In this document: positions 1 through 64,000 of the stretch, in pieces
Layout of the letters: each line of letters opens with the position of its first letter
How positions within the stretch are numbered: the stretch's first letter is position 1
Virus record (IMG/VR): IMGVR_UViG_3300005326_000040
Span: 192,001-256,000 of that record
Length of the DNA stretch: 64,000 nt
Strand: one strand, 5' to 3'
Origin: a virus
Taxonomy: Duplodnaviria; Caudoviricetes
The notes under the pieces: model-generated
What the model was told of the DNA's origin: nothing
The model's database searches: none
Seen by the model: the letters and a program-made list of their open reading frames with translations, nothing else
Translations under genes and position numbers: made by a program

Positions 1-4
1 TGAA

Positions 5-415
5 GTGTTCTCTAGGCAGTGGGGATTTGCCAACAAGAGCAACCTTCTTCTGCCGGAATCGACAATTGACATCGAGCATTCTGATTCGGATTCGCCCAGG
101 TTCAATTTGAGCCATGAATTGTTTATGGCTGCGCTGTTCAATGGCATGATTGAACGTGAATTGGTTCCGGTTTCTGGTGGTCGTGAGAATACCATTAAGA
201 ATCTTTATGGCGCATGGAAGAAGGAACCGGCTCTTACGAGGGCTGGCGTGGTCAACGCGATGACTCGCGCTGCTCACGAGGTCAACCATGCAACCCCTTG
301 GTTTGAAGATAAGATGCAGCAGGCTGCTGGCGAGATTCTGATGGGAGACAAATGGCGTCCGCTGCCTTGGCAGCAAGTTGACCCTATGCTGGAAGAGGCT
401 TTGAGGCAGCTGTAA
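5..415 (+). CDS. 5'-truncated ORF; C-terminus resembles DUF932/DUF945-type phage proteins
   Basis: Frame is open to the window edge; ends ...GVVNAMTRAAHE...QQAAGEIL, typical of that family's C-terminus. Confidence 0.45.
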   Translation: MFSRQWGFANKSNLLLPESTIDIEHSDSDSPRFNLSHELFMAALFNGMIERELVPVSGGRENTIKNLYGAWKKEPALTRAGVVNAMTRAAHEVNHATPWFEDKMQQAAGEILMGDKWRPLPWQQVDPMLEEALRQL

Positions 416-423
416 TAATCACC

Positions 424-891
424 ATGAAGTACTATTCTAAAGTGTCAAAACACTTGGTTCGCAAATACGTTTCTAAACGACTTGGAAAGCGTATTCAATG
501 GGCTTTGAGTTTGGATTCCGGAGCAATCGTAAATGATTGCTCCGGGTTTAACCGTATTGTCAAAGACATTGAAATTAGAGTTAGGAATTTTGGTGCCGCT
601 GGCGGTTGGATTATTTGGGATGTTGATTTTACGATGGAGAATGGTGGCGGGTGTTCGCTTCGACATTGCGGAGTTGCCCCGCCTCGTTCTAGGGACGAGA
701 TTGAAAAACAACATCTCAATTTTTTGAACTACTGGGTGACTGAAGGTGCGGCGAGTTGGTATAATTTAGGAGACAGCGATTTGCGAGAGCGATATTCAAA
801 ATTGGTAGAAAAATTGGAGATGCTCAAGGCAGGCAAACATATCTGTGATGAGAGAGGGTTGATTTTGGATGGGGTTTTAGACGGCATTTAG
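424..891 (+). CDS. hypothetical protein
   Basis: 155-aa ORF in a gene run, followed by a terminator. Confidence 0.7.
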   Translation: MKYYSKVSKHLVRKYVSKRLGKRIQWALSLDSGAIVNDCSGFNRIVKDIEIRVRNFGAAGGWIIWDVDFTMENGGGCSLRHCGVAPPRSRDEIEKQHLNFLNYWVTEGAASWYNLGDSDLRERYSKLVEKLEMLKAGKHICDERGLILDGVLDGI

Positions 892-914
892 TTTGTTGTA
901 AGTAAAATGGTGGG

Positions 915-943
915 AAGGGAGGAACAATGTTCCTCCCTTTTTT
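915..943 (+). terminator. Rho-independent terminator
   Basis: AAGGGAGGAAC-AAT-GTTCCTCCCTT 11-bp hairpin running into a T-tract. Confidence 0.85.
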
Positions 944-984
944 CCTACATCCTTTGATATATATGTTCCTTAGAGGTTATTTAT

Positions 985-1494
985 ATGCTGAAACTAGAGA
1001 CAATTTTTGCAAACAAAGCTATTATTCACGGGCTTACTGAACCAGAGCTTCCTAAATTTGTGGAGCATGTTATCAAATATACTTGGGTGAACTCAACGCT
1101 TCCAGCAAGCGCTCGGTTTGTAAAGGAATCTGAGAATCCCACGTTGGATAAGATGCCCGTAGGTTTCAATTTGAAGGAAACTGTAGAGCGTGCGGTGAAG
1201 CGAAATGTGCTTCTCTTAGAGACGCTTGGCCCAGTATACTTGGGGCTGAACGTACGCATCACCAATCAGAAGGCTGGAGCTTCCCCAGGAATTCGAGTTG
1301 AATTTGATAAGTTTATGTTTGAGCGAGACGATCGTTTTCGAAACGTAGCTAAGTTTCTAGGAGAACTTATTAAGGCTTGGGAGGGCGCCAAGGAAGTCGT
1401 AAAAGTTCCTGAAGCTCCTGAGGATAACCCTCCGCCAGCGAAGGTTAGCCCTCAACTAAAAGCTAAGAGAGGGCGTCCGCGTAAAGCGAAGTAA
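985..1494 (+). CDS. hypothetical protein with C-terminal AT-hook-like motif
   Basis: Ends KRGRPRKAK; TGATATATA motif upstream at 955-963. Confidence 0.7.
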   Translation: MLKLETIFANKAIIHGLTEPELPKFVEHVIKYTWVNSTLPASARFVKESENPTLDKMPVGFNLKETVERAVKRNVLLLETLGPVYLGLNVRITNQKAGASPGIRVEFDKFMFERDDRFRNVAKFLGELIKAWEGAKEVVKVPEAPEDNPPPAKVSPQLKAKRGRPRKAK

Positions 1495-1512
1495 TATTTC
1501 AAAGGACAAAAC

Positions 1513-2949
1513 ATGAAAGTCACTGTTATTGTTCCTTTTGTTCGAATGGAGAATTTCGACAGATGCATTGAATCCATTCGAAAAAATCATGGATTGAGTG
1601 AAGATCCCGAGATTATTTGGGAACAGGACGAACTTGGTATCGGCTGTCCACGAATGGTAAAAAAATTGGTGGACAAATCGACCACCGATTTGGTTTGTTT
1701 TCTTGGAGATGATACCGAGCCCCAGCCAAACTTTCTGAGAAACGCTTTAGCTATGATGCGAAAGCTGGACTTATGGATGGTTGGATTTAATGACACTCAT
1801 ACGGTTCGTCCAACACATTGGTTAGCCAGCAAGAAACTTCTTAACGAAAGAGGGGAGTTTTTTGATACTCGGTTTGTACATAATTATTCTGATACAGAAC
1901 TGATGTTTCGTGCGGAACGGTTGGGGAAGTATGCTTGGTGTGAACAAGCTGTTGTTTTACACCATAACCCGTTAGCGGAAAAAAACATAAAACAAATCGA
2001 TAAGTTTTATCAACGGGGAGCAGATTACTTAAATCAAGACGAAAATCTTTTTCACGAATTGTGTTCTAAAGTATCTGTTGGCATGATTGTAAAGAATGAA
2101 GAAGTCATGTTGGCAGAGTGTCTTGAATCAGTAAAGGGCGCGGATGAAATAGTTGTTGTTGACACTGGTTCAACCGATCGAACCAAAGAAATAGCTGCTA
2201 GATATACTGATAAGATATACGATTTCAAATGGATTGATGATTTCGCGGCAGCTAGGAATTTCGTTATATCGAAATGTTCTCATGACTGGATTCTGTCTAT
2301 AGATGCTGATCAGTTATTGCTTCCCGGCAGTTTAGAACACTTCAAAGCTTTCTTACGTTCAAATGTAGAAATGCTGACTATTGGCACACACATGGTTGAC
2401 CCTGGTGTAGAATATTATGTGCCTAGGTTTTTCCGTAACGTTCCTTGCAATAGATGGCAGGGTATGATTCATGAAGCTATTGTGTTGACGCCCGGCAGGC
2501 ATATTGAATTGTCGGAAGTAAAGATTACCAGTAGGTTTAGTCCAGCGCATACTCAAGACCCAGATAGAAGTGTACGAATTCTATTGAAAGCGGTAGAGAA
2601 GGAACCAACAAGTTCTCGTTACTGGTATTACTTGGGACGGGAATACTGTTACCTCAAAGAATTTGAAAAAGCAGTATCTTGTTTAGATAAATGTGTTTCT
2701 TTTTGCGCGTGGTTACCTGAAAGAGCAGACGCATATTATTTGAAAGCGCTTTCTTTATGGTATCTTTGTAAGGGAGATAAAGCAAGAGAGGCTTGTTTTC
2801 AAGCTTTGTCTATCAACTCTGAATTCAAGTCTGCCTCTTTGCTTATGGCAGAAATGTCATGGGACCATAACAAAGCGGGTTGGCTTAGGATGGCTAACGG
2901 GGCAACCAATCAAGACGTTTTGTTTCGACGCGAAACGTTGTGCTTTTAG
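1513..2949 (+). CDS. two-domain GT-A/GT2 glycosyltransferase with C-terminal TPR repeats
   Basis: N-terminal VIVPFVR...FLGDD; second domain MIVKNEE...VDTGSTDRT...DFAAARN...IDAD; TPR-like YWYYLGREY...AYYLKA. Confidence 0.88.
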   Translation: MKVTVIVPFVRMENFDRCIESIRKNHGLSEDPEIIWEQDELGIGCPRMVKKLVDKSTTDLVCFLGDDTEPQPNFLRNALAMMRKLDLWMVGFNDTHTVRPTHWLASKKLLNERGEFFDTRFVHNYSDTELMFRAERLGKYAWCEQAVVLHHNPLAEKNIKQIDKFYQRGADYLNQDENLFHELCSKVSVGMIVKNEEVMLAECLESVKGADEIVVVDTGSTDRTKEIAARYTDKIYDFKWIDDFAAARNFVISKCSHDWILSIDADQLLLPGSLEHFKAFLRSNVEMLTIGTHMVDPGVEYYVPRFFRNVPCNRWQGMIHEAIVLTPGRHIELSEVKITSRFSPAHTQDPDRSVRILLKAVEKEPTSSRYWYYLGREYCYLKEFEKAVSCLDKCVSFCAWLPERADAYYLKALSLWYLCKGDKAREACFQALSINSEFKSASLLMAEMSWDHNKAGWLRMANGATNQDVLFRRETLCF

Positions 2950-2974
2950 ATCCAATCTATAGAAAGACAGCAAA

Positions 2975-3286
2975 ATGGTAGCAACACATAAGAAAAATGT
3001 GGAAGAAGCTATTAAACAAGCTGCGCCTAAACCTAAAATAAATAAAGACCCAGACTTCTATATTCCTAAAGATTTTGCGGGGCTATTGGCCGAAATTGAT
3101 GCGACTGCTAGGGCTCAGGGAGAATGGGATGGCCGGATGTTGAGTTGTTATGTGGCTTGTCAGGAAGCCTATAAGGCTGGGATTGTGAATGTGCCTCATC
3201 CCTCAGAACGAATGAGGTTGGGTGAAAAGCTTGCTGCTCTCATGAAGGCAGCTAACGAATTGTACAACGCCAAGACTAACGGATAG
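2975..3286 (+). CDS. hypothetical protein
   Basis: 103-aa ORF in operon. Confidence 0.65.
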   Translation: MVATHKKNVEEAIKQAAPKPKINKDPDFYIPKDFAGLLAEIDATARAQGEWDGRMLSCYVACQEAYKAGIVNVPHPSERMRLGEKLAALMKAANELYNAKTNG

Positions 3287-3290
3287 TAAA

Positions 3291-3470
3291 ATGGCAATGC
3301 ACAAGAAGATTGTGGAAGAAGCGCTTGAAGAGGCTCTTGCAGAACTCAAACGTGTTTCTTATCCAATTAATCATACAATGAGTTGCAGCATGAAGGCGGA
3401 GTATGATAAGCAGCATGATATTGCTCGTCGCGCAATCCTTGAAAGATTGTTGGAAAAGTTGAGAAAATAA
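3291..3470 (+). CDS. small hypothetical protein (59 aa, below the ORF-track cutoff)
   Basis: ATG 3291 to TAA 3470, MAMHKKIVEEALEE...; fills the gap exactly and abuts the next ATG. Confidence 0.6.
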   Translation: MAMHKKIVEEALEEALAELKRVSYPINHTMSCSMKAEYDKQHDIARRAILERLLEKLRK

Positions 3471-3908
3471 ATGGAACGTCTTGTTCAAGTCGGTTCAATT
3501 TTTGCCGTGCTTGCTTTCATTCACATGTTTGCCGATTTGTTTTCACAGACAGAAAACATAGCCATGCGTAAGCATGATGATTTAAGTTGTCGTTCTACTC
3601 ATTCTATTTTGTATACAATCTTTTTTATTCCACTTATATTGTATGTAAATGTAGGTTTGTATTATACATCCAGTCTTTTATGCTTTATTCTGTGTAGTCA
3701 TTTATGGGGTGATTCATATACGCCTTCCTATGTTTGGGCCAAATATGTTCGGCGGCCAAAAGAAATGACAAAGAAGAACAATGTGGAGGGCTTTATGGAT
3801 TATGCTGGCACAGGAATGGGGAAGGCTCTAATCATTTGGGTTGATCAGATCTATCACTTGGCTTGCCTTCTTCTGGTTGCTTTTGTAATTGTGAATAGCA
3901 CAAAATGA
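3471..3908 (+). CDS. DUF3307-like membrane protein
   Basis: H-x-x-A-D...Q, HSILY, HLWGD and DQIYH motifs with hydrophobic segments. Confidence 0.75.
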   Translation: MERLVQVGSIFAVLAFIHMFADLFSQTENIAMRKHDDLSCRSTHSILYTIFFIPLILYVNVGLYYTSSLLCFILCSHLWGDSYTPSYVWAKYVRRPKEMTKKNNVEGFMDYAGTGMGKALIIWVDQIYHLACLLLVAFVIVNSTK

Positions 3909-3927
3909 AGTGTAAGGAAATTGACTA

Positions 3928-4137
3928 ATGACTAATAAGATCGATGGAAAAGACTTTTACTTTGCCTTTGGGAATGCCGATGAAGGCGGCAAGTATATGA
4001 CTAACAAGATCAATGGAAAAGACTTTTATTTCGCCTTTGGGGATGCTGATGAAGGAGGAGGAAAGCATATGACTAACAAGATCAATGGAAAAGACTTTTA
4101 CTTTGCTTTTGGGAATGCTGATGAAGGAGGCAAGTAT
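3928..4137 (+). repeat. tandem repeat, 3 units (69, 72, 69 bp)
   Basis: Units start at 3928, 3997 and 4069; each begins with ATG and ends GAAGG(C/A)GG...(T/C)AT. Confidence 0.95.
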
Positions 4138-4356
4138 ATGTCAATTGTATCAAAAGAATATTGGAAGCAGAGGCATTGTGTTGAAGACAAATCTTTTGAT
4201 ATTAGTCATTTGATTCCGTATTTCCACAGTGAAGATATGGAATCTCTTTGGTTCCTTTATGATACTTCAGAAGAACAAGTTAGACAAGATATGGAAGACG
4301 CTGGATTTGAATATTCGGATGATTTCGCTGACTTTTTAGATAAGCATCCAATTTAA
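3928..4356 (+). CDS. hypothetical protein with three N-terminal 23-24 aa tandem repeats
   Basis: MTNKI(D/N)GKDFYFAFG(N/D)ADEGG repeated three times. Confidence 0.7.
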   Translation: MTNKIDGKDFYFAFGNADEGGKYMTNKINGKDFYFAFGDADEGGGKHMTNKINGKDFYFAFGNADEGGKYMSIVSKEYWKQRHCVEDKSFDISHLIPYFHSEDMESLWFLYDTSEEQVRQDMEDAGFEYSDDFADFLDKHPI

Positions 4357-4375
4357 ATTAATATCAAAGGACAAA

Positions 4376-4609
4376 ATGATTTATCATATTTGGAGACAGG
4401 CAGAAGGTGCAATAGATAAAACAACAGGGCAAGCTATTTGTACATATCATTGTGTAACTATTGGAGGGGAAGATGAACATTATGATGCGGTTCATGAGAT
4501 GGGAAATAAGATTGTTTACTTCTTCCAAGCTGATACGTGGCATGAGGCTATGGTAGAATACGATTCATGGCGCCGAGCGCAGGAAAAGAAACAATGGAAA
4601 GCGCATTAA
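4376..4609 (+). CDS. hypothetical protein
   Basis: 77-aa ORF, AAAGGA RBS. Confidence 0.6.
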   Translation: MIYHIWRQAEGAIDKTTGQAICTYHCVTIGGEDEHYDAVHEMGNKIVYFFQADTWHEAMVEYDSWRRAQEKKQWKAH

Positions 4610-4610
4610 G

Positions 4611-4781
4611 ATGACAGCAAAAGAAGCGCTGGAAAGAATTAGAAAGGTAAATGAACGTCTTTCTAAAATAGCAAGCGGAGAACTTCGGCCAAGGGTTATT
4701 GTTCAAACCCATGATGGTGGTGTTCGTATCTCAGCTAAGATAGTATTGGAAGAGAGCAAACTGATGCCTAATGAAAACTAG
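4611..4781 (+). CDS. small hypothetical protein (56 aa)
   Basis: ATG 4611 to TAG 4781, MTAKEALERIRK... Confidence 0.5.
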   Translation: MTAKEALERIRKVNERLSKIASGELRPRVIVQTHDGGVRISAKIVLEESKLMPNEN

Positions 4782-4830
4782 CTTGTCTTTTTGATTTCAA
4801 CGGAGAATACGTTTACAGGGGATAAACGTT

Positions 4831-5907
4831 ATGAGCACCGATGACGACGATAGAAGTTTTCGTTTCGAGTGGGCAAAGTTAGCAAATCAATTCAATGAAA
4901 AGGTTCGTTCTGATTTACTGGAAAGAAGTGGAGGAGATGCTGCTTCTTTGGTAATGTCAAAAGAGAATTTTATGCAAATGGGAGCGTCCCTTTGGGAACA
5001 TACCTATGCTGTTTGTCCAGATAATGATTCTGCTGCTTTTGATAACTTGCTTAAGTACTGGACTAGGACGGGACAGGAAACCCTTGTTCTTGCTGCTGGC
5101 TCTCCTGACATGCAGCTTACGCTTGGTTGGGTAGCCCGCTGGGCCGATCAAGCGTTCCCTCAAGTAATTCTTGGTCAAAGAACAGCAGCGGCTTTGATGG
5201 GGACATCCGCTTCCGAAGAAGTTGTAGAGAATCTTCATGCTCCTTGGAAGGCGTTTCTTGTCAATATCCCTCCTGGATTGTTGACTATTTATGATGATAC
5301 TGTTAAGCGGCAGGTATCAGCAACGTCTTTGGCTGTTCATGAAACGACGCGAGCGGGAGTTGGGACAACTTGGAATTGGCGCCTATCTTCTATGGAGTCT
5401 ACTGTTCAATTGTGGCAGTTTGGAATTACAACTAAGGAATTGGTTCAAGCAGACCTTTATGGATTCAGTGATAAGGAACTAGAAGACCTATTTGCCGACA
5501 GCGTAGATGACCAAGATAAGCGTCTTATGAGGCTTGTTGGTAGGTTGATTGTTGGCATCTGTCTCACTTTCCCTGACAACAACAAACGAGTAGGCGCTGG
5601 CCATAAGAAAGGCGCGCCTTTTCATGGATTTATCAAACAGGGAGAAGAGTTTGTTTGTGTTTCTCGGAGCTATGAACTAAGACCTCCTATCACAATTGAT
5701 TGCCGAGAGGCGATTAAGGATTATGTTGAACATGGGTCCAGGAGAGGTCACAGTCCTACTGTTCGTACGCTTGTTCGTGGAACCTATCGGCGACCTCCTC
5801 GGGGCATTGAAAAGGGACTGCCAAAGACAGTTTGGGTACAACCTCATTGGCGCGGCCCTAAGGATGCTCCTATTGTGGTTCGCGCGCATAAAGATAAGAA
5901 TCAATAA
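4831..5907 (+). CDS. hypothetical phage protein
   Basis: 358 aa; C-terminal VRGTYRR...WVQPHWRGP motif common in phage proteins. Confidence 0.75.
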   Translation: MSTDDDDRSFRFEWAKLANQFNEKVRSDLLERSGGDAASLVMSKENFMQMGASLWEHTYAVCPDNDSAAFDNLLKYWTRTGQETLVLAAGSPDMQLTLGWVARWADQAFPQVILGQRTAAALMGTSASEEVVENLHAPWKAFLVNIPPGLLTIYDDTVKRQVSATSLAVHETTRAGVGTTWNWRLSSMESTVQLWQFGITTKELVQADLYGFSDKELEDLFADSVDDQDKRLMRLVGRLIVGICLTFPDNNKRVGAGHKKGAPFHGFIKQGEEFVCVSRSYELRPPITIDCREAIKDYVEHGSRRGHSPTVRTLVRGTYRRPPRGIEKGLPKTVWVQPHWRGPKDAPIVVRAHKDKNQ

Positions 5908-5950
5908 AAGATATGAATTAGCTATAGCCTAAACAACTAGAAAGAAAGAC

Positions 5951-6316
5951 ATGCCTTCTAATAAGCTAATTAGGATGATCTATTTAGAAGTGGGTCGGGA
6001 ACCAAGAGTAATTGATCTTGGTTTTGATTGGGGTAAACAAGAACAATTGAAAGAATGGACTGATCTTCTTGGTATTAATTTTGGTTGGTATAGATTGTAC
6101 AGTAAAATTTCGGGCGATCGTGCAATGCATGATTATGAAGGCGAATGTAAAACAGGTTATTCTCTATTGTTTGAAAGGTCTTACAGACTGTTTCAAATTA
6201 AGAGTCCTAATGTTAACGCCATTATTGCAAAAGGTGATGGTGTGCTTCAGTCTATGAAGTGTCAAGACATCACTGAAATCTTTGAATTTATCGAAGCTTG
6301 CAAAAGACTGCCGTAA
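5951..6316 (+). CDS. hypothetical protein, distant member of the 7417-8496 paralog family
   Basis: RMIYLEVGREPRVID...SMKCQDITEIFEFIE. Confidence 0.65.
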   Translation: MPSNKLIRMIYLEVGREPRVIDLGFDWGKQEQLKEWTDLLGINFGWYRLYSKISGDRAMHDYEGECKTGYSLLFERSYRLFQIKSPNVNAIIAKGDGVLQSMKCQDITEIFEFIEACKRLP

Positions 6317-6317
6317 A

Positions 6318-6620
6318 ATGTCTCGAAAAACCATAGTAGATAAACGTAAACATAAGGTTTCTATTGAATATAAAGACGAGGAGGTTTTCTTTAAGGGTGA
6401 TACAGTTGGTATAAGGCTATTCAAAAGGGACGAAAACGATAACCATATTCTTTTTCAGCTGCTAGTAGAGGATGATGGGGATTGGTTTCCAAGCAATGGT
6501 GGTGTTTCAACATATTTTCTTGACGAGCATTTCGTTATTATAGATACCGTAAAGCAATGGTTGTATATGAATTGTGAACCTGATGGTAATGGTGGCTGGA
6601 AGTTCAAAGGCGGGAAGTAA
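6318..6620 (+). CDS. hypothetical protein
   Basis: ORF 6282-6620; ATG 6318 chosen because it follows the upstream stop. Confidence 0.6.
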   Translation: MSRKTIVDKRKHKVSIEYKDEEVFFKGDTVGIRLFKRDENDNHILFQLLVEDDGDWFPSNGGVSTYFLDEHFVIIDTVKQWLYMNCEPDGNGGWKFKGGK

Positions 6621-6622
6621 AA

Positions 6623-7408
6623 ATGGGCGACATTATTCGTTATCCTAGAACCTTACACATACGTGGCTCACGTAAAACTGGAGATGATTTTGAACTAGAA
6701 GATGTTTCTTTTGAGGAAGCGCTTCAAGGCAAGTATGTTGTTTACGAGGCGAAAATTGACGGTTCAAATTGTGCCGTTAGTTTTGAAGACTCACGAATGA
6801 TTCTTCAGTCTCGTGGTCATGAGCTTCGTGGCGGGCCAAGAGAAAGAGAATTTCAGCAGCTTAGAATTTGGGCAAACAGATATCAGCATGACTTGTTTGA
6901 TATTTTAGGCAATCGTTATATCTTTTATGCAGAGAACATGTTTGCAAAACATACTGTATTTTACGATAACCTTCCTCATTGGATATTTGAATTTGACATT
7001 TTTGATAAGGAAAGAAGACTTTTCCTTTCTACCAAAGCTCGTCGTCGTCTTCTAGAAGGTCTTGAGTATGTAGCTGCTCCTGTTGTATATGAGGGGACAG
7101 CCACAACACTAGAGCATTTGAAATCTTTTATTGGGCGTTCGGCATATAAGACTGACAATTGGAAGGAGAATTTGGGGCTTCAAGCTGAAAGATGTAATTA
7201 TGATGTCGCTCTTGCGATAGCTCAAACCGATCAATCTGATTTGGATGAGGGAATTTATATCAAGGTTGAAACTGAAGAAGAAACGGTTGGGCGATATAAG
7301 TTTGTAAGAGACAGCTTTACGAATAGCATTTTGAATCAAGGGTCTCATTGGCATGATAGGACTTTGATTCCTAATCAGCTGGCAGATAGTCACTGCTTTA
7401 AACTGTAG
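6623..7408 (+). CDS. ATP-dependent RNA ligase family protein (Rnl2/PNKP-ligase-like)
   Basis: YPRTxH N-terminus, adenylylation motif EAKIDGSN, FEFDIFD, DEGIYIK, RYKFVR. Confidence 0.85.
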   Translation: MGDIIRYPRTLHIRGSRKTGDDFELEDVSFEEALQGKYVVYEAKIDGSNCAVSFEDSRMILQSRGHELRGGPREREFQQLRIWANRYQHDLFDILGNRYIFYAENMFAKHTVFYDNLPHWIFEFDIFDKERRLFLSTKARRRLLEGLEYVAAPVVYEGTATTLEHLKSFIGRSAYKTDNWKENLGLQAERCNYDVALAIAQTDQSDLDEGIYIKVETEEETVGRYKFVRDSFTNSILNQGSHWHDRTLIPNQLADSHCFKL

Positions 7409-7416
7409 GTGTTATC

Positions 7417-7767
7417 TTGGACGACAAACCTAGGCTTTTTCGGGTAATAATTATTGACCCCAAAAAGGAACCAAAAGTTGTAGATATGCCGATTACATAT
7501 AGTAGCTTATGTAAAATATTGGGTAGGTCATATGGTGCTTGTCGCCTGAATCATCCTCTGGCGAATTGCGATAACTACAAAGTTTATTATCGATATGGTA
7601 GTTTAGATTTAAATCTAGAATCATTAGATTCGCCCGCAATAATAATAAAACAACCGAGATTTTGCAATGTAACGTCGCTAAATTGCAACGATATTACTCT
7701 TATTATGAAATACATTGAAGATGGCAAACAAAGGTTAACAACGCCAGTGCGGCCGGTATCTTTTTAG
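7417..7767 (+). CDS. hypothetical protein, paralog 1 of a tandem triplet
   Basis: TTG start after AGGTG; LFRVIIIDPKKEPKV...SLNCNDITLIMKYIE. Confidence 0.7.
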   Translation: MDDKPRLFRVIIIDPKKEPKVVDMPITYSSLCKILGRSYGACRLNHPLANCDNYKVYYRYGSLDLNLESLDSPAIIIKQPRFCNVTSLNCNDITLIMKYIEDGKQRLTTPVRPVSF

Positions 7768-7780
7768 AACAGGTGTTGTC

Positions 7781-8110
7781 TTGGATAATGACCTCAAGCT
7801 TTTTCGAGTAATAATCATTGAGCCTAAAAAGGAACCAAAAGTAAAAGTTATAGACACACCAATTACATATCGTGTTTTGTGTGCTATGTTTGGTCCGTCG
7901 TATGGTGCGTCTTTTATGCCAACTATGCCACAATACAGAATTTATTATAGCTACAGAGTTTCGCCTATCGATGTAACTAAGTTAAATTCGCGTGCTATAA
8001 TAGTGAAACAACCAATATTTCTTGAGAGGACATCGCTAAATTGCAATGATATTACTCTTATTATGAAACACATTGAAGAGAACAAACCGAGAGTAGCAGA
8101 ACCAGCATAG
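7781..8110 (+). CDS. hypothetical protein, paralog 2 of a tandem triplet
   Basis: TTG start after AGGTG; LFRVIIIEPKKEPKV...SLNCNDITLIMKHIE. Confidence 0.7.
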   Translation: MDNDLKLFRVIIIEPKKEPKVKVIDTPITYRVLCAMFGPSYGASFMPTMPQYRIYYSYRVSPIDVTKLNSRAIIVKQPIFLERTSLNCNDITLIMKHIEENKPRVAEPA

Positions 8111-8118
8111 GTGATATC

Positions 8119-8496
8119 TTGAACGATAGGTTGTTTGTTCGGGTAATAATTGTTGCTCCTGGAAAAGAGCCGGAAGTTAAAGACATACTATTTACGTACG
8201 AAAACTTATGCAAGGTTCTTGGTGGAGGTTATTTTACTCGTCTTCTTGGGTCTGATCTTCCAACAGTTAATTACAAAATTGCTTGTCGTAAAACTGATAG
8301 TAATGTAGGCGAGCTTCAGTTGGGTGTGCCGTACAGCATGGTTATAATATTTAAAGTAGACGGCTTGTCAGTAAAACAGATGCTTTGTAGCGATATAACT
8401 TTTATCATGAACTACATTGAACAACAGAAACGTGTATACGAAGCTCTTTCAAATTCAGAGATATTCATGAGGAAGATATTCATGAGGAAGCTATGA
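8119..8496 (+). CDS. hypothetical protein, paralog 3 of a tandem triplet
   Basis: TTG start after AGGTG; VRVIIVAPGKEPEV...LCSDITFIMNYIE. Confidence 0.7.
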   Translation: MNDRLFVRVIIVAPGKEPEVKDILFTYENLCKVLGGGYFTRLLGSDLPTVNYKIACRKTDSNVGELQLGVPYSMVIIFKVDGLSVKQMLCSDITFIMNYIEQQKRVYEALSNSEIFMRKIFMRKL

Positions 8497-8774
8497 AACT
8501 GGAAGATAAGAAAAGGCTGCTGGAAATTAGGCGAGAGCTTTTGGATTTGGTTGATGAATTGCAAATGCTTCTTCGTCGGTCAGGAAATAATTTTGTTTAT
8601 GAGCGAGCCAAGGCTTATTGGCTTGGGCATTTGGACAATGCGGTGGAAGGGATTTCTAAACACGATTCATGTATGGATGAAACTTTACGCGACTTGGATA
8701 TTGACCCAGAAGCAGAGTCTGATGATTTGGAAGAAGACGCCGAAGAAGAAAAGGAAGGATCAGAAGATTCTTAA
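8493..8774 (+). CDS. hypothetical protein with acidic tail
   Basis: 93-aa ORF with GAGGA RBS, overlaps the upstream stop. Confidence 0.7.
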   Translation: MKLEDKKRLLEIRRELLDLVDELQMLLRRSGNNFVYERAKAYWLGHLDNAVEGISKHDSCMDETLRDLDIDPEAESDDLEEDAEEEKEGSEDS

Positions 8775-8801
8775 TCCACTCATATTTTAGTATCCTTTCA
8801 A

Positions 8802-9335
8802 ATGGATACTAAAAACGATGGCATTGGGGTTTATGTAAATCTTTTGCAGGAAAACGGAAGCCATCAATTGGCATTGAAGTTTTTGAATTCAGGCGTTGAG
8901 GGAACGATTCCGTTGAGCCCGTCACAATATAAACATATCCTTGGTTTAATTAATAATGATTTTGTGACATCTGTTCGGTCCCCATCCTCTCTTGCACCAG
9001 CGGAAGATGACAGTTCGTTGGTTTCTGGTCTGCGTTATATGATTCCTTTTGAGGATTTGAATGGGGTATATGAGAGTGCTGATCGAAACTCTCGTATAAT
9101 TATGGTTCATGTAGATCCATTAAAAGAAGAGATGCTTTTCTATAGAGTTTCTCCTAAGCCTAACAATAAAGTTGTTTCATTTTCTGCTCCGATGGGATGG
9201 ATGAAAACTCTTCCGAAAGCCGACTTGGGAAAGGTTCAGATTGTAAACCAAGGAAAAGCTATAAGGTTCGGGGATTTGGACATAGCTAGCACAGATTTGA
9301 TTAGCTGGTTCGGGCATAACTATAAGGATGTGTAA
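8802..9335 (+). CDS. hypothetical protein
   Basis: 177-aa ORF. Confidence 0.65.
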   Translation: MDTKNDGIGVYVNLLQENGSHQLALKFLNSGVEGTIPLSPSQYKHILGLINNDFVTSVRSPSSLAPAEDDSSLVSGLRYMIPFEDLNGVYESADRNSRIIMVHVDPLKEEMLFYRVSPKPNNKVVSFSAPMGWMKTLPKADLGKVQIVNQGKAIRFGDLDIASTDLISWFGHNYKDV

Positions 9336-9516
9336 CGTGAAGGTAAAAGAACTCATCAAGGAACTTCAAAAGCAAAATCAGGAACTGGAAGTTCTTACTG
9401 GCGATAATGAGCGCTGGTTCTATAACACTTCAAGGGTAAAGACGGCAAAACTGTATGAAGGAAGAGAAGATGATGAATCTAAAGATGCTGAGCTTTGCGT
9501 TGTAATTTGCTCGTAA
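9328..9516 (+). CDS. small hypothetical protein
   Basis: MKVKELIKELQK-type small phage protein. Confidence 0.6.
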   Translation: MCNVKVKELIKELQKQNQELEVLTGDNERWFYNTSRVKTAKLYEGREDDESKDAELCVVICS

Positions 9517-9547
9517 GTTGTTTAGCAATACTTAAGCATTTCTGTGA

Positions 9548-10213
9548 ATGTCCCACGATGAGAATCCATTAGCTTTTTACTTACTTAAGTATGCCGATTA
9601 CGCATACTGGAAAAAGTGGTATGCGGCTAATAAAGAAAAGTTCAACGCCACTGTAAATAAACACAAGCAGAATCGGCGTAAAGAATTCCAAAAGCTAATT
9701 GATGAGAAGAAAGATATTCCCTGTCTTCATTGTGGGAAATCGTTTCCTCCGGCTGCCATGGATTTAGTCCATAGGGATGGAGAAGAAAAGAAATTCAGTC
9801 TTTCAAATGCAACACGATTGATTTATTCTCTTGATAAACTGCAAGAAGAACTAAACAAATGTGATGTATATTGTGCTAATTGTGTAAAAACTTTGAAGAC
9901 TGAACAGTTCCTAGAAGATTCTTCCGACACTTCTACTCGGGAACGTCGCCGCAAGAAGCTGAAAGGCATCGTTGATTCCATAAAAGATACGGTTTGCTCG
10001 GAGTGTGGTGAAAAATTTCCACCATACGTTATGGAATTAGACCATGTGGACCCATCCAAAAAAACCGATTCCATTTCAAAAATGATTACGAAAGAAAAGC
10101 CTCTTGAAAAGATTTTAGACGAGCTTGGGCAGACGAGGGTTATATGTACAAACTGTCATCGGATACATACATATAATCAACGTCACCCAGCGGAGCTAGA
10201 AGAAGAGGAATGA
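9548..10213 (+). CDS. HNH endonuclease-like protein with two tandem Zn-HNH domains
   Basis: CxxC...H...CANC and CSEC...LDHVD...CTNCH. Confidence 0.8.
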   Translation: MSHDENPLAFYLLKYADYAYWKKWYAANKEKFNATVNKHKQNRRKEFQKLIDEKKDIPCLHCGKSFPPAAMDLVHRDGEEKKFSLSNATRLIYSLDKLQEELNKCDVYCANCVKTLKTEQFLEDSSDTSTRERRRKKLKGIVDSIKDTVCSECGEKFPPYVMELDHVDPSKKTDSISKMITKEKPLEKILDELGQTRVICTNCHRIHTYNQRHPAELEEEE

Positions 10214-10716
10214 AAGATCATATCGCCTACCTAAAATACGTTCTTCGTCACAAATATTACGTTCTTCAAGGCTGCTTTATGGTGCAAGCATCTTTGTGGC
10301 TTGCGCTAATTCACGATTGGTCTAAATTTTTACCATCTGAATGGTTCCCTTATGTAAGGGCGTTCTACAATAAAGACGGTTCCAGTAAGTATGAAGAGAC
10401 GGACGAATTCAATTACGCCTGGAAATATCATCAGAATCGGCAAAAACACCACCATCAATATTGGCTTTTGAAGATGGATGATGGTAGAGTTGTCCCTCTC
10501 AAAATGCCTGAAAAATATGTTAGAGAGATGTTGGGCGATTGGATTGGGGCAGGATTAGTCATCACAGGAAAACTAGAAGTATGGGATTGGTACGAAAAGA
10601 ATAAAGAAAACATGATCCTCCATGAGGATACGAGAAAACTTGTGGAAGATATTCTTGGCAAATTAAAAGCTCAATACGAAAAAATACTGGAAGAAATACG
10701 AAATGAAGTTCTGTAA
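10210..10716 (+). CDS. DUF5662-like (HD-type) protein
   Basis: RHKYYV, IHDWSK, HQNRQKHHHQYW, EMLGDW. Confidence 0.75.
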   Translation: MKDHIAYLKYVLRHKYYVLQGCFMVQASLWLALIHDWSKFLPSEWFPYVRAFYNKDGSSKYEETDEFNYAWKYHQNRQKHHHQYWLLKMDDGRVVPLKMPEKYVREMLGDWIGAGLVITGKLEVWDWYEKNKENMILHEDTRKLVEDILGKLKAQYEKILEEIRNEVL

Positions 10717-11170
10717 ACCTTCTGATGAACTTAATAAAGCTTTTCTAGACTATATTGCGTACGAAAAAGACCTTATCAAAATGTTGGGTGAGGAATGGGA
10801 TATTGCGGAATCTCTTGTTTTAACAAACGCAGATGCTGTTTTTACTTTGCAAGAACAGCCTGGAGGAAATGATAATCCACTGTATATGAGTTTGGAGTTT
10901 GGTTTGGATGATATTTTGAGCGGTTTTGATAACCTAATTGAATCCAAGAGTCGAAGAAGTAGTTCTCTTCCTAAGAATTTGGGATTGTACTATTTTGTAT
11001 ATGGTCGGGTTGTAATGATTTATGCTGTGGATACTAATATGGAAGGTACGAAGTACATCACTGATTCGCTCGCGTCTTTCAAGTTGAAGACGGCGGATTA
11101 TTTCTCAGAGAAGATGTTGAATCGATATCGGCTAGGGGAAATTGTAGCAGTGGAGAGGGCCGATGCTTGA
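10703..11170 (+). CDS. hypothetical protein
   Basis: 155-aa ORF in overlapping gene run. Confidence 0.65.
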   Translation: MKFCKPSDELNKAFLDYIAYEKDLIKMLGEEWDIAESLVLTNADAVFTLQEQPGGNDNPLYMSLEFGLDDILSGFDNLIESKSRRSSSLPKNLGLYYFVYGRVVMIYAVDTNMEGTKYITDSLASFKLKTADYFSEKMLNRYRLGEIVAVERADA

Positions 11171-11366
11171 AGCGATCAAATGTGATTGTAAAGGTTGTGC
11201 AGAAAAGCCTACGTTAGTATGTGCTTGTCGTAGATGCGGTGGCGTGCTTGATGACGATGATGAGAAGTTTCATTGCTGTGATAAACACACGGAAGAAGCT
11301 GGCGATAATCATTATCGGGTAAGAGGCAGACTTGCTGTGTGGGTAAGTTATGGGCAAACAGACTAA
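11163..11366 (+). CDS. small Cys-rich protein
   Basis: CDCKGC, CACRRC and HCCDKH; GGAGAGG RBS. Confidence 0.6.
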   Translation: MLEAIKCDCKGCAEKPTLVCACRRCGGVLDDDDEKFHCCDKHTEEAGDNHYRVRGRLAVWVSYGQTD

Positions 11367-11703
11367 GGCTAGTATTTTAAAAATTCCTTTGGGGTCTACA
11401 TTATACGGAAAGAATGGAGCTAGATGGGCGGCAGAGTTTCTTAATAATCAATTGCATGATGATGACAAACGATTTAATCGCGCCGTATTTGTTACGGGGC
11501 GAGGCTTTTCAACTTTTGCCGAAAATGCTTTTGCGGAATTTTTTGAAATATATGTTGATAGAGAAAAGACAGAAGTTGGAAGTTATCTTATTGTATTTGT
11601 GAGAGATCAATCTCCTATGGTTTTTGATCTTGAACATGACGGTATCCGTGTGATTCAATACCAAAGACCTGTTCCAATAGGAACAATATCATGGGAAAGG
11701 TAA
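11350..11703 (+). CDS. hypothetical protein
   Basis: 117-aa ORF. Confidence 0.6.
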   Translation: MGKQTKASILKIPLGSTLYGKNGARWAAEFLNNQLHDDDKRFNRAVFVTGRGFSTFAENAFAEFFEIYVDREKTEVGSYLIVFVRDQSPMVFDLEHDGIRVIQYQRPVPIGTISWER

Positions 11704-11707
11704 AGCT

Positions 11708-11986
11708 ATGACTAAAAATAAAGCCGACCCAGAATATGTTTGGGGAGCAATTGTTAATCTAGGTGGAGGTTTACATTCCTCTAAACCAATGCGGTTTACA
11801 AAACGTGATTTTGGTGGTTGGTGGCGCGGCAACGATGTTATTTATAAGCTTGGTTTTCATCATGACAGAGATGGCTTTGCTTCGTTTGCTTCCACAGACA
11901 AACGAGAAGTAGAACTGTTTTGTCTTGGCGCTTCAACGGTGTGTAAGTTTCTTTCTAATTGGACTAGGCAAGGAGCAAAAGATTGA
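11708..11986 (+). CDS. hypothetical protein
   Basis: 92-aa ORF. Confidence 0.6.
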   Translation: MTKNKADPEYVWGAIVNLGGGLHSSKPMRFTKRDFGGWWRGNDVIYKLGFHHDRDGFASFASTDKREVELFCLGASTVCKFLSNWTRQGAKD

Positions 11987-11989
11987 TTA

Positions 11990-12454
11990 ATGGATACTAC
12001 AGCTATTTATCCCAATCGGGTTGATGATAAACTTCAAGTAGAGAATAAAATTGGAATCCCTGAGTTTGGAAACGATTCTATTGATCTTTACGTTCCTGGC
12101 GGCCCTTTATTCTCTAAAGGCTATGTAAGGGTCGTGTATGGTGATCACGGCCCTTACATTGAATTTGAGGAAAAGCATATTCTTATTCCTATGAAGTCTA
12201 AGTTCAATAACTTTGTTGATACTGAAAACCTTCCGCCTTTGGATTATAAATGGTATTATTTCTGGTTATGCCCGCGAGCGTACCCAGACATTAAGGTTTA
12301 CCTTCAAATCAAGCCTGTTACAAGTATTCCAAATGCTCCTAAAAGAGCAGATGGAAAGCCATCTTGTTTTAATCGGGCAGAAGGATATGCTGATTACCGG
12401 AGAGGTTGTTTCTATGTGGACCCCTTTCAGTTAGAATATCGTGGCTCTAGGTAA
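11990..12454 (+). CDS. hypothetical phage protein
   Basis: 154 aa; VVYGDHGPYIEF...YADYRRG motif. Confidence 0.7.
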   Translation: MDTTAIYPNRVDDKLQVENKIGIPEFGNDSIDLYVPGGPLFSKGYVRVVYGDHGPYIEFEEKHILIPMKSKFNNFVDTENLPPLDYKWYYFWLCPRAYPDIKVYLQIKPVTSIPNAPKRADGKPSCFNRAEGYADYRRGCFYVDPFQLEYRGSR

Positions 12455-12471
12455 TTTTTGATATATTCTCC

Positions 12472-13140
12472 ATGGACGACGAGATTCTGAAAAATTATAC
12501 ACTTGCGGCGCAACGATTAAGTAAGATTCAAAAGAAGGCTGATACAACTGATGTGGTTGATGCTATTACTCCTTTTTTAACTTTTGTGCCCACGCTCGGT
12601 TTATCTTATTTGTTTCAAGCAATAGGCGGAGCGTATGATAAGTTCGTAGGTAAACGAGCGAATTTTGTTGCGTCCGTAAAGGATTGTCTAAATCAACTTA
12701 GAAGTACCGTTACAACAGATGAAGAATTTGTTGTTTGGAACAACTATGTTAATCCGATTATCCGTGATATCTCTACCAATCTCGCCATCCTTACTCGCTT
12801 GAATATTTCGAATGTTAAAGATGCGCAAGTTTTGAATGTTCAAAAAGCAAAAGTTACCGACGCAATCAAAGCAATAGATAGAATTCGTGCCCAACTAAGT
12901 GTTGTAGCAAGTGATGATTTTCAGCATAGAGCCAGAACTGTAGGAGAAGGTTTGAGTGATACGGCGTTACGTTATCTAACCTTCAGAGGAAGTTCGGTTC
13001 AACGAGCCAAGGGTGCGGCTGAAAAAGCACTTGGGCAGACAGCTGAAACAGTTGATGGTCTTCAAGCTCTCAACAAGCAAATTATCGAAGCTGAAAGTAA
13101 GGTAGCAGCAGCAAAGGCTGACCCAAATTCTCAAGGCTAG
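12472..13140 (+). CDS. hypothetical helical protein, possibly virion-associated
   Basis: 222 aa; TGATATATT upstream; KKAD motif near the N-terminus. Confidence 0.65.
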   Translation: MDDEILKNYTLAAQRLSKIQKKADTTDVVDAITPFLTFVPTLGLSYLFQAIGGAYDKFVGKRANFVASVKDCLNQLRSTVTTDEEFVVWNNYVNPIIRDISTNLAILTRLNISNVKDAQVLNVQKAKVTDAIKAIDRIRAQLSVVASDDFQHRARTVGEGLSDTALRYLTFRGSSVQRAKGAAEKALGQTAETVDGLQALNKQIIEAESKVAAAKADPNSQG

Positions 13141-13154
13141 ATATATAGTTTTGT

Positions 13155-13343
13155 ATGAGATTTTGGTTCTTTTTATTTTTCCTTCTATTTTCTTGTAATG
13201 TCAGATTAGCTCCCGTTTCTCCTCCATCTCCTTGCTCTTTACATTGTGGCTCACAATATAATCGTGAATGCTCAACCGCATATGACGCGATGTGCAATCC
13301 TATTTATCTTGAGTCGAAATGTGTTTCGGTTAAAAAGCCTTGA
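13155..13343 (+). CDS. small secreted Cys-rich protein
   Basis: Hydrophobic signal MRFWFFLFFLLFSC followed by five more Cys. Confidence 0.55.
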   Translation: MRFWFFLFFLLFSCNVRLAPVSPPSPCSLHCGSQYNRECSTAYDAMCNPIYLESKCVSVKKP

Positions 13344-13344
13344 T

Positions 13345-13372
13345 TTGACAATCGATTTTTGTCGTGTATAGT
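13345..13372 (+). promoter_or_regulatory. sigma70-type promoter
   Basis: TTGACA (13345-50), 16-nt spacer, TATAGT (13367-72). Confidence 0.75.
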
Positions 13373-13384
13373 GGAGCAAAGAAG

Positions 13385-13666
13385 ATGAAATGTCCTAATT
13401 GTAATGAACAATTGGTTGCTTGGTGCTGGCTTGATGACGGCACCTATAAAGGTGTGTTATGCACCAATTGTAATGGCAGGTGGCATTCAGCGAAGTTCTC
13501 ACAGGAGATTCAATCTCGCGTAGCGGCTGCAATACGTGATATTGAAAAAGAAATGTTTGCAGAATGTTCCTTTCCTAAAGATGCGATTACACAAGAACAA
13601 TTCGAGCAGTTATGTCATGATGAAGAAGCGTATTGTAAGTATTTTGGGTTTAATGAAAACGGATAA
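13385..13666 (+). CDS. Zn-ribbon protein
   Basis: CPNC...CTNC; ATG 13385 after GGAG. Confidence 0.65.
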   Translation: MKCPNCNEQLVAWCWLDDGTYKGVLCTNCNGRWHSAKFSQEIQSRVAAAIRDIEKEMFAECSFPKDAITQEQFEQLCHDEEAYCKYFGFNENG

Positions 13667-13716
13667 TTAAACTAATAATACTTGTGTATCTATTCAATTT
13701 GGGCCTAAGGAGCTAA

Positions 13717-13881
13717 ATGAAAAAAGATTATCTTATCATCAAATACGAATGCAATAAATGCGGACAGGAAACTGATTTCAAAATAGACAACCGGTTCATG
13801 AATTGTACTGGTTGTTCATACATGTTCGATATTTACAATTGGGAAGATAACGAGCCAAAACGTTCCGAGCAAAAAAAGTAG
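13717..13881 (+). CDS. small Zn-ribbon protein (54 aa)
   Basis: AAGGAG RBS; CNKC...CTGC. Confidence 0.6.
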   Translation: MKKDYLIIKYECNKCGQETDFKIDNRFMNCTGCSYMFDIYNWEDNEPKRSEQKK

Positions 13882-13942
13882 CAATTTAGCTTGCTTACAT
13901 AATTTACACTTTTTCTTTCTAGTACTTTTTTGGTGTAACGGT

Positions 13943-14551
13943 ATGCGGGCAAATGGAAAAAAAATACATATAGGCGAAGCAGTTCGAATTATTCAAGACC
14001 TTCGATATCCAAGCACTGCTACTGGACAAGATGCAATTTATGTTGGAAGATGCTTTATTCATAATGGTAATCGTTATTTAGGGCCTAGAAATCTTCCAAA
14101 TGTAAAGGCTAAGTTTATCCTTGGAGACAAAGGTTATATATGGGAGCACGAGTGTTATTGGGTCTCTCTTCGCGACGCTATGCTGATTGAAGCTAATCTT
14201 GCAAAAGCTACTGAAGGATGTGAATTGGAGATTCAACGCCGATTAGAAGAAGAGCTACAAAAGATGTTGGCCGAACCTAAAGTTGAAATCAGCGGCATTA
14301 TTGACAGCGTTCGTTCTTTTGGTAAGATAGTGTTTGTGAAGCTGGGTGACGGTTGGACTATCGTCTGTAAAGAAAGCGTTCTTGGCCCAGAATTCATGAG
14401 AAAATTAAAGGGAAGATTCCAACCGGGCGTTGCTATAGCAGCAAGTGGCCCGCTTATTGAATCGAATTCTTCAGATAAAATCATTTGTGCTGTAAGCCTT
14501 TGTGGCCTCGATACCGAAGGAGCGCAGGAAAATGAGGATCGGAACATTTAG
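13943..14551 (+). CDS. protein with a C-terminal OB-fold resembling class IIb aaRS anticodon-binding domains
   Basis: VEISGIIDSVRSFGKIVFVKLGDG...FQPGVAIAASG. Confidence 0.55.
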   Translation: MRANGKKIHIGEAVRIIQDLRYPSTATGQDAIYVGRCFIHNGNRYLGPRNLPNVKAKFILGDKGYIWEHECYWVSLRDAMLIEANLAKATEGCELEIQRRLEEELQKMLAEPKVEISGIIDSVRSFGKIVFVKLGDGWTIVCKESVLGPEFMRKLKGRFQPGVAIAASGPLIESNSSDKIICAVSLCGLDTEGAQENEDRNI

Positions 14552-14780
14552 TTCTCTGAGCAATCCCAAAAAACGTTATTCGATTTTCCGCGATGGAAGA
14601 AAAATTGCTAATGGCGGAGAAGGCATCAATTGGCGATGCAGCTGCGAACAAGGCGCTGAATGTAGCCATCTCAAATGCCTTTGGGCTTTTGCGAGAGTTG
14701 ATAAGTTGCAGTGTCTATTAGACGCTAATTTGTTGACGCTTACCCGTTCTGGGAAAAGTTTTTTCAAAGTAAAAGTGTAA
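14532..14780 (+). CDS. SWIM Zn-finger protein
   Basis: WRCSC...ECSHL (CxCx(n)CxH). Confidence 0.65.
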   Translation: MRIGTFSSLSNPKKRYSIFRDGRKIANGGEGINWRCSCEQGAECSHLKCLWAFARVDKLQCLLDANLLTLTRSGKSFFKVKV

Positions 14781-14789
14781 GGACATGTT

Positions 14790-15086
14790 ATGCCTAAAGG
14801 TATCCGTTGTAAACATAGTTGGGAGCGGATTGGTTTTATTGGGGATCCACTAGTATCTGGTTATTACTGTTGTGAAGTTCAAGAACGCTGTACGTTATGT
14901 AATACAAGACGTTCTCGAACCTCAACTGAAGCAGAACATCAGGCTGAATTCAATTCAAGAATTTGCTCTAAGTGTAAGTTGCCAAAAGCCGATCATATTT
15001 GTGATGATTGTGTGTCTGCCTTGATCAAGAAAATTAATGAACTTGATGAACGGCTTTCAGATTTGGAAAGGTGGAAAAATGGCTAA
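14790..15086 (+). CDS. Cys-rich hypothetical protein
   Basis: RCKHSW, CTLC, CSKC, HICDDC. Confidence 0.6.
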   Translation: MPKGIRCKHSWERIGFIGDPLVSGYYCCEVQERCTLCNTRRSRTSTEAEHQAEFNSRICSKCKLPKADHICDDCVSALIKKINELDERLSDLERWKNG

Positions 15087-15264
15087 GGATGATTCAAAAC
15101 CATATATAGATGTAACCTCTATTATCTGGAATGGTTTTGAGCATGCCACCGATGATGAGCTTTATGAAATGCTCAAAACCGGTCTAATTTATCGGCCATA
15201 TACGCCGCTTCAAGTTTCTTGCATAACACCAAACAAAGCGTCAAAAGACAATGAAAAACATTAG
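15079..15264 (+). CDS. small hypothetical protein
   Basis: ATG 15079 after AGGTGG. Confidence 0.5.
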   Translation: MAKDDSKPYIDVTSIIWNGFEHATDDELYEMLKTGLIYRPYTPLQVSCITPNKASKDNEKH

Positions 15265-15484
15265 TTTCAAGTTGTTATGTGTTGCGGTGCTTTTTGTTTT
15301 AGGTTGTGGCTCTTCTTCTGAGGAGCTTGAGCCAGAGTGTGGTGATGCAGGAGAAGTCGTTTCTTGTGAGTGTACGGTAGGTGTGTCAGGGTATAAGAGA
15401 TGTTTTGTGGACCGATGGACTCCCTGCTCTTGCTGGGATGAAGACGCTTCACCTAGTACCAAATGGGAACCTTGTGGGCAATAG
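15251..15484 (+). CDS. Cys-rich lipoprotein
   Basis: Signal peptide with lipobox VLGC; CGDAGEVVSCECTVGVSGYKRC...WTPCSC. Confidence 0.7.
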   Translation: MKNISFKLLCVAVLFVLGCGSSSEELEPECGDAGEVVSCECTVGVSGYKRCFVDRWTPCSCWDEDASPSTKWEPCGQ

Positions 15485-15500
15485 AGCTTGAGGTAAAATA

Positions 15501-15875
15501 ATGGCAAAACAAAATGTGAAGCTTATTCTTACTGCTGAAGAAGAGCAATTGATTTTGAAGAAGCGTGAAGAGGAGAAAAATCAAAAGCGTGAAGATGAGG
15601 AAAGTCAAAAACCAAAGAAGACAGGAGTTCTAAAGCACGATCTTTATGATTTTAGCCCAGTGCGAATATATGAGCGGCTTTTTTCCGATCAGGAACGAAA
15701 AGCAGCTATTGAAAATTTTGAAGACCGTTTTACTTTAGTAGCAAAAGCCGGAGCTATATTTGATTGTTATATTGATAACGGTGTTGAAGGATGGTATGAT
15801 AGAGAATATGGTTTAGAAGATTTGAGTGAAAAATGGGCAAAAGAGAATTTGACAAACATTAAACGATGTGATTAG
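15501..15875 (+). CDS. hypothetical protein
   Basis: 124 aa, GAGG RBS. Confidence 0.65.
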   Translation: MAKQNVKLILTAEEEQLILKKREEEKNQKREDEESQKPKKTGVLKHDLYDFSPVRIYERLFSDQERKAAIENFEDRFTLVAKAGAIFDCYIDNGVEGWYDREYGLEDLSEKWAKENLTNIKRCD

Positions 15876-15975
15876 AAGTTGTAATTGGAACTATTCGTTT
15901 AGTTATCATAGCGCCCGTCAATTCAGTTCGCAAGAAAAAGCATAGTATTTTGAAGCGCCGCTATATAGAAGCGGC

Positions 15976-16380
15976 ATGTCAGATTGCCTCTTTCTTCCAG
16001 AAGAAAAAACCAAGGTTTGTACAATTTGTCTGGTAAGCAAGTCTTTATCACATTTTGCTCCAAACAGAGGAAGATGTGATGAGTGCGAAGATAAACATAA
16101 AAACTATTTGCGGCAATATGTCAGAGGTCTAAAATCAAAACCGTGTGCAGATTGTGGTGAGAAGTTCCCATATTATGTAATGGATTTTGACCATTTAGAT
16201 GAGCAGACAAAACGTTCTAACATATCAAAATTGATGAATGAGAGATGTACCCTTCAGTTTTTGAAGGACGAGCTTGCGAAGTGCGAGCTTGTATGCGCCA
16301 ATTGCCACAGAAAGCGTACTTTTCAGAGAAGAGACGCAACGAAGCCGTCAAACCCTCTCTGCCCGGTTAAAATAGGCTAA
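15976..16380 (+). CDS. HNH endonuclease-like protein
   Basis: CADC...DFDHLD...CANCH; N-terminal CTIC/CDEC Zn finger. Confidence 0.8.
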   Translation: MSDCLFLPEEKTKVCTICLVSKSLSHFAPNRGRCDECEDKHKNYLRQYVRGLKSKPCADCGEKFPYYVMDFDHLDEQTKRSNISKLMNERCTLQFLKDELAKCELVCANCHRKRTFQRRDATKPSNPLCPVKIG

Positions 16381-16709
16381 AAACCGTACTTTTCATCAGG
16401 CTGGATTTCCCCGTCATATGGGTGCTTTCCAAAGAGAGCTTGATATACTTCGCACATTTTCATCAAATAATGATGGCTTGTTTCAAGCTGAAGCTGTAAA
16501 GAGTGTAATAGACAGGCGTGATTAAGACTATCTGTCCTATTTTTGACTCTTTCTATTTCATCTGTTAGTTCCATAAGGTCTTTTCTAGCTTCTTCGATGT
16601 CTTCTAGAAAGCCTTTTTGCATTTCATGTTCTTCGTATGCCTTAACTTTTTGTGTTATGTAATCAATAAAGCTATTATGTGATGCTTCATCACCTGATTC
16701 GGAAGTCAT
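16377..16709 (-). CDS. hypothetical coiled-coil protein
   Basis: Probable ATG at 16709 after AAAGGTG (ORF extends to 16868). Confidence 0.55.
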   Translation of the reverse strand: MTSESGDEASHNSFIDYITQKVKAYEEHEMQKGFLEDIEEARKDLMELTDEIERVKNRTDSLNHACLLHSLQLQLETSHHYLMKMCEVYQALFGKHPYDGEIQPDEKYGF

Positions 16710-16811
16710 AACGTCACCTTTGAAAAAATTGTAATATTTCGGTGTATTTGCGTTGCTTTCATCTTTATGGTATACAATTAGCTGTAGCGGTTTTGAAAGG
16801 AAATTAGCCAA

Positions 16812-17114
16812 ATGTCTGATCAAGAAGAAAAAAAAGAATTGACTCCTCTGGAGTGGCTTGAAATTCAAATGCTAGAGCACCCTCAGCATACCAATATATA
16901 CCAGCCTGTGGTTGATAGGCTTCGTGCTCTGCGCGATGGGCAGCCATTGACGGTAGAAAACCCCCAATTTGGGGCGATGAAGCTTCGTATTGCTACAAGT
17001 GTGTGGTTGCCGTCAAACATGAGCTTGGGGGAATTCTTTGCTGAATTGAAACGAATTGAGAAACTGGTAAATGAAAATTCGAAAATTAAAACCCAATTTG
17101 AAATGGGAGAATAA
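16812..17114 (+). CDS. hypothetical protein
   Basis: 100 aa, AAGGA RBS. Confidence 0.65.
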   Translation: MSDQEEKKELTPLEWLEIQMLEHPQHTNIYQPVVDRLRALRDGQPLTVENPQFGAMKLRIATSVWLPSNMSLGEFFAELKRIEKLVNENSKIKTQFEMGE

Positions 17115-17124
17115 CTTGCCTCAT

Positions 17125-17152
17125 TTGACACGGATGAAACTTGGTGTATGAT
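17125..17152 (+). promoter_or_regulatory. sigma70-type promoter
   Basis: TTGACA (17125-30), 16-nt spacer, TATGAT (17147-52). Confidence 0.75.
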
Positions 17153-17228
17153 GGGTTCAGCAGTTGACGAACAAGCTGTGTTCTAGCTTGTCGATAACCT
17201 AATGAATCTTCACGGATTGGAGCTTTAG

Positions 17229-17765
17229 ATGGTAACTATTACTAAGACCGTACACTTTGTTCTGAATAATCAGAAAAATGACATTACGCTTACGGAGCTT
17301 AAGAAGAATTATTCGCGCCCGGACATCCTCAAGCTGTTCGAAACGCTTCAGGGGTTGGGATATGGCGAATTCCGTATGGGGAGTCGCGGACGTGGTCAGT
17401 GCAGCCGGTTTATCAAGAACGATTCTTGCCCGGTAGAATTCGATCTTGTTCTCACGGAGTCGCCGAATCGTGGTCGCCCTCGTAAGGTTCTGGACATTCC
17501 TGGTATCGAAGCCGAAAATACGCCTATTGTTGGGGGCAATGGGTTGCTTCCAGATAGCGATTCTTCCAAGGAGCAGCTGCAAGCGGCTTTGGACAGTATT
17601 GATGAAGCAGATAGTGAAGAGTCTGAAAACCTGGAACAGATGGTTTCTGATCTTTCTATCGTTTCCAACATTGCGGACGCTACGGCAACTTCTGTTGCGG
17701 TAGGCGATGACGAGCAGGATTCGGTTGACGACGACGAAGACGACGCAGATTGTCTTGAAGCATAG
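17229..17765 (+). CDS. putative DNA-binding protein with an AT-hook and an acidic tail
   Basis: NRGRPRK core; D/E-rich C-terminus. Confidence 0.7.
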   Translation: MVTITKTVHFVLNNQKNDITLTELKKNYSRPDILKLFETLQGLGYGEFRMGSRGRGQCSRFIKNDSCPVEFDLVLTESPNRGRPRKVLDIPGIEAENTPIVGGNGLLPDSDSSKEQLQAALDSIDEADSEESENLEQMVSDLSIVSNIADATATSVAVGDDEQDSVDDDEDDADCLEA

Positions 17766-17788
17766 TCCATCCAAGCTCTTTTAGCAGG

Positions 17789-17834
17789 GCAGAGAAGAAA
17801 TTTTTGATTTCTCAAGTCATTCTTCTCTGTCTTT
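17789..17834 (+). terminator. probable terminator hairpin
   Basis: GCAGAGAAGAA (17789-99) pairs with TTCTTCTCTGT (17820-30), then CTTT. Confidence 0.5.
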
Positions 17835-17850
17835 GCTATATAGAAGGTGC

Positions 17851-18321
17851 ATGGATGATAACAAAAGCTTTCTAGCAAGATTTGGCGGCGAGTGGGTTTA
17901 TGCGGAAGATGGCGTGAACAAGTATCTTGGGCGCGTTGTTTCCCTTGGTATTGAAAAAGGTGTGCCTATAGACAAGGCTGAGGCTTTGAATAATTGGCAA
18001 ACTAAGAACGTAATTTCTCTTAGCCCTGTTTTTCAGTATATCAGCAGGCTGGTTCCTCAGCAGACGGCAGAGGGAACATCCATTGCGCGAGATTCTGCGG
18101 CGCTACCATATGACCTCATGTTGGATGACAAGGCGAGGATTTTCCTCAAGCCAGTTATGCTGACATTCCTGTCAGAAATGGATGGCCGTGACCGGCAGCA
18201 GTATCAATCTCTTATTGAGAATTGCGCTGACATTATGGCGAAAACCAGATTTGCCGCTTCAGGACTTACGTTGGCATCATCAATGCCATCAAACGGTTCA
18301 TTAATTCAGATGAAAAGGTAA
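17851..18321 (+). CDS. hypothetical protein
   Basis: ATG 17851, 8 nt after TATATA. Confidence 0.65.
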   Translation: MDDNKSFLARFGGEWVYAEDGVNKYLGRVVSLGIEKGVPIDKAEALNNWQTKNVISLSPVFQYISRLVPQQTAEGTSIARDSAALPYDLMLDDKARIFLKPVMLTFLSEMDGRDRQQYQSLIENCADIMAKTRFAASGLTLASSMPSNGSLIQMKR

Positions 18322-18912
18322 TTGATTATGCCGAAGACGCCTAAAACGATGGAAGACCGGGTAGAGAAGCTTGAGTTTCAGGTAAACTCATTGACGAAAT
18401 TACTCGGAAAGGTTGTTGGCGGATTGAATTCCGAGCTTTCAGAGCTTGTAGATGCAATTGGAAGTCCAGCAGCTTCAAAGCCTGTTCTGGTTATGGTGAA
18501 GGATTCTTCTCCTGCTGAGGAGAAGCCTGTTCCAGCAGAGCCTGTCGTAGCTCCATTGAAGAATGATGATGTTACGTCTGGTCAATATGGAGATCCGAAG
18601 GTGTTTCGAGATCCTCCGGACTGGTCTGGAAAGTCTTACGAGAACAAGTTGTTTTCCGAATGTCCTTCGGCTTATCTCTTGGAGCTAGCTCGCTATTACG
18701 ATTGGGCTGCGGCTGATGACAAGAAGAAAAACACGCTTGCTACCAATGGCAAACCGCGCCATATTTACCGTGAACTCGACGCGAAACGCGCTAGGGCATG
18801 GGCCAAAAAGGTAGATGCCAGAGAATCCAGCCCTCAGGTGGATTCTGAAAAGTCGAAAAGCGCTTTGATCGATCCGAACGACCCTAATTATTCTTTCGAC
18901 GACGCGGAATAA
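18322..18912 (+). CDS. hypothetical protein (weak DUF3820-like GxYxGK...PxxYL motif)
   Basis: GKSYENKLFSECPSAYLLEL. Confidence 0.6.
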   Translation: MIMPKTPKTMEDRVEKLEFQVNSLTKLLGKVVGGLNSELSELVDAIGSPAASKPVLVMVKDSSPAEEKPVPAEPVVAPLKNDDVTSGQYGDPKVFRDPPDWSGKSYENKLFSECPSAYLLELARYYDWAAADDKKKNTLATNGKPRHIYRELDAKRARAWAKKVDARESSPQVDSEKSKSALIDPNDPNYSFDDAE

Positions 18913-18926
18913 TTTTTCTTATCCCC

Positions 18927-18954
18927 TTGACAGCACAATATAACTTCTTATAAT
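18927..18954 (+). promoter_or_regulatory. consensus sigma70 promoter of the Hsp20 gene
   Basis: TTGACA (18927-32), 16-nt spacer, TATAAT (18949-54); AGGAGG RBS at 18971-76. Confidence 0.85.
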
Positions 18955-18984
18955 GTGGCAAAACCCATATAGGAGGTATTAAAT

Positions 18985-19362
18985 ATGCGTGATTTTGAAC
19001 GTGTTGTAAAATCGTTATTCGACGACCCAACATATAAAAGTTTTTCTACGTCTTCAAAGTTACATACTTTTTCGGAAGTAAAAGATGATGACGGCGTATT
19101 GTACGTCGATCTTCCGGGCGTAAGCAAAGAAGATGTGATGCTTCAATATCAGCCGCCAACGAAATTGAATGAATTTGGTAAATTGGCGATTGCTGCTAAA
19201 AGAACTGTTGGGGGCACGAAAGATATTGAAACGGAGATTTTTGTAAATGCGCTGTTTGATTGGGATGGCGTAAAAGCTACCATGAAAGATGGCGTTTTGA
19301 CTCTTAAGGTTAAAAAAAGGGAGGATGGAGCAGGCAAATTGAAATCAATTAAAATCGAATAG
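18985..19362 (+). CDS. small heat-shock protein Hsp20/alpha-crystallin
   Basis: VDLPGVSKEDV...ATMKDGVLTLKVKK...IKIE. Confidence 0.9.
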   Translation: MRDFERVVKSLFDDPTYKSFSTSSKLHTFSEVKDDDGVLYVDLPGVSKEDVMLQYQPPTKLNEFGKLAIAAKRTVGGTKDIETEIFVNALFDWDGVKATMKDGVLTLKVKKREDGAGKLKSIKIE

Positions 19363-19367
19363 CGCAC

Positions 19368-19395
19368 TTGACAATGGTTTTTTCTCTGGTATGTT
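19368..19395 (+). promoter_or_regulatory. sigma70-type promoter with extended -10
   Basis: TTGACA (19368-73), 16-nt spacer, TG-G-TATGTT. Confidence 0.6.
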
Positions 19396-19475
19396 GATGG
19401 AAGTTGCTGCGCAGCCGTATTCCTATTGCAGACCGAATGTGTGGTTGTCTTTTCTAAAAAAGGCGGAATCTCAAA

Positions 19476-20093
19476 ATGAGTAGTAATGTTTTTGCCAAAG
19501 ACGAAAACGCAAATGAAGGCTCCAACCGAGCAAATTTTGAATCTAGAAGGCTTACGTACCCCAAGAATAAGTTGAATATCGTATCGCGCGGGTACATTGA
19601 AACGGAAAAGGATCCCAAAACCGGTGAGGAATATGACCTTATTGCAATTCGGCCAGACGTTCCTGTTTCTGCCTATTTGAATGATTTGTGTTTTTTGGTT
19701 ACAATTCCGAATCAGGACCAAACATATGCTCCTGCCTACGTTCGATTGCAGGAAAAAACTGGCGAAGAGGAGCAGCAGGATGAAGTTCGAAGCTTTACCG
19801 GAGTATCCTGTAAGGCTTTGGTGAAGAAGAGTAGGAACACTGACGGTGAAATCATCGTTTGTGCGCCTCGAACTAGGGTTCTGGTGCAGTTGAATCGTCT
19901 CGTGATTCAGGCTGAGATTCCACTGGAAGATGAACTAGAGACGATGGTGCATTTCAAGCCTAGAGCATCACGACCGAGGGTGCAGCGACGTGCAAATGGC
20001 GTAGGTTATACTGCTCAGCCAATTCGGGAAGAGGGAAATGCCGATGCTGGGCACTATGATGTTCCGGAACAAGGCGGAGTAGTCAAGAGCTAA
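19476..20093 (+). CDS. hypothetical protein
   Basis: 205-aa ORF. Confidence 0.7.
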   Translation: MSSNVFAKDENANEGSNRANFESRRLTYPKNKLNIVSRGYIETEKDPKTGEEYDLIAIRPDVPVSAYLNDLCFLVTIPNQDQTYAPAYVRLQEKTGEEEQQDEVRSFTGVSCKALVKKSRNTDGEIIVCAPRTRVLVQLNRLVIQAEIPLEDELETMVHFKPRASRPRVQRRANGVGYTAQPIREEGNADAGHYDVPEQGGVVKS

Positions 20094-20120
20094 TCTGCGC
20101 TGAAATTAAAAGATAGGTGG

Positions 20121-20153
20121 CGGGCTAAAGGGCTGGACTCTTTGGCCCGTTTT
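20121..20153. terminator. terminator between convergent genes
   Basis: CGGGCTAAAG (20121-30) pairs with CTTTGGCCCG (20140-49), then TTTT. Confidence 0.75.
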
Positions 20154-20154
20154 C

Positions 20155-20529
20155 CTATTTGCAAATCGTGTCAAGGTCGGTGCAGTTTTCAGGGGTGATA
20201 CGAGAAGCACAGTCAACCTGACTGCATGTTGAAACTTTTGCCATACAAGCAGGGTTAAGTTGTACCGAATTGAGTTGAGTATCAACACACCATTTAGTGC
20301 ATTCTGCTACAGCTGCATCAGTACCAGCATCCATATCGCCTAGATATTGGAAGCACTCTACGTCTTGTTTCGTTTGCCCTAAATCGAGTGCATGCTCGCA
20401 GAAAGTAGGACAAGCTTCTTTTCCTGGCTCTTCACGGATATAAGGCTGAGCAGGATCTCGTCCTGCGCATGAGGCGCCAATAATGGTTGGCATAAGAATC
20501 ATAATTAGGATTGTTAATAGCTTTTTCAT
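20155..20529 (-). CDS. Cys-rich lipoprotein
   Basis: MKKLLTIL... signal, lipobox GASC, 10 further Cys. Confidence 0.75.
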   Translation of the reverse strand: MKKLLTILIMILMPTIIGASCAGRDPAQPYIREEPGKEACPTFCEHALDLGQTKQDVECFQYLGDMDAGTDAAVAECTKWCVDTQLNSVQLNPACMAKVSTCSQVDCASRITPENCTDLDTICK

Positions 20530-20536
20530 TTTTCTC

Positions 20537-21418
20537 TTACATGGTTAGAACAAACAAATCGCGAGTGATACTGGAGGAAATGTAGCTCGGTGTGAAGTAG
20601 GTGTAGCCTTGATCGCCCCAACCAAGTCCCCAGGAGTTACGAACCTCAAAGGCGTTTTCGTATTGTGACCATCCTGTAATCACCATTGCGTGTCGTCCGA
20701 TAAATCCAGTGGTCGGCGGGCTTACAATCTTCTTTCCTTGGACGCCTAGGAACTCTTTATTAAGGGACGTACCAAATACAACAGCGTGTCCTGAATTGAG
20801 AGTTTTGATGACATCGGTAATTCGTTTGTCGCCAGTTGAGTTGATAGAATAGAAGTTTACGTACTGTGGTTTTGTGCTGTATGCTGTTCGATAAGCTAGT
20901 GGGCTTGGGCGAGTAAAAACTTTGCTCGTGTCATAGGGCCATAGCGCTTCGGTAGGTACGCCATATCTACGCAGGCAATCAAAAGCGAGAGCAATATAAG
21001 TTCCCTTATCAACGTTGGCCGCTGGTGGGAATTGGTTGTTTCTTGCATTCCAATAAAGGAACAAACGAGATACGTCATCAATAAGGTCTGGCGAAACGTT
21101 TCTAAACCGAGCGAGTTCAGCTTCTGCTGTATCAGCCGTTGCGTTCGCGACGCAAGACCCTAGAGAATACTGATCGCTGACAGGCTTGAAGTACTTTCGA
21201 ACAGAAACTTCTGAAGCTACTGGAGTTCCAGCAAGCGGGCTGTGAGCGAAATCGATTGTTTCCTTGTCAATCTTGGTGGCTTCTAGGTTGTGTTCAATAA
21301 AACCGGAATTTAGGACAACGTTTCCTAGCAATGCTGCGCCTGCCAGGATTTGAGCCGGGCTGTTGATAACAGTAGTTCTTGTGAAAATGTTGGATATGGT
21401 TGAAAGGAGAGTTCCCAT
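20537..21418 (-). CDS. papain-family (C1A) cysteine peptidase
   Basis: DQYSLGSCVANA (Gln/Cys), GRHAMV (His), VRNSWG (Asn). Confidence 0.92.
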   Translation of the reverse strand: MGTLLSTISNIFTRTTVINSPAQILAGAALLGNVVLNSGFIEHNLEATKIDKETIDFAHSPLAGTPVASEVSVRKYFKPVSDQYSLGSCVANATADTAEAELARFRNVSPDLIDDVSRLFLYWNARNNQFPPAANVDKGTYIALAFDCLRRYGVPTEALWPYDTSKVFTRPSPLAYRTAYSTKPQYVNFYSINSTGDKRITDVIKTLNSGHAVVFGTSLNKEFLGVQGKKIVSPPTTGFIGRHAMVITGWSQYENAFEVRNSWGLGWGDQGYTYFTPSYISSSITRDLFVLTM

Positions 21419-21445
21419 GCCTTGATGTGGCGTATTTGCTAGAAC

Positions 21446-21474
21446 TTGACTTCATGCGTGGGATGCTGTAGGAT
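21446..21474 (+). promoter_or_regulatory. sigma70-type promoter
   Basis: TTGACT (21446-51), 17-nt spacer, TAGGAT (21469-74). Confidence 0.6.
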
Positions 21475-21479
21475 AAGAT

Positions 21480-21995
21480 ATGCCGCAAGATATAAAGAAC
21501 CATTTTCAGTATTTGGTGAATTTACTTCCTGAAGAACGGAGACAAGAATTTCGGGAATATGTAGATGCAGCGAGTGACGGCTCCGATATTGATGATGGCT
21601 TTCTTGGATTTATTGACGACTACGTGGATTTGGCAAATATTATTCGGCGGCATACAATTATCTTTCCAAAAGAGAAAAGCACACGATCAAAACTTTTGAC
21701 AGGCATACTACCAGATCTTATTTGGACGGTTTATGATGTGGGTTGCGCGAGTGGATTCCAGCATATCTTGTTTCCTTTTGTGAAGAAGTATGTAGGAATT
21801 GACGCTTGGTCTACTCCAAAATCATTTCTCCCTAATTGTGAGTTTGTAACAGGAAGGTTTGCTGACGTGGTGGATAGTTTGAATATTGACCACGAAAGGT
21901 CATTTGGAATTGCTAATATGAGCCTTCTTTATCCTGCCAGACAAGAGGATTTAGAAGCTTTTAACAGGGTGTTTCGACATAAATATATCCTATAG
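21480..21995 (+). CDS. class I SAM-dependent methyltransferase-like protein
   Basis: VYDVGCASG motif I, YVGID motif II. Confidence 0.65.
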   Translation: MPQDIKNHFQYLVNLLPEERRQEFREYVDAASDGSDIDDGFLGFIDDYVDLANIIRRHTIIFPKEKSTRSKLLTGILPDLIWTVYDVGCASGFQHILFPFVKKYVGIDAWSTPKSFLPNCEFVTGRFADVVDSLNIDHERSFGIANMSLLYPARQEDLEAFNRVFRHKYIL

Positions 21996-22006
21996 GAGCA
22001 GAACTA

Positions 22007-22309
22007 ATGAGCATCCATGATAAAATCAGGATTTATACTGTTGGGTTTTCAAAAGACGGTAAAGACTATGTAGCTGCAATTGAATATAGGCTTACAGAAG
22101 CTTTAGTTGTTTTTAATAGAATGGTGCATTACGCTGAAGGAAATGAAAGTCAATATGTAATTGATGCCAAATGGGAAAAAGTCGGAGAATTTATGGTTTC
22201 ATTTTGCGAGAATATGAGTGAAAAAGAAGCAAAGGAATTAGCAAAACAATATGGTTTTGAATTTGTAAATTGGCCTAGTTTTATTAAGATGATTGAAACC
22301 GCGCAATAA
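22007..22309 (+). CDS. hypothetical protein
   Basis: 100 aa, AGGAG RBS. Confidence 0.65.
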   Translation: MSIHDKIRIYTVGFSKDGKDYVAAIEYRLTEALVVFNRMVHYAEGNESQYVIDAKWEKVGEFMVSFCENMSEKEAKELAKQYGFEFVNWPSFIKMIETAQ

Positions 22310-22326
22310 CTGAAGGATAAAACATC

Positions 22327-23088
22327 ATGGCTACCACTTCTGAATCCGCTGCCCCTCGTAAGCGTTCTAAGACTGCAAAGGTTACCGAAGCTGTTGCTTC
22401 TACCGCTAGGGTTATTACTTCGTTTGTTGGTTTGGAAGATGAATATCAGGATTTTATGAATTCGGTTGCTTCCAGCAGGTTGGAAGTCCGAGTAATCAAT
22501 GACGTTCTCAACGTGTTTGCGCGAGGCAAGCTTCGTGAAAAGGTGAAGATTGCTCTTGAACTTAATTCGGAAATCGTGAAGAAGAAGCGCGAACTAACGA
22601 AGCTTGAAGATGAGCTTCGTCAGTATGGTTCGGATTTTCGTGACAACTGGAGGAAAATCAATCCTGGTAGCAGCATTTGTTCTTCGAGATTGATTCCTAC
22701 TGCTGATGAAGAACATTATAGCATCCTGGTTACTGTAAAGGATACCTTTAGCTTCGCAAAGGAAGCCAAGGAAGCTGTTGCAGCAATGAAGGAACAGCTT
22801 TCTGCTATTGTTCTTGAAGGCGGCAAGACATTGTACGATACGATGTTTACGGAAACCGTTACGCATAACGTCAAGGATGAATTGGGTTATGAGCTTCTTT
22901 CTGGTTTGATTGAAAAGTACCTTGGCAAGGAAGCGGTTACTGAATTGGTTGAAACGAACGTTGATGTCAGCTTGAACGCTGATAAGTTTGCCAAGTTGAT
23001 GGAATCCGATGTTATTCCGGCGGAATTGAAAACCAAGCTTTCTCTTGTTATTGCTAAGCAGAAGCCAGCGATCACGTATCCTAAATAA
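22327..23088 (+). CDS. hypothetical coiled-coil protein
   Basis: 253 aa, AAGGA RBS; directly upstream of FtsK. Confidence 0.75.
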   Translation: MATTSESAAPRKRSKTAKVTEAVASTARVITSFVGLEDEYQDFMNSVASSRLEVRVINDVLNVFARGKLREKVKIALELNSEIVKKKRELTKLEDELRQYGSDFRDNWRKINPGSSICSSRLIPTADEEHYSILVTVKDTFSFAKEAKEAVAAMKEQLSAIVLEGGKTLYDTMFTETVTHNVKDELGYELLSGLIEKYLGKEAVTELVETNVDVSLNADKFAKLMESDVIPAELKTKLSLVIAKQKPAITYPK

Positions 23089-23101
23089 GTAGAGGTCCGT
23101 T

Positions 23102-24256
23102 ATGGATGATCGTTCAACTTTGAATGACACATTAGTCGGGCACAAAGTCAACGCGATGTGTACCAACGTTCGTCGCCTTGAGAACTATGATATCTTTACA
23201 TTGGTTCTTGGGGACGGATGTAAAATTAAGCTACTTGAAAACATTTCTCGCGAAATTCAGCTTGCTATGAAGTTGCAGTCACCGCCAGTATTCCATCCTG
23301 ATTATTCGAACGGCTTGTTGCTTATGGTGGCTGCGCGCAGGGTTGATTCTCCGATTCTTCTTTCATCCATTATCGAACCAAAGAAGCCTGGCAATTACGA
23401 TTGTCAGCTTGGTTATGATATGTATGGAGCGAAGGTTTCGCTAGACATTACTAAAGCTCCGCATATTTTGGTGTCTGGAACTACCGGTTCCGGAAAATCT
23501 GTTTGTTTGAATTTGCTTGCGGCAAACATTCTTGCCATGGGAAATGGCGAAGCAACATTGTGCGTTACTGACCCTAAAATGGTTGAATTTGAATATCTGA
23601 AGGACGCTTGTGTTCGATATGAAAATGATTATCGCGGCACGGTGAAGTATCTTCAGGAAGTTGTTGACTATATGGAGGAGAGATACGAAGTATTGAAACA
23701 GTTTGGATGCAGAGACATCTCAGATTTGCCTGCGGAGTATAAGACGACGCGTACATTCATTATTATTGATGAAATTGCTGACCTTATGGTTCATGATAAG
23801 TCTGGTAGGCTTTCGAATTTGATTGCCCGACTGGCGGCGAAATCTAGGGCTGCTGGCATTCATATGATTCTAGCTACTCAGCGACCGTCAGTGAACGTTG
23901 TAAGCGGTCTAATCAAGGCTAATTTCCCGGTACGTATTACTTTTAGAGTGGCATCTTCGACCGATAGCCGCGTTGTCATTGATATGAATGGCGCAGAAAA
24001 TCTTATGCCCAAGGGGGACGGTATTATTTTTGGATACGGGGACCGACAGATGGTTCGGTTCCGTGCGGCTTATGTAACACCGGCAGAAGTAATGAAGTAT
24101 TACAAGGATAATTATGACCCCTCTATGGATTATTATAAGGATGAAGAATCCGATGAAGATGATGAAGATGTCGAGGAAGATGATTTAAGAAATTATAGCA
24201 TGGCTAGGGTTGACCCTGAAGCCGACGCAGAATTGCAGCGTTTTTTGAACTCCTAA
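23102..24256 (+). CDS. FtsK/SpoIIIE-family ATPase, no transmembrane or gamma domain
   Basis: APHILVSGTTGSGKS, DPKMVE, IIIDEIADL, KSRAAGIH, LATQRPS. Confidence 0.92.
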   Translation: MDDRSTLNDTLVGHKVNAMCTNVRRLENYDIFTLVLGDGCKIKLLENISREIQLAMKLQSPPVFHPDYSNGLLLMVAARRVDSPILLSSIIEPKKPGNYDCQLGYDMYGAKVSLDITKAPHILVSGTTGSGKSVCLNLLAANILAMGNGEATLCVTDPKMVEFEYLKDACVRYENDYRGTVKYLQEVVDYMEERYEVLKQFGCRDISDLPAEYKTTRTFIIIDEIADLMVHDKSGRLSNLIARLAAKSRAAGIHMILATQRPSVNVVSGLIKANFPVRITFRVASSTDSRVVIDMNGAENLMPKGDGIIFGYGDRQMVRFRAAYVTPAEVMKYYKDNYDPSMDYYKDEESDEDDEDVEEDDLRNYSMARVDPEADAELQRFLNS

Positions 24257-24268
24257 TGGAGAATAGTA

Positions 24269-25477
24269 ATGAGCGGATATGATGTTGCGCAAGTAAAACA
24301 AGCCATTAAGAATAAATGGGATTGGAGAAGTGGTGATTTCCATTACACTCCGATTTTAGTTTGGGGCGGTCCTGGTATTGGTAAAACTCATATTCTTAAT
24401 CAAGTTGTTTCGGAGAGAAAGATTGTTGAATTAAAAGAGAATTCAGACCCTCGTTTGGAGCGCTTACTGGAATTCAATCGTCCAGAGGACGTTGAAGATA
24501 TTCTTGAAGAGAATTTGCTTAATATTCGATTGGCTGAACGTCCGCTAGAACAAATTGAAGGGATGCCATATCCATACCCTAAAGAGGGGTATATGGAGTT
24601 CTTGGCTCCGAAGAATTTGCAGAAGCTCAAGGCAGCTAAGTGGGTTGTTATTCTGCTGGATGAATTGGATAAGGCTGGCCCCGCCAAGATGGCTGCGGTA
24701 ACGCATCTTATCGAGTCGGGTGTCGTTGGTGATTTCAAGTTCCCCAAGGATACTTTTGTTGTCGCTGCCGCAAATAGGGTGACTGATTCATATCTTAGCC
24801 GCCCTATTTCGGCAGAACTCTGTAATAGGATGGCTCATATTGAGCTAGTTCCAACGGTTGATAATTTCGTTTCTTGGGCAAAGAATTGCGAAGACATCTT
24901 AGATGAAGTGATTGCTTTTCATCGTTTCAATAAGTTGCGTAACGAAAATTATCTTCTTAGTGACGATAAGGACCGTGAAGTTGAGACGGTAAGAGCGTTC
25001 AAGTCGCCACGAAGCTGGCATTATGGTTCTCGTCAGATGAAAAAGATTTACACCAGACATGGGTGTAAACCAGGACAAATTATTAACGTTGATGACGAGG
25101 CGTTTTTTGAATTAGAACAGTTGGTTGGTGAGCGGCCAGCAATTGAATTTGCTACTTATCTGCGATTGTACCGAGACATCGATGTTGGTCGTATTCTTAA
25201 GGGCGAACTTGTTTTGCCTACAGGCGACCGCAAAGATTGTCTATCTAATCAGTATACGTTTACTATGGTTCTGATTGATCAGCTGACGGAAAGGGACCTT
25301 AAGAAACATGGTTTGAAATATGTTGTGCGGGCCATGTGTGAAATGTATCCAGAAGTGTGCAGTGTATTCCTTAGTGCGCTGAGCAGTTCAAACAAGAAGG
25401 TTTTCGAACATATTGTTAACTCCAAAGAAGCAAATGATTCTGGAATGATTAAACAGGTATTGGATGGTTTGATGTAG
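24269..25477 (+). CDS. MoxR/dynein-related AAA+ ATPase
   Basis: WGGPGIGKT, ILLDELDK, AAAN, NRMAH, SPRSW. Confidence 0.88.
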   Translation: MSGYDVAQVKQAIKNKWDWRSGDFHYTPILVWGGPGIGKTHILNQVVSERKIVELKENSDPRLERLLEFNRPEDVEDILEENLLNIRLAERPLEQIEGMPYPYPKEGYMEFLAPKNLQKLKAAKWVVILLDELDKAGPAKMAAVTHLIESGVVGDFKFPKDTFVVAAANRVTDSYLSRPISAELCNRMAHIELVPTVDNFVSWAKNCEDILDEVIAFHRFNKLRNENYLLSDDKDREVETVRAFKSPRSWHYGSRQMKKIYTRHGCKPGQIINVDDEAFFELEQLVGERPAIEFATYLRLYRDIDVGRILKGELVLPTGDRKDCLSNQYTFTMVLIDQLTERDLKKHGLKYVVRAMCEMYPEVCSVFLSALSSSNKKVFEHIVNSKEANDSGMIKQVLDGLM

Positions 25478-25491
25478 TTGATAGGCTAACA

Positions 25492-26751
25492 ATGATAAAA
25501 CTTTCAAGTTTGACTTTGTCCAAAGAGGATTATCTTTCCTATAGTAATATTTTGGGGCATTCAATCTCCTGCTTGGTGACTGATGCCCCTTTCTCTATGC
25601 CTATTATTAAGATGCCTCGATTGTTTTGCAATATTGAGCAGGCATATGCAGCAACTGATGGCAGATCGATTTTTATCAACCCAACTCGGTGGGTTCCTCT
25701 TCCAAAGCCGCAACGACAGGGTATTGTTTATCATGAATGGCTTCATGTAGGGTTTCGGCACCCTTGGAGAATGAAGAACAGGATTCATCGCGTGTGGGGA
25801 TTTGGTTGTGATTTCGCCATTGATTCTCATATTATGCAAGATGTAAATCCCGATAAAATGACCATTGCTCGCGGGATGCTTTATGACCCTTATTATAATG
25901 GGTGGAACGCTGAAAAGATTTATGAAGACCTTCTCGACGTGTCTGAAAATATAGAAATAGGAGATCTTTCTGATTTTGAACAAAAAGCTAAACAACAACA
26001 GTTTTGTGACAGAGAAACTGCCGCAAAATTGTTGAAGCTGGACAAGAAAATTGAAGAGATATTTTCTGACGATCTTATTCAAGCTCCGTCAGACATGAAT
26101 GATTTTGATAAAGAAATGCTTCGTGATACAATTCGTTCAGCCGAACAGGCAAAGAAATTTGGGAAAGATATTCCTGGAGAGTATTTACTTAACATTGATG
26201 TTCTAAAGCGCTCTCGAACGGATTGGGCGAAAGCCTTTGCTTGTTATTGGATGAATGTGGTCCAGGCAACAGGTGATCGGAATTACTATCGACCTAAGAA
26301 GTGGGGCTTTCCTTTTGGTATTATTATTCCTACAGAAGCAAACGTAGGTAAAATTAATGTCACTTTTATTTGCGACGTGAGTGGGTCGAGGTACGTCGCT
26401 GCTGCTTTTGAATCTTATGTAAAAGAATTGAACGCTATGATGCCTCACGTAGAGAGGCTTACCGTTATCACTGCTGATTGTGTTGTTCAGGAAAAAGCAA
26501 CAATATCTAACATCTCTGAAATTATTGGAGCGCGCAAAAAGATTAAATTCAAAGGTGGTGGAGGAACAGATTTTCGTCCGGCATTACAAGAGGCGGCGAA
26601 GACAATGCCTGACCTCGTTATATATTACACAGATAGTTTTGGAGAATATGGAAGTAAAGCTCCTGGCGGCATCCAAAATTTACTTTGGGTATATGCAAAT
26701 CGTGATTTCAAACCCCCACCTTATGGGCGATATTTAGTGATAGGTGATTAA
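25492..26751 (+). CDS. metallopeptidase-vWA fusion (DUF2201-like)
   Basis: AATDG...HEWLH (HExxH); C-terminal CDVSGS MIDAS, GGGGTDFRP, YTD. Confidence 0.88.
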   Translation: MIKLSSLTLSKEDYLSYSNILGHSISCLVTDAPFSMPIIKMPRLFCNIEQAYAATDGRSIFINPTRWVPLPKPQRQGIVYHEWLHVGFRHPWRMKNRIHRVWGFGCDFAIDSHIMQDVNPDKMTIARGMLYDPYYNGWNAEKIYEDLLDVSENIEIGDLSDFEQKAKQQQFCDRETAAKLLKLDKKIEEIFSDDLIQAPSDMNDFDKEMLRDTIRSAEQAKKFGKDIPGEYLLNIDVLKRSRTDWAKAFACYWMNVVQATGDRNYYRPKKWGFPFGIIIPTEANVGKINVTFICDVSGSRYVAAAFESYVKELNAMMPHVERLTVITADCVVQEKATISNISEIIGARKKIKFKGGGGTDFRPALQEAAKTMPDLVIYYTDSFGEYGSKAPGGIQNLLWVYANRDFKPPPYGRYLVIGD

Positions 26752-27263
26752 TGGTAAATTCTCATCAGTTATTACTTTCAGCGGCTGTTATTAGAATTTT
26801 TGATATTGTCGGTATTTCACCAGCATCTATTCCAAATATCAAGTCGCCTCAGTTTAAACAAAAATCTAGCACTTTAGTCGATGGTTTATCCGTTTATGCT
26901 GGTAGGATAAACATCGACGAAAAGTCTTGGGTTTCTATCTTGTTTTCTAAAAACGATGACGCTGAAGTTTTAGCTACAAAAATCATAAATGAAGATTCTT
27001 CGGTGCCAACTAATTGGGTTTTTGTTGTTTGCGGTGACATTTCTGGCGAAGACTATACGGCAAACAGTATTATTGTTGAGACTGGGGGCGAACACAATCA
27101 TGTTGTACACATGTCTTGTTACAATGTGTATAACTATTTGCTTGGTTTTGAGCATGTTAGACAATATGTTCCAACGTTGCTTCCTTTTGACGCTCCTATA
27201 GAACACATTGAAAAATTGGCTTGGTTTATATCGAAACTTGAATTACGCGAAGAGGATGAATGA
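26751..27263 (+). CDS. hypothetical protein
   Basis: 170 aa, start overlaps the upstream stop. Confidence 0.65.
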   Translation: MVNSHQLLLSAAVIRIFDIVGISPASIPNIKSPQFKQKSSTLVDGLSVYAGRINIDEKSWVSILFSKNDDAEVLATKIINEDSSVPTNWVFVVCGDISGEDYTANSIIVETGGEHNHVVHMSCYNVYNYLLGFEHVRQYVPTLLPFDAPIEHIEKLAWFISKLELREEDE

Positions 27264-27625
27264 TTGTTAACAAAGGCATTCTGTTAAGGCGATTGTTGAA
27301 GAGAATGCCGACCGTTCGCTTTTATGATATGATGTATCTCGTGAATTGCGCTTCCGAGTTGATGATAAAAAGAATCATTGAAGATAGACCTATTATCATT
27401 GATGGCTTTGGAACTCTTCATCGAGTGCAAGAAAAGCCACGGCGAGCCTTCAATGTAGCCACACGGCAAATGTATACTTTTGAGGTTAACGCTGTGCGAT
27501 TCCGTCCTCACATTGCATTTTTACGAATGATCGAATGTGTTGGGAAAGAATATATTAAAGAGTTGATTCGAAAAAAGTCTAGAGAAGCAATCAAAAAACG
27601 GGTGAAGAAAAAAAGACTAGTTTGA
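27260..27625 (+). CDS. HU/IHF-like DNA-binding protein
   Basis: IIIDGFGTL...RRAFNVAT...VRFRP. Confidence 0.75.
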   Translation: MIVNKGILLRRLLKRMPTVRFYDMMYLVNCASELMIKRIIEDRPIIIDGFGTLHRVQEKPRRAFNVATRQMYTFEVNAVRFRPHIAFLRMIECVGKEYIKELIRKKSREAIKKRVKKKRLV

Positions 27626-27641
27626 CATCAATATACAGATA

Positions 27642-27998
27642 TTGGGTTTTATGAATGCGAAACATTTGGAAAAATTGAAAAAGCTTATTGTAGATACTAT
27701 TAAAATTTTATCTGCTCGTGATTATGATTTTAATGTAGATGAGCGTGGTGATGAGGTTGATGCTGCTCAAGGTGGATTTATTGTCGGGATGATGCACGAC
27801 CAAAGAAATAGATCAAATGCAAGACTAGCAGAATTGAATGAGGCTCTTCTTAAAATAAAAGGGGGCATTTACGGTCTTTGCGAAGAGTGCGATGAAGAAA
27901 TTAGCATCAAACGGCTTGAAATATGCCCGGAGGCAAGATGCTGTATTCGATGCGCTGAAGTTCTCGAAAGAGAAAAGAAGGGCTATTTCACAAGATGA
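27642..27998 (+). CDS. DksA/TraR-family C4 Zn-finger protein
   Basis: GDEVDAA (DxxDxA tip); YGLCEECDEEISIKRLEICPEARCCIRC. Confidence 0.88.
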   Translation: MGFMNAKHLEKLKKLIVDTIKILSARDYDFNVDERGDEVDAAQGGFIVGMMHDQRNRSNARLAELNEALLKIKGGIYGLCEECDEEISIKRLEICPEARCCIRCAEVLEREKKGYFTR

Positions 27999-28696
27999 AA
28001 AAGAAGTCGATATTAGGTTATAATTCTTTGGCGCCTTGTGATAAAGACGCTGAAAATGATCAGGCTTATGATGTCTTTTTCCGGCTTTTAAACGAAAGAA
28101 ACGTTTTTCTTACAGGGGAAATTGAGCAAGAGTTGGCGGACGAAGTAATTGCTCAGCTTCTTTACTTGAGAAGTGTGGACCCACAAGCCCCAATTCAACT
28201 GTATATTAATTCTCCTGGCGGACATTTAAATTGTATGTTTGCTATTTATGATATTATTCAGTATCTTGAAGCACCAGTAAGTACAATTGTTTTTGGTGAA
28301 GCGTCATCAGCGGCTGCTGTATTGTTAGCTTGTGGGACTAGAGGGAAAAGAATGGCTTTCCCTAACGCCACTATTATGGTCCACCAACCTTGGGCTGGCG
28401 ATATGGAAGGACAAGCCACTGATATTGCGATACAAGCTCAGCAGTTGCAAAAAGAAAAAGTTCGTATTACTGAGATTTTAGCTAGACATACTGGGCAACC
28501 TTTCGAAAAAGTATTGACTGATTGTGAGCGAGATGTTTATCTTGGGGCCATTGAAGCAAAAGAATATGGCTTAGTAGATAGTATTATGCCTGTGCATCAA
28601 GTAATTCCCGAGCTTGTTGCAATGGAAGAAGATACTCCGGAAATTCAGGTAACACTCAAAGTTCCTCGCAAACGGCGCCCTCGTGCAAGAAAATGA
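27995..28696 (+). CDS. clpP: ATP-dependent Clp protease proteolytic subunit
   Basis: LYINSPGG, GEASSAA (Ser), IMVHQP (His), ERD (Asp), EYGLVD. Confidence 0.93.
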   Translation: MKKKSILGYNSLAPCDKDAENDQAYDVFFRLLNERNVFLTGEIEQELADEVIAQLLYLRSVDPQAPIQLYINSPGGHLNCMFAIYDIIQYLEAPVSTIVFGEASSAAAVLLACGTRGKRMAFPNATIMVHQPWAGDMEGQATDIAIQAQQLQKEKVRITEILARHTGQPFEKVLTDCERDVYLGAIEAKEYGLVDSIMPVHQVIPELVAMEEDTPEIQVTLKVPRKRRPRARK

Positions 28697-28714
28697 CAAT
28701 ATCTTTGCATTTCC

Positions 28715-30271
28715 TTGACGGTTTTGTTTAGGTGCCTAATGAATGAAATTATTCGAACCACGATACGCAAGGAAGCGGCTAATCCAGTCTCTAGAGCGGT
28801 AACATGGCTTTGGTCTTTGAGAGACCCTTACCGTGAGTTTATTACTAATATTTCTAAGTCGTTGAATCTTGCGATTAATAGTATCAACGGAATTCTTGTA
28901 AACATTTCAAAAAGCAATATCAATCATGACCGAACTGCTGTTAAGAATCTTCGTCGTGTTCGTGAGATGATTCGAGCGGTTGGTAAGATTGTTGCCGTTG
29001 ATATTGCTACGACTTTAGCTCAAGATGGTAATGTATCTTTGTTGCCTGCTGGTGCTGTGCCACCAGCGAATGCTCCTAAAGGTGTTGATGGAAAGGCTCC
29101 CGCTGGTGGCGGTAGTAGTTCTGCGTTTTCATCATCAGAACCTATTAGTGAAAAAGATTTAGAATTTTATAGTGATGTGCAAACTCTGGAAATAGCAAAA
29201 GAAAAGTTTGAAAAATCTATTGATGAATTGCTGCGTATGCGAGCGATTTATGCTGGACAAAAACGCGGGTTGAATTCTATTAAGGACATGCTTGGTGCCA
29301 GGAAAGTAAACATAAAAGTCAGAGATGAAAACGGGCAAGAGTTTGAAGGAGCATATAGCATTAAAAATGCTACACGAACTCTATTATCTGAAATTCGTAA
29401 AGAGATAGGCAAAATCAACGATATTGTTGATAGAATTCAATCTTTAGACCTTGAAGGTGCTGCTCCGCGTGATAGGATGATTAAGTTTCGCGAAGTAAGG
29501 CGCGTTATAACTCATAGAGCCGCAGTGCAAAAGGATTTGGAAGAGCAGTACAGAAATATCATGAACGCAGTGAATCCAAGTGGATTAACACAAGTGCATG
29601 AGCTTTTTGGCACAAAAGCTGAAAAGCCAGAAACTACAATTGTAGATAGGAAAAAAACTCCTACTGATAATGTAGAGCCTGAGGCAGAAGAAGGACTAGA
29701 GAGTGAAAACAGTTTCACTCCAAGTCTTACAAAGATTGCAAGCACAATATCATACGAAGAGCTTGTAAAACTTGCATATAATCCAGAGTATAGTGAAGAG
29801 TTAGCCGCTGGTTTGCGCTCTGTAAAACAGAATTTCTTTGGCTTTTTTGGTAACGAGCCTGAAGCAAGAAGGGTTAATCTTCGCTCTGGATACAAGAGTA
29901 TTTTGCAGGGCCTTATCAATCTTGTTGTCATTATTAGAAAAACGTCTGGTAAAAAAGATAACTTTGCGGAAGAAAAAGCTCGTTGGGACCGTGTGATTGT
30001 TGAATACAACAAGTTGGTTGATATTTTTAACGCTGCGGTTGATAACGTGATGGTTCCTAATCTTAGTTCAATTGACATTGATATTGATGAATCAAAGGCT
30101 GACGCTACGCCGGATTCAAAGACGGTTCCTACTGAGAGAGAATCTTTTAATGAGCTAGCCAACGGTCGCACTATGTTGCGTCGAGATAAATTGGATAAGA
30201 TTCCATCTATTGATGTGTTGATTCAAGACTTAGCGCAAGGTAAACGTTGGGAATATAAAGCAACAACTTAA
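28715..30271 (+). CDS. large hypothetical protein, possibly virion-internal
   Basis: 518 aa (ATG 28739 likely); helical; KEA/KIA/KLA motifs. Confidence 0.75.
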   Translation: MTVLFRCLMNEIIRTTIRKEAANPVSRAVTWLWSLRDPYREFITNISKSLNLAINSINGILVNISKSNINHDRTAVKNLRRVREMIRAVGKIVAVDIATTLAQDGNVSLLPAGAVPPANAPKGVDGKAPAGGGSSSAFSSSEPISEKDLEFYSDVQTLEIAKEKFEKSIDELLRMRAIYAGQKRGLNSIKDMLGARKVNIKVRDENGQEFEGAYSIKNATRTLLSEIRKEIGKINDIVDRIQSLDLEGAAPRDRMIKFREVRRVITHRAAVQKDLEEQYRNIMNAVNPSGLTQVHELFGTKAEKPETTIVDRKKTPTDNVEPEAEEGLESENSFTPSLTKIASTISYEELVKLAYNPEYSEELAAGLRSVKQNFFGFFGNEPEARRVNLRSGYKSILQGLINLVVIIRKTSGKKDNFAEEKARWDRVIVEYNKLVDIFNAAVDNVMVPNLSSIDIDIDESKADATPDSKTVPTERESFNELANGRTMLRRDKLDKIPSIDVLIQDLAQGKRWEYKATT

Positions 30272-30278
30272 AGGAATT

Positions 30279-30707
30279 ATGGCTCGTGTTTTTATTAACG
30301 ACAAATTTGTTGGAGATATTAAGATAGCTGCCGACCCACAATCTCAAGCAAAAGGGTTGATGGGTGTTGATTGGCCTCCGCATCCATTATTGTTTCCATA
30401 CAAGACTAGCGGCGTTAGAAAATTTTGGATGAAGAATACAGCTAGTCCTTTGGATATTATTTTTTGTCGAGCAAACGAGGTGATATATATTGGAGAGGGA
30501 GAGCCGTTTAATGCTGAAGATCTCGTTGGCCCTGATGATAATTGTGATCTAGTTTTAGAATTTCCTAAAGGGTTTGTCGCGCAGGCGAATGTAGGAATTG
30601 GATCAAAGGTTAGGGTAAAGTACTCCAAGGATGAACTTCTTGATATCATGAAAAATGGCTCTCCTAAATTCAAGGAGAGTGATGATCAAGACCGTAACGC
30701 TACCTAG
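30279..30707 (+). CDS. DUF192-family protein
   Basis: GLM...FWMKNTASPLDIIF...VLEFPKG. Confidence 0.85.
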   Translation: MARVFINDKFVGDIKIAADPQSQAKGLMGVDWPPHPLLFPYKTSGVRKFWMKNTASPLDIIFCRANEVIYIGEGEPFNAEDLVGPDDNCDLVLEFPKGFVAQANVGIGSKVRVKYSKDELLDIMKNGSPKFKESDDQDRNAT

Positions 30708-30912
30708 TGGAGAGGTAATAAGTTTATCCAGTGGAGATACCGTTTTCGTAACATTGAAACCGAACGAAACTAATACTTTAGTTCGAGGCACTTTTGTTGG
30801 GCTACCATCGACCGGAGAAGGAATTCTTTTTTCGGTTCTGAGCCCTAAATTAGAGGTTCAACAAATTATCATTTCAGAATCTCGAATTGTTAAAGTAGAA
30901 AAGCCAAACTAA
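30682..30912 (+). CDS. hypothetical protein
   Basis: ATG 30682 after AAGGAG. Confidence 0.6.
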   Translation: MIKTVTLPSGEVISLSSGDTVFVTLKPNETNTLVRGTFVGLPSTGEGILFSVLSPKLEVQQIIISESRIVKVEKPN

Positions 30913-30997
30913 TTCTTATTGTAATCACTTTCAGTAGATTTGACTTTCTGTAGTGTGGGTATAGGCTTGAACCCGAAGGCAGTAAAGGAGAATCATT

Positions 30998-32500
30998 TTG
31001 CCAATTACACCAACAGAACAAAGCGGTCCAAAAAATGTTTTGGAGCAGTTGCAGCGGTTTGGACCACCAGCGTCTGCTGAGGAATGCCTTGATAGTATTT
31101 TTGAACAAGTGTTGCCGTATTTCAACTCAGCCATTGATTGGAAAGCCCGGAAGATTATCAATTTATCTGATTCGACGTGTCAAAAGAACGACAGTTCAAT
31201 CTTTCATCGGGCGCTGGTTGCAAAAGCTAGGTTAGCATTAAAAGAAGGTTTGCGTATCTATTTGTTTAGAACGCAGGGTTGGAAGAACAAGGTTCCTATT
31301 GATACGTATCTGTTTAAAGTTCTTTGCAATTTTGAGTTTATGGAAATTAGAGACAACTCTATTTATCCAAAAATAAATCGGTTTGTATGTTTATCATGCA
31401 AAGAATTTCAACTTCGAGAAGAACTGCTTGAATTTTCTGAGGGTTTAAATTGCCCGACATGTGTAAATTTTATTGCTGATTGCGATTCAAACCCCTCACT
31501 AAAAGTAGCGTTTCAGAGCAGATATAGGCTATCAAAACTGCTTCTAGGTCACTCTAGAGGCGGGGTAAGATGTCCTAGATGTCAGCGTTTTGTCCCGGTG
31601 TCACTGCGGGATAATGAAGGAAAACTGACTTGCCCATATGAAAAGTGCGGAGAAGATTGTTCTTCAATTGCGGAAAAAGTAAGTCATCCCGTTGGTTTAT
31701 TCAATGTTGATTTGGTGAGCTTGGAAAATAAAGAAGGAGTATCTAAGTCCGCAACTGCTCCTAATATGATTAAGGCTCAAGACCGTCTTCGTTGCCGCAG
31801 TAAAAGCGTTGAGATGTCGTTAGAATGTTTGGATGCGGCAAAAAAGTCTGCCGATCAAATCAAGCAAATTATAGAGAAGCAAAAAGCTGTGAATGGTTCT
31901 ACAAGAGCGGCGCCTAATAAGAAAGTTATGTATGATTCCATTCATAATGTTCTTGATAAGTATCCTCTTGAAGCTGTGAATTTCCTTACTAGGAAAACAA
32001 AAATTAATGAAATTCCGATGCAAGCAGTTATATTCCAGGAATTTTCTAAGAACATGCTGAATTTGCTGCCTTTGCAGTTGGAGCATAAGAATCAAAAGAT
32101 AAAGATTGAAGAGCCTACAGATGAACACTTACATCTGTTCTCTGGTATCGCTGCATTCAATTCTACAGTAGAACCTTCCTTGATTGTTAAAAAGCCTACG
32201 GTTCTATTGAAGAATAGGGATAGCGCTAAACTGGCAACCAATGTTCATGAAAAAGTAGCCTTTTCTTTCATGGGGCACATTATCTTTGTAATGAACGAAG
32301 CTTTGGAAGATATTACAGAGAACGTAGATTCATATTCTTTTTCGAATCTACGGCTGAAACAAAACTCTCAGTCGCTTGTAGGTCAAAAAATCTTCGTGAT
32401 GTATTATACGATACCTGCACATTATTCAATGCAATCGATGGCTCATTTGCGTCGAATTGCGAAGAGAATATATCAGAGTTGTCTAGCAAGAAAGTTGTAG
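30998..32500 (+). CDS. large multi-Zn-finger hypothetical protein
   Basis: CLSC, CPTC, CPRC and CPYEKC clusters in a 500-aa ORF. Confidence 0.75.
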   Translation: MPITPTEQSGPKNVLEQLQRFGPPASAEECLDSIFEQVLPYFNSAIDWKARKIINLSDSTCQKNDSSIFHRALVAKARLALKEGLRIYLFRTQGWKNKVPIDTYLFKVLCNFEFMEIRDNSIYPKINRFVCLSCKEFQLREELLEFSEGLNCPTCVNFIADCDSNPSLKVAFQSRYRLSKLLLGHSRGGVRCPRCQRFVPVSLRDNEGKLTCPYEKCGEDCSSIAEKVSHPVGLFNVDLVSLENKEGVSKSATAPNMIKAQDRLRCRSKSVEMSLECLDAAKKSADQIKQIIEKQKAVNGSTRAAPNKKVMYDSIHNVLDKYPLEAVNFLTRKTKINEIPMQAVIFQEFSKNMLNLLPLQLEHKNQKIKIEEPTDEHLHLFSGIAAFNSTVEPSLIVKKPTVLLKNRDSAKLATNVHEKVAFSFMGHIIFVMNEALEDITENVDSYSFSNLRLKQNSQSLVGQKIFVMYYTIPAHYSMQSMAHLRRIAKRIYQSCLARKL

Positions 32501-32506
32501 GATAAA

Positions 32507-33142
32507 ATGTTTGTGATATTCAAATTTATAGCCTTTGTGTTGCTTGGTTTGTTTCTTTACGGAATAATCGGTAACGTTTTATCTCGTTGTTATCGCATGG
32601 CTGTGCTCCAGCTAGTTAATGAAAAGCGCAATCTTTTTACTTATTTGTTTTATCCAGTCAAATCTTTTAGAAGTATGACGAGTCAGGAGCAAATTAGAGC
32701 GGCTGTTATGGCTTCTACGGTTCGGGATCATTCAGGTGAACTTCCAAATCGTCCTGTAGATTTTCTTTCAGAATTTCAATTTGTAAGTGTTGATGAGGTT
32801 GTTTCCAATAGCACACAAAAAGATTCTAGTTTAAGAATTGGAATAGACACAGCCAGCGTAGAGCAAATGTGGCATGAACATAAAATGGTAATGTCTTTTT
32901 TGTGGCCGCTTAGAGTAGTGCTTATCACTCTTCCTCAACATATTGCTTTTGTGACTTCTTCCCCATTCGTTATCGTTTATAAGCTTTTCAAAGGTACAGA
33001 CACTATTGTTTCTTTCATCTTTAAGCTGCCGCATACGCTTTTGTATATCCCAGCATTTTTTAAGCACATATTTGCTAAACGAATTAAAGATAAGGAAGAT
33101 GAAACAAATCACCCATACAGGCGGCACATCTTTAGAAAATAA
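32507..33142 (+). CDS. membrane protein, paralog of 39739-40338
   Basis: N-terminal TM ...GNVL; FLWP; C-terminal HPYR. Confidence 0.75.
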   Translation: MFVIFKFIAFVLLGLFLYGIIGNVLSRCYRMAVLQLVNEKRNLFTYLFYPVKSFRSMTSQEQIRAAVMASTVRDHSGELPNRPVDFLSEFQFVSVDEVVSNSTQKDSSLRIGIDTASVEQMWHEHKMVMSFLWPLRVVLITLPQHIAFVTSSPFVIVYKLFKGTDTIVSFIFKLPHTLLYIPAFFKHIFAKRIKDKEDETNHPYRRHIFRK

Positions 33143-33163
33143 TCAATATTAACCCATCAAAGT

Positions 33164-33706
33164 ATGGGCGAAGTTATTAATCTAGATGAGAAACGCCAGC
33201 AAAAAATCAAATCACCAGAAGTAGAGATTACTGGCAAACCAGCTGTAGATGCTGCAATTCGATTGGTAAAGAAACATCAACCGAACATTTTTGTAGGCGT
33301 TGAAAAGGTTGTTGTTGAAACAGCCCCAGATGGAAATAAACTGGGCTACGTTACGAACAAAGATGACCAGTCCAAAATGGTTCATATTGTTCTTCCAACT
33401 AACGTTGAAGAAGCTAAGAAGAAGCTGGGGAAGACCAACGTCTCTCAGCCTATCTTAGATGAGGCAGCAAGCATCGTAATTGCCAATACAATCGCTCATG
33501 AGGTTGGTCACGTACTCGATGACCTAAAAAGCGGAGAAGCTCCGGCAGAGGCTAAGGAAAGAGAATTCGCGCCCCATTTCGAGCAAGAGTGGAAGGCGTT
33601 TTTAGATAAAAAGAATGTTCAAGATGATTTGCAAAAAGCAGCCAGTTTAGATTATATCTTAGGAATCTATAACAGCTGTAAGTTATTTCGTGATTTCGTC
33701 GGGTAA
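33164..33706 (+). CDS. putative zincin metallopeptidase
   Basis: IAHEVGH (HExxH) followed by E-x-x-A. Confidence 0.6.
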   Translation: MGEVINLDEKRQQKIKSPEVEITGKPAVDAAIRLVKKHQPNIFVGVEKVVVETAPDGNKLGYVTNKDDQSKMVHIVLPTNVEEAKKKLGKTNVSQPILDEAASIVIANTIAHEVGHVLDDLKSGEAPAEAKEREFAPHFEQEWKAFLDKKNVQDDLQKAASLDYILGIYNSCKLFRDFVG

Positions 33707-33883
33707 ATATCCTTCTGATATGATTTTGAAGAATCCTTGTTTGTTTGCTTCGACACTCAGCATGTTTTTAGTTTTATAGATACATCTGACTTTGGCTCCG
33801 GTTGGCGGGGCAGAAGCAAATTTTTCCATCGTTTCCTTATTTTCAAATTTTACGAAATATACTTTAGATTTTTCTTCGGTCAT
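33683..33883 (-). CDS. small hypothetical protein
   Basis: 66 aa, overlaps the upstream minus-strand stop. Confidence 0.55.
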   Translation of the reverse strand: MTEEKSKVYFVKFENKETMEKFASAPPTGAKVRCIYKTKNMLSVEANKQGFFKIISEGYLPDEITK

Positions 33884-34326
33884 TGGTTTGCTCCGTCCGT
33901 GATATTCACTAATTGCTCTAGAACATCTTGTAGGTCTTGCTGTTGTTTTTCTGAGAATTCAATTTCTTTTGGTTCCTCTTCGGGACCGTCATCGGATGAA
34001 TCGGCTTCATCCTTTTGAGTTAATAGCGAGTAAATGGCATTTTCTATGTATTTGCGCTTTAGCTCAGAGACAGAAGGAAGCTTGATATCTACTTGAGCTT
34101 CTTTGATAATTGTGGTGATTTCAGTTTCATAGTCATACTGGTCACCTTCTTTTACTCTTCTTTTCATAAGCTCATACATTGCGAATTTAGCTTCGGCTTT
34201 TAAGGCTCCCAAGATTCTTGATGTTGCTACAATACCGGCGAGAGTTTCAGAACTTCGCTGGGAAATTTCTTCCATTTGCTGATCGGTCAAATCAAATTTT
34301 AACATTTTTCCTTGTTTGCTTTTCAT
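33880..34326 (-). CDS. hypothetical protein
   Basis: 148 aa. Confidence 0.65.
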   Translation of the reverse strand: MKSKQGKMLKFDLTDQQMEEISQRSSETLAGIVATSRILGALKAEAKFAMYELMKRRVKEGDQYDYETEITTIIKEAQVDIKLPSVSELKRKYIENAIYSLLTQKDEADSSDDGPEEEPKEIEFSEKQQQDLQDVLEQLVNITDGANQ

Positions 34327-34471
34327 TTCTGGCTTGGATAATTAGATGATAATTGATTGCCAGTGGAGCTTTTTTGCATTTTTCTCCATTGATGTTAGGA
34401 CAATCATCAGGGCAAAATTTTGGGGCTTCATGGAGAAGAACACACCCAGCACAATAGAGATTGGAAATCAT
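34292..34471 (-). CDS. small Cys-rich protein (59 aa)
   Basis: MISNLYCAGC...; ATG 7 nt after GATATATA on the minus strand. Confidence 0.5.
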   Translation of the reverse strand: MISNLYCAGCVLLHEAPKFCPDDCPNINGEKCKKAPLAINYHLIIQARNEKQTRKNVKI

Positions 34472-34509
34472 ATTGGATTATATATCTGGATCGAAAAGGA
34501 GCCTGTTAG

Positions 34510-34971
34510 ATGAGAACTTTTAAAGGAAATTTAATTCATATTGCAACTGGAAATAAGGTCTGGGGCGTTGCTCTAGAGAAAAATAGAGTGCCTAAAATTA
34601 TTCCCGATTCTGAAGTTGATCAAGAGATACGTTGGGCGGCTGTAAATTTTAATGACGAGCCAGATCCGACGTTTACAATTTGTCCTGTGACGTTGACGTG
34701 GGATGAACCCAAAGATGATTCTCAGGTTTGTTTTTGTCCATGCCATACTCCTGGCGAGGAAATGATGCATTGCCAACCTTGTTGTGGTGGGCAATGTATG
34801 AAGTGTGGTCGTCATATTAAAGATGAGTTTTGGGATGAGCATAACAAGACGTGTGAAGATTATTCAAATGCCAAAGTGATTTATGAAGATTGGGTTAAGC
34901 GGGGCGAAAAGATTAAGGAGCTTGAAGGAAAGGTGAATTTTCAAGCCGCCGTATTGAAGGCGAAGAAATAA
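34510..34971 (+). CDS. hypothetical protein with a Cys/His cluster
   Basis: CFCPCH...HCQPCCGGQCMKCG. Confidence 0.65.
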   Translation: MRTFKGNLIHIATGNKVWGVALEKNRVPKIIPDSEVDQEIRWAAVNFNDEPDPTFTICPVTLTWDEPKDDSQVCFCPCHTPGEEMMHCQPCCGGQCMKCGRHIKDEFWDEHNKTCEDYSNAKVIYEDWVKRGEKIKELEGKVNFQAAVLKAKK

Positions 34972-34994
34972 AGAAAATTAATCGCGAGGATATT

Positions 34995-35273
34995 ATGAGT
35001 GATGATAATGTGACTTGGGCTTGTTTGGTAATTGGTGCGGTTTTGTTTTGGGTTTGCTGGGCGATATGGGTGTATTCTACACAGCCAAGATTGGTTAAAA
35101 TTCATGAATCTAAACGAAAACGTAGCGTTCATCCTATTGAAGATTTCGCGTGTTCGTGTGGGTCAAAAGATTTTCTAGCAGGGCCTTGTGGTGGCATGTG
35201 CCAAAATATCAAATGTAAAGATTGCCGAAAGACGTATAACGTAACACCATTTGATGTTGTTCCTTTGGACTAG
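34995..35273 (+). CDS. membrane-anchored Zn-ribbon protein
   Basis: N-terminal TM; CSCG...GPCGGMCQNIKCKDC. Confidence 0.65.
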   Translation: MSDDNVTWACLVIGAVLFWVCWAIWVYSTQPRLVKIHESKRKRSVHPIEDFACSCGSKDFLAGPCGGMCQNIKCKDCRKTYNVTPFDVVPLD

Positions 35274-35284
35274 GTTGTAAAGAA

Positions 35285-35725
35285 ATGAAGAAAATTAGTT
35301 GCGGTATATTGGCTTGGCGTAAAAAAGGAAATGATATTCAATTCTTTTTGGTGCATCCAGGTGGTTCATCTTGGGCGAATAAAGACCTAGGATGTTGGGG
35401 AATGCCAAGAGGAGAAAGGATTGAGGGGGAATCTGCTGTTGAAACTGCTCTTCGAGAATTTAAGGAAGAAACAGGAGCAGATGTTTGTGGAGAGCTATCG
35501 TATTTAGGTCGAGTTAAACAGAACAAATATAAGGATGTAAACTGTTTTTCAGTCGAATTAGATTTGGGGGATGATTTTATCCTTCGCTCAAATGAGATTA
35601 CTGTTAATGGTGAAACTTTTCCTGAGGTTGACAAGGGAATATATTTTTGCTATGCTGTGGCAAAGAAAAAGATTTCTCCTGCACAACTTGTTTTCTTAGA
35701 TGAAATTATGCGAAGGCATTCTTGA
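35285..35725 (+). CDS. NUDIX hydrolase
   Basis: Complete Nudix box G-ERIEG-E-SAVETAL-REFKEETG. Confidence 0.92.
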   Translation: MKKISCGILAWRKKGNDIQFFLVHPGGSSWANKDLGCWGMPRGERIEGESAVETALREFKEETGADVCGELSYLGRVKQNKYKDVNCFSVELDLGDDFILRSNEITVNGETFPEVDKGIYFCYAVAKKKISPAQLVFLDEIMRRHS

Positions 35726-35753
35726 GGCATAATACAATCGAAAGCAAAAGGCG

Positions 35754-36032
35754 ATGAGTGAGGGGTCTAGGTGTAGAAGGCAGGAAAAGCGAGCCGCCAA
35801 ATTTAACAGAGGTCTTGTAGCGGCTAAAGATTTAGAAGCCGTAATGGGAATGACTTGTGAAGATGCTGAGAAATATGCGTCAGAAAATAATCTGACGATT
35901 AACATAAGGTCTTGCGATGGTTGTCGGCAACCTCTTCATTTGAATCGAATCGGCCCAAATATCTTAAGTATTGATATTGAAAATGGTTTTGTGGTTCAAG
36001 TAACTTCTAATAGAAGAATGGTTATTGAATAA
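35754..36032 (+). CDS. hypothetical protein, possible I78/potato-I inhibitor-like domain
   Basis: VMGMTCEDAEKYA...IRSCDG...ENGFVVQV. Confidence 0.5.
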   Translation: MSEGSRCRRQEKRAAKFNRGLVAAKDLEAVMGMTCEDAEKYASENNLTINIRSCDGCRQPLHLNRIGPNILSIDIENGFVVQVTSNRRMVIE

Positions 36033-36337
36033 TGTTACAAGCAAAACTTACACAAGAGCAATTAGAAAAATTACTTGTTTGGCCTGAACGATTTATTCCG
36101 CACGGAATTTATTGTTACAGAACCATTTGTGAGGATTCAACTAACAATCTTATTCACATTGAATTGTGCCCCTTCTGGGATAAGGACGACGCCAAACCCG
36201 AAGGATGCAATGGGTATTGTCATTACTTAAAGCAAGGCGACTGGGAGACACCAGGAGGTTTGCTTTGGGACCAGTGTAAAGAATGTGGTCTCAATGACGT
36301 GGTATTTGTAGGAGAAGAAGATGGAAAAGAAGATTAA
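36032..36337 (+). CDS. Cys-rich hypothetical protein
   Basis: IPHGIYCY...CPFW...LLWDQCKECG. Confidence 0.65.
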   Translation: MLQAKLTQEQLEKLLVWPERFIPHGIYCYRTICEDSTNNLIHIELCPFWDKDDAKPEGCNGYCHYLKQGDWETPGGLLWDQCKECGLNDVVFVGEEDGKED

Positions 36338-36782
36338 GCCAATTGTGTTTCCAAGATATGATGAAGACATCATTACACAAAAGCGCACTTTAGTTCACTT
36401 TGAATCTATTAACGGGTTTATTGCTGCTGATTATATTCACCCCGGAGATGAACTCCAGGAAGTTAGTCAGCAAGCAGTTGGTGACACTGTAGTTCTTTGT
36501 CGGAAGGTCTTAGACAAATCTGGGCTGGGGGCAAAAATTGTTTCTGTAACTCAAGTTAAACTCAGTGAGTTATCAGAAGAAGACTGTGGTAAATTGAATT
36601 GTTCTAAGGAAGAATATTTGGAGCGTTGGAATAAACTTCATCCATGTGCTTTCGTAGGGAATTCCGATGAAAAACTTATTTGGAGAGTAGAATTTGAATA
36701 TACTGGTTCTACGATAATTCTGTTTGAAGTTGCGCGCAAAGAAGCTGCGCATAAAGAAAATCCTTCTAACGTTCTCAACTAG
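36321..36782 (+). CDS. ASCH/PUA-like domain protein
   Basis: KRTL...PGDELQ...IVSVTQVKLSELSEEDC...WRVEFEY. Confidence 0.55.
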   Translation: MEKKIKPIVFPRYDEDIITQKRTLVHFESINGFIAADYIHPGDELQEVSQQAVGDTVVLCRKVLDKSGLGAKIVSVTQVKLSELSEEDCGKLNCSKEEYLERWNKLHPCAFVGNSDEKLIWRVEFEYTGSTIILFEVARKEAAHKENPSNVLN

Positions 36783-36791
36783 GAAAATATA

Positions 36792-37016
36792 ATGGATAAA
36801 GAATGCACTCATGGCGTAACTTTTGATTCTGAAGAAGCTAAGAAGCTGCTTGAGGGTTGGAACCCAAAGACTAGCGAAGAATGGCTTATGGGAAATCCTA
36901 TGACGGCAGAGGTTCGAAAACGTTGGCCTCGACTCAATGGTGAATGTCCTAAAGGTTGCGGTTACAAAGGAATCTTTTACGTCAGCATGGAACATTATGT
37001 GGCAGGGGATTGGTAA
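36792..37016 (+). CDS. small hypothetical protein
   Basis: 74 aa, AGGA RBS. Confidence 0.6.
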   Translation: MDKECTHGVTFDSEEAKKLLEGWNPKTSEEWLMGNPMTAEVRKRWPRLNGECPKGCGYKGIFYVSMEHYVAGDW

Positions 37017-37047
37017 TGGCGAAAGCTAAGTAGAAAGATATAACCAA

Positions 37048-37587
37048 ATGAAGTACAGAAAAAAGCCGGTAGTAATTGATGCTGTTCAACTTAATTGGAA
37101 GAATTGGAATGCCGTTTGTGAATTGCTTGGAGATCTTGTCAGCGATAAGAACCCAGGAAAATATGGTTTAGCCAGCGATACATGCGGGGAGCAAGAACCA
37201 TATATCAACTTGGAAATCTCCACAATGGAAGGAATTATGTTGGCCCTCCACGGAGATTATATCATCAAGGGTGTGAGTAATGAGTTTTATCCGTGTAAGC
37301 CGGATATTTTCAAGATGACTTATGAGGCTGTTTCGGAGACTTCGGCTGATTGGGTTGCTGAGCCAGTAACAAAACCTATTGCTCTAAGGCAGGCAACAGA
37401 CGATGACATTACACAGATTATGGGAAAGACATTACAGCTTGTAGATGAATATTGTAATGCAAACGGTTTGGTTCTAAGAGTTGGAACTGTTAATGGAAAA
37501 ATAAAATTAATGACAGATGATATTAGGTTTAATAGGATTACGGTTGACCTCGTTGGCGGGGTGGTTCAAAACGCAAAACTTGGATAA
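37048..37587 (+). CDS. phage MKYRKKPVVI/GDYII-family domain fused to an I78-like inhibitor domain
   Basis: KYRKKPVVIDAVQ...GDYIIKG...YPCKPDIF; C-terminal MTDDIRFNRITVDLVGGVVQNAKLG. Confidence 0.7.
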   Translation: MKYRKKPVVIDAVQLNWKNWNAVCELLGDLVSDKNPGKYGLASDTCGEQEPYINLEISTMEGIMLALHGDYIIKGVSNEFYPCKPDIFKMTYEAVSETSADWVAEPVTKPIALRQATDDDITQIMGKTLQLVDEYCNANGLVLRVGTVNGKIKLMTDDIRFNRITVDLVGGVVQNAKLG

Positions 37588-37596
37588 GTAACTATT

Positions 37597-37728
37597 ATGA
37601 AGAAAACAAAACGAAGACGCCTGAAGCTTCCGTCGTCTGAAGTTCTGTATATGATGGCGATAGCACGCGCGGAGATTTTGAAAGAGATTCGGGACCGCGA
37701 GAAAGCTGACACGAGAATTGCTTTATGA
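37597..37728 (+). CDS. small basic protein (43 aa)
   Basis: MKKTKRRRLKLP...; fills the gap and overlaps the next ATG. Confidence 0.4.
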   Translation: MKKTKRRRLKLPSSEVLYMMAIARAEILKEIRDREKADTRIAL

Positions 37729-38114
37729 AAAATCCGCCCCATTATTCTAGTATGGTTTTGGATACCGACCCAAATTTTAGAAAATGTCTCCGCTGGATAA
37801 ATACTTATTCTGGCGGGAAGACATTTGGATCTTGTTCTGGACACCCAGAAAATACATACGAAAAAACAAAAGATAAACTCTTCCCACTTCTAAATGTTAG
37901 GTTTCCAAAGAAAGATGGGTTGGACAATATTAATGCCTTGGCTTCAATTTTTGTAAGCAAAGGTTTCTTACGAGCGTATATTGTGGATGAGGAACATAGA
38001 TTTCTTGCTAAGAAATTTCCAGGAAGTATTGGGCTGACACTTCATCTTAAGTATGAAGTGAAAGACAACTGGGATAAAGTGCTGGCTGTGTTGGAAGAAA
38101 TTGTTGCGGATTAG
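37725..38114 (+). CDS. hypothetical protein
   Basis: 129 aa; TFGSCSGH motif. Confidence 0.6.
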   Translation: MKNPPHYSSMVLDTDPNFRKCLRWINTYSGGKTFGSCSGHPENTYEKTKDKLFPLLNVRFPKKDGLDNINALASIFVSKGFLRAYIVDEEHRFLAKKFPGSIGLTLHLKYEVKDNWDKVLAVLEEIVAD

Positions 38115-38116
38115 TT

Positions 38117-38797
38117 TCAGCTAATTACTCGGCACGAATCTTTTACAGTTTGCGCAATAGCATCCCATTGCGATTCTTCCGTGATATCAAAATCGAAAGG
38201 AATTCGACAAATGCGAGCTGCATGAGCCCAAGGAAGAAGAGCTTGCTCAGCTTCTCGTAACAATTCTACATAGCCTGTTCGTAGATCTTTTAGGTATTCA
38301 AGCGGAACACTAGACTCCGCATTCCTGTTGCGTTTTTTCATGCGATTGAAAGCGGTTTCAGGCTGGACATCGAGGTAGATTAGTAGCGTTGGTGGAAGAA
38401 GACTTCGACACATTATGTTGTAACATATTTCATATGTCTCCCAATCTAATTGTTCAATGTGGCCCGCATCTCGAAGCATTTTAGCAAAAACTCTGTCACC
38501 AGGCAGCGACCGATCAATGACGGCGCCTGAGAAGCCACCTACTCCAGTAGCCTCATATGACGCAAGCTGTTGCATGGAATAACGCTGGTGAAGTAAAAAG
38601 ATTTGCATTGGGAACGCCCATTTTTTGGGGTCCTTATAGAATTTTTCTAGATAAGGATTCTCAATTCCTTCTCCGTTTCCAACAGGCTCCTCTAATAGTC
38701 GTAAATTCAGTCTTGAAGCTATTTTTTTGCTAAACGTGCTTTTCCCGCAGGCTATGATTCCTTCGACAACAATTAGTGGCTTGAAAATGTTTGGCAT
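38117..38797 (-). CDS. deoxynucleoside kinase (dNK family)
   Basis: VEGIIACGKST P-loop, LEEP, DRS...DRVFA, YLDVQPE...R; ATG 38797 chosen. Confidence 0.9.
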   Translation of the reverse strand: MPNIFKPLIVVEGIIACGKSTFSKKIASRLNLRLLEEPVGNGEGIENPYLEKFYKDPKKWAFPMQIFLLHQRYSMQQLASYEATGVGGFSGAVIDRSLPGDRVFAKMLRDAGHIEQLDWETYEICYNIMCRSLLPPTLLIYLDVQPETAFNRMKKRNRNAESSVPLEYLKDLRTGYVELLREAEQALLPWAHAARICRIPFDFDITEESQWDAIAQTVKDSCRVIS

Positions 38798-38914
38798 ATT
38801 TTGATACCTTTTGTTGGGGTGTGTTTGGATATATAACGCTCTGAAACATACGCGACGAATAAAAACTACTAATACTGATGTATTTTTGCACAACCACAAC
38901 AAGTGGAGTATATA

Positions 38915-38997
38915 GGACAAGATGCTTAGCGTAAGCACAGCAACAGATGGACGCAGATTGGAGGGACAAATTAGTTCCTCTAGGCGTCTCCTTGCCC
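38915..38997 (+). ncRNA. putative structured RNA/leader ahead of tRNA cluster 1
   Basis: Closing stem GGACAAG/CTTGCCC encloses hairpins TGCTTA/TAAGCA and GGACGC..TTGGAGGGAC/GTTCCTCTAG..GCGTCT. Confidence 0.45.
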
Positions 38998-39036
38998 TTG
39001 AATTATCGTATTAAAGCTTCACCAAATTTCGATTTA

Positions 39037-39119
39037 GGTGGAGTGTGTGAGTGGTTAAAACAGCTTGACTGTAAATCAGGTCCCTTCGGGGTTCGTCGGT
39101 TCAAATCCGGCCTCCACCA
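39037..39119 (+). tRNA. tRNA-Tyr(GTA)
   Basis: Acceptor GGTGGAG/CTCCACC, anticodon loop CT-GTA-AA, long variable arm, TTCAAAT T-loop; no encoded CCA. Confidence 0.93.
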
Positions 39120-39135
39120 CAAAGGAAAATTTTAT

Positions 39136-39277
39136 AGGTCGTTGGTCGAGTGGTCGAAGACGCCTCACGGTGAGTGGGGAGTGGCACGGTTTCCGGAAGC
39201 CGAACAGAAACAGTCTGGATGTTCGCGCGAACAAAAAGATTGTTGCCACCTCATTGGTTCAAATCCAGTACGGCCTA
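39136..39277 (+). ncRNA. tRNA-like RNA with a 73-nt variable-arm insertion and an atypical anticodon loop
   Basis: Acceptor AGGTCGT/ACGGCCT, class II D arm, stem CCTCA/TGGGG with loop CGGTGAG, T arm ATTGG-TTCAAAT-CCAGT. Confidence 0.75.
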
Positions 39278-39288
39278 CTATTAAATTA

Positions 39289-39365
39289 GGGACGGTAGCT
39301 CAGTTGGTTAGAGCGTTTGCCTGATAAGCAAAAGGTCGGCAGTCCGATTCTGCCTCGTCCCACCA
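39289..39365 (+). tRNA. tRNA-Ile(GAT)
   Basis: GGGACGG/TCGTCCC, loop CT-GAT-AA, encoded CCA; T-loop TCCGATT is non-canonical. Confidence 0.9.
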
Positions 39366-39382
39366 TAAGAAAGTAAAACAAT

Positions 39383-39739
39383 ATGTCATGTGGAAGATTT
39401 AGCGGCCCTACCGCAATGCATTGTGAAGATTGTGATTATTATGGGTCGGATAAATGTCCAGCCCACGTTTCTTTATTAGAGGAATTGAAAAAGAGTAGGG
39501 ATGATAAAAAGAAGAAATGTCCTGGAAAGTGTTATTGCGGGAAAGATTGTATTGTAAATCACGAAAAGGTAGCAGAGCGATGTCACTGTGACGGCATTCA
39601 TAATATGTGTCGTGGAACATGTGAAAAGCATAATAAAGCATGTGTGTGCATCGCTAGACATAAAGGGAATTGTGACTGTCTTCAGTGCTTTTTGGGCGAC
39701 GGAGCGGTTGATCATTTGAAGAAGTTAGGTAAGTTCTAA
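39383..39739 (+). CDS. very Cys/His-rich hypothetical protein
   Basis: About 17 Cys in 118 aa. Confidence 0.6.
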   Translation: MSCGRFSGPTAMHCEDCDYYGSDKCPAHVSLLEELKKSRDDKKKKCPGKCYCGKDCIVNHEKVAERCHCDGIHNMCRGTCEKHNKACVCIARHKGNCDCLQCFLGDGAVDHLKKLGKF

Positions 39740-40338
39740 TGATGATACTTACATATGTTGGCTACACGCTTCTTGGTTTGGTAGTCTTTGTTCTTTACAG
39801 TATTCTTGGAAATGTTCTTGCTAGAGCTTATTTGAAAGCCGCCTTAGATTTGGCGGGCGTAAAGAGAAATGTATTTACATTTGTTTGTTATCCTATAATT
39901 ACTCTTTTTGAATCTGATAATGCAATTTATGAACGCATAAAATTTGCAAATTCAGAAAGTGCGTTTTTTATTTCTAAAGCTAAGTTGCCTGAAAAGATAA
40001 GCCATATTGGTAATGACCCAATAAAAGTTGAAGACGCAAACAATAAATATCGTGGATTCATGACGTTTCTTTGGCCTGTTGTGGTGGTACAAAGTTTACT
40101 AGGGATTACTGTGATAACTGCTGGCGCACCTGTAGTTGGTGTAATTGCTGGCGTTGTTTATGGCTTAATCTATTTGTTCAAAGGCGTAGAAAAGATTGTG
40201 TGGTTTACGGGCAGGATACCAGAAATTCTTCCATATACTCCGGCTTATATTAAAAGTCTTTTTGCGCACAAGATTGTAGATAAAGAAAAACAAAACGAGC
40301 ATCCATACAGGTGTAGTAAGATACTAGGAAAGCAATAA
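39739..40338 (+). CDS. membrane protein, paralog of 32507-33142
   Basis: ...GNVLARAY; FLWP; HPYR. Confidence 0.75.
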   Translation: MMILTYVGYTLLGLVVFVLYSILGNVLARAYLKAALDLAGVKRNVFTFVCYPIITLFESDNAIYERIKFANSESAFFISKAKLPEKISHIGNDPIKVEDANNKYRGFMTFLWPVVVVQSLLGITVITAGAPVVGVIAGVVYGLIYLFKGVEKIVWFTGRIPEILPYTPAYIKSLFAHKIVDKEKQNEHPYRCSKILGKQ

Positions 40339-40343
40339 AATTA

Positions 40344-41144
40344 ATGAAGCCAGTAATTCTTTTTAGAGCGGGGTTAGCTGAAGAAGACGAGAAGATTGCT
40401 GCCAGGACATATTTCAAAGTTGTTAATCAAAGAGCGCAAATTAAACCGGGTGAGCTTGTTATCCCTAGGTATTCTGCTCTTCCATTTTTTCATGAGCTTG
40501 TCGTTGATGTAGACTACCTTGGAGGAAAGGTTATCAACAACGTCAGACAACATAATTTCATTGCCGACCTAGAAAATTGGTATGCTGTTCTTAGTGATGT
40601 AACGCCGAAGACTTGGTTTAGGTTTGAAGATATTCCTCCTGAAGAGGATGGGATGCCCTTTGTTCTTAAGGGAGCCACAAACTCTAAAAAGCACCAGTGG
40701 CTTACTCATATGTTTGCTCCTAACAGAACAGAGGCTGCAAAAATCTACTGGGAATTATCGCATGACGGGTTGATTTGTGATCAGAATGTTTATATCCGTA
40801 AGTTTGTAAAACTGAAGAAATTGCTGGATGGCATCAATGGAATGCCTGTCACAAACGAATGGCGAACGTTTGTGATGCATGGACATGTTTTAGCCTCAGG
40901 ATATTACTGGTCAAATTATTGGGATGATTTAGAAGAAAAGCCGCAAATGGATGAGGCTGCATACGCTCTTATCCAAAAAGTTATTGACAGGGTTGGGTAT
41001 GGTTCAAATTTCTATGTCATTGATATCGGTCAACTAGAAGATGGTTCATGGATTCTTATAGAGCTAAACGACGGAATGATGAGCGGATTATCAATGGTTG
41101 ACCCGGTTGAGTTATATAGAAATATGGCTGTTCTTTTAGCCTAG
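40344..41144 (+). CDS. ATP-grasp protein (R2K/DUF4343-like)
   Basis: PFVLKG, EWRTFV, YVIDIGQLEDGSWILIELNDG..SGL. Confidence 0.8.
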   Translation: MKPVILFRAGLAEEDEKIAARTYFKVVNQRAQIKPGELVIPRYSALPFFHELVVDVDYLGGKVINNVRQHNFIADLENWYAVLSDVTPKTWFRFEDIPPEEDGMPFVLKGATNSKKHQWLTHMFAPNRTEAAKIYWELSHDGLICDQNVYIRKFVKLKKLLDGINGMPVTNEWRTFVMHGHVLASGYYWSNYWDDLEEKPQMDEAAYALIQKVIDRVGYGSNFYVIDIGQLEDGSWILIELNDGMMSGLSMVDPVELYRNMAVLLA

Positions 41145-41154
41145 AAAGGGAAAC

Positions 41155-41478
41155 ATGTTAGTTACAATTGAACCGACAGATGAACGATATATTCAGGCGC
41201 CCGAGGGGCTGCGAGAATTTGTAGAGTACATGAATGAGTTACTTACCATTGACCGCTCTGCAATCAGTAGGCTTTTTGCTTATCGAGTAGGCTGTGTTCC
41301 TGAATTAGAGATGCATGGGAATGTGCAAGTGGCGACAGACGAAAGAGGAAAACTTACGGTGGCGCCCATTGGCATTATTGGTGGTTTTTTTAATGAGGGC
41401 ATTTATCGATTTGGTGTCAACATAGAAGATGATGACACGATTGTGTCCTTTATTATTGTTGCTGATATAGTTTCTTAA
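41155..41478 (+). CDS. hypothetical protein
   Basis: 107 aa. Confidence 0.65.
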   Translation: MLVTIEPTDERYIQAPEGLREFVEYMNELLTIDRSAISRLFAYRVGCVPELEMHGNVQVATDERGKLTVAPIGIIGGFFNEGIYRFGVNIEDDDTIVSFIIVADIVS

Positions 41479-41595
41479 AGAAATATATCGTGGAAATATT
41501 TGATCATTATCCTCTTTTGATCAGTTTTGTTTTGGCTGCGTCTTTGATTTTTGTGGCGTTATGGCTGGACCTTCGGGAGTTAAAGAAAAACAAAA

Positions 41596-41994
41596 ATGAA
41601 TAAACTTTTAAACTCGTTATTGCTTAAGATTTATGCATTTGACGAGAGTCAGGAAGAGCTTTCAACTGAAGATAATAAGCTTTTTTTGACGGTTGTTGGG
41701 TCGTTTTTTCGTTCTCGATTTCGCTCTCGCAAACTTGAAGCAAAATGTTTTGAAAGAACTTTGTTCTTAGGCGCAGGAGATCATTCCATTGAAATGGTTT
41801 TAGATTTATATTCGAAAGTGTATGAAGCTATTTCCATAATGGGCGGGCTACAGCAACCAGAACATCCTGAATCAGCAGAGGCTGCGATTGCATGCGCTAA
41901 GCAACAGTTACGAGAAGAAAAACGTTTGCGCCAAATTGTGGGGGATATTGTGTCTGCATTTGGATATGACCCAACCACCCTGGAGGAAAAATGA
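41596..41994 (+). CDS. hypothetical protein
   Basis: 132 aa. Confidence 0.6.
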   Translation: MNKLLNSLLLKIYAFDESQEELSTEDNKLFLTVVGSFFRSRFRSRKLEAKCFERTLFLGAGDHSIEMVLDLYSKVYEAISIMGGLQQPEHPESAEAAIACAKQQLREEKRLRQIVGDIVSAFGYDPTTLEEK

Positions 41995-42290
41995 CTCCAG
42001 AAAAGATGAAAGAAGTAGTTAGGGCGTCAGCCACTTTAATTCATAAACTGTATGATCAATATGCGAAACCGCTCGATTCAGTGTGTTTAAGCGAAATGGG
42101 CTTTATGTTTGACTTATATCATCCAGAAGATGTCATGGGACATTTGCTTTGGATGTGTAACGAGATTGAAACAAAATTAGCCGACACTGATATGAGCAAA
42201 GCTGATAGGTGGCTTGGTTTTATTCAAGGCGTTTTGTGGAGCACAAGTTGCGCCACAATTGATGAGATGCGAGAAATGAATCGCGCGTAA
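41991..42290 (+). CDS. hypothetical phage protein
   Basis: HLLWMC...KADRWLGFIQGVLW motif. Confidence 0.7.
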   Translation: MTPEKMKEVVRASATLIHKLYDQYAKPLDSVCLSEMGFMFDLYHPEDVMGHLLWMCNEIETKLADTDMSKADRWLGFIQGVLWSTSCATIDEMREMNRA

Positions 42291-42307
42291 AAGTTTGGAG
42301 TTTCAGA

Positions 42308-43033
42308 ATGTTCAAGCTTCCCCTTGATATTTCGGTAAGGAAAAATACTGATGGCTCCTGGGTGGGCAAGAAAGCCTTTTTTAGCTACTGTATTAGGCTA
42401 AACAAAACGCCGTCATATAAGGAGCTTGGTAGTTTCGAGTTTTCTATTCCGTCTCAGTTTAATCACATTTATCTCTCTCAAGGTGATGAACATCTAACTT
42501 TTGCTGTTGCATCATTTCTGGCGGCTGTATGGATAAGTATACCTCCAATCATACCTAAAATGGCTGATAAGACTATTTTTTCATTAGCCGCACATGATGG
42601 TAATATTTGGTGGAAGTTTTTCACCGATCGAAATGGTTGGAGTAGTAAAACTCCAAAGTGGAAGAATGGTTACTTTCAGGTCGATGATTTTATTCTAGGC
42701 AAAAGTGAATGTTCTCATGTCTTGATTTCTGAAAAGGAAGTCGAAATACCTATGCCTGAAAAAGCTTACAAGGCTAAGGTAAAGTTAGAAGATTGGACAT
42801 GGAAACGTCCCAGGTGGTTTGCTCAAACGATACGGAAAACTGATATTGAGATGTTAGATGGAGAACAAATTCCTATTCCTGGGAAGGGAGATAATTCCTG
42901 GGATTGTGGAGATGATGCAATTTTTTCTCTTTTGACGCCCGCAAAGACAATTGAAGAAGGCATTGGGTTATTTGTTGCTGATGTCTTGAAAACAAGAATG
43001 AAGAGAATGGGTTCACATAGGTGGGAGAAATGA
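42308..43033 (+). CDS. hypothetical phage protein
   Basis: 241 aa; WTWKRPRW...PGKGDNSWDCGDD. Confidence 0.75.
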   Translation: MFKLPLDISVRKNTDGSWVGKKAFFSYCIRLNKTPSYKELGSFEFSIPSQFNHIYLSQGDEHLTFAVASFLAAVWISIPPIIPKMADKTIFSLAAHDGNIWWKFFTDRNGWSSKTPKWKNGYFQVDDFILGKSECSHVLISEKEVEIPMPEKAYKAKVKLEDWTWKRPRWFAQTIRKTDIEMLDGEQIPIPGKGDNSWDCGDDAIFSLLTPAKTIEEGIGLFVADVLKTRMKRMGSHRWEK

Positions 43034-43293
43034 TGTTTTTGAAACGTTGGTTGCGTATTTTGCGGGGCGAGAAGAGAGTTCCTTTAGATGAGCAAATTTG
43101 GTTATGCAAACGTGCCATGAGACGTACTGAAAAAGAAATTGAAGAAATGGATGATTATGCTTATCATAATGACGAGTGTTGTTCGGAATGTGCGTTTGGA
43201 CTAGGATACATTGAAACTGTTTATAAAGTAGAGCGCCAGCGAGCGTGGATCGAAGTTTTAGAAGAACGTAAAAGAAAACGACAGAAAAAGTAG
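43021..43293 (+). CDS. hypothetical protein
   Basis: 90 aa. Confidence 0.6.
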   Translation: MGEMMFLKRWLRILRGEKRVPLDEQIWLCKRAMRRTEKEIEEMDDYAYHNDECCSECAFGLGYIETVYKVERQRAWIEVLEERKRKRQKK

Positions 43294-43334
43294 ATTTCTA
43301 CTAATACTAGGTTATATACTAACAATGATGAAAA

Positions 43335-43430
43335 GGAGTAATTGGAGGTGCCCACGTCTGGTTCAACAGCTTAGCTGTTGCGACGTGTACCGCCATATTT
43401 CCTTTACCCGTTCCGTTGTCTAAGGTACAC
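43335..43430 (+). ncRNA. putative structured leader of tRNA-Phe
   Basis: Long hairpin TGGAGGTG..CACGTC..CAACAGC-TTA-GCTGTTG..GACGTG..TACCGCCA plus competing helices. Confidence 0.45.
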
Positions 43431-43502
43431 GGACGGGTAGCTGAGATGGATTAGCGCGATTTTGAAACAATCGAGACGCCAGATCGTTACTGGCCCTGTC
43501 CA
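43431..43502 (+). tRNA. tRNA-Phe(GAA)
   Basis: GGACGGG/CCTGTCC, CGATT-TT-GAA-AC-AATCG, T stem GCCAG/CTGGC with atypical loop ATCGTTA; no CCA. Confidence 0.8.
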
Positions 43503-44191
43503 CTGGTTGGCGGATATTTTCGAAGTCGTTTTCTAATCGCATTGTCAGAAACCCCTAGTTCTTTGGAAACCTGAAGATAGTTTGAGTTATCAACCATACT
43601 TTGTAATGTATTGCTGTCTGGCCACATTATCTTGGTATGTTTGTTTCTATTTAGTTTGTCTTTGCATTTCTTGCACCGGTAAGATTTCCTGGATATCTTG
43701 CAACCACAATCGGTACATCGTTTTGGCCTTGTTGTATATTGTCCACGACAGTATGTTGTTGTCTGAGAATGGCAATTGGGGCACAACAATCTCAAATTAC
43801 TAAGTTGATTGTTGGTTGTGTTTCCATCTTTGTGATCTAAATGAAGTGTTAACTTCTTGTTTTGCCATTGATTGATTCCACACTCAGAGCACTTGTCTTC
43901 TAGAACTTGTTCTTTGATGAGTCTGTTTTTGAGATGTGCGGTTGATGCATAAGTGCTGTTTTCAACTAATATTTCATTCAATGGTAACTTTTTCTTGAAA
44001 TTACCTGCATTGTTGTCTGGCATCCTGAGATGAGATACATCAATATTCAAGCGTCTAACATGTTTATCAATTGATTTGTAATTACCGGAATTGACACTAG
44101 AATACCCAAGCTTCCTTATAATTTCTGCTTTGGTGGTGCTTGTTTCAACAGCTCTGATAAGGTCTTTGTCTGTCCATGTACGATAACTCAT
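43487..44191 (-). CDS. free-standing HNH homing endonuclease with terminal HTH-like repeats
   Basis: CSECG...LHLDHKDG...NLRLLCPNCHSQT; GGAGG RBS before ATG 44191. Confidence 0.88.
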   Translation of the reverse strand: MSYRTWTDKDLIRAVETSTTKAEIIRKLGYSSVNSGNYKSIDKHVRRLNIDVSHLRMPDNNAGNFKKKLPLNEILVENSTYASTAHLKNRLIKEQVLEDKCSECGINQWQNKKLTLHLDHKDGNTTNNQLSNLRLLCPNCHSQTTTYCRGQYTTRPKRCTDCGCKISRKSYRCKKCKDKLNRNKHTKIMWPDSNTLQSMVDNSNYLQVSKELGVSDNAIRKRLRKYPPTSGQGQ

Positions 44192-44210
44192 TTGAACCTC
44201 CAACACCAAT

Positions 44211-44480
44211 GTGTCATCATTGATAGAGTGGTTCGAGTTGATATATAATCGGAGTGTAGATGCTCACCTTGAGCACTCTTGTAAGGAGCTTTTCATGAAC
44301 GAAAAAGTAAGATTCAATGAATCATGCCGAAGACTGTATGCTCATCAAGAACAACATAAGGAAGATAATTTTGATGTTGCTGTGTTTCTAATGCAATCAG
44401 TTTTGAAGACATTAGACGACGAATCAATCAAGAAAATAAGTGATGATATTGATCGTTGGTTGAAGAAATATTCAAAGTAA
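44211..44480 (+). CDS. hypothetical protein
   Basis: True start probably ATG 44296 after AAGGAG. Confidence 0.55.
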   Translation: MSSLIEWFELIYNRSVDAHLEHSCKELFMNEKVRFNESCRRLYAHQEQHKEDNFDVAVFLMQSVLKTLDDESIKKISDDIDRWLKKYSK

Positions 44481-44493
44481 GTTGACTTAAAAT

Positions 44494-44571
44494 GGTGGTG
44501 GTAGCCAAGAGGTCTAAGGCGCTGGATTGTGGCTCCAGTTATCGCGGGTTCAAATCCCGTCCATCACCCCA
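44494..44571 (+). tRNA. tRNA-His(GTG)
   Basis: G-1, GTGGTGG/CCATCAC, C73, loop TT-GTG-GC, encoded CCA. Confidence 0.95.
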
Positions 44572-44572
44572 T

Positions 44573-44645
44573 CTCCAATAGGTGTAACGGATTGCACGCT
44601 TGGCTACGGACTAAGAAGTTACAGGTTCGATTCCTGTATTGGAGG
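44573..44645 (+). tRNA. tRNA-Arg(ACG)
   Basis: CTCCAAT/ATTGGAG, loop CT-ACG-GA, ACAGG-TTCGATT-CCTGT; no CCA. Confidence 0.88.
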
Positions 44646-45425
44646 CTAGGTTGGAGAAAAGTTTCTTGTTCTAGTGACTCGTGTCATTCCAGGAGGAGCA
44701 TCATTTGCAAACCAAGTGGATGTGTTTTCTTGGTGCCATAGAAGCGCTGGGTCAACATTTATCAATTCAATTTCTGTTTCTCGGCAAGCTCGAAGCATAG
44801 CATAATCTGGAGGAACTTGTTTTCTTTGTTCTGCATTCAAGCCAGCCGTCATAGCTTTAAGTTTATGAGAAATTTTCACAGCCACATTGGAATGCATGAT
44901 ATGGCCCTGTGCTCCCATACCATCTGTAAAAGACGGCTTTGGAGAATGTAGGCTATATTTGTCAATTTGGATGCCAGCAGGAGTATAACAAAGAGGAAAA
45001 TATTCTTGTAGAAAGCAATCGTGCATACTAAGAACGATTTGTTTATTTAAAGCGGTTTCAGCTGCAACCAGTAGTCCATAGGCTTTTTTCAGCCAATCTC
45101 GTGTAAACAGAATATCATCCTCTAGTTCTACAACAATATCGCCATTAGCTGCTCCCCAATCTAATACGCGCGACATATTGTTGGTGCCAAGGTATTTGAT
45201 TCCGTTAAAGTCATCAAACGAATCAAGTTCTTCTTGGCTGCGCGCTATCAAACCAACTTGTGGAATAATGTTAGCTGATAAAGCGTCAGCAAAAACGGTT
45301 ATGTTTTCAGGAATTACAGTGTCATCGGAAGCAATAGCGGATATCAAAGTAGCCGGAAGAGGGTCGGGATTTCTTGGATAAGTGATAATACCAACTGATA
45401 TTTTGCGATCTGGAGGGATAAACAT
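44646..45425 (-). CDS. GT-A fold glycosyltransferase-like protein
   Basis: ISVGIITYPR; VELEDD (DxD-like); GAQG; LWH. Confidence 0.65.
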   Translation of the reverse strand: MFIPPDRKISVGIITYPRNPDPLPATLISAIASDDTVIPENITVFADALSANIIPQVGLIARSQEELDSFDDFNGIKYLGTNNMSRVLDWGAANGDIVVELEDDILFTRDWLKKAYGLLVAAETALNKQIVLSMHDCFLQEYFPLCYTPAGIQIDKYSLHSPKPSFTDGMGAQGHIMHSNVAVKISHKLKAMTAGLNAEQRKQVPPDYAMLRACRETEIELINVDPALLWHQENTSTWFANDAPPGMTRVTRTRNFSPT

Positions 45426-45484
45426 GATGAAGTATATATCGTAAACCGTCTGGATAATGGCTATCTATTTTTTATCATCAATAT

Positions 45485-47056
45485 ATGTCTAAGCCAAAAG
45501 GTATATTTACCTCTAAATATTCTCAATATAAATATGGTGCCGGTCAAAGTGTTGATGAGTTTATAGTTCAAAATATAGCTGAGTTGACACAACTGTATGA
45601 TAAGGGTTTCAATGATGGTTGGACAGTGTATGTTCGTTCATTGCGAGCCTCTTTTAAGCTGACATTTGCAAGTGCGCGTTCAGAAGATAACATTTCTGTT
45701 GTTCGAGCCAGGAGTGGTCGAGGGCAGTGGTTGCGAGATTTAAGTACAATTGATTTTGTGTGGAAAAATCAAACAACATGGTTTATCGACCCAGTTAATG
45801 GCTCTGATGAAGCAACGGGCATTGACCAAACCAATGCATTAAAAACATGTATGGAATGGTTTAGACGTACGGGTGGAGTCATTGATAATATTACAATGAC
45901 GGTAACTATTATGAGTAATGTATCGGCACCCGATTCGTTTCCAAGTCGCATCATAGCTCAAAACGGTGGTAATCTTAGAGTGGCTGGGCTTAAAACAGTT
46001 GTTGAAACAGGGCAATTATTGAGTTATACTGCGCCTGATTATGGTAATAACACGTTAGGTCAGATTGCTAAAGCTTCTGGAGATTGGGTTGAGCAAGAAG
46101 GCAGACTTATTTATATTACAGAAAAAAATGCTTGGGCTAGAATTGTAAAAGACTTAGGAAACGGCTTGGCTAGTGTAACAAAGTTTGTTGCAACAACTAA
46201 TGAAAATTCAGCATTTGCGAATGTACGTTCAGGTCAAACGCCTCAAGCTGGAAACACATATACTGTTTATACACTTCCGCTTTTGCCAATGATAAATGGG
46301 CTTGAAGTTTTTGGAGATCAACGACGGCCTAGTTTAATAAACGAAGGTTTTATTGTTTTTAAGGATCTTAGACTGACGATTGAGGCTGAAAATGGAAATT
46401 GGGGATATTTGAAAATAAACAATCATTCTCAATTTTATGTAATTTTTACTAAAGTAGATTTTCCTTATTGCCAACTTCACGGGTCTTTATATTTGATGTT
46501 TTGCCATTCTGGATATAATTCTGAAAGTCAGTATATGTGGTGTTTTGGGGATACTACAGGCACTTTGGCATTAATGTATCATTTGCATACTAAAGGGTTT
46601 TTATCTTTGATTTCTGTGCCTTATTCGTCATTTATTTCTTTAAGAGATGTTGTGGTGGATTCTGGGTATGTCTCAGTTTCTGGTGGTGGAGCATCTGTCT
46701 CAGAAGGTCTTGGCGTGTTTAACAGTTCTAACCCAGTGCGTATTTCTCGTGATAGCAAATTAACCATATATGGAAAGTTTTATGGCTCTGGTAACACTGG
46801 GATTTGTGTTCAAATTGAGGGCTCATTAATTACGCCGTCTACTTTTTCTGATATTACAATTACAAATGTAGCTGGAACAGATCAGTTGCGAGTTGGTGGG
46901 AGCGTTAATTTACTACCAGACATTACTGCTTCTGCTGGGGCAGTATTGCCAGCGGTGGCACCCTGTACTACCTGGGCACAGCTAGGTGCTTCGCCTTTTA
47001 GTGGTAAGGCGTTCAATTATGGTAATGGCGCATACATTGGGCCTGCAAGTCTCTAA
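45485..47056 (+). CDS. putative virion structural/tail-fibre-like beta-helix protein
   Basis: WFIDPVNGSDEATG motif; G/S/N/T-rich beta-repeat C-terminus. Confidence 0.55.
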   Translation: MSKPKGIFTSKYSQYKYGAGQSVDEFIVQNIAELTQLYDKGFNDGWTVYVRSLRASFKLTFASARSEDNISVVRARSGRGQWLRDLSTIDFVWKNQTTWFIDPVNGSDEATGIDQTNALKTCMEWFRRTGGVIDNITMTVTIMSNVSAPDSFPSRIIAQNGGNLRVAGLKTVVETGQLLSYTAPDYGNNTLGQIAKASGDWVEQEGRLIYITEKNAWARIVKDLGNGLASVTKFVATTNENSAFANVRSGQTPQAGNTYTVYTLPLLPMINGLEVFGDQRRPSLINEGFIVFKDLRLTIEAENGNWGYLKINNHSQFYVIFTKVDFPYCQLHGSLYLMFCHSGYNSESQYMWCFGDTTGTLALMYHLHTKGFLSLISVPYSSFISLRDVVVDSGYVSVSGGGASVSEGLGVFNSSNPVRISRDSKLTIYGKFYGSGNTGICVQIEGSLITPSTFSDITITNVAGTDQLRVGGSVNLLPDITASAGAVLPAVAPCTTWAQLGASPFSGKAFNYGNGAYIGPASL

Positions 47057-47100
47057 GAATCCTTTTCTATTTTCATTTCTCTTACTTGTAAGGAGTTGAA

Positions 47101-47418
47101 ATGGAAAACCTAACATCTGATACATTCGATAAAACAATTGCAGAAAATTCAATGCTTATTTTAGACTTTTGGGCTCCGTGGTGTGGCCCATGCAGAGCTT
47201 TTGGCCCTGTGTTTGAAAAGTCTTCCAAAGCTCATTCTGATATTTATTTTGCGAAAGTAAACGTTGATGAACAGCCCGAAATAGCTTCTAAATTTGGGGT
47301 TCGTTCAATTCCAACAATTGTTGCGATTAAAAACCAAACAGTAGTCTTCAATCAAGCCGGGATGTTACGGGAAGGTGATTTGGATAAATTGGTCGAGGAG
47401 TTGAAAAAGCTAATATAA
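47101..47418 (+). CDS. trxA: thioredoxin
   Basis: DFWAPWCGPC, KVNVDEQ, VRSIPT; AAGGAG RBS. Confidence 0.95.
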   Translation: MENLTSDTFDKTIAENSMLILDFWAPWCGPCRAFGPVFEKSSKAHSDIYFAKVNVDEQPEIASKFGVRSIPTIVAIKNQTVVFNQAGMLREGDLDKLVEELKKLI

Positions 47419-47478
47419 TTGAATTTAATTGACGTGTTGTTTTTTTGACAACAGTTTCATTCATTGGTACGAAAAGGC

Positions 47479-47637
47479 ATGAAGCTTATAGCATTTGTGA
47501 AAAAAGCCTTGGTCTGGTCGATTGGTGTTGGCGTTTATTTAATGATGTCAGTGGGCGCATTATGTTTATATTTCTGGGTGATTGAAAATTATCTGGAATG
47601 TAAGTTTATGAAGAAGCTTTGTGATGTTATTTGTTAG
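47479..47637 (+). CDS. small membrane protein (52 aa)
   Basis: MKLIAFVKKALVWSIGVG... hydrophobic; AAAGG RBS. Confidence 0.45.
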   Translation: MKLIAFVKKALVWSIGVGVYLMMSVGALCLYFWVIENYLECKFMKKLCDVIC

Positions 47638-47690
47638 TTGTCGAGCATAGTTTCCTCCGTTGATAAGTATATGTCAATGGAGGCTTCTAA

Positions 47691-47894
47691 ATGAAGATTG
47701 ACAACACAAACGCAAAAGTAACGATTACGACCAAGGGAATTACAATTTCAGCGGACAAGACTACCATTTCTGCTACCGGAGGCATTACTATTACCGATGT
47801 CGGCGAAATTACTCTCAAGCGGACACGTAAGGGTTTTATTGTTGAAATCGCTTCGGAGTCAGTAGATTTCGAAAAGAATATTAATATTGCGTAA
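47691..47894 (+). CDS. small Thr/Ile-rich protein
   Basis: GGAGG RBS; repeated ITIT beta pattern. Confidence 0.65.
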   Translation: MKIDNTNAKVTITTKGITISADKTTISATGGITITDVGEITLKRTRKGFIVEIASESVDFEKNINIA

Positions 47895-47905
47895 GGAATA
47901 TTTTA

Positions 47906-48187
47906 ATGAACGAAAATGTTATTGAAGCGTCTTCTGAAGGCAGTGAAGAGAAAGTTCAAAAGACCTCGAAAAAGAATAAGGTAAAGAAGGCTGCAAAGAA
48001 AGTAAAGCCCCTTCGAAAACCTAAAGCAAAGGTCTTGTGGCGATCTTATTCTAATAAGAAGAATCGCCGAGGAAAGACTAAAGAGCAGTTGGACAAGAAG
48101 AAAATTACGCTCAGCGAGGCAGTAGTTATTAATCCGCGTCCTATGTCGTATGAAGAAAAAGTCGAGCTAGCTAAATCTATGGTTTAA
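47906..48187 (+). CDS. basic Lys-rich protein
   Basis: AAGGA RBS. Confidence 0.65.
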   Translation: MNENVIEASSEGSEEKVQKTSKKNKVKKAAKKVKPLRKPKAKVLWRSYSNKKNRRGKTKEQLDKKKITLSEAVVINPRPMSYEEKVELAKSMV

Positions 48188-48240
48188 CCTAGAGTTTAGT
48201 CTTTTTGATCCTTTATCCCCGCCAAGCTAGACTCATGTGA

Positions 48241-48408
48241 ATGAGTCAATACATTTGGAATGTAAAGTGGTTAGCCCTTTACATTAATCTTTTTCTACCT
48301 AAAGACAAAAACATTTACAAATCGTCTCTTTACGTCAATTTGGGGCGATTAAGATTGCATATTGAATTGGAACCGAAAAATCCTTGGAAACGTCGAATAG
48401 ACAGGTGA
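48241..48408 (+). CDS. small hypothetical protein (55 aa)
   Basis: MSQYIWNVKW...; ends 3 nt before the HNH ATG. Confidence 0.4.
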   Translation: MSQYIWNVKWLALYINLFLPKDKNIYKSSLYVNLGRLRLHIELEPKNPWKRRIDR

Positions 48409-48411
48409 AAA

Positions 48412-48747
48412 ATGCTTTCTAGAAAAGCTTATATCCGGCAGGTTTTTCGAGATGCTGTTTTCGAACGAGCCAATTATAAATGTGAAATACCTGGTTGTAA
48501 TGTTGTTTCCAATCAAGAAGACGCTTGTGATGATTTAGACGTTCATCACATTACGAATCGCAAACTCTTTAAGTTTGGTGGATATGTAAAAGAAAATGGT
48601 ATCGCTGTCTGCCCAGCCTGCCATTTCAAAGCAGAACAATTTTGGGCGACAGGAACAGCCTCTTCTGGTTATCATCCTGATGACTTGTATGAGGTCATAG
48701 CTTCTTCTTTAGAGGAAGCGCTCAAGGCTGATAAGGATAATTATTGA
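48412..48747 (+). CDS. HNH endonuclease
   Basis: CEIPGC...LDVHHI...NGIAVCPACH. Confidence 0.85.
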   Translation: MLSRKAYIRQVFRDAVFERANYKCEIPGCNVVSNQEDACDDLDVHHITNRKLFKFGGYVKENGIAVCPACHFKAEQFWATGTASSGYHPDDLYEVIASSLEEALKADKDNY

Positions 48748-48750
48748 GCG

Positions 48751-49773
48751 ATGAAAAATATTGAAATTAGGCGCGACACTTTGGCATCAAAGCTCGATGA
48801 TTTTGAGATTTTCCGATGGAATAATTATCGGGAACAGCAGGTTCCTAATGGAAGCAAATTTAAGATAAATCAAGAGCCTTATCTTGATATTGTTTTGACG
48901 GACAAATGCAATCGTCATTGTCAGTTTTGTATTGCCGACCTTCTTGATAAGAGGGATGATTGTAATGTTTCTGTTTTTAAAGACCAGATATCTTGGGCAG
49001 TAGAAAACTTTGGAGTGCGTGAAGTTTTGCTTGTTGGCGGCGAGCCTACAATTGCGCCAGCTTTGTTTCCAATTTTGGAACATCTTAAATCTGTCTCGCA
49101 AATTAAGAAAGTCTGTCTCACAACCAATGGTGACCGTCTACTTTCAAGAGACGGGACGATAACAGATTTTGCTACTAAATTGTGTTCGTCTGGCGTAACT
49201 AACATTAATTTGTCTTTGATGTCATTACACAAAGACATTCAACAGAAAATCGGTGGGTCAGCGAACGCTTTTCATTTAGCTGGCTTACCAGCGCTTCATG
49301 CTCTTTGCGTGAAAAATGGTGTTTCTTTAAGAATTAACAGTAATGTGTTTAGAGGCAATCACGATACGCTTGCTTCCATTGTTGAATTTTATAGGACGGT
49401 ATCGCCGTATGTTCATAGCGTAAAGTTTTCTCCGCTTCTTCGTGTAGATAACTATTCTGTAGTTAATAAAGTGATCGATTTTGTCGTTCAAAATATTCTT
49501 ACCAACGAAGAATATGAAAGTCTTTTCAAGTCTGTAGAAGAATATTTTTCGGATTATCCTGTTGTGCGAAATCCTTTAACTTTTGGTTTTGTCGAATATA
49601 GCATGATAATAAGGGAAACGCCAATCATTTTGAATTACAATCATCGAGGTCAAATGGCAGCAAAGGCTGCGCTTGGTTTGGTTAACAATCTGAAGTTGTT
49701 GACCAATGGAAATCTTTCTTTGTCTTGGAATAAGGATGACGATTCTAAAGTCGTTCGATTTCCTGTTAAATAA
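48751..49773 (+). CDS. radical SAM protein
   Basis: CNRHCQFC (CxxxCxxC), GGEPT, LTTNG, INLSL. Confidence 0.92.
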   Translation: MKNIEIRRDTLASKLDDFEIFRWNNYREQQVPNGSKFKINQEPYLDIVLTDKCNRHCQFCIADLLDKRDDCNVSVFKDQISWAVENFGVREVLLVGGEPTIAPALFPILEHLKSVSQIKKVCLTTNGDRLLSRDGTITDFATKLCSSGVTNINLSLMSLHKDIQQKIGGSANAFHLAGLPALHALCVKNGVSLRINSNVFRGNHDTLASIVEFYRTVSPYVHSVKFSPLLRVDNYSVVNKVIDFVVQNILTNEEYESLFKSVEEYFSDYPVVRNPLTFGFVEYSMIIRETPIILNYNHRGQMAAKAALGLVNNLKLLTNGNLSLSWNKDDDSKVVRFPVK

Positions 49774-49784
49774 GTAGGCATAAA

Positions 49785-50294
49785 ATGCACCCACAATGTT
49801 TTAATCTGTTTAGACCAATAGGCGCGATTGTACCGGCAAATTCTTTGGTATTGGACGTAGGCTCTTATGACGTTAATGGAACTCTAAAACCTCTGTTTTC
49901 TCACTGTAAATATACAGGATGTGACATTGGAGCCGGGCCAAATGTAGATGTGGTTCAAACTCTACCTCATGTTCTTCCTTTTACTGATGAGTCTTTTGAT
50001 GTGGTTATTTCTGCTAATTGTCTAGAGCATTGTAAGCGCCCATGGGAACTTATTCTTGAAATGGACCGGGTGCTAAAACCTTCTGGGATAATTGCTGTTT
50101 CGCTTCCGTGGGTCGGTATAGGATATCACCCCTATCCTATCGACTGTTACCGTATTACGCCGGATGCAATGTCCGAGTTGTTTGGTCCATGGATGGAAGA
50201 CAACGGCCGTTTCAGTTATGAGATGCATGTTAATGCTTTTGGAGAGTTGGACACATTTTTTTGGGGAAACAAGAAGCCGCGAACAAGTATTTAG
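49785..50294 (+). CDS. class I SAM-dependent methyltransferase (type 11-like)
   Basis: VLDVGSYDVNG; FDVVIS...LEH; RVLKPSG. Confidence 0.88.
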   Translation: MHPQCFNLFRPIGAIVPANSLVLDVGSYDVNGTLKPLFSHCKYTGCDIGAGPNVDVVQTLPHVLPFTDESFDVVISANCLEHCKRPWELILEMDRVLKPSGIIAVSLPWVGIGYHPYPIDCYRITPDAMSELFGPWMEDNGRFSYEMHVNAFGELDTFFWGNKKPRTSI

Positions 50295-50341
50295 TCGGGC
50301 AATGTTGATTAGAAATAGAGTTATAAGTTGGAGCAATTGTC

Positions 50342-50953
50342 ATGGATGATAAAAATGATTCTCGCGGCGAACCTGAGTTTTGTGGAGCTTTTCCTATTCG
50401 TCAAGAGATTCTGGTTCTTCCAGCAGATGAACCTAAGAAAGAACTTGGTTGGTTTTGTCATGAAATTATCGCCGGATCGCCAGAAGCTGATGCACAAAAC
50501 GCTCGTTTGAATAAAGACGTTTACTTGGCAACCGATCAGGCGGATAAGTATAGAACAAGTCATGTTGCTCATTATAAGCGCCCTGATGAGTTTTGCTGGA
50601 CGGTAATTCCTGTTCTTCAATTTCTTTGGGGTAAGCCTTGGAACAATATGGCGTTGAATTTTATGCCTAGTCTGCGCCCAGGTGGGATTAGAGTTGTTGG
50701 AGGTAAGGCTGGCAACTGTATTACTTGTGATTGTTCCACATGGCGAGTAACGGTTTATCTCGAAGATGATGACCGTACTATTAGAAGAATTGAACAAGAA
50801 GTAGATGGTGGGTGTTTAGGTGTTCGTTATGGTGCGGATTTGAGTGATTATATGAATGGTCGCGAACCTTATCCTGGGAGCGTTGGAGCTATTATAAACC
50901 CTAGGGGAGTTATAGCTGGTAGGAAATCAAAGAAGGATTCTGAAAATGAGTAA
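50342..50953 (+). CDS. hypothetical protein, possible I78-like segment
   Basis: IRVV...ITCDCSTWRVTVYL...IRRI. Confidence 0.6.
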   Translation: MDDKNDSRGEPEFCGAFPIRQEILVLPADEPKKELGWFCHEIIAGSPEADAQNARLNKDVYLATDQADKYRTSHVAHYKRPDEFCWTVIPVLQFLWGKPWNNMALNFMPSLRPGGIRVVGGKAGNCITCDCSTWRVTVYLEDDDRTIRRIEQEVDGGCLGVRYGADLSDYMNGREPYPGSVGAIINPRGVIAGRKSKKDSENE

Positions 50954-51605
50954 GATTAGAATTTATGCTTTGGAAGTGAAAAAGTGGGATAATGACGCTA
51001 AAAATTCTAAATTTGAAAGGAAAGCTTTAAGTACGAAGCCATTTACATTAGACAATCAATCGGTTATTAGTGAAATTTCTTATCTTGACAAAATGAAGTC
51101 CGGATATGTAATTCAAAATGCCGCATATGAATTTACGCAGGAAGATTTTGCTGTCGCGATGTTATCTTTTGATCGGCCCGCTGCTAACTATTATCTTTTG
51201 CTTTCTGATAACTGCGTGAGTGTTCAGGCTTTAGCTGAAACTGAAGCGGCTCAAAAAAAATTAATTGAGGCAAAGCTAATTATAAATTGGATGGTTAGGG
51301 ATCCAAAACGAAGAATGATGACCAAACATTCGCAGGAATATTCTTGGGCTCAGGGGTTACCGTCAACTACTGTTAAGATTGGGCGTGACCCAAAGTCAGA
51401 TATTCTTGTTGAAACCGCAGCTAGGATGCAGGGTGTAATTGAGATTAATGAGCAAGGTATTTTTTACATTGATTTAGGCGCCGAACCAAGAAGCAAAATT
51501 AATCAACAATTTGTTTCTAAATTAGAATTGTTTGATTTTCTAGAGTATAACTTGGAAATTAATGGCTCTTACTTCAATCTTATTGTAAAGACAAAGCGTC
51601 AATGA
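50946..51605 (+). CDS. protein with a C-terminal FHA-like domain
   Basis: VKIGRDPKSDI...IFYIDLG...KINQQ. Confidence 0.55.
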   Translation: MSKIRIYALEVKKWDNDAKNSKFERKALSTKPFTLDNQSVISEISYLDKMKSGYVIQNAAYEFTQEDFAVAMLSFDRPAANYYLLLSDNCVSVQALAETEAAQKKLIEAKLIINWMVRDPKRRMMTKHSQEYSWAQGLPSTTVKIGRDPKSDILVETAARMQGVIEINEQGIFYIDLGAEPRSKINQQFVSKLELFDFLEYNLEINGSYFNLIVKTKRQ

Positions 51606-51799
51606 AAATTGAAAAGATATCTACAACAGTTACAGAAAACTTACGATGTACTTGTATGCAATTGTTTGATGCTGATAAAATTAAGGAACTTAGGATTGGA
51701 GACAAGCTTGAGTTTGAATGCAGCTTGTGTTTGAAAAGAGTAGAGATTGTAGTAGACTTGGTTCCTTTGTATACTGTTACTGTTACATCTAAGCACTAA
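51602..51799 (+). CDS. small Zn-ribbon protein
   Basis: CTC...CSLC. Confidence 0.55.
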   Translation: MKIEKISTTVTENLRCTCMQLFDADKIKELRIGDKLEFECSLCLKRVEIVVDLVPLYTVTVTSKH

Positions 51800-51800
51800 G

Positions 51801-52241
51801 ATGACTACCGACGCTTATCGAACACCAGGGGCTGTTGGGCTCCCTTATCGGGAGCCTGCTTCTGACCAAAAACCTTTAAAGGAAGTTGGCCGGGCAGTCA
51901 TTACAATTGTTGATGGTTCCGGGGCTGAATATGTTCATGATATTACAGCGCAATGGATACCTGCTTTTGAATATGAAGTTGTTAATATGTCCGTCGCTTC
52001 AAAAAAACAAAAAACTAAACCTATTATTCAAGACATCAGACAAATTGTAAAAAAGTGGGTAAAGCAATCATATGATGAGGGTTTCTTTTTTGTGGGGTCG
52101 TCGATTGTGCATGTTGTGTTACGTGAGAATATTAAGAACATTGAAGTAAAATTTACCACAGTTATGGTTGAACCAAATGTAAATCCGGCGGAAGTTGGTT
52201 TGAATAAAATTGGATTTACAAATATCAGGGCGGTGTTTTGA
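51801..52241 (+). CDS. hypothetical protein
   Basis: 146 aa; starts MTTDAYRTPG. Confidence 0.65.
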   Translation: MTTDAYRTPGAVGLPYREPASDQKPLKEVGRAVITIVDGSGAEYVHDITAQWIPAFEYEVVNMSVASKKQKTKPIIQDIRQIVKKWVKQSYDEGFFFVGSSIVHVVLRENIKNIEVKFTTVMVEPNVNPAEVGLNKIGFTNIRAVF

Positions 52242-52242
52242 T

Positions 52243-52590
52243 ATGTTTACGTTATTTGTGTTGCCTCAGGACTTGGAATATCGCAGAGATTCTTTTGGTA
52301 GGAACGTGATGAATGTTCAGGAAATGTTTTTAACAGTTCTTAGAACGCTTCCTCCCGTTGATGAGAACGTGCGTTTTAGTATCAGATTTTATCAGCAAGA
52401 CGGCTCTGAATGGGGTCTTGATGATGATTATACTTTTGATTGTTTGCCCGCAATAGAGTGGAAACGAGGGGACATGATCAATCTTGCTATTTCTAAAGCA
52501 TATTGGGACGCCCTTAAAAAAGGAAAATCTATTGGACGAGCAAACCTATCTAGGATAGATATTCTTCTACAGAACAAAGTTGTATCTTAA
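52243..52590 (+). CDS. hypothetical protein
   Basis: ATG 52243 follows the upstream stop. Confidence 0.6.
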   Translation: MFTLFVLPQDLEYRRDSFGRNVMNVQEMFLTVLRTLPPVDENVRFSIRFYQQDGSEWGLDDDYTFDCLPAIEWKRGDMINLAISKAYWDALKKGKSIGRANLSRIDILLQNKVVS

Positions 52591-52598
52591 GGATAAAT

Positions 52599-53231
52599 AT
52601 GGAAAACTTTAGTTGGTTACCGACAGACCCAAACGTGATGGAAACTGTTATTTCTAATATGGGTTGGTTGGAGGGTTCTGGGCAAGTTGTGTATTTTATG
52701 AATTATCTTTTGGTTGCGGATTTCATTGTTACACCAGAAACCATAGCTCCTTTTGGAATTGAATTAATGAACAAAATTATGGAGCTTGAAAAAGAACTTC
52801 ACCAAGAAAAATGCGATGACATTGAATTTGGTATTGTTGATGGCAAAGTAAGAGGTTGGAAAGTTGTTTTTGATTCATATTGGCCCCAAAATTGTGGGCG
52901 TGAATATGGTAAAGTAAATTTGTGTCGAAGCATACATGTTGGTGATTTTGCTGGAATAGCAGAAGGAGATGAAGCTGTATATATAAGAATCGATTCCGTC
53001 GCGGAAGATCAGACGCTTACGGCTACAGTCGTGAAGCTTGGTAATTTTTTCAGTATAGATAGAATTCCTGGGGCGCCATATTCTTCTCAAGGATTTGTTT
53101 CGAATGAAACTTTAGTTCTAAAAAGAAATCCTTCGACAGGAGATTGGACGATAGAGAGCCCTAAAAATCGACCATGGCATACTCTAAGAATTACTTCTGG
53201 TGGCGCTTTGAAGTTTGAACATTATCGTTAG
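52599..53231 (+). CDS. hypothetical protein
   Basis: 210 aa, AAGGA RBS. Confidence 0.7.
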   Translation: MENFSWLPTDPNVMETVISNMGWLEGSGQVVYFMNYLLVADFIVTPETIAPFGIELMNKIMELEKELHQEKCDDIEFGIVDGKVRGWKVVFDSYWPQNCGREYGKVNLCRSIHVGDFAGIAEGDEAVYIRIDSVAEDQTLTATVVKLGNFFSIDRIPGAPYSSQGFVSNETLVLKRNPSTGDWTIESPKNRPWHTLRITSGGALKFEHYR

Positions 53232-53241
53232 GAGATTTAAT

Positions 53242-53628
53242 ATGAAAGAGATTTCGAAGTTTTTAGTTGATCAGTTGATTTCGGTGTATGAATCTGGTGA
53301 AAATTATCAAGACAAGGAAAATCAGCCAAGCGCACCAACTTTCAGAACAAGAATGGTAGAGGGTAAGATTCTTGTTGATCGGTGGAATTTGATTTCTACT
53401 GATATAATTGTTAATAGCGATTGGAAAGATTTTGTTATTGAGCAATGCAGGAAACTTGACCCAGGAGCATGTTTAGATGACTCTTGCATGATGTGGGGTA
53501 TGGACGTTTATTTTAGCGATAATTTGCCAAAAGATATGTGTATTATGTTATCATTAGACGGCATAGGCAGTTTGAGTGAATTGGATGGTCGAAGAATTGC
53601 TATTGTTTCGTTAGAGGGGCTTCGATGA
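53242..53628 (+). CDS. hypothetical protein
   Basis: AGGAG RBS before ATG 53242. Confidence 0.65.
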   Translation: MKEISKFLVDQLISVYESGENYQDKENQPSAPTFRTRMVEGKILVDRWNLISTDIIVNSDWKDFVIEQCRKLDPGACLDDSCMMWGMDVYFSDNLPKDMCIMLSLDGIGSLSELDGRRIAIVSLEGLR

Positions 53629-53822
53629 AAGATAAAGTTATTAGTTGGGAAGTGTGGGAAGAGATTGAGTTAATTTTACCGAATGCTGCAAAGTGTGATT
53701 TTTGTGGCGTGTTAGGTTATTATGCTTGGGCTCCTAAAGGTAGCTTATTCGTTTGTTCAAGGTGTAAGCCGCATTTGCCAGAGTTTGAATTGACATCTAA
53801 CACGGATGGTTATACTTCGTGA
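53625..53822 (+). CDS. small Zn-finger protein
   Basis: CDFC...CSRC. Confidence 0.55.
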   Translation: MKDKVISWEVWEEIELILPNAAKCDFCGVLGYYAWAPKGSLFVCSRCKPHLPEFELTSNTDGYTS

Positions 53823-53980
53823 ATGAATCTAAAGAAATCATCAACTCTTTTGTACAAGACGCCAAATGTGCCAAAGGAGAATTTCAAGACATTGTTGGTA
53901 AACATGGCGTTCCAATGACTATTGTTGTTGTAGGTTTTGTTTTCGTTGTTGGTTTTTGTATTCTAGCCGCTTCATTCTAA
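53819..53980 (+). CDS. small membrane protein
   Basis: GTG start overlapping the upstream stop; hydrophobic C-terminus. Confidence 0.4.
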   Translation: MNESKEIINSFVQDAKCAKGEFQDIVGKHGVPMTIVVVGFVFVVGFCILAASF

Positions 53981-54028
53981 TAAAATCCAAATAGGTTGGT
54001 AATATTTATGTATTTCCAGTGGTGATCT

Positions 54029-54565
54029 ATGGATGTTAAAAACCTTTTAATTACAGCAGACTTATTTCGGAAATATGCTCAAGAAGCCCCTCAAGAGGGT
54101 GGAGATTTAACCGCTCAAGTTCAACAGGCTATGAAAAAAGCCTTGAATGATTGGATTATTGGTGCTCAACATATTTCGAAACCTGGAGTTCCAATATCTG
54201 TACAATTTTCCTTGAGATTGAGGTTCAGCGTAGCGCCAAGAAATGAAACAGAAGCTGTTACTCCTGCCGTTATAGAGATGACCTCTCGTCCTGTTTATTA
54301 TCGGTCAGAAAAAGATGCAAGTGGAAAAGTCTCTATGGTGCGGAAAGAGCTTACTCAATTGACACCAGAGGAACAGACGGCAGTAAAATCATTCATGGCG
54401 AAAGTTGCTAACTGGCAGAATGAAGCTTCTGTTCTTGGTAATATGTCTCCGGAAACTATTAAACAATTGTTTTCTATGCTTTTTAGGTCAAAGCAAACTG
54501 GAGCCTATTCTTATCCGGAAAATGGCTCATCGCCGCCTGTAACTCTTGAACTATTTGAAAGATAA
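54029..54565 (+). CDS. hypothetical protein, possibly virion-associated
   Basis: 178 aa; RKYAQ motif; AATA-N6-TAT upstream. Confidence 0.7.
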   Translation: MDVKNLLITADLFRKYAQEAPQEGGDLTAQVQQAMKKALNDWIIGAQHISKPGVPISVQFSLRLRFSVAPRNETEAVTPAVIEMTSRPVYYRSEKDASGKVSMVRKELTQLTPEEQTAVKSFMAKVANWQNEASVLGNMSPETIKQLFSMLFRSKQTGAYSYPENGSSPPVTLELFER

Positions 54566-54566
54566 A

Positions 54567-55229
54567 ATGGACTGGAAACAGATTCGAGCTATTATTCTTG
54601 ACCACAATTTATTTATTGCAACAGTAATTGGAATTTTTGTTCTTGCTGTTGGTTTACTGATTTACGGACAATTTTTTGTTAAGGACCCAAAGGTACAAGA
54701 AATTGTAGTTTATCAGATTGAAAAAAAGCCTGTTCAATTTCCGTTAGAGCTAAATGTATCAGATGACTTCACCAAAGAACAGGTTGGGGTTCTTTCTGAA
54801 AGTTGTAGGCTTTGGGAAACAGCTACACATGGACAAGCAAAGTTCAAAATCATAAGTGATTGGCAGCCGCCAGAAGCTTTTACAGAATCTGCCTATCTGA
54901 CCTATCCTAAAAATACTGTATGGAAGAAATCCAGCACAAATCCTAATGTTGTAGGGTTAGCCTTAAAACATGGTTTTGCTGACGGAATTCAAAAAGGTAA
55001 TTTTCTTATTGTTCTGGATGACTATAACAATATCGAAAATTCAAAACTAAAAGTTGTTTTTGCTCATGAGTTAGGTCATATGATGGGTTTTGAACATCTG
55101 AAACCTCAATATCCTGGGTTGATGGATATTGGCGGCAATGACGGGCAAATCACTAAGTATGACATGATTCAATTTTGTCATCTGTATAATTGCGATAGCA
55201 ATTCGATGCTTCTTTCTAAGCCTGATTGA
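54567..55229 (+). CDS. membrane-anchored metzincin (matrixin/M10-like) metalloprotease
   Basis: HELGHMMGFEH (HExxHxxGxxH), Met-turn GLMD, N-terminal TM. Confidence 0.85.
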   Translation: MDWKQIRAIILDHNLFIATVIGIFVLAVGLLIYGQFFVKDPKVQEIVVYQIEKKPVQFPLELNVSDDFTKEQVGVLSESCRLWETATHGQAKFKIISDWQPPEAFTESAYLTYPKNTVWKKSSTNPNVVGLALKHGFADGIQKGNFLIVLDDYNNIENSKLKVVFAHELGHMMGFEHLKPQYPGLMDIGGNDGQITKYDMIQFCHLYNCDSNSMLLSKPD

Positions 55230-55281
55230 ACTTCCGTATAATTTGTCGAGCATGCGCTGGTGTTAGGAATAATGTCAGTTC

Positions 55282-55518
55282 ATGGGCGCTCACTCTACTT
55301 TGAACATTTCGCGCAAAGCAGCAGTAAAAACAATTCAAGAACAATTGAACAGAGCTTCCAATGAAGACTTGGGAAATGTTCTTTTTGATTTGTTGGGCGA
55401 CATAAGACTCTATAATTATCGAGTTTTAGATGTAGAAAACGTCAGCGATTCTGATATAGACCTAGCTGATGATTTGCTTGAATCTTGGATTGAACCTAAT
55501 TTTGAAGAAGGACTATAA
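55282..55518 (+). CDS. hypothetical protein
   Basis: 78 aa. Confidence 0.55.
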   Translation: MGAHSTLNISRKAAVKTIQEQLNRASNEDLGNVLFDLLGDIRLYNYRVLDVENVSDSDIDLADDLLESWIEPNFEEGL

Positions 55519-55519
55519 A

Positions 55520-55849
55520 ATGGATGATAACAAGCACGGTGATTTTCTTCTTGAGGCTCAGAATCTTTCTAAAGAAAGAGAAGAAAAGCTAATAGAAATT
55601 AGGGAAGCTATTAAAACAGAAATTAGAAAAGCTGCATCTACTGAAGGCAGACGATATCAGCGTACTCTTTCATCTTTTTGCTCGTATGTTTTGCATCTGG
55701 ATCTAGATAAATCAACAGTGGCAGAATTTCTGCCATATTTAGCTTATCTTTCTAATGCTTTAGTGGTGGAAGGGTTTAAAGTTACTTTTTATCCTGCCGG
55801 AAGTAAATTTGATGATGTAGGAAATATTTGGATAAGTATTGAGTGGTAA
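55520..55849 (+). CDS. hypothetical protein
   Basis: AAGGA RBS before ATG 55520. Confidence 0.6.
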   Translation: MDDNKHGDFLLEAQNLSKEREEKLIEIREAIKTEIRKAASTEGRRYQRTLSSFCSYVLHLDLDKSTVAEFLPYLAYLSNALVVEGFKVTFYPAGSKFDDVGNIWISIEW

Positions 55850-55856
55850 GATTTTT

Positions 55857-55885
55857 TTGACAATCTAGGCATACACTGATATATA
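55857..55885 (+). promoter_or_regulatory. sigma70-type promoter for the Y-like RNA/Ro60 unit
   Basis: TTGACA (55857-62), 17-nt spacer, TG-A-TATATA (-10 at 55880-85). Confidence 0.75.
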
Positions 55886-55912
55886 GACTGGGCAGACTGA
55901 AAACGAATGTAT

Positions 55913-55982
55913 TCGGGTAGTGACGTTTCGGCTACTTCATTGATAACGAAAACCAACCGGAACAATTTTTCTCCCGATTTTT
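55913..55982 (+). ncRNA. Y-like RNA copy 1 (short form)
   Basis: TCGGG/CCCGA terminal stem, TAGTGA internal loop, GTTTCGG/CCGGAAC stem, CTACTTC, U-rich tail. Confidence 0.75.
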
Positions 55983-56004
55983 CTTCGTAAAGATTTAAAC
56001 GATT

Positions 56005-56140
56005 GTGGGCAGTGATCGTATCGGTTACTTCTTGATTAGGAAAAGTGGTTCGAATCCACCTACCAATTGGTGATCATATCAAAGATTGGCGCGGAGCCCT
56101 ACTGGCGAAGGGCATCTCCGATACACCTTTCTCCCCTTTT
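56005..56140 (+). ncRNA. Y-like RNA copy 2 (YrlA-like, with a tRNA-mimic module)
   Basis: GGG-CAGTGA, GTATCGG/CCGATAC stem, TTACTTC, T arm GTGG-TTCGAAT-CCAC, closed stem CCAAT/ATTGG, D-like arm GCCCT-ACTGGCGA-AGGGC, CTCCCC-TTTT. Confidence 0.82.
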
Positions 56141-56154
56141 GTTTTTTAAGGGTT

Positions 56155-56229
56155 TAGGGAAGTGAGATTTTGGTTACTTCAATACAAACCATTGGCAAAA
56201 CCACCAGAATCAATTTTCTCCCTATTTTT
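56155..56229 (+). ncRNA. Y-like RNA copy 3 (short form)
   Basis: TAGGG/CCCTA, AAGTGA, GATTTTGG/CCAGAATC, TTACTTC, U tail. Confidence 0.75.
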
Positions 56230-56247
56230 CTCCTATAAAGGAAGTGA

Positions 56248-57858
56248 GTGAAAGTCATGAGTAAGTTTTTTCATAACAAGGCTGTTTCTCGTACGGATAG
56301 CGAATCTCACGTTAATTTCATGGGCGGAAAGTCATTTGATATTTCCAACCCAATTGTGAAGCTGCGTATTATGGCTTCTTCTTCTTTCTTTGGCGAGCCG
56401 ATGTATTACAATGACGCCAAGGAAAATAGTAAGGCGGCAAACAGTTATATTGACAGCGTAAATCGCAGCTATCTTATCGAAATACTTGGCAATGCTATTC
56501 CTCCTACTGTTGGAAAAACTCCGGCAGAACTTATGGAAGAAGCGATTGATAATGCTTTAAGCTATTCTGTAGAAGGTACTTTGCGAGAGGCTGTTCGCCT
56601 TCGTAATGAAGAAAACATGCGAACAACGCCACAAGTAATTCTTGTGCGTGCTGCTCATCACAAGTCGGCCAAGGGGACCGGTCTTGTAAACCTTTATTCT
56701 AAGGATATTATCAAGCGTGCAGATGAACCGTCTGTTGGGCTTGCATATCATGTATATCGCTATGGTAAGGCTTGTCCTATTCCGAACAGTCTAAAGAAGG
56801 CTTGGAGAAATTCTCTCCAGGGATTCAATGATTATTCTCTTGCGAAGTATCGTATGGAGAATAAGGAAGTTAAGACTGTTGACGTTGTTAATTTGGTCCA
56901 TCCCAAGTCTTTTAACATTGACAAATTAATGAAGGATCAGCTTCGTAATACTGAAAACACTTGGGAAGCTATTATTTCAGCGGAAGGTTCCAATAAGGAA
57001 AGTTGGACAAAGGCTCTGGATGTAATGGGGCACATGGCCCTCTTAAGGAATTTGCGCAACCTAATTGAAAAAGGCGTTGAGCATGATCTATACTTAGGTC
57101 AGCTTGTAGAAGGCGCACCAACAGGAAAGCAGTTCCCGTTCCGATATTATAGCGCTTACAATGTCATCAAGCAGCTTGCAGGCTCCAATGGTAGAGTTCT
57201 TGATGCTCTTGAAGAATGTATGGAGCTTTCTATTGGTAATATGCCGAAGTTTGACGGTCGATTGATGTCTCTTTGTGATAATTCAGGTTCTGCACAAAGC
57301 GCTACAACCTCGTCCGTAGGGACAATGCGGATATCACAGATTGCTAACCTTTCAGCAGTGATTGCGGGCAAGTGTGCAACTGAAGGTCACATTGGGGTTT
57401 TTGGTGATTCTTTACAGACGTTTGAGATTCGCAAGAAGTCTTCAATTTTCGAGCAGACCGAAAAGGCAGATAATATCGGCCATACAATTGGGCAGGGCAC
57501 TGAAAACGGTATTTGGTTGTTTTGGGATAAAGCCATCAAAGAGAAGCAGCACTGGGACCATGTTTTTATCTTCTCGGATATGCAGGCGGGGCACGGTGGA
57601 CTGTATGGCTTGAATCATAGGCATTATCAGGATTATCGCTGGCATGGCACGAACATGATTGATGTGCCGAAGTTGATTAATACGTATCGCAAGCAGGTTA
57701 ATCCTAATGTAATGGTTTATTGCACGCAAGTTGCGGGTTACAGCGATACGATTATGCCTGAGTTTTACGATAAGACTTTTATACTTTCCGGATGGTCGGA
57801 ATCCTTGTTTAGATTCGCCTCAGAAATGTCAAAAATCTTTGTTCCTCAAAAACAATAG
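56248..57858 (+). CDS. Ro60/Rsr-like TROVE-domain RNA-binding protein with vWA domain
   Basis: GEPMYY, MRTTPQV, RADE, KYR, HPK, TWE, GHMALLRNLRNL, QFPFRYYSAY, CDNSGS MIDAS, FSDMQ, GWSE. Confidence 0.93.
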   Translation: MKVMSKFFHNKAVSRTDSESHVNFMGGKSFDISNPIVKLRIMASSSFFGEPMYYNDAKENSKAANSYIDSVNRSYLIEILGNAIPPTVGKTPAELMEEAIDNALSYSVEGTLREAVRLRNEENMRTTPQVILVRAAHHKSAKGTGLVNLYSKDIIKRADEPSVGLAYHVYRYGKACPIPNSLKKAWRNSLQGFNDYSLAKYRMENKEVKTVDVVNLVHPKSFNIDKLMKDQLRNTENTWEAIISAEGSNKESWTKALDVMGHMALLRNLRNLIEKGVEHDLYLGQLVEGAPTGKQFPFRYYSAYNVIKQLAGSNGRVLDALEECMELSIGNMPKFDGRLMSLCDNSGSAQSATTSSVGTMRISQIANLSAVIAGKCATEGHIGVFGDSLQTFEIRKKSSIFEQTEKADNIGHTIGQGTENGIWLFWDKAIKEKQHWDHVFIFSDMQAGHGGLYGLNHRHYQDYRWHGTNMIDVPKLINTYRKQVNPNVMVYCTQVAGYSDTIMPEFYDKTFILSGWSESLFRFASEMSKIFVPQKQ

Positions 57859-57887
57859 ATCAAACTTCCAATAAAAGAAAACACTTG

Positions 57888-57926
57888 AAACCTCCTGCTT
57901 TTTGTTCTTAAAACAGGAGGTTTTCT
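57888..57926 (+). terminator. Rho-independent terminator after Ro60
   Basis: AAACCTCCTG (57888-97) pairs with CAGGAGGTTT (57914-23), followed by T-rich sequence. Confidence 0.75.
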
Positions 57927-58014
57927 TCGTCTTTTAGGCTGCAAAAAAGTTTGTCGAAAGTGTATAAGTTGTTGATTTTGTTTAGTTTTTTGAATGGCGG
58001 ATCATAAAACTTTT

Positions 58015-58044
58015 TTGACAAAAACGCGCATAGCATGGTATATA
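58015..58044 (+). promoter_or_regulatory. sigma70-type promoter with extended -10
   Basis: TTGACA (58015-20), 18-nt spacer, TG-G-TATATA. Confidence 0.7.
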
Positions 58045-58169
58045 CTATACTAACAACAACATGAGATGCAAGTCATCTCAGATATGTAGCTAAAATCACC
58101 ATAAAACGCCCCGACTTACCCGGTTAAAATTGACCAAAAATGGGGATTAACAAAGAAGGAGATATTCAA

Positions 58170-59243
58170 ATGGCTCGTAAAACAACAAGTACCACACCCG
58201 CTGTAATCGCTGCTCCAGTAGAATCCACTAAGATCGTTCGTGCTCGCGCTACTCGTTCTCGTTCAGATGTGGCTGATGCCTATTCTGAGATCGTTGACGT
58301 TCAGTCTTCGCAGGAACCTCAGGATCCTAAGATGGTAGAAATCATTCGAATGAATGAAGAGCGTGTCCGGAAGAACACCGCAGGCTTATCTGTAGATAAG
58401 GTGCTTTCGACAGTTTCAGCTACTAAGCTGGAGATGTCTCGTGCTTTGGATTCTGTTATTGAAGTAATGCAGACTAAGCTAGCTGAGCTTCAGGATGTTG
58501 CAGAAGCTGTCAATATTCATCGTTCAGAACTTGAGCGTCTTCATAAGATTGATATTGCAGCAACGTCTCTTGATCAGCTAATTGCAGAAAACACTCGCAG
58601 TCAAGCTGAATTTGAAGCTATGACGGCTGAGAAGAAGGCCGCTTGGGCTCGCGAAGATAGTGAACACGCTCGTTTTATCAAAGAGCGTAACGAAGATTTA
58701 GAGAAGCTGCGTAGACGAGAGCAGGCTGATTACGATTATAACATGTCTTTCAAACGAAAGGCAGCAGAAGACGACCTTCGGAACGCGCTCAATACGATGG
58801 ACAAGACAGCTAAAGAGCGCATCGCAGAACTTGAGAAGGATTTCAACCTTCGGAATGAGAATCTCAAGGCTCGTGAGCAGGAATTCAATGATCTTAAGGC
58901 TCAAGTTGCTGCTTTCCCGGAGGTTTTGAGGAAAGAACTCAGCGCAGCAAACGCTATTGTTACAAATACGCTGAGTAAGGCTCATCAGCAAGAAATGGCT
59001 CTTGTTCGTAAGGACATTGAGACAAATGACCGCATTTTCAAGAACGAAAATGCTGCGCTTACTGGTATGATTGCTAAACAAGCAGAGCAAATTGTTGCTC
59101 TTCAGTCTCAGCTTGAGCGCGAAAAGGAAAAGAGCCAGAGTGTTGTTCTCAAAGCACTGGATGGCGCTTCGGCTCAGATGGCTCTCCGCGAGGTTCAGAA
59201 TTTTGCAAGTTCCTCAAGAGAGACTTCTCCTAAGAAAGGCTAG
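58170..59243 (+). CDS. long coiled-coil protein
   Basis: AAGGAG RBS before ATG 58170; heptad E/K/R/A-rich; WAREDSE...RREQADYDY. Confidence 0.85.
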   Translation: MARKTTSTTPAVIAAPVESTKIVRARATRSRSDVADAYSEIVDVQSSQEPQDPKMVEIIRMNEERVRKNTAGLSVDKVLSTVSATKLEMSRALDSVIEVMQTKLAELQDVAEAVNIHRSELERLHKIDIAATSLDQLIAENTRSQAEFEAMTAEKKAAWAREDSEHARFIKERNEDLEKLRRREQADYDYNMSFKRKAAEDDLRNALNTMDKTAKERIAELEKDFNLRNENLKAREQEFNDLKAQVAAFPEVLRKELSAANAIVTNTLSKAHQQEMALVRKDIETNDRIFKNENAALTGMIAKQAEQIVALQSQLEREKEKSQSVVLKALDGASAQMALREVQNFASSSRETSPKKG

Positions 59244-59315
59244 GAATAGCTCTAACATCCAATCTGCCCAGATTTAGTTAGAGTTTCCATTTCAATGGTC
59301 GGAAATTGTCTTTGA

Positions 59316-59756
59316 GTGACTTTCCGGCCATTGATCTATCTGGAGGTAAGGAAAATGACGAAAAAAATGAAGAGCGAAGGTGTTGATCATAGGCATCCAG
59401 CTGATTATATTGTGTTTTTTAGACAATCAGACGCCAAAAGATGTAGAAATGAATGTGATTGGGTTCTTGAAAACACAGAAACAACAGAGATTGTTGCCCA
59501 CGGTAGCCTAGAGGAAATGATGGAGCTATCTAAAACATATCCAAACTCTCGTCGGGCGACATGGGCGGAAGATACATTAAGATATAAGAGCGGGATATTT
59601 TATCAAGATTATTTTATGGAGTCAGTTTTTAGTAGTATCGATGATAAGATTAAGTATGCTGATGGTTGGGATGGTAGCATACGTGAAGCTGAAGCAAAAG
59701 ATAACTGGGATTATTTCACCAAACTCAACGCGGAGCCAAAAGACGATGGCGACTGA
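59316..59756 (+). CDS. hypothetical protein
   Basis: GGAGG RBS suggests ATG 59335. Confidence 0.6.
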   Translation: MTFRPLIYLEVRKMTKKMKSEGVDHRHPADYIVFFRQSDAKRCRNECDWVLENTETTEIVAHGSLEEMMELSKTYPNSRRATWAEDTLRYKSGIFYQDYFMESVFSSIDDKIKYADGWDGSIREAEAKDNWDYFTKLNAEPKDDGD

Positions 59757-60273
59757 AACAGAATTCAAGTTCACGGTTAATAAAGACCTTCTTCCGTCTT
59801 TATCAGATGCTTTATTTCGTCCGATAAATATCAAACAATTTTACCTTTCAGTTGGGGATTCATATTCTCCAGAAGTTCGAGTAAGGATTGAAGATGGCGT
59901 AAATTATCATCATGCGGAAATGACCATTAAAAGTGCCGTAGCCGACTATGTTAGGAAAGAAGTTTCTATACCAATAGAACCGGAAAAAGTTGAAGATCTT
60001 TTAGAAATGAAGGTTGGGCATATTATTGAAAAAACACGGTATCTTTTTACAATGACTGGCGCTCATTCTCCTCAGCTTGCCGGTAAGACTTTATGGGAAA
60101 TCGATATATATAAAGGCGCAAACGAAGGATTAATAATAGCTGAGTTTGAGATTCCTAGGAACTTCGAGACAGCGTATAGTTTTACGCCTCCAGCATGGGT
60201 TCTTGAAGATGTAACTAGAATGCCTAAATATAAGAATTCTCATCTAGCTTTGACGCCTTTTGTTCGGTGGTAA
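59746..60273 (+). CDS. CYTH-domain protein (triphosphate tunnel metalloenzyme)
   Basis: ETEFKF (ExExK), VRVR, TIK, EKTRY, WEIDIY, AEFE, YKN. Confidence 0.9.
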   Translation: MATETEFKFTVNKDLLPSLSDALFRPINIKQFYLSVGDSYSPEVRVRIEDGVNYHHAEMTIKSAVADYVRKEVSIPIEPEKVEDLLEMKVGHIIEKTRYLFTMTGAHSPQLAGKTLWEIDIYKGANEGLIIAEFEIPRNFETAYSFTPPAWVLEDVTRMPKYKNSHLALTPFVRW

Positions 60274-60274
60274 A

Positions 60275-60772
60275 ATGGATAAAATCATAAAAAATTTGTA
60301 TTTAGGCAATATCAAAGATGGACAAAACTGTCTTCTTGAAGGCGGATATGCTGTATTGAGTGTTGGAGAAGAGTTTAACGAATTTGGCGGGGAGGATGGC
60401 GTTGTCAGAATTCCATTGAGGAATCCAACCGATTGCGATTGGAAGAATATTCCAATGTGGGATAAGACTGGTGACGAGATTTTGAATTGGTTGGAGGTTG
60501 GGATGAAGTTTATTTCATCTCATATCAAAGAGAAACCAGTAATTGTTCATTGTATGGCAGGCAAGTCTCGTTCAGTGTCGTTTATTTGGGCCTATTTGAT
60601 GAGTTGTGGTTGTGAACCAGTATACGCATATCGAATAATAAAGAAAGCCCGCCCTATTGCTGAACCACATTTTGGGTTTTTGAAGAGCATTTTAGGTTGG
60701 TTTGGATTTGACAAAGTACAAACTGACGACATAATAGAAAACATCAAAGAAATTAATAAGAATGGTGGCTGA
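60275..60772 (+). CDS. dual-specificity protein phosphatase
   Basis: LYLGN; VHCMAGKSRS (HCx5R); KARPIAEPHFGF. Confidence 0.92.
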   Translation: MDKIIKNLYLGNIKDGQNCLLEGGYAVLSVGEEFNEFGGEDGVVRIPLRNPTDCDWKNIPMWDKTGDEILNWLEVGMKFISSHIKEKPVIVHCMAGKSRSVSFIWAYLMSCGCEPVYAYRIIKKARPIAEPHFGFLKSILGWFGFDKVQTDDIIENIKEINKNGG

Positions 60773-60800
60773 AGCGGCGAGATTCTAAAGCAAAGAAGAA

Positions 60801-61223
60801 ATGATTAAAGAAATAGAGTTTCCTCTTCCAACAATTCGTGAGAAACCAATCTATTGGGGACAGAAGATACGTGTTCGTTTGAAGCAAACAGAGTGGCAAA
60901 AAAAGAATCGTTTGCTTTCTCTGTATGATTTTGTTGGCTTCAGCTTAGATCAATCTTTTGTTTCCGAATTTGCTGAGCTTGCTGGGGTTGACGAAAATTT
61001 TGCTCAAGAGTTTTTGATGGTGTTCTATGACGAGATAAAGAAATGTCTTATCACAGGGCACATTATACAGCTTGATAGGCTTGGTAAATTCTATCTTGGG
61101 CAGGGTAATATGGATGAAAAACAAAAAGTACACGATTGTATCAACCCAAGGAACGTAAAACCAAGATTTTCAGCCATGGAATCTCTACGGAGAAAATTAA
61201 GAGACCTCTACAAAAGTAGCTAG
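60801..61223 (+). CDS. HU/IHF-like DNA-binding protein with N-terminal extension
   Basis: IKKCLITGHIIQLDRLGKF...KPRFSAMESLR. Confidence 0.65.
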   Translation: MIKEIEFPLPTIREKPIYWGQKIRVRLKQTEWQKKNRLLSLYDFVGFSLDQSFVSEFAELAGVDENFAQEFLMVFYDEIKKCLITGHIIQLDRLGKFYLGQGNMDEKQKVHDCINPRNVKPRFSAMESLRRKLRDLYKSS

Positions 61224-61244
61224 TAAATTCTCGTCGAGCTTTCC

Positions 61245-63341
61245 TTGGCTGCGAAGCATAATAAAGCAGCCATGATCACTAAAGCAAAAAAATCATCTGA
61301 AACATCTGTCAAGAATTCTAAAAAGTTTGCGCCTGAAGTGGCAACATCAGGGCAAAATATCCTTATTATTGTAGAAAGTCCCAATAAGATTAAGACGATT
61401 GTTTCCTATTTACCAAAGGACAATCGTTATAGGGTATTGCCTTCTGTGGGACATATTGCCGATTTAGCTAAAACAGGCGCTTACAATCTAGGGTTAGACC
61501 TTAACGACAAATATAAGCCATCGTTTGTTCTTTCTACAGACCGGACAGAGGTTATTAGAGCGATTCTGGAGGCGGCAAAGTTAGCCGATAAGATTCTAAT
61601 TGCCACAGACCCTGACAGAGAGGGAGAGCATATTGGTTTTAGTGTCGTTGAAAAGGTAAGATGTTTTGGAAAACCAATTAAGCGTATTGAAATTCATAAG
61701 ATTACCAAGCAGGGAATTGCTGATGCTCTCGCTATGGAGCGGGATATTGATGAAGACTTAGTAGAGTCAGCTGTAGCTAGAAGGGTCTTGGATAGAGTGG
61801 TTGGTTTTCTAGCTAGTCCGTTGATTATTAAGCGTCTTGGAAAAGGTCTTTCAGCAGGGCGGGTTCAATCTGTTGCTCTTCGGATGGTTGTGGAGAAAGA
61901 ACGAGAGATTGAAGCTTTTAAACCTGAAGAATATTGGAACATTCAAGCTTCTTTGGTTAAATTCGCCGATGATATTGTGTTTGCTGCCAAGTATCATTCT
62001 GATAAAACTGTCTCTAATGAAAAGGATGCAACAGCAATCAAAAAGGAATTGGAAGAGTCGTCGTTTACCGTTGCAAAGATAGATGCAAAAGAGGCAAAAA
62101 AGAATCCGCCAACACCGATTACAACGTCTAAGCTTCATCAATTGTCGTCCGCTAGGTTTGGTTTTAGTGGGCAACGAACGATGAAGGCTGCGCAAAGACT
62201 GTATGAGAGCGGTCGAATCACTTATATACGTACAGACTCTATTCGTCAGGCAGCAGAAGCCGTTCAGGAGATTAGAAAGTGGCTTGGTTCGAACAAGCCT
62301 GCTAGTCTTCCTTCTAGCCCGATACTATATAAGAACAAATCCGGCTCGGCACAAGACGCGCATGAAGCTATTCGACCCACTGACATTAGCGATATTCCAA
62401 TTAGAAGCTGTGTGACGGATGAAGACAAGCTCTATAAATTGATTTGGGAAGTTACTGTTGCGTCTCAGATGACACCAGCCATTTATGATACAACTACGGT
62501 GTCTATAAAAACCAACAAGAAGCGAGAATTAAGAGCAACCGGGAGCGTTTTGAGGGACCCAGGATGGCTTACAGTAACCCAATACGCTGATCTTGAAAAA
62601 GAAGAAGAGAAAGATTCTAAATTACCAGCAATGGTGGTTGGTGACGTGTTGAATTTGGTGCCGCCTAGGGTGACAGCAGAGCAGAAATTTACAAAGCCGC
62701 CCAAGAGATATACTGAAGGTTCTTTGGTAAAGGAACTGGAGAAAAAAGGAATAGGGCGACCTTCAACTTACGCCGACATTACAAACAAAATTACGTCAAG
62801 AGAATACATTTCAAAGACGGGCAATTCGTTTGTAGCTACAGAAACAGGGAAAAAGATTGTAGATTTTCTTATTAAGTACTTTGATTTTATGCAGTATGAT
62901 TATACTTCAGGGATGGAAGAAAAACTTGACAAAATTGCTAAGGGTGAATTCAGTTATGAAGCAATGATGGAAGAGTTTTACCCACTATTCAAGAGAACTG
63001 TAGACAAAGCTTACGACGAAACTATGGTGGATAGTGGAACAGACGTTAAATGCCCGAAGTGTGGTCGTAGAATGGAAAAGAAAAAAGGTGCATTTGGTGA
63101 ATTCTTGGGGTGTTCAGGTTATCCCGAATGCAAGGGCATTATGAATTTTGAAATGGTAAATGGTGAGATGAAAGTTAAGGAGCGAGGCGTAGAAGGTCTG
63201 GTGTCGGATGCACCAGAAGATATGCTTTGTCCTGACTGCGGCGGCAAGATGCTTCAGAAGGTTGGTCGTTTTGGTAAATTCTATTCGTGTGCAAAGTATC
63301 CAAAATGTAAAGGGACGAAGGCACTTTGGAGCAGAAGTTGA
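61245..63341 (+). CDS. topA: DNA topoisomerase I (type IA)
   Basis: IIVESPNK TOPRIM, ATDPDREGE, SAGRVQS, catalytic ITYIRTDS, AHEAIRPT, GIGRPSTY, two C-terminal Zn ribbons. Confidence 0.96.
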   Translation: MAAKHNKAAMITKAKKSSETSVKNSKKFAPEVATSGQNILIIVESPNKIKTIVSYLPKDNRYRVLPSVGHIADLAKTGAYNLGLDLNDKYKPSFVLSTDRTEVIRAILEAAKLADKILIATDPDREGEHIGFSVVEKVRCFGKPIKRIEIHKITKQGIADALAMERDIDEDLVESAVARRVLDRVVGFLASPLIIKRLGKGLSAGRVQSVALRMVVEKEREIEAFKPEEYWNIQASLVKFADDIVFAAKYHSDKTVSNEKDATAIKKELEESSFTVAKIDAKEAKKNPPTPITTSKLHQLSSARFGFSGQRTMKAAQRLYESGRITYIRTDSIRQAAEAVQEIRKWLGSNKPASLPSSPILYKNKSGSAQDAHEAIRPTDISDIPIRSCVTDEDKLYKLIWEVTVASQMTPAIYDTTTVSIKTNKKRELRATGSVLRDPGWLTVTQYADLEKEEEKDSKLPAMVVGDVLNLVPPRVTAEQKFTKPPKRYTEGSLVKELEKKGIGRPSTYADITNKITSREYISKTGNSFVATETGKKIVDFLIKYFDFMQYDYTSGMEEKLDKIAKGEFSYEAMMEEFYPLFKRTVDKAYDETMVDSGTDVKCPKCGRRMEKKKGAFGEFLGCSGYPECKGIMNFEMVNGEMKVKERGVEGLVSDAPEDMLCPDCGGKMLQKVGRFGKFYSCAKYPKCKGTKALWSRS

Positions 63342-63393
63342 GTAAAATTTAGTGTAGCTTGATATATACTCCCATACGAAGGAGATTTTTCGT

Positions 63394-63711
63394 ATGGTAA
63401 GTTTTAAAAAGACAGCTGGTCCCGGTAGCGATGATTATTTGTCAGAGTTTCGTCCTATTGAAGTGGAGGTTATCAACGATCGAGTAGATATTGCCGTAAT
63501 GCGTTTTCGGACTCTTGTGACGCGAGAACGTATTATGTCTGACCTCAAGGAGGCTCAAGCTTATGAGAAGCCGTCTATGAGACGCCGACGTAAGCAGCGA
63601 GAGTCGTTACAGAGACAGCGAAAGCTTGAAAGAAGTCAGCAGTTTCGAAACCTAGAAGAGAGTAATGGCAAACGAAGACAAAAAGAAGAGCAAAAAGAAG
63701 CAAGATCCTGA
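63394..63711 (+). CDS. rpsU: ribosomal protein bS21 homolog with N- and C-terminal extensions
   Basis: IEVEV...AVMRFR...IMSDLK...YEKPSMRRRRK; AAGGAG RBS. Confidence 0.85.
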   Translation: MVSFKKTAGPGSDDYLSEFRPIEVEVINDRVDIAVMRFRTLVTRERIMSDLKEAQAYEKPSMRRRRKQRESLQRQRKLERSQQFRNLEESNGKRRQKEEQKEARS

Positions 63712-64000
63712 AGATCAGACCCCTGAATGGCTTCGTGGAGCATCCGAATTCGCAATTGATTTTGCGCATCCAGATGCTCCCGATACTCTTCCACAACCAG
63801 ACAATGACAAAGTTGAACTAGAAACGATGCAGATGTTTGACTATGTGGAGGGGAATAATATCGTCGGAGTAATTGATCGAAGGAAATTTCTTGCTCAATC
63901 CAGACGAGGCGACGGAAATAGAAAACCTATTGAGGTTCAAGCTCAAGAGGTAGAAGAAGATGTTGATTCTAAACCAGAGCCAACAATAGAGGTAGGTAGT
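63665..64000 (+). CDS. 3'-truncated hypothetical protein
   Basis: MANEDKKKSKK...; open to the window end, overlaps the bS21 3' end. Confidence 0.55.
   Translation, partial: MANEDKKKSKKKQDPEDQTPEWLRGASEFAIDFAHPDAPDTLPQPDNDKVELETMQMFDYVEGNNIVGVIDRRKFLAQSRRGDGNRKPIEVQAQEVEEDVDSKPEPTIEVGS

Follow-up and report, generated by a model that had tools for sequence, protein, structure and literature searches.

The 142-nt stretch between the tRNA-Tyr and tRNA-Ile genes of this large phage probably encodes a tRNA-derived non-coding RNA, and its branched variable arm of ~70 nt has no match in the literature that we searched. It has the shape of a tRNA, is homologous to tRNAs, lies within a tRNA array, carries stems under selection, and has an anticodon loop that is not conserved among its copies. 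Our preferred interpretation, in which our confidence is about even, is that the element is the gene for a selected, non-decoding tRNA mimic that arose from a class II (serine-type) tRNA and would be matured like a tRNA; the role proposed for it below is an inference. The phage is represented by an IMG/VR record of 338,055 bp, ~97% complete by estimate, and the window, meaning the whole stretch of 64,000 nucleotides that was analyzed, corresponds to bases 192001-256000 of that record. In window coordinates, the element, its parts, and the tRNA genes that matter for the argument are the following:

39136..39277, + strand: whole tRNA-derived element, 142 nt, between tRNA-Tyr and tRNA-Ile (sequence, fold, homologs, ARAGORN on a trimmed scaffold)
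39136..39161, + strand: 5' acceptor strand, U8 G9, and class II D arm (3-bp stem, 11-nt loop with G18 G19)
39163..39179, + strand: anticodon-arm equivalent, 5-bp stem CCUCA/UGGGG with loop CGGUGAG at 39168-39174
39181..39249, + strand: variable-arm domain, closing helix P1 (39181-39186 with 39244-39249) around P2 and P3
39187..39202, + strand: P2 hairpin with invariant CCGG tetraloop, in all three copies
39204..39239, + strand: 36-nt module, A-rich linker and P3 hairpin with GCGC loop (39220-39233); 2-nt boundary ambiguity (GA repeat)
39210-39216 with 39237-39243, + strand: outer helix P3a, only partly kept in copy B
39253..39269, + strand: T arm with canonical loop TTCAAAT
39270..39277, + strand: 3' acceptor strand and discriminator A73; CCA not encoded
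39037..39120, + strand: tRNA-Tyr(GTA), upstream neighbor in the same array, 15 nt before the element (ARAGORN, Rfam)
39289..39365, + strand: tRNA-Ile(GAT), downstream neighbor, 11 nt after the element (ARAGORN, Rfam)
44495-44571: tRNA-His(GTG), a normal tRNA (ARAGORN)

The original prediction had described a tRNA-shaped element of 142 nt between the two flanking tRNAs, and all of the arms and hairpins that it listed are present. The acceptor stem pairs AGGTCGT (39136-39142) with ACGGCCT (39270-39276) and includes one U.G pair; the discriminator is the A at 39277, with which the T at 39135 could pair. The D arm, GTC-GAGTGGTCGAA-GAC, occupies 39145-39161, and the T arm reads ATTGG-TTCAAAT-CCAGT. 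The acceptor, T, and D stems measure 7, 5, and 3 bp, respectively, and the D loop has 11 nt; the element displays the hallmarks of a tRNA cloverleaf: a 7-bp acceptor, a D arm with G18 G19, a 5-bp anticodon stem, and a UUCRANY T loop. The variable region, 73 nt long (39180-39252), is closed by GTGGCA/TGCCAC and holds the hairpins GGTTT-CCGG-AAGCC and (T)GTTC-GCGC-GAAC(A). At minimum free energy, the 142 nt fold into a cloverleaf with a three-way junction (P1, P2, and P3) in the variable arm, and the anticodon arm tightens to a 6-bp stem and a 5-nt loop; the folding-energy z-score of this single sequence, -1.7, is not significant alone. Five G.U pairs in the element would be A.C mismatches on the opposite strand, and the RNA is therefore assigned to the + strand. 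A protein-coding reading was rejected: the ORFs at 38947-39324 and 39065-39289 cross tRNA genes, and the indels among the homologs are of 1, 3, and 4 nt.

Run on the window, ARAGORN called both flanking tRNAs but not the 142-nt element, and no tmRNA. Rfam, searched at gathering thresholds (29 bits for the tRNA family RF00005) and also at E values up to 10, likewise called the neighboring tRNAs and gave no RF00005 match for the element. As a diagnostic, positions 53-105 of the element were deleted so that P1 was capped by a 4-nt loop, and ARAGORN then reported a class II tRNA of 90 nt, ‘His(gtg)’. An independent detector thus recognizes the scaffold as a tRNA, and it is only because of its large arm that the element escapes detection. 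A short paralog in a related phage (copy A, L002:2878-2982) scores 39.3 bits with the Rfam tRNA model, above the threshold of 29, so that homology, and not shape alone, marks the element family as tRNA-derived. Among the other Rfam families at E up to 10, none came near its threshold in 38900-39500, and there was no ribozyme or self-splicing match: YrlA (RF02553) reached 18.1 bits against a threshold of 69, in a match that takes in the element's T arm and the D arm of tRNA-Ile, and the permuted tmRNA model reached 14.4 bits against 47. Apart from tRNA itself, then, neither Rfam nor ARAGORN assigns the element to a known family. Since standard tRNA finders and Rfam miss the element, such genes stay unannotated in large phage genomes.

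Homologs were reached through relatives of the neighboring deoxynucleoside kinase gene, of which there are many on large phage contigs. One of these contigs, the 256-kb NCBI metagenomic phage contig L002, encodes a kinase and an R2K ATP-grasp protein that are 77% and 72% identical, respectively, to those of the window phage, and it carries two copies of the element:

L002:2229-2366, minus strand: copy B, 138 nt, with a long variable arm, directly before tRNA-Ile(GAT)
L002:2878-2982, minus strand: copy A, 105 nt, without the 36-nt module, keeping P1 and P2 in a 35-nt variable arm

The homologs with covarying stems that had been anticipated thus exist, as two copies in L002, with no more among 48 jumbo-phage records searched with a covariance model. 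Copy A follows a 221-aa ORF that is absent from the window phage and precedes a tRNA-Ile-like gene, and the pairing of element and tRNA-Ile seen in the window phage occurs twice more in L002. The 36-nt module is present in the window element and copy B and absent from copy A. The genome contains it only once, so that it is no dispersed repeat, and its inner P3 hairpin is kept with one wobble change. The earlier description of the variable arm as an inserted domain is therefore apt for the module, which is present or absent among copies, but not for the arm as a whole, since the short paralog already has a 35-nt arm with the CCGG hairpin.

The L002 cluster shows several further peculiarities. 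Directly after copy A, the tRNA-Ile-like gene at L002:2804-2872 (minus strand) keeps its acceptor, D, and T arms and the loop CUGAUAA, scoring 42.8 bits with the Rfam tRNA model, and has lost its anticodon stem, all five pairs of which are broken; an ‘element plus tRNA-Ile’ unit is duplicated in this phage, with one Ile copy non-decoding. Two ORFs, L002:2987-3652 and L002:1387-2082 (both minus strand), sit within the tRNA cluster and are missing from the window phage. For the 231-aa ORF, an HNH match stays below threshold (E = 0.0036), and the 221-aa ORF contains, as judged by eye, a Cys/His motif like that of HNH proteins and has no Pfam match; the cluster may be a target for homing-type genes. 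L003 and L004, Logan contigs from near-identical strains, end exactly within the first 25 nt of the element, as would be expected if this stretch were repeated in those genomes.

In the window phage, the array lies on the + strand, divergent from the kinase gene on the minus strand. Its tRNA-Tyr is class II, i.e. of the bacterial type, and CCA is not encoded by any tRNA of the array. ARAGORN finds 19 tRNA genes in the whole genome, or 21 with introns allowed, with no tRNA-Ser among them; the set includes a suppressor with the anticodon UUA as well as interrupted genes for tRNA-Asn (57-nt insert) and tRNA-Leu(CAA) (294-nt group I intron). The suppressor gene, at G000:C1:28046-28121 and outside the window, adjoins tRNA-Lys and the insert-bearing tRNA-Asn (ARAGORN). 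Between the kinase gene and tRNA-Tyr runs a leader, 38908-39024 (+), that is conserved in four phage lineages, with 72-81% identity to L002, L021, and L022 and a near-invariant core around GACGCAGATTGGAGGGACAAATTAG; it looks like another structured RNA heading the tRNA operon. A 151-nt contig identical to window positions 39031-39181 occurs in a 2025 freshwater metagenome run from a study other than that of the probable groundwater source sample, and so this phage or a near-identical one is present in a second data set. Enzymes that act on tRNA ends are encoded in the genome, and neither RtcB, nor a tRNA splicing endonuclease (tRNA_int_endo), nor a class II synthetase core (Ser/Thr/Pro/His type) was found in it:

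window 6734-7303 (+), G000:C1:151730-152269, and G000:C1:296282-296665: two RNA_ligase genes (PF09414) and one CCA-type nucleotidyltransferase gene (PF01743)

In the course of events that we infer for the transcription, processing, stability, binding partner, and role of the element, it would be co-transcribed with tRNA-Tyr and tRNA-Ile. RNase P would cut its 5' end and 3' trimming would follow, by the same enzymes that mature the flanking tRNAs. Because no tRNA in the array encodes CCA, we propose that CCA could be added afterwards, either by the host enzyme or by the CCA-type nucleotidyltransferase of the phage. The mature product might persist as a stable L-shaped RNA of ~145 nt, held together by the intact tRNA core. 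Its intact acceptor, D, and T parts would allow tRNA-binding proteins to hold it, and the combination of a hairpin without conserved anticodon and a 69-nt three-way-junction arm would make it unusable on the ribosome. The working surface may be made up of the conserved features, which are the D arm and 5' strand, the hairpin with the CCGG loop, and the variable-arm junction. The most likely use would be as a decoy, sponge, or platform for a protein that recognizes tRNAs with long variable arms, such as a synthetase or a host tRNA-targeting toxin. This proposal builds on the many tRNAs, the two RNA ligases, and the CCA enzyme of the phage, together with published phage tRNAs that counter tRNA-targeting defenses. 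The position between two genuine tRNAs means that the mimic is unneeded for processing of the transcript; it is no positive support for a decoy role. A further point that weighs against this account is that the genome encodes no class II synthetase core of the Ser/Thr/Pro/His type.

It is unlikely, in our estimate, that the element is instead a cis-acting processing signal of the ‘tRNA punctuation’ kind, whose tRNA-like body recruits RNase P and the 3' enzymes and whose excised RNA has no role. Such a signal would tolerate the unconstrained anticodon loop, and both L002 copies, each accompanied by a tRNA-Ile or Ile-like element, do lie between protein-coding ORFs. The window element, however, is placed between two genuine tRNAs that already give cut sites, and neither the covarying variable-arm hairpin with its invariant CCGG loop nor the identical 25 nt at the 5' end of all copies would be explained. 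A pure processing signal is therefore unlikely in the window phage, where genuine tRNAs flank the element, and more plausible in L002, where the copies stand between ORFs.

Selection on the structure was originally suggested from pairings that seemed compensated within one sequence, and the two homologs bear this out. In an alignment of the three sequences with a hand-drawn structure, 95.7% of 117 pair cells have standard pairing, and compensatory double changes are seen at five positions, namely pair 1-72 of the acceptor stem, two pairs of P2, and one pair each of P1 and the T stem. Column shuffles reached the observed values in two of 500 cases, and a control in which the 3' partners were slid by 1-3 columns gave 35-50% pairing and at most one double change; these covariation statistics are thin, coming from only three copies in two closely related phages of one clade. 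Acceptor pair 1-72 is A-U in the window element and G-C in L002, and the compensated pairs of P1 and the T stem both go from A-U to G-C. P2 combines its two compensated pairs with two wobble changes in 5 bp, and the remaining changes in the acceptor stem all fall on the 3' strand, with pairing kept through wobble. Without a supplied structure, RNAalifold gives the acceptor and anticodon stems, the T arm, P1, P2, and the inner hairpin of P3; the outer helix of P3, of which copy B retains only a part, is missing from its prediction. Positions 2-26, comprising the 5' acceptor strand and the D arm, are identical in all three copies. The copies are equidistant, with 10 unique differences each over the 101 columns common to all, which implies that A and B have been present together since roughly the time at which the two phages parted. 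On the branch to the window phage, six of the 10 changes make up three compensated pairs, one falls in a pair kept by wobble, two are in the anticodon loop, and one is in a linker.

These comparisons also bear on whether the element could be a decaying, functionless duplicate of a class II tRNA, kept by chance or by linkage in a tRNA cluster that is a hot spot for insertions, which we regard as improbable. Decay would account for an anticodon loop that is degenerate and different in every copy, for the T-stem mismatch of copy B, and for the setting in L002, where the neighbor at 2804-2872 is a tRNA-Ile-like gene without an anticodon stem and the cluster has gained extra ORFs. The broken G53:C61 pair in the T arm of copy B, together with the incomplete pairing of its outer P3 helix, may be a sign that constraint is relaxed in one or more copies. 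Yet the element is better conserved between the phages than the adjacent functional tRNAs (81-87% identity versus 73.5% for tRNA-Tyr and 72.5% for tRNA-Ile, with flanking proteins at ~72-77%), the changes in its stems are compensated or preserve pairing by wobble on all three branches, and copies A and B have endured side by side over roughly the time that separates the phages. As far as the aligned copies allow a judgment, this conservation and the compensated stems argue against a decaying pseudogene and would fit a selected tRNA mimic.

The presence of the module in some copies and its absence from another raise the question of an interrupted tRNA gene, in which proteins would remove either the 36-nt module or the whole inner variable arm to leave an RNA of 90-105 nt resembling copy A. 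We consider this quite unlikely. Other insert-bearing tRNAs do occur in this phage group (the 57-nt tRNA-Asn insert, the 294-nt group I intron of tRNA-Leu, and a 72-nt insert in a class II tRNA of L002), the phage encodes two RNA ligases, and ‘enigmatic introns’ that are so far unexplained have been described in the tRNAs of Lak megaphages (Devoto et al. 2019, PMC6784885). However, P1 is by inspection a continuous 6-bp helix without the two 3-nt bulges, staggered around a 4-bp helix, that mark the exon-intron junctions of an archaeal-type (bulge-helix-bulge) tRNA intron, the genome has no splicing endonuclease and no RtcB, and no ribozyme family matches, the 36-nt module being too small to self-splice (the whole arm has 69 nt). 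In addition, the module is not a repeat, and its removal would still leave a non-decoding loop. The insert-bearing phage tRNAs (those of Lak, the 57-nt tRNA-Asn of this genome, and L002:7496-7652) resemble the element in having short structured inserts of 36-72 nt in very large phages, in presence or absence between copies, and in lacking any known splicing mechanism. They differ from it in that their inserts lie in the anticodon loop of decodable tRNAs, whereas the module of the element lies in the variable arm and its anticodon loop is unusable with or without the module. The L002 gene among them, a 157-nt class II tRNA gene with a 72-nt anticodon-loop insert at L002:7496-7652 (minus strand), is also present at L004:4539-4695 (minus strand); it was called by ARAGORN with introns allowed, matches our family model R1 with E = 0.005, and represents a third kind of short tRNA insert in the phage group. 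A link between the element and the 57-nt tRNA-Asn insert was considered and dropped: the sole shared 8-mer, GAACAGAA, occurs 22 times in the genome and is attributable to chance.

The anticodon loop is the least conserved part of the element. The stem is kept in all copies, and the loop, which holds the fastest-changing columns, is CGGUGAG (7 nt) in the window element, UGUGAAUU (8 nt) in copy A, and UGUU (4 nt) in copy B; two of the three copies have the arm tightened to a small loop. The broken loop with G rather than U at position 33 that had been noted in the window element is indeed in the sequence, but the GTG at 34-36, which had hinted at tRNA-His, is not conserved among these loops of three different lengths. 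Given the variable loop length and the lack of a shared anticodon, the element is very probably not a decoding tRNA, in agreement with the original prediction, which had also pointed to the normal tRNA-His elsewhere in the window. Shifted anticodons, UGA or UCA, were rejected: there is, by inspection, no register in which every copy has U33 in a 7-nt loop.

The D arm is of the serine type. A 19-mer of the element, TGGTCGAGTGGTCGAAGAC, is the D-arm region of bacterial tRNA-Ser genes, and it recurs exactly in tRNA-Ser(GCU/GGA) genes of Bdellovibrio-like bacteria, Bipolaricaulota, and Megasphaera, all of the exact matches in bacteria being Ser-type, as well as in a phage tRNA-Ser (L013). The scaffold of the element is about equally close to tRNA-Ser and to the neighboring tRNA-Tyr, and so it does not decide between a serine-type ancestor and an origin by tandem duplication of tRNA-Tyr. 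With bacterial tRNA-Ser the element shares the 7/5 acceptor/T branch, the 3-bp D stem, the 11-nt loop GAGUGGUCGAA with G18 G19, the T loop UUCAAAU, a helical variable arm (with a 6-bp closing helix in the element), and the identical 19-nt D-arm region. Unlike bacterial tRNA-Ser, it has no U33, a loop length that varies between copies, and a variable region of 73 nt with a three-way junction in place of 15-25 nt. The discriminator is A73 in all three copies, versus G73 in every retrieved bacterial tRNA-Ser with the D-arm 19-mer, and none of the three copies has a serine anticodon (NGA or GCU) in register. The exact 19-mer is also carried by two Ser-type class II tRNAs with non-serine anticodons, L014:1712-1796 (minus strand, GUU) from a 259-kb IMG/VR phage and L126:2428-2522 (minus strand, GCG) from a Caulobacteraceae MAG, which by their sequences are candidate missense tRNAs of the allo-tRNA kind.

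It is very improbable that the element is an irregular working tRNA, charged by an anticodon-blind SerRS or by TyrRS through G34-U35 and A73 and reading CAY or another codon for missense or recoding like allo-tRNAs or nematode V-arm tRNAs: it does have a class II body with GUG at 34-36 in a 7-nt loop, and Ser-type tRNAs with non-serine anticodons do exist (GCG in L126, GUU in L014; PMC5389517), but position 33 is G and not U, the homologs have loops of 8 and 4 nt with no anticodon in common, a 69-nt branched arm has no precedent on the ribosome, and A73 stands against the G73 of all bacterial tRNA-Ser with the same D arm. The allo-tRNAs and ‘polycistrons of irregular tRNAs’ described by Mukai et al. 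(2017, PMC5389517) are Ser-type tRNAs with long V arms and non-serine or unusable anticodons; some lie in phage tRNA clusters, some are charged but unused in translation, and they have been proposed to be regulatory non-coding RNAs. The element resembles these irregular, non-translating Ser-type tRNAs. The defining features of allo-tRNAs, however, are an acceptor/T branch of 8/4 or 9/3 and a Sec-like D arm in which a long stem carries a tetraloop (PMC5389517). With its 7/5 branch and a D arm of the standard class II type, the element falls outside that definition, and no allo-tRNA is known to have a branched variable arm of its size.

The family to which the element belongs appears to be narrow, judging from searches whose patterns required exact matches to conserved words and could have missed diverged members. 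In IMG/VR, a pattern of D arm, long gap, and T loop gave no match, the D-arm 19-mer gave coding matches and ordinary class II tRNAs only, and the CCGG hairpin combined with the T loop gave nothing beyond ordinary tRNAs. The D arm combined with the CCGG hairpin gave three chance matches in JGI metagenomes, none of them tRNA-like, and a 25-mer of the element had no match in species genomes. On the phage’s own genome, family model R1 scored the window element at 163 bits as the sole copy. A weak R1 match (14 bits) outside the window, at G000:C1:81949-82102, has no acceptor stem; it consists of a D-arm-like word, a strong terminator-like hairpin, and a perfect T arm followed by AGGCCCGCCA, and it resembles the 3' half of a tRNA without the matching 5' acceptor strand, ~300 nt after tRNA-Leu(UAA). 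The 48 records searched with R1, from more distant jumbo phages with an R2K gene, contained normal-length tRNAs only. Synteny through the kinase gene showed the arrangement to be common only to L002 and near-identical strains: L021 and L022 have the leader RNA and tRNA-Tyr and lack the element there, and L005, L006, L008, and L023 have no synteny. Three DNA sequencing runs contained the same phage and unrelated tRNA genes but no further variant.

A tRNA body that is recognized by tRNA-processing enzymes and does not decode is familiar from mascRNA and from the tRNA-like RNAs of gammaherpesviruses. The element shares with these, and with the tRNA-like module of YrlA, a processable tRNA body without decoding, and it is unlike them in its class II body and its large conserved variable-arm domain; nor does it adjoin the Ro60 operon. 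A branched variable arm of ~70 nt is not known to us from any natural tRNA or tRNA-like RNA, and our literature searches for tRNAs with such an arm returned no match, which is an absence of matches and not proof. A parallel in design is artificial: Ponchon and Dardel reportedly engineered ‘tRNA scaffolds’ for the expression of structured RNAs in 2007. As in those constructs, the element presents a structured domain on an intact tRNA body that gives processing and nuclease resistance; the engineered form replaces the anticodon arm, whereas the element is natural and uses the variable arm. It is possible, though we advance this only tentatively, that the element is a natural ‘tRNA scaffold’, in which the class II body gets the CCGG hairpin and an optional second hairpin processed, CCA-tagged, and protected, and that the resulting chimera acts in a conflict over tRNAs. 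It could, for example, soak up a host nuclease or nucleotidyltransferase toxin specific for tRNAs with long variable arms, or hold a synthetase.

Phage tRNA genes have been reported to counter tRNA-cleaving host defenses (PMC10264068, PMC11464382, PMC11555353), and these cases all concern tRNAs that have kept their decoding function. The element presents a contrast, with a tRNA body under selection, decoding given up, and a conserved extra domain gained. The scaffold reading, if true, would define a new class of phage counter-defense RNA. Moreover, should the RNA be stable and protein-bound, it would mean that phages evolve regulatory or decoy RNAs with tRNA bodies, and that the variable arm of a tRNA tolerates a branched domain of ~70 nt.

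What the first reader, a model, noticed from the sequence alone, without database searches (positions are those of the whole stretch)
55857..57926. Self-contained phage Ro60 ribonucleoprotein operon: promoter, three Y-like RNAs, Ro60/TROVE, terminator
Seen: a sigma70 promoter (55857-85) is followed by a 360-bp non-coding stretch holding three paralogous stem-loop RNAs (55913-82, 56005-140, 56155-229), then an intact TROVE-vWA gene and a terminator. All three RNAs share GGG-N-AGTGA, a 7-8 bp helix, YTACTTC, a variable domain, the complementary helix strand, A(A/C)YTTT, CTCCC and a U tail. The helix sequences differ between copies yet all pair (GTTTCGG/CCGGAAC, GTATCGG/CCGATAC, GATTTTGG/CCAGAATC), which is internal covariation. 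Established: Ro60 binds Y RNAs through a stem formed by their 5' and 3' ends; bacterial Y RNA genes lie next to rsr; Deinococcus Rsr/Y RNA tethers PNPase; some phages carry Ro60 plus YrlA. Inference: the phage makes three distinct Ro60 RNPs with interchangeable effector domains, plausibly to redirect host RNA decay or protect RNAs. I know of no description of this array or motif.
Basis: partly seen in the sequence, partly recalled or inferred. Interest (0 to 1): 0.9.

Follow-up and report, generated by a model that had tools for sequence, protein, structure and literature searches.

The report
Phage Ro60 gene with three Y RNAs
A 338-kb groundwater phage carries a gene for the ring-shaped RNA-binding protein Ro60, preceded by three small RNA genes that share one docking structure; this is a divergent form of the known bacterial and phage Ro60/Y RNA system and is common in phage contigs.

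Summary
Three units lie at 55915-55975, 56007-56135 and 56157-56222. Each has a covarying 3-bp closing stem, a bulged base, AGUGA, a covarying 7-8 bp helix, YUACUUC, a variable body, the return strand and UUCUCC.

They sit between a TTGACA-17-TGnTATATA promoter and the only TROVE gene of the 338-kb genome. That gene's predicted fold matches solved Ro60 structures. A terminator hairpin follows it.

The same "handle" recurs on the TROVE strand in 39 of 80 related phage loci, with strong covariation. A sister dialect, GC(A/G)G in place of UGA, serves another Ro60 clade that includes Bacillus phage G. Unit 2 carries a perfect T arm and a degenerate permuted tRNA body of the YrlA type. Units 1 and 3 are minimal hairpins.

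Rfam's YrlA model misses the window but hits long units of the same family in a relative below threshold. I therefore read this as a divergent phage branch of the known Ro60-YrlA/YrlB system, not a new kind.

Operons with several Y RNAs upstream of Ro60 are already published (M. smegmatis, Thermus phage phiLo). This scan has noted Ro60 plus Y-RNA arrays on many other genomes, with other handles. Expression and binding are untested.

The parts
55857..55885 (+). Sigma-70-type promoter: -35 TTGACA (55857-62), 17-nt spacer, extended -10 TGaTATATA (55877-85). Predicted start about 55892.
   Evidence: Read. TTGACA-N15-19-TATAWW has 3 matches in the window against 0.30 expected, and the other nearby match (58015) precedes the next gene. 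Not listed by the generic scan. Function is inferred.
55915..55975 (+). Y-like RNA 1, minimal. Handle 5' strand GGGUAGUGA (55915-23), helix II GUUUCGG (55925-31), CUACUUC (55932-38), 18-nt A/C-rich loop, CCGGAAC (55957-63), UUUUUCUCCC (55966-75). A U tract follows.
   Evidence: R2 (seed without the window) gives 34.3 bits, E 4e-6. It is in the seed of R1, so its R1 score is by construction.
56007..56135 (+). Y-like RNA 2, YrlA type. Handle GGGCAGUGA (56007-15), helix II GUAUCGG (56018-24) with CCGAUAC (56118-24), UUACUUC (56025-31). T arm GUGG-UUCGAAU-CCAC (56045-59), closed acceptor-like hairpin (56063-89), D-like arm with GG loop (56096-113), CUUUCUCCC (56127-35).
   Evidence: Anchored scan. 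R2 gives 38.0 bits, E 5e-7, full length; the handle and T arm align, but the acceptor-like and D-like parts do not. The centroid fold shows four helices. No RF02553 or tRNA match at E<=10.
56157..56222 (+). Y-like RNA 3, minimal. GGGAAGUGA (56157-65), helix II GAUUUUGG (56166-73) with CCAGAAUC (56204-11), UUACUUC (56174-80), 23-nt loop, UUUUCUCCC (56214-22). A U tract follows.
   Evidence: R2 gives 30.1 bits, E 4e-5.
56240..56248 (+). GGAAGUGAG: ribosome-binding region of the Ro60 gene. It also copies the 5' strand of the handle (a half-site, with no YUACUUC or return strand).
   Evidence: AGTGA lies within 25 nt of the start codon in 7 of 26 close TROVE genes. It occurs at 10 of all 299 ORF starts, and those 10 include the TROVE genes. 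It is also one base from the extended Shine-Dalgarno GGAGGUGA, so it may be only that.
56257..57858 (+). Ro60 ortholog: 533 aa, a TROVE HEAT-repeat ring plus a vWA domain with MIDAS D341-x-S343-x-S345, T415, D441.
   Evidence: Pfam TROVE. PHROG 850. phmmer to phiLo Ro60 9kop/9l5y E 1.2e-17. AF2 model pLDDT 70.4, whose 13 best Foldseek hits are all Ro60 structures (9kop, 2nvo, 1yvp, 9nen; TM 0.54-0.64). It is the only TROVE gene in the genome.
57888..57935 (+). Terminator-like hairpin, AAACCUCCUG...CAGGAGGUUU, followed by UUCUUCGUCUUUU.
   Evidence: MFE -18.2 kcal/mol, z -2.49.

Best explanation
This is a phage-encoded Ro60/Y RNA system.

One promoter (55857-85) most likely drives a transcript that carries three Y RNAs and then the Ro60 mRNA. 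The spacers between units are only 21-31 nt, too short for promoters of their own. The RNAs are therefore most likely released by processing, or by partial termination at the U tracts that follow each unit.

Each RNA closes its 5' and 3' ends into the same handle:
- a covarying 3-bp stem,
- one bulged base,
- A-U and G-C pairs,
- an internal loop (UGA opposite U-rich),
- a covarying 7-8 bp helix,
- a conserved junction, YUACUUC on the 5' side and A-rich (AAAACAC-like) on the 3' side.

By position and architecture this handle corresponds to the Ro60-binding module of YrlA and other Y RNAs. I infer that it docks on the phage Ro60.

The bodies differ. Units 1 and 3 present 18-23 nt A/C-rich single-stranded loops. 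Unit 2 presents a T arm within a degenerate, circularly permuted tRNA-like fold. By analogy with D. radiodurans Rsr-Yrn1-PNPase and Thermus phage phiLo Ro60-Yrl-PNPase, the bodies would tether different host factors to Ro60 during infection, or gate access to its cavity. Candidate factors are PNPase or another single-strand RNA binder, and a protein that binds the tRNA elbow.

Shown here by computation: motif, structure, linkage and protein fold. Inferred: transcription, processing, Ro60 binding and partners.
For: - Motif specificity: three copies against 0.13 expected, and nowhere else in 338 kb.
- Independent models: R2 finds all three units. R1 gives 86 hits at E<0.1 in 80 TROVE-anchored viral loci, all on the TROVE strand, 64 upstream and 16 downstream, in 39 of 80 loci and 22 of 28 close relatives.
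- Covariation: in the MAFFT alignment A2, 84.9% of cells are paired against 70.0% shuffled, score 0.448 against 0.186, 0 of 500 shuffles reach it, and slid registers score 0.09-0.31. In the 86-hit alignment the first closing pair is GC 33, AU 16, CG 16, UA 8, and all 8 helix II pairs have double changes.
- Converse test: of 119 pattern matches in prokaryote genomes, only 2 also have both stems, and both lie directly upstream of a TROVE gene; 0 of the other 117 do. In viral contigs, 17 structured matches went with 11 TROVE hits in the fetched DNA. Of the 4 remaining records, 3 also hold a TROVE gene, and in 2 of those it is adjacent.
- Protein: Ro60 fold and an intact MIDAS motif.
- Homology to YrlA: RF02553 aligns a long unit of this family (L039:6198-6329, 35.9 bits, E 3e-6), with GGGUAGUGA falling under the model's ggCgaAUGC.
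- Handle dialect tracks the Ro60 lineage: 4 changes on the tree against 23.8 when shuffled.
- Literature: Y RNAs lie within 4 kb of rsr on the same strand, each species has at least 2, and they are processed from one precursor in M. smegmatis (PMC4201824). Phage phiLo Yrl1 and Yrl2 bind phage Ro60 and host PNPase (PMC12135203).
Against: - There are no expression, processing or binding data. The only run that holds most of the stretch is a groundwater DNA metagenome, probably the source sample, and no listed run is RNA.
- Rfam YrlA and tRNA models give nothing in the window even at E<=10.
- The canonical GNCGAAN0-1G motif is absent.
- The acceptor-like and D-like parts of unit 2 do not align to the long-unit model.
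- Single-sequence folds are not better than shuffles. The lowest-energy fold of unit 2 prefers a competing AGUGA:UUACU hairpin.
- The genome has no RtcB, and no partner nuclease was identified.
- Alignment A3 was fitted to the model, which inflates its pair counts.
- Clustering of the handle type on the Ro60 tree can reflect shared descent alone.
Confidence: 0.85

Rival explanations
1. The 365-nt stretch is not three separate RNAs. It is one structured 5' leader of the Ro60 mRNA, and Ro60 binds its repeated handles, together with the half-site over the ribosome-binding region, to autoregulate its own synthesis.
For: There is a single promoter and no room for internal ones. A half-site, GGAAGUGAG, overlaps the ribosome-binding region, and AGTGA next to the start codon recurs in 7 of 26 close TROVE genes.
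Against: In relatives the same units lie downstream of the TROVE gene or more than 1 kb away; 16 of 80 placed hits are downstream. They occur in arrays of up to 7-9. Long units are YrlA homologs. Known Y RNAs are cut from precursors (PMC4201824). The half-site is one base from an extended Shine-Dalgarno sequence. Autoregulation could also coexist with free Y RNAs.
Confidence: 0.08
2. The RNAs are real and structured, but their protein partner is not Ro60. It is another phage or host protein, and the linkage to TROVE reflects a shared pathway only.
For: Binding is untested. The canonical Ro-contact motif GNCGAA is absent. Earlier notes of this scan (unchecked) report tRNA-like handle RNAs with non-Ro partners elsewhere.
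Against: No other gene is consistently adjacent. Immediate neighbours differ between loci, while TROVE is the constant one. The handle has the position and architecture of the Ro60-binding module. Its dialect follows the Ro60 clade.
Confidence: 0.05
3. The units are decaying tRNA-derived repeats or terminator/attenuator hairpins with no function of their own.
For: A T arm in unit 2. U tracts after each unit. Many relatives sit next to tRNA arrays.
Against: Compensatory changes keep two stems across dozens of divergent loci. Single-stranded motifs are invariant. The units are strictly co-oriented with TROVE. U tracts are not conserved in relatives. The terminator scan flags no site at the 3' end of any unit; its one + strand site inside the array is the competing hairpin at 56011-56029.
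Confidence: 0.02

Closest known systems
Bacterial YrlA / YrlB with Rsr (Salmonella Typhimurium, M. smegmatis; Rfam RF02553; Chen et al. 2014, PMC4201824; Wang et al. 2018, 10.1101/312249)
   Same: RNAs lie on the Ro60 strand, just upstream of the gene, with two or more per locus. One has a circularly permuted tRNA body (T arm, closed acceptor-like hairpin, D arm) on a stem formed by the 5' and 3' ends, and others are plain hairpins. YUAY is conserved after the 5' strand of the anticodon-like helix. The M. smegmatis RNAs are co-transcribed with rsr and processed. RF02553 aligns a long unit of this family below threshold.
   Different: The Ro-contact motif GNCGAAN0-1G is replaced by G-N-AGUGA, with a bulged base and a UUCUCC return strand. 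The window's own unit 2 is not detected by RF02553, and its D-like and acceptor-like arms are degenerate. The genome has no rtcBA. Three RNAs rather than two.
Thermus phage phiLo Ro60 with Yrl1 and Yrl2 (PMC12135203; PDB 9KOP, 9L5Y)
   Same: A phage Ro60 with Y-like RNAs directly upstream. It is the best structural and sequence match of the protein. Binding of the RNAs to phage Ro60 and to host PNPase was shown there.
   Different: The phiLo RNAs were picked by their CGAA motifs, and I saw no YUACUUC handle in that leader. Two RNAs, neither described as tRNA-like. About 20-24% protein identity.
Bacillus phage G gp540 locus and its metagenomic clade
   Same: It is the closest cultured relative of the protein (41.6%). 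A roughly 1-kb non-coding leader holds five units with the same YUACUUC junction, a covarying helix and a UCUC return strand. Arrays reach 7-9 units in relatives.
   Different: Positions 7-9 of the handle read C-(A/G)-G instead of U-G-A (type B). That clade is uniformly type B on the Ro60 tree.
D. radiodurans Rsr-Yrn1-PNPase (RYPER) and metazoan Ro60-Y RNA
   Same: The RNA is modular: a terminal stem with a bulge binds Ro60 and a distal module recruits an effector. The Ro60 fold is shared (2nvo and 1yvp among the top hits).
   Different: The sequences are unrelated (GGUCCGA helix in metazoa). The effector here is unknown, and Rfam Y_RNA gives no hit.

Membership tests
YrlA (Rfam RF02553; Chen et al. 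2014) | Encoded within about 4 kb of a Ro60/TROVE gene on the same strand | tested here: met
   The units end 35-282 nt upstream of the ATG at 56257, on the same strand. The same holds for all 86 model hits in relatives.
YrlA (Rfam RF02553; Chen et al. 2014) | Reaches the Rfam covariance model's gathering score (69 bits) | tested here: not met
   No RF02553 match in 55800-56300 even at E<=10 or in the window at gathering. Positive controls: Gordonia phage Neville 44.1 bits, and a long unit of this same handle family, L039, 35.9 bits. Both are below 69 bits too.
YrlA (Rfam RF02553; Chen et al. 2014) | GNCGAAN0-1G motif near the 5' end (putative Ro60 contact) | tested here: not met
   All three units have G-N-AGUGA at that position. 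In the cmscan alignment of a relative it falls under the model's ggCgaAUGC.
YrlA (Rfam RF02553; Chen et al. 2014) | Conserved YUAY after the 5' strand of the anticodon-like helix | tested here: met
   CUAC or UUAC in all three units, as part of an invariant YUACUUC.
YrlA (Rfam RF02553; Chen et al. 2014) | Circularly permuted tRNA-like body: T arm, closed acceptor-like stem-loop, UA, D arm | tested here: inconclusive
   Unit 2 has a perfect T loop UUCGAAU on a 4-bp stem, a closed hairpin, and a 4-5 bp arm with a GG loop, in the right order. The connector is GA, not UA. The acceptor-like and D-like parts do not align to the long-unit model, and no tRNA-model hit appears. Units 1 and 3 lack the body altogether, like YrlB.
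Y RNA in the functional sense | Bound and stabilised by Ro60 through the stem formed by the 5' and 3' ends | not testable with these tools
   The terminal stem and bulge are supported by covariation. Binding needs EMSA or co-immunoprecipitation.
Ro60 / TROVE proteins | HEAT-repeat ring plus C-terminal vWA domain with MIDAS | tested here: met
   Pfam TROVE 42.6 bits against a cut-off of 23. The 13 best Foldseek hits are all Ro60 structures, aligned over about 470-590 columns, TM 0.54-0.64. D341, S343, S345, T415 and D441 are invariant in relatives. The model is only moderate: pLDDT 70.4, and residues 1-87 are poorly modelled.

The most novel reading that the evidence does not exclude
The YUACUUC handle defines a large class of phage Y RNAs that, as far as I could find, is undescribed. 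It comprises minimal RNAs of about 55-70 nt, permuted and non-permuted tRNA bodies, and other structured bodies, in arrays of 2 to 9. Positions 7-9 of the handle (UGA versus C-R-G) form dialects matched to particular Ro60 lineages. That would give a natural specificity code for Ro60-RNA recognition. In addition, a copy of the handle's 5' strand over the Ro60 ribosome-binding region could let Ro60 repress its own translation.
Probability: 0.35. Interest if true: 0.6.

Novelty: new variant of a known kind. Interest (0 to 1): 0.5.

Why it matters
Ro60/Y RNA particles are well known in animals and a few bacteria, but what they do for phages is open. Only one phage system (phiLo) has been studied biochemically.

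This locus is a compact, apparently self-contained example: promoter, three RNAs, protein, terminator. It could be moved into a laboratory strain as a single piece.

The comparative data gathered around it give three things.
- A covariation-supported consensus for a phage Y RNA handle that Rfam's YrlA model does not detect in this window and scores only below its threshold in a relative.
- Evidence that one constant docking module carries interchangeable bodies.
- Two handle dialects that follow Ro60 lineages, which makes the RNA-recognition specificity of Ro60 testable by swap experiments.

It does not overturn anything. It extends a known system.

Tried and rejected
- Rfam at gathering and at E<=10 gives nothing for the three units. 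This was not for lack of a model, since RF02553 hits control loci.
- blastn of the RNA region against the phage collection gives no match. A single-protein scan of viral contigs gave no relatives; the alignment-based scan worked.
- The short-unit model R1 cannot span unit 2, even with filters off. R2, built from foreign long units, was needed.
- A conserved alternative hairpin, AGUGA pairing with UUACU, which dominates the lowest-energy fold of unit 2, is rejected. In type B handles (GCAG/GCGG) the pairing is lost while YUACUUC stays.
- The R2 hit at 27965-28030 is spurious: it lies inside ORFs and has no motif. The R2 hit at 39253-39315 is a tRNA-tRNA junction, not a Y RNA.
- An RtcB partner is absent from the genome.
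- RNA-seq evidence: none on record.
- A literature search for the motif string together with Ro60 gave no paper. The supplement of Chen et al. 2014, which lists their 22 phages, is not held. I therefore cannot exclude that some long units of this family were counted there.
- Handle resemblance to the Shine-Dalgarno/anti-Shine-Dalgarno duplex was considered and dropped as unsupported.
Full report
**What is there**

The window is bases 192001-256000 of a 338,055-bp virus record rated 97% complete. The only run that holds most of the stretch is a groundwater metagenome, probably the source sample.

Between the stop of a small ORF at 55849 and the ATG at 56257 lies 407 nt without an ORF of note on the + strand. 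It holds three units with the same ordered elements:
- three bases N1N2G,
- one unpaired base,
- AGUGA,
- a 7-8 nt helix strand,
- YUACUUC,
- a variable body,
- the complementary helix strand,
- 2-3 bases,
- U-rich UUCUC,
- then N2'N1'.

Coordinates are 55915-55975, 56007-56135 and 56157-56222. The core pattern occurs three times against 0.13 expected, and nowhere else in the genome on either strand.

**Flanks**

Upstream is TTGACA, 17 nt, TGaTATATA (55857-85). The same promoter type precedes the next gene at 58015, and the pattern is rare in the window: 3 matches against 0.30 expected.

Downstream of the ORF is an 11-bp hairpin with a U-rich tail at 57888-57935. Spacers between units are 21-31 nt, so independent promoters are unlikely. 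Each unit is followed by a U tract.

**The protein**

ORF 56257-57858 (533 aa) matches:
- Pfam TROVE,
- PHROG 850 "RNA-binding protein", E 1.9e-40,
- the solved Thermus phage phiLo Ro60 by sequence, E 1.2e-17.

An AlphaFold model built on nine relatives (pLDDT 70.4) has only Ro60 structures as its 13 best Foldseek matches, aligned over about 470-590 columns: phiLo, D. radiodurans Rsr, Xenopus and human Ro60. The vWA MIDAS residues are invariant. It is the sole TROVE gene of the genome.

**Is the RNA motif more than a local repeat?**

A pattern scan of viral contigs gave 37 loci. Seventeen matches also began with GG(G), which was not in the pattern, and had a complementary helix. Eleven of the loci holding these matches had a TROVE gene in the fetched DNA. 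Of the four remaining records, three also hold a TROVE gene, adjacent in two. The fourth is a 6-kb fragment.

An unbiased set was then fetched by protein. The scan found 503 TROVE relatives in viral contigs, and 80 loci were kept. A covariance model of 19 short units (R1) gave 86 hits at E<0.1:
- every hit is on the TROVE strand,
- 64 are upstream (median 232 nt) and 16 downstream,
- hits occur in 39 of 80 loci and in 22 of the 28 closest relatives; three of the six relatives without a hit have almost no upstream DNA.

In prokaryote genome contigs, 119 loose pattern matches contained only two with both stems.

**Structure**

On the plain MAFFT alignment, the proposed 15 pairs are 84.9% paired against 70.0% in shuffles. 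The covariation score is 0.448 against 0.186 (0 of 500 shuffles reach it), and slid registers give 0.09-0.31.

On the 86-hit alignment, which was fitted to the model and so leans towards it, the outermost pair is GC 33, AU 16, CG 16, UA 8. All eight pairs of helix II show double changes. The closing stem, the bulge and helix II are therefore well supported. AGUGA, YUACUUC and UCUC are invariant and say nothing either way about pairing.

**Independent test of the window's units**

R2 was built from ten long units of other phages only. It finds unit 2 at full length (38.0 bits, E 5e-7) and also units 1 and 3. In unit 2 the handle and the T arm align. The acceptor-like and D-like parts do not.

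The centroid fold of unit 2 shows four helices in the order T arm, closed hairpin, D-like arm, on helix II. Long units in relatives are much more canonical, with GGUUCGAAUCC T arms and GUAGCUCAGUUGGUAGAGC D arms.

**Relation to known Y RNAs**

Chen et al. 2014 (PMC4201824) define YrlA by:
- proximity to rsr on the same strand,
- a 5' GNCGAAN0-1G motif,
- a conserved YUAY,
- a permuted tRNA body.

Rfam RF02553 gives no match in the window. It does hit an actinophage control (44.1 bits) and a long unit of this very handle family in L039 (35.9 bits). In that alignment GGGUAGUGA falls under the model's ggCgaAUGC and UUAC under CUAc. The handle is thus a divergent version of the YrlA Ro-binding module rather than an unrelated structure.

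Thermus phage phiLo shows experimentally that a phage Ro60 binds two upstream Y-like RNAs and that these engage host PNPase (PMC12135203).

**Dialects**

Bacillus phage G has the closest cultured Ro60 (41.6%). It has five units in a 1-kb leader with the same YUACUUC and UCUC, but with GCGG where the window has GUGA.

Across 91 TROVE loci:
- 39 carry the AGU(G/A) type,
- 41 the GC(A/G)G type,
- 2 carry both,
- 9 carry neither.

Arrays reach 7-9 units, and there are few matches on the opposite strand. On a Ro60 tree the type needs 4 changes against 23.8 when labels are shuffled, and a 26-member clade with full support is purely type B. This fits joint inheritance, and possibly co-adaptation, of protein and handle, but relatedness alone would also cluster the labels. 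Seven alignment columns discriminate the two clades, four of them at residues 177-212. These are leads only.

**Mechanism**

Most likely the promoter drives one precursor, from which three Y RNAs are cut or terminated, and read-through gives the Ro60 mRNA. Each RNA docks on Ro60 through the common handle. The bodies (two A/C-rich loops and one T-arm-bearing tRNA-like fold) recruit different host factors or gate the Ro60 cavity.

The genome has no RtcB, and the neighbours give no clear partner. A CYTH protein and a dual-specificity phosphatase lie 1.8-2.9 kb downstream, behind another promoter. None of transcription, processing, binding or partner choice is shown here.

**Novelty and score**

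The kind is known, and the architecture (several Y RNAs upstream of Ro60, one of them a tRNA mimic) is the published norm. New, as far as I could find, are the handle consensus, its phage-wide spread, the minimal 55-70 nt members and the lineage-matched dialects.

Earlier notes of this scan report Ro60 with Y-RNA arrays in hundreds of other genomes with other handles. None was found under this motif. The locus is therefore a good, clean member of a recurring theme.

I rate it a new variant of a known kind, interest 0.5.

Noticed in passing
window 56240-56248: GGAAGUGAG, a copy of the handle's 5' strand, overlaps the Ro60 ribosome-binding region. AGTGA lies within 25 nt of the start codon in 7 of 26 close TROVE genes, against 10 of 299 for all ORFs (a count that includes those TROVE genes). 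This may be an autoregulatory site or only a Shine-Dalgarno variant.
   Followed up: partly
L124 (Bacteroides phage crAss001) 3838-4744, especially about 4112-4258 and 4370-4500: The 900-nt gap downstream of the crAss001 TROVE gene holds several divergent (U)AGUG...UUACUUC units. It also holds two tRNA-like halves (acceptor 5' strand plus D arm, then T arm plus acceptor 3' strand) separated by about 90 nt that contain a handle motif. ARAGORN calls no tRNA there.
   Followed up: partly
L119:2398-2525 and L065:2725-2837: In these two units the handle carries a non-permuted tRNA-like body (D arm, anticodon-like hairpin, T arm), with the handle in place of the acceptor stem. The family therefore uses both topologies.
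   Followed up: no
L013 (IMGVR_UViG_3300032156_002402) 2354-5833: This phage contig has about 30 tRNA genes and a bacterial-type RNase P RNA (RF00010, 136 bits) next to its TROVE gene and Y-RNA units.
   Followed up: no
window 39253-39315: The long-unit model matches a tRNA-tRNA junction with its T arm, acceptor-like and D arm positions (24.5 bits). This is what the published idea that YrlA arose from dimeric tRNA transcripts would predict.
   Followed up: no
window 59641-60772: Adjacent genes for a CYTH (triphosphate tunnel) protein and a dual-specificity phosphatase lie downstream of the Ro60 unit, behind a second promoter of the same type at 58015. They may be RNA-end-modifying enzymes.
   Followed up: no
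L004 (Bacillus phage G) 1680-2330: Five unannotated Y-like units with the type B handle (GA[A/U]GCGG ... YUACUUC) fill the 1-kb 'empty' leader of gp540. No feature is annotated there in the record.
   Followed up: partly
window 56011-56029: AGUGA and UUACU of the same unit can pair into a small hairpin, which competes with helix II and dominates the lowest-energy fold of unit 2. The pairing is not conserved in type B handles, so it is probably incidental.
   Followed up: yes

Follow-up and report, generated by a model that had tools for sequence, protein, structure and literature searches.

Ro60/Y RNA particles are conserved from bacteria to humans, and human Ro60 is a lupus autoantigen. In Deinococcus radiodurans, the Y RNA Yrn1 tethers PNPase to Ro60. 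Circularly permuted tRNA genes are found in the red alga Cyanidioschyzon and in some archaea.

The closest described RNAs to the one considered here are those of the YrlA class. YrlA is described as a circularly permuted tRNA in which the acceptor stem is closed, and it lies near Ro60 in 22 phages (PMC4201824; 10.1101/312249). The survey of Chen et al. 2014 covers 254 species and 22 phages. The variable region of YrlA opens with the sequence YUAY (PMC4201824), the AS and D stems are joined by UA, the equivalent of U8-A9, and the last V position is a pyrimidine (10.1101/312249). Ro60 binding and tRNA-type modifications, namely pseudouridine 55 and dihydrouridine formed by TruB and DusA, are further traits of the YrlA class. 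Wang et al. predict that the YrlA effector is a tRNA-binding protein which reads the elbow together with the T and D stems (10.1101/312249). A second relevant system is that of Thermus phage phiLo, where Ro60, the Y-like RNAs encoded upstream of it and the host PNPase form a ternary complex (PMC12135203). Publications from 2014-2018 onward already cover the class, its permuted-tRNA architecture and its occurrence in phages, the jumbo phages CcrColossus and G among them; the RNA described here (unit 2) is an unusually diverged new example.

The Ro60 locus

The DNA analysed, referred to as the window, is a stretch of 64,000 nucleotides corresponding to bases 192001-256000 of an IMG/VR virus record. 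This record measures 338 kb at an estimated completeness of 97%, and its source is therefore considered to be a jumbo phage. The window stretch was observed to be present in a DNA run from a groundwater metagenome. Among sequencing runs, it was found in two DNA metagenomes and in no RNA run. In the contigs of the two DNA metagenome runs, only the identical source contig and a short identical piece were recovered, and hence no natural variation was seen at the locus. A blastn search in 'distant' mode using positions 55850-57900 gave zero matches among phage GenBank records.

Approximately 400 nt upstream of the Ro60 gene are noncoding and hold three Y RNA units. The features of the locus are listed below, where R1 denotes the covariance model of the family to which the units were compared.

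55857..55885, + strand: candidate sigma-70-type promoter of the Y RNA/Ro60 cluster (TTGACA, 17-nt spacer, TGaTATATA), read by eye
55915..55977, + strand: unit 1, a short Y-like RNA that lacks the T/acceptor/D insert and shares the terminal and middle stems of unit 2 (40.7 bits, E 2.3e-9 in an unfiltered R1 search)
56007..56137, + strand: unit 2, a putative YrlA-type Y RNA, the middle and longest of the three (R1, 40.5 bits, E 4.1e-7)
56157..56224, + strand: unit 3, a short Y-like RNA (R1, 43.5 bits)
56257..57858, + strand: Ro60/TROVE gene of 533 aa (Pfam TROVE, E 5.9e-11)

All three units share a GGG-N-AGUGA motif, a short helix ending in GG, the sequence YUACUUC, a variable insert, a complementary CC strand and a final UUUCUCCC, while the middle helix differs among them in a compensatory manner. 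The three tandem units are probably transcribed jointly with the downstream Ro60 gene. [quoted passage not shown] A 'terminator' called by the scan at 56011-56029 was rejected as it amounts to no more than another way for the AGUGA region to pair, with GGUUACU. A phage-specific promoter motif is unsupported: the candidate GATATATAnACT has a single copy in the window, which is not above chance.

The Ro60 reading frame matches PHROG 850 ('RNA-binding protein') over residues 2-525 with an E-value of 1.9e-40, and it also matches the phiLo Ro60 structures 9KOP and 9L5Y in the PDB (E 1.2e-17). Unit 2 ends 120 nt upstream of the Ro60 start on the same (+) strand, inside the distance of about 4 kb on the same strand by which YrlA genes are recognised. 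The locus is similar to that of phiLo in that a phage Ro60 gene, related at the above E-value, directly follows at least two Y-like RNAs (Yrl1 and Yrl2 in phiLo; PMC12135203). The phiLo RNAs are defined by a CGAA motif and are not described as tRNA-like (PMC12135203), whereas the window phage has three predicted units that lack CGAA and one of which carries a T/acceptor/D insert. The gene downstream of Ro60, which was weighed as a candidate partner, encodes 367 aa and belongs to PHROG 29668, a group with no assigned function; it has no PDB relative and its atlas matches are all hypothetical proteins. The linkage of this gene to Ro60 was observed in the nearest relatives only.

Architecture of unit 2

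The outer part of unit 2 is formed by a bulged terminal stem and a 7-bp middle helix. These enclose, in 5' to 3' order, the V hairpin, the T arm, the closed acceptor-position hairpin and the D-like hairpin. Its parts are as follows.

56007..56015, + strand: terminal stem, 5' strand GGG(C)AGUGA with C56010 bulged, partner 56131-56135; presumed Ro60-binding module
56018..56024, + strand: middle helix at the anticodon-stem position, 5' strand GUAUCGG, 7 bp, partner 56118-56124; seen in the folds
56025..56028, + strand: UUAC, corresponding to the conserved YUAY that opens the YrlA variable region; its U-A-C columns are invariant in the family alignment A2
56029..56042, + strand: V hairpin UUCUU / GAUU / AGGAA; seen in the fold with terminal and middle stems enforced
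56045..56059, + strand: T arm GUGG / UUCGAAU / CCAC, four pairs, A56044 and C56060 unpaired; from the sequence and the R1 alignment
56063..56089, + strand: closed acceptor-position hairpin, CCAAUU/GAUUGG (6 pairs), GG/AA internal loop and UGAU-CAU-AUCA (4 pairs)
56096..56113, + strand: D-like arm GCCCU / ACUGGCGA / AGGGC; from the fold and, with low posterior probability, the R1 alignment
56118..56124, + strand: middle helix, 3' strand CCGAUAC; from the fold and R1
56128..56135, + strand: terminal stem, 3' strand UUUCUCCC; conserved UUCUCC columns in A2

The initial annotation, made from the letters of the window, had described a T arm, a closed hairpin, a D-like arm and an enclosing helix, and all four are present in the sequence within 1-2 nt of the positions it gave. 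The enclosing helix GUAUCGG/CCGAUAC, which had been placed by implication at 56019-25, was found at 56018-56024 and 56118-56124. The T arm at 56045-56059 has the canonical loop that had been claimed, and its stem has four pairs and an A.C mismatch instead of five pairs. The V hairpin and the UUAC sequence preceding it, both located between the middle helix and the T arm, had gone unmentioned.

The 5' end of unit 2 is GGGCAGUGAUCG which, like the 5' ends of units 1 and 3, contains no CGAA. A U-rich tail (56137-56147) follows the terminal stem. In the V position, we noticed by eye in alignment A2 that the relatives also have a hairpin, formed by other stem sequences; RNAalifold did not call it. 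The acceptor-position hairpin, with its ten pairs and internal loop, is longer than in most relatives, and U56061-G56093 may add a further closing pair to it.

It might be asked if the module serves as a processing signal, recruiting RNase P or RNase Z to cut a polycistronic precursor. In M. smegmatis, YrlA is indeed cleaved by RNase P and gains CCA (PMC4201824). Here, the units look to be co-transcribed from one promoter and the GG/AA internal loop lies six pairs into the acceptor-position hairpin, as such a reading would favour. However, the module is found inside unit 2 and not between units, so that a cut would split unit 2 instead of freeing the units. The stated determinant of RNase P cleavage is a 7-bp acceptor stem (PMC4201824), whereas the helix of unit 2 is longer than 7 bp, closed and not contiguous with the T stem, and ARAGORN does not see a tRNA shape in it. 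A role in processing is therefore considered very improbable.

Folding of unit 2

The centroid fold contains exactly four helices, namely the T arm, the closed hairpin, the D-like arm and the enclosing helix. The ensemble pair probabilities are about 0.98 for the acceptor-position and D-like hairpins (0.75-0.99 for the former, with all but one pair at 0.96 or higher, and 0.97-0.99 for the latter) and about 0.57 for the T arm and the middle helix. Enforcing the terminal and middle stems costs 0.9 kcal/mol and reveals the V hairpin at 56029-56042. The fold energy of the whole unit has a z-score of -0.95, and thermodynamics alone therefore does not make the case for this structure.

The modest z-score would also be compatible with the T-like and D-like hairpins being accidents of a noncoding spacer. 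In shuffles of its own 28-nt segment, a 5-bp stem with a GG loop was observed in 13.6% of cases and one with an A..GG..A loop in 0.5%, and so the D-like hairpin on its own is weak evidence. The T arm behaves differently from what an accident would give: its motif, GGTTCGAATCC, occurs five times in the 64-kb window when up to one mismatch is allowed, as against 0.78 expected, and, apart from that in unit 2, all of these occurrences fall within the tRNA clusters near 39.1-39.3 kb and 44.5-44.6 kb. The decisive support for unit 2 is its homology to other Ro60-linked RNAs, as described in the following section.

A family of Ro60-linked Y RNAs

Related loci were gathered with a Ro60 alignment as the query; a query with the single Ro60 protein gave no relative. 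Alignment A2 was assembled from 33 non-redundant canonical units, with the window and its nearest relative, L002, left out. From A2 we built the covariance model R1, which represents a subfamily of Ro60-linked Y RNAs characterised by AGUGA and GGYUACUUC, and a second model, R2, was built from the T/acceptor/D module alone using the same 33 relatives.

The conserved parts of the family were observed to be a bulged GGG-N-AGUGA/UUCUCCC stem, a covarying middle helix, YUAC, the V hairpin, the T arm, the closed acceptor-position hairpin and the D arm. RNAalifold predicts 29 pairs in five helices for A2, with compensatory double changes in 19 of the 29 pairs. The predicted partners are paired in 96.6% of the A2 cells (73.2% in shuffles) and the covariation score is 0.651 against 0.188 in shuffled alignments, with none of 500 shuffles reaching 0.651. 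When the partners were slid by 1-3 columns, the covariation score was at most 0.16.

The helices differ in how they are conserved. Terminal-stem columns are paired in 99.4% of the family cells, with double changes from GC to AU, and the bulge at position 4 is variable. Double changes are found in six of the eight pairs of the middle helix, and covariation extends to all seven pairs at the acceptor position. Hardly any variation is seen in the D stem, whose third pair is U-A in all 33 sequences. A typical long unit has a 5-bp T stem with a loop of the UUCRANUC type, directly abutting a closed hairpin of 6-7 bp; this hairpin is followed by (G/A)U-AGCUCAGUGGUAGAGC, a spacer of about 10 nt and the 3' strand of the middle helix.

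Unit 2 matches R1 over positions 56007-56137 (model positions 1-129) with 40.5 bits and an E-value of 4.1e-7 in a search over the window, L002 and L005. With the filters off, units 1, 2 and 3 score 40.7, 40.6 and 43.5 bits respectively on the + strand, and on the minus strand nothing was found above 3.1 bits. The R1 alignment places the T, acceptor-position and D helices of unit 2 at homologous positions. Most of the score of unit 2 comes from the shared stems, as the short units, which have no module, score equally or higher. In the D region, R1 aligns G-A-GCCC...GG...GGGC-A of unit 2 onto U-A-GCUC...GG...GAGC-A with low posterior probability, so that compared with the invariant family stem a U-A pair would have been replaced by C-G in a double change and one extra U-A pair gained, with the GG kept. 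When unit 2 was added to A2 with MAFFT, it was observed to retain at least 28 of the 35 invariant family columns; MAFFT --add misaligns the 3' half of the D arm of unit 2, where the covariance-model alignment was relied on.

The subfamily is found in Verrucomicrobiota, Myxococcota, Bacteroidota and many large phages. The Ro60 protein itself has thousands of homologues; the nearest are 60-65% identical, and several of these are on contigs of 200-400 kb. A pattern scan of IMG/VR with the 5' motif alone gave 25 stretches, while the 5' motif together with the T loop was found in at least 120 metagenome stretches and in 115 stretches of species-representative genomes. The genome stretches are mainly from Opitutaceae and other Verrucomicrobiota, Sorangium/Polyangia and Saprospiraceae, with some from Ruminococcus MAGs. 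R1 matches were obtained in about 35 of 80 IMG/VR Ro60 loci, many of which have canonical modules, and all R1 and R2 matches at E<=0.001 in the 80 phage loci are on the Ro60 strand.

L002 is the closest relative that was fetched. It is a contig of 256 kb whose Ro60 is 65% identical to that of the window, with four units bearing the same end motifs upstream of Ro60. Its long unit scores 59.3 bits with R1 and has a T arm (AAACG/UUCAAAU/CGUUU), a 7-bp closed hairpin and a GGG/CUUGGGA/CCC hairpin. The order of T arm, closed hairpin and GG-loop hairpin is alike in L002 and unit 2 while the stem sequences are different, and L002 likewise has neither the UA linker nor the canonical D stem. The close relatives each have one T-arm unit together with short units. 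In L346, L348 and L350, the region 3' of the T arm is highly variable and the units are composite or rearranged. To judge from these comparisons, the T/acceptor/D module evolves fast in the phage group of the window.

By the covariance-model evidence, unit 2 is homologous to a large Ro60-linked RNA family of phages, Verrucomicrobiota, Myxococcota and Bacteroidota. An accidental origin of the T-like and D-like hairpins is scarcely credible given the full-length match (E 4e-7) to a model made from independent relatives, the shared architecture in the nearest relative L002, and a position and strand relative to Ro60 that are the same as in the family.

Relationship to YrlA

The YrlA model of Rfam 15 (RF02553) gave no match in the window at its gathering score of 69 bits and none on positions 55800-56300 at E<=10. 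The Rfam tRNA model (RF00005) also gave no match on 55800-56300, even at E<=10, and neither it nor ARAGORN called a tRNA at 56007-56137. One of the canonical relatives, L108, aligns with RF02553 from end to end; its 35.9 bits (E 2.2e-6) stay under the threshold of 69. In this alignment GGGUAGUGA, which contains the AGUGA motif, falls on GGCGAAUGC of YrlA, which contains the CGAA motif, and UUAC falls on the CUAC of YrlA. The homology between unit 2 and YrlA is therefore transitive and not direct, passing from unit 2 to R1 and from L108 to RF02553. More generally, the large AGUGA/GGYUACUUC subfamily linked to Ro60 falls below the Rfam YrlA gathering threshold, an observation that is modestly new.

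We compared unit 2 with the features that characterise YrlA in Salmonella Typhimurium and its orthologues. Like YrlA, it adjoins Ro60 on the same strand and has a conserved 5' motif at the corresponding place in its terminal stem. The arms occur in the order 5' stem, V, T, closed AS, D and 3' stem in the centroid and constrained folds and in the R1 alignment. YUAY is represented by UUAC at 56025-56028, the T loop, UUCRANY in YrlA, is UUCGAAU, GG is present in the D loop, and shorter YrlB-like units are found alongside. The published layout, in which T arm, closed acceptor-position hairpin and D arm sit on a helix standing in for the anticodon stem, is the one recognised in the initial annotation, and the assignment to YrlA made there agrees with the R1 match and with the L108/RF02553 homology. 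On this evidence, unit 2 is very probably a YrlA-class Y RNA of a jumbo phage.

The differences from YrlA are as follows. The 5' motif is GGG-N-AGUGA as opposed to GNCGAA(N)G, the presumed Ro60 contact, which is absent in units 1, 2 and 3. The linker is CGCGGA (56090-56095) in place of UA, where R1 aligns G-A to the U-A columns, and the base before the T stem is A instead of a pyrimidine. The T stem has four pairs, including the two loop-proximal G-C pairs that are kept, against the conserved 5 bp of YrlA. The D stem is GCCC(U)/(A)GGGC and not GCUC/GAGC: compared with the nearly invariant AGCUCA..GG.AGAGC of YrlA, the G, C and C of one strand, the G, G and C of the other and the GG are kept, while the U-A pair that is invariant in 33 of 33 relatives is C-G and an extra U-A pair is present. 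The acceptor-position hairpin is long, with ten pairs and an internal loop, and the spacer between the D arm and the middle helix is 4 nt long as opposed to about 10 in the family consensus.

The module was also assessed by itself. R2 matches only the T arm of unit 2 (12 bits, E 0.07) and does not align the D arm, whereas canonical phage modules score 40-66 bits. To undo the permutation, constructs were made in which the closed hairpin is open and the middle helix ends in a 7-nt loop; with default settings, ARAGORN found no tRNA in three such constructs from the window and found one in the L108 counterpart. The best R2 match in the window, at 39249-39316, is a false positive in which the T arm of a tRNA-like gene runs into the D arm of tRNA-Ile, a 'dimeric tRNA' of the kind that Chen et al. 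warn of (PMC4201824).

Of the conserved YrlA features, unit 2 retains the closed acceptor-position stem, YUAY, the T loop and, in the D loop, the GG as well as an A at either end. Missing from it are GNCGAA, the UA linker, a pyrimidine ahead of the T stem, the fifth pair of that stem and the sequences conserved in the D and T stems. Since YrlA shows extreme conservation of the U8-A9 linker and of both stem sequences, unit 2 is considered to be a diverged, perhaps re-specialised version of this RNA. The description 'tRNA mimic' given to it in the initial annotation holds for the T loop and the D-loop GG; it does not hold for the UA linker, the D- and T-stem sequences and the 5-bp T stem, which are lost, and Rfam YrlA, Rfam tRNA, R2 and ARAGORN all fail to recognise the module. 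In comparison with canonical and permuted tRNAs, unit 2 has a canonical T loop, a D-like GG loop and the arm order of a tRNA opened at the anticodon loop, but it lacks an anticodon loop as well as a free acceptor end and CCA, and it cannot act as a tRNA in decoding.

The extent of these losses raises the possibility that unit 2 is a true Ro60-binding Y RNA whose tRNA-like insert is decaying and has no effector, so that it would only gate the Ro60 ring in the manner of units 1 and 3. The module fails every module-level test apart from the T arm, extremely conserved YrlA features are gone, the region following the T arm is highly variable in L346, L348 and L350, and odd third arms occur in other members of the family as well. 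However, the acceptor-position and D-like stems have no mismatches and are formed with pair probabilities of about 0.98, the D stem differs by a compensatory double change and not by a broken pair, the order of the three hairpins is kept in L002 with different sequences, and the T loop agrees with the consensus at 7 of 7 positions. We regard such a relic as unlikely.

Possible functions of the module

By analogy with the Ro60/Y RNA particles that have been studied, the terminal bulged stem of unit 2 would bind the phage Ro60 ring. The T/acceptor/D module would then project from the ring as the effector-binding part and tether a host or phage RNA-binding protein to Ro60, where the best guess at the partner is PNPase or another 3'-5' exoribonuclease, or else a protein that recognises the elbow of tRNA. 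The Y RNA may additionally gate the access of RNA to the Ro60 ring. This tether-or-gate mechanism is given a roughly even chance of being correct. Neither PNPase nor RtcB was found in the phage genome and any such partner would therefore be derived from the host. The suggestion in the initial annotation that unit 2 might be displayed on Ro60 and might recruit or decoy elbow-binding enzymes or anti-tRNA toxins restates the standing hypothesis of the YrlA literature.

The proposed mechanism is modelled on Yrn1 of D. radiodurans, part of the Ro60-Y RNA-PNPase machine (RYPER), which likewise has a Ro60-binding stem and a module with a T-arm-like hairpin that tethers the effector. In Yrn1, the T and D elements are oppositely oriented with no clear D arm, and its Ro60-binding helix is like that of animal Y RNAs in both strands (PMC4201824).

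The module could instead be a decoy which absorbs host tRNA-targeting nucleases or toxins, or competes for elbow-binding enzymes, and thereby shields phage and host tRNAs. The parts retained in unit 2, the T loop and the GG, are elbow elements. The phage also invests in tRNA supply and RNA repair, as the window has five tRNA genes and the genome encodes two Rnl2-type RNA ligase domains and a CCA-adding-type nucleotidyltransferase. However, the anticodon loop is the target of most known tRNA-cleaving toxins and is lacking in unit 2, and for this reason the idea of an anti-toxin decoy is unsupported. No defence or counter-defence gene was found adjoining the locus, and a decoy would leave unexplained the attachment of the module to a Ro60-binding stem in cellular genomes (115 stretches). 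The link between TROVE proteins, a tRNA-like partner and RNA repair made in a review of jumbo phages (PMC7824862) would suit a decoy as well; the ligase domains, the nucleotidyltransferase and the tRNAs of this phage fit with unit 2 being the tRNA-like partner of TROVE in a jumbo-phage RNA-repair toolkit. Overall, we consider a decoy to be decidedly unlikely.

Comparison of unit 2 with L002 suggests that the clade of the window phage keeps the elbow loops and drops the conserved core, which is again modestly new. A more specific reading is that in this clade the YrlA module has been reduced to an 'elbow-only' mimic, one that retains the T loop and the GG loop and has abandoned the U8-A14 core along with the UA linker and the D and T stems of conserved sequence, and that the effector has switched to a host protein which is hijacked or decoyed through the tRNA elbow. 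This reading is speculative and we think it quite unlikely. If true, it would be a move away from the stem-sequence-specific reader proposed for cellular YrlA.

Significance

The failure of Rfam to detect the AGUGA/GGYUACUUC subfamily is a gap in annotation and not new biology. With a candidate promoter, three Y RNAs and Ro60, the locus is a compact and self-contained phage example of this system. As the elbow loops are kept in unit 2 while other conserved features are dropped, this RNA could be of use in distinguishing the requirements of the effector from features that only stabilise the fold.

Y RNAs overlooked by standard annotation

Canonical members of the AGUGA/GGYUACUUC subfamily, the group of Ro60-linked Y RNAs that includes the window units, were observed to score about 36 bits with the Rfam YrlA model (for example L108:6198-6329, in a related locus), far short of the 69 bits that the model sets as its gathering score. 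As a result, hundreds of Ro60-linked Y RNAs in Verrucomicrobiota, Myxococcota, Bacteroidota and large phages escape standard annotation.

Directly 3' of the candidate promoter in the window is a leader (55891-55914) which opens with GGGCAGACUGA and contains the small palindrome CGAAUGUAUUCG. This leader resembles an additional, truncated Y-unit 5' end. In two close relatives the unit bearing the T arm is composite (L348:2283-2422 and L350:2121-2264), and within each of these a second GGCAGUGA...G(U/G)UACUUC motif was observed, which gives the impression of fusion or recombination between two units.

Genes adjoining Ro60 and RNA repair genes

A 367-aa ORF adjoins Ro60 in the window (58140-59243), in L002 (the nearest relative locus) and L004, and in L348; in L120 and L346 it is located upstream of the Y RNAs. 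It belongs to PHROG 29668, to which no function is assigned, and no relative was found in the PDB. Within the phage group of the window, this ORF may have an association with the Ro60 locus. Further downstream of Ro60, by 1.8-2.4 kb, are genes (59641-60772) for a CYTH-domain protein and for a dual-specificity phosphatase-like protein, followed by those for an HU-like protein and topoisomerase I; the CYTH gene is common to the window and L004.

The phage also encodes two Rnl2-type RNA ligase domains and one PolyA_pol/CCA-adding-type nucleotidyltransferase. Neither RtcB (PF01139) nor an RNase PH/PNPase domain (PF01138) was found in its genome.

PF09414 (two) and PF01743 genes: window 6734-7303; G000:C1:151730-152269 and G000:C1:296282-296665 (phage sequence beyond the window)

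tRNA-like elements

In the nearest relative, two of the Y units are separated by a tRNA-like minihelix (L002:2405-2462) that is without an anticodon arm. Its T arm is matched at 19.2 bits by R2, our covariance model of the T/acceptor/D module alone.

Features within L002:2405-2462
T arm: GAUGG/UUCGAGU/CCAUC
D-loop-like stretch: AAUGGUAGA
Acceptor-like stem: interrupted, terminating in ...GCCA

The top match of this module-only model in the window (39249-39316, 31.7 bits) starts in the T arm of a tRNA-shaped gene (approximately 39136-39277) and reaches the D arm of a tRNA-Ile (39289-39365), and is a dimeric-tRNA look-alike of a YrlA module. Tandem tRNAs have been proposed in published work to have given rise to YrlA, and this look-alike illustrates that proposal.
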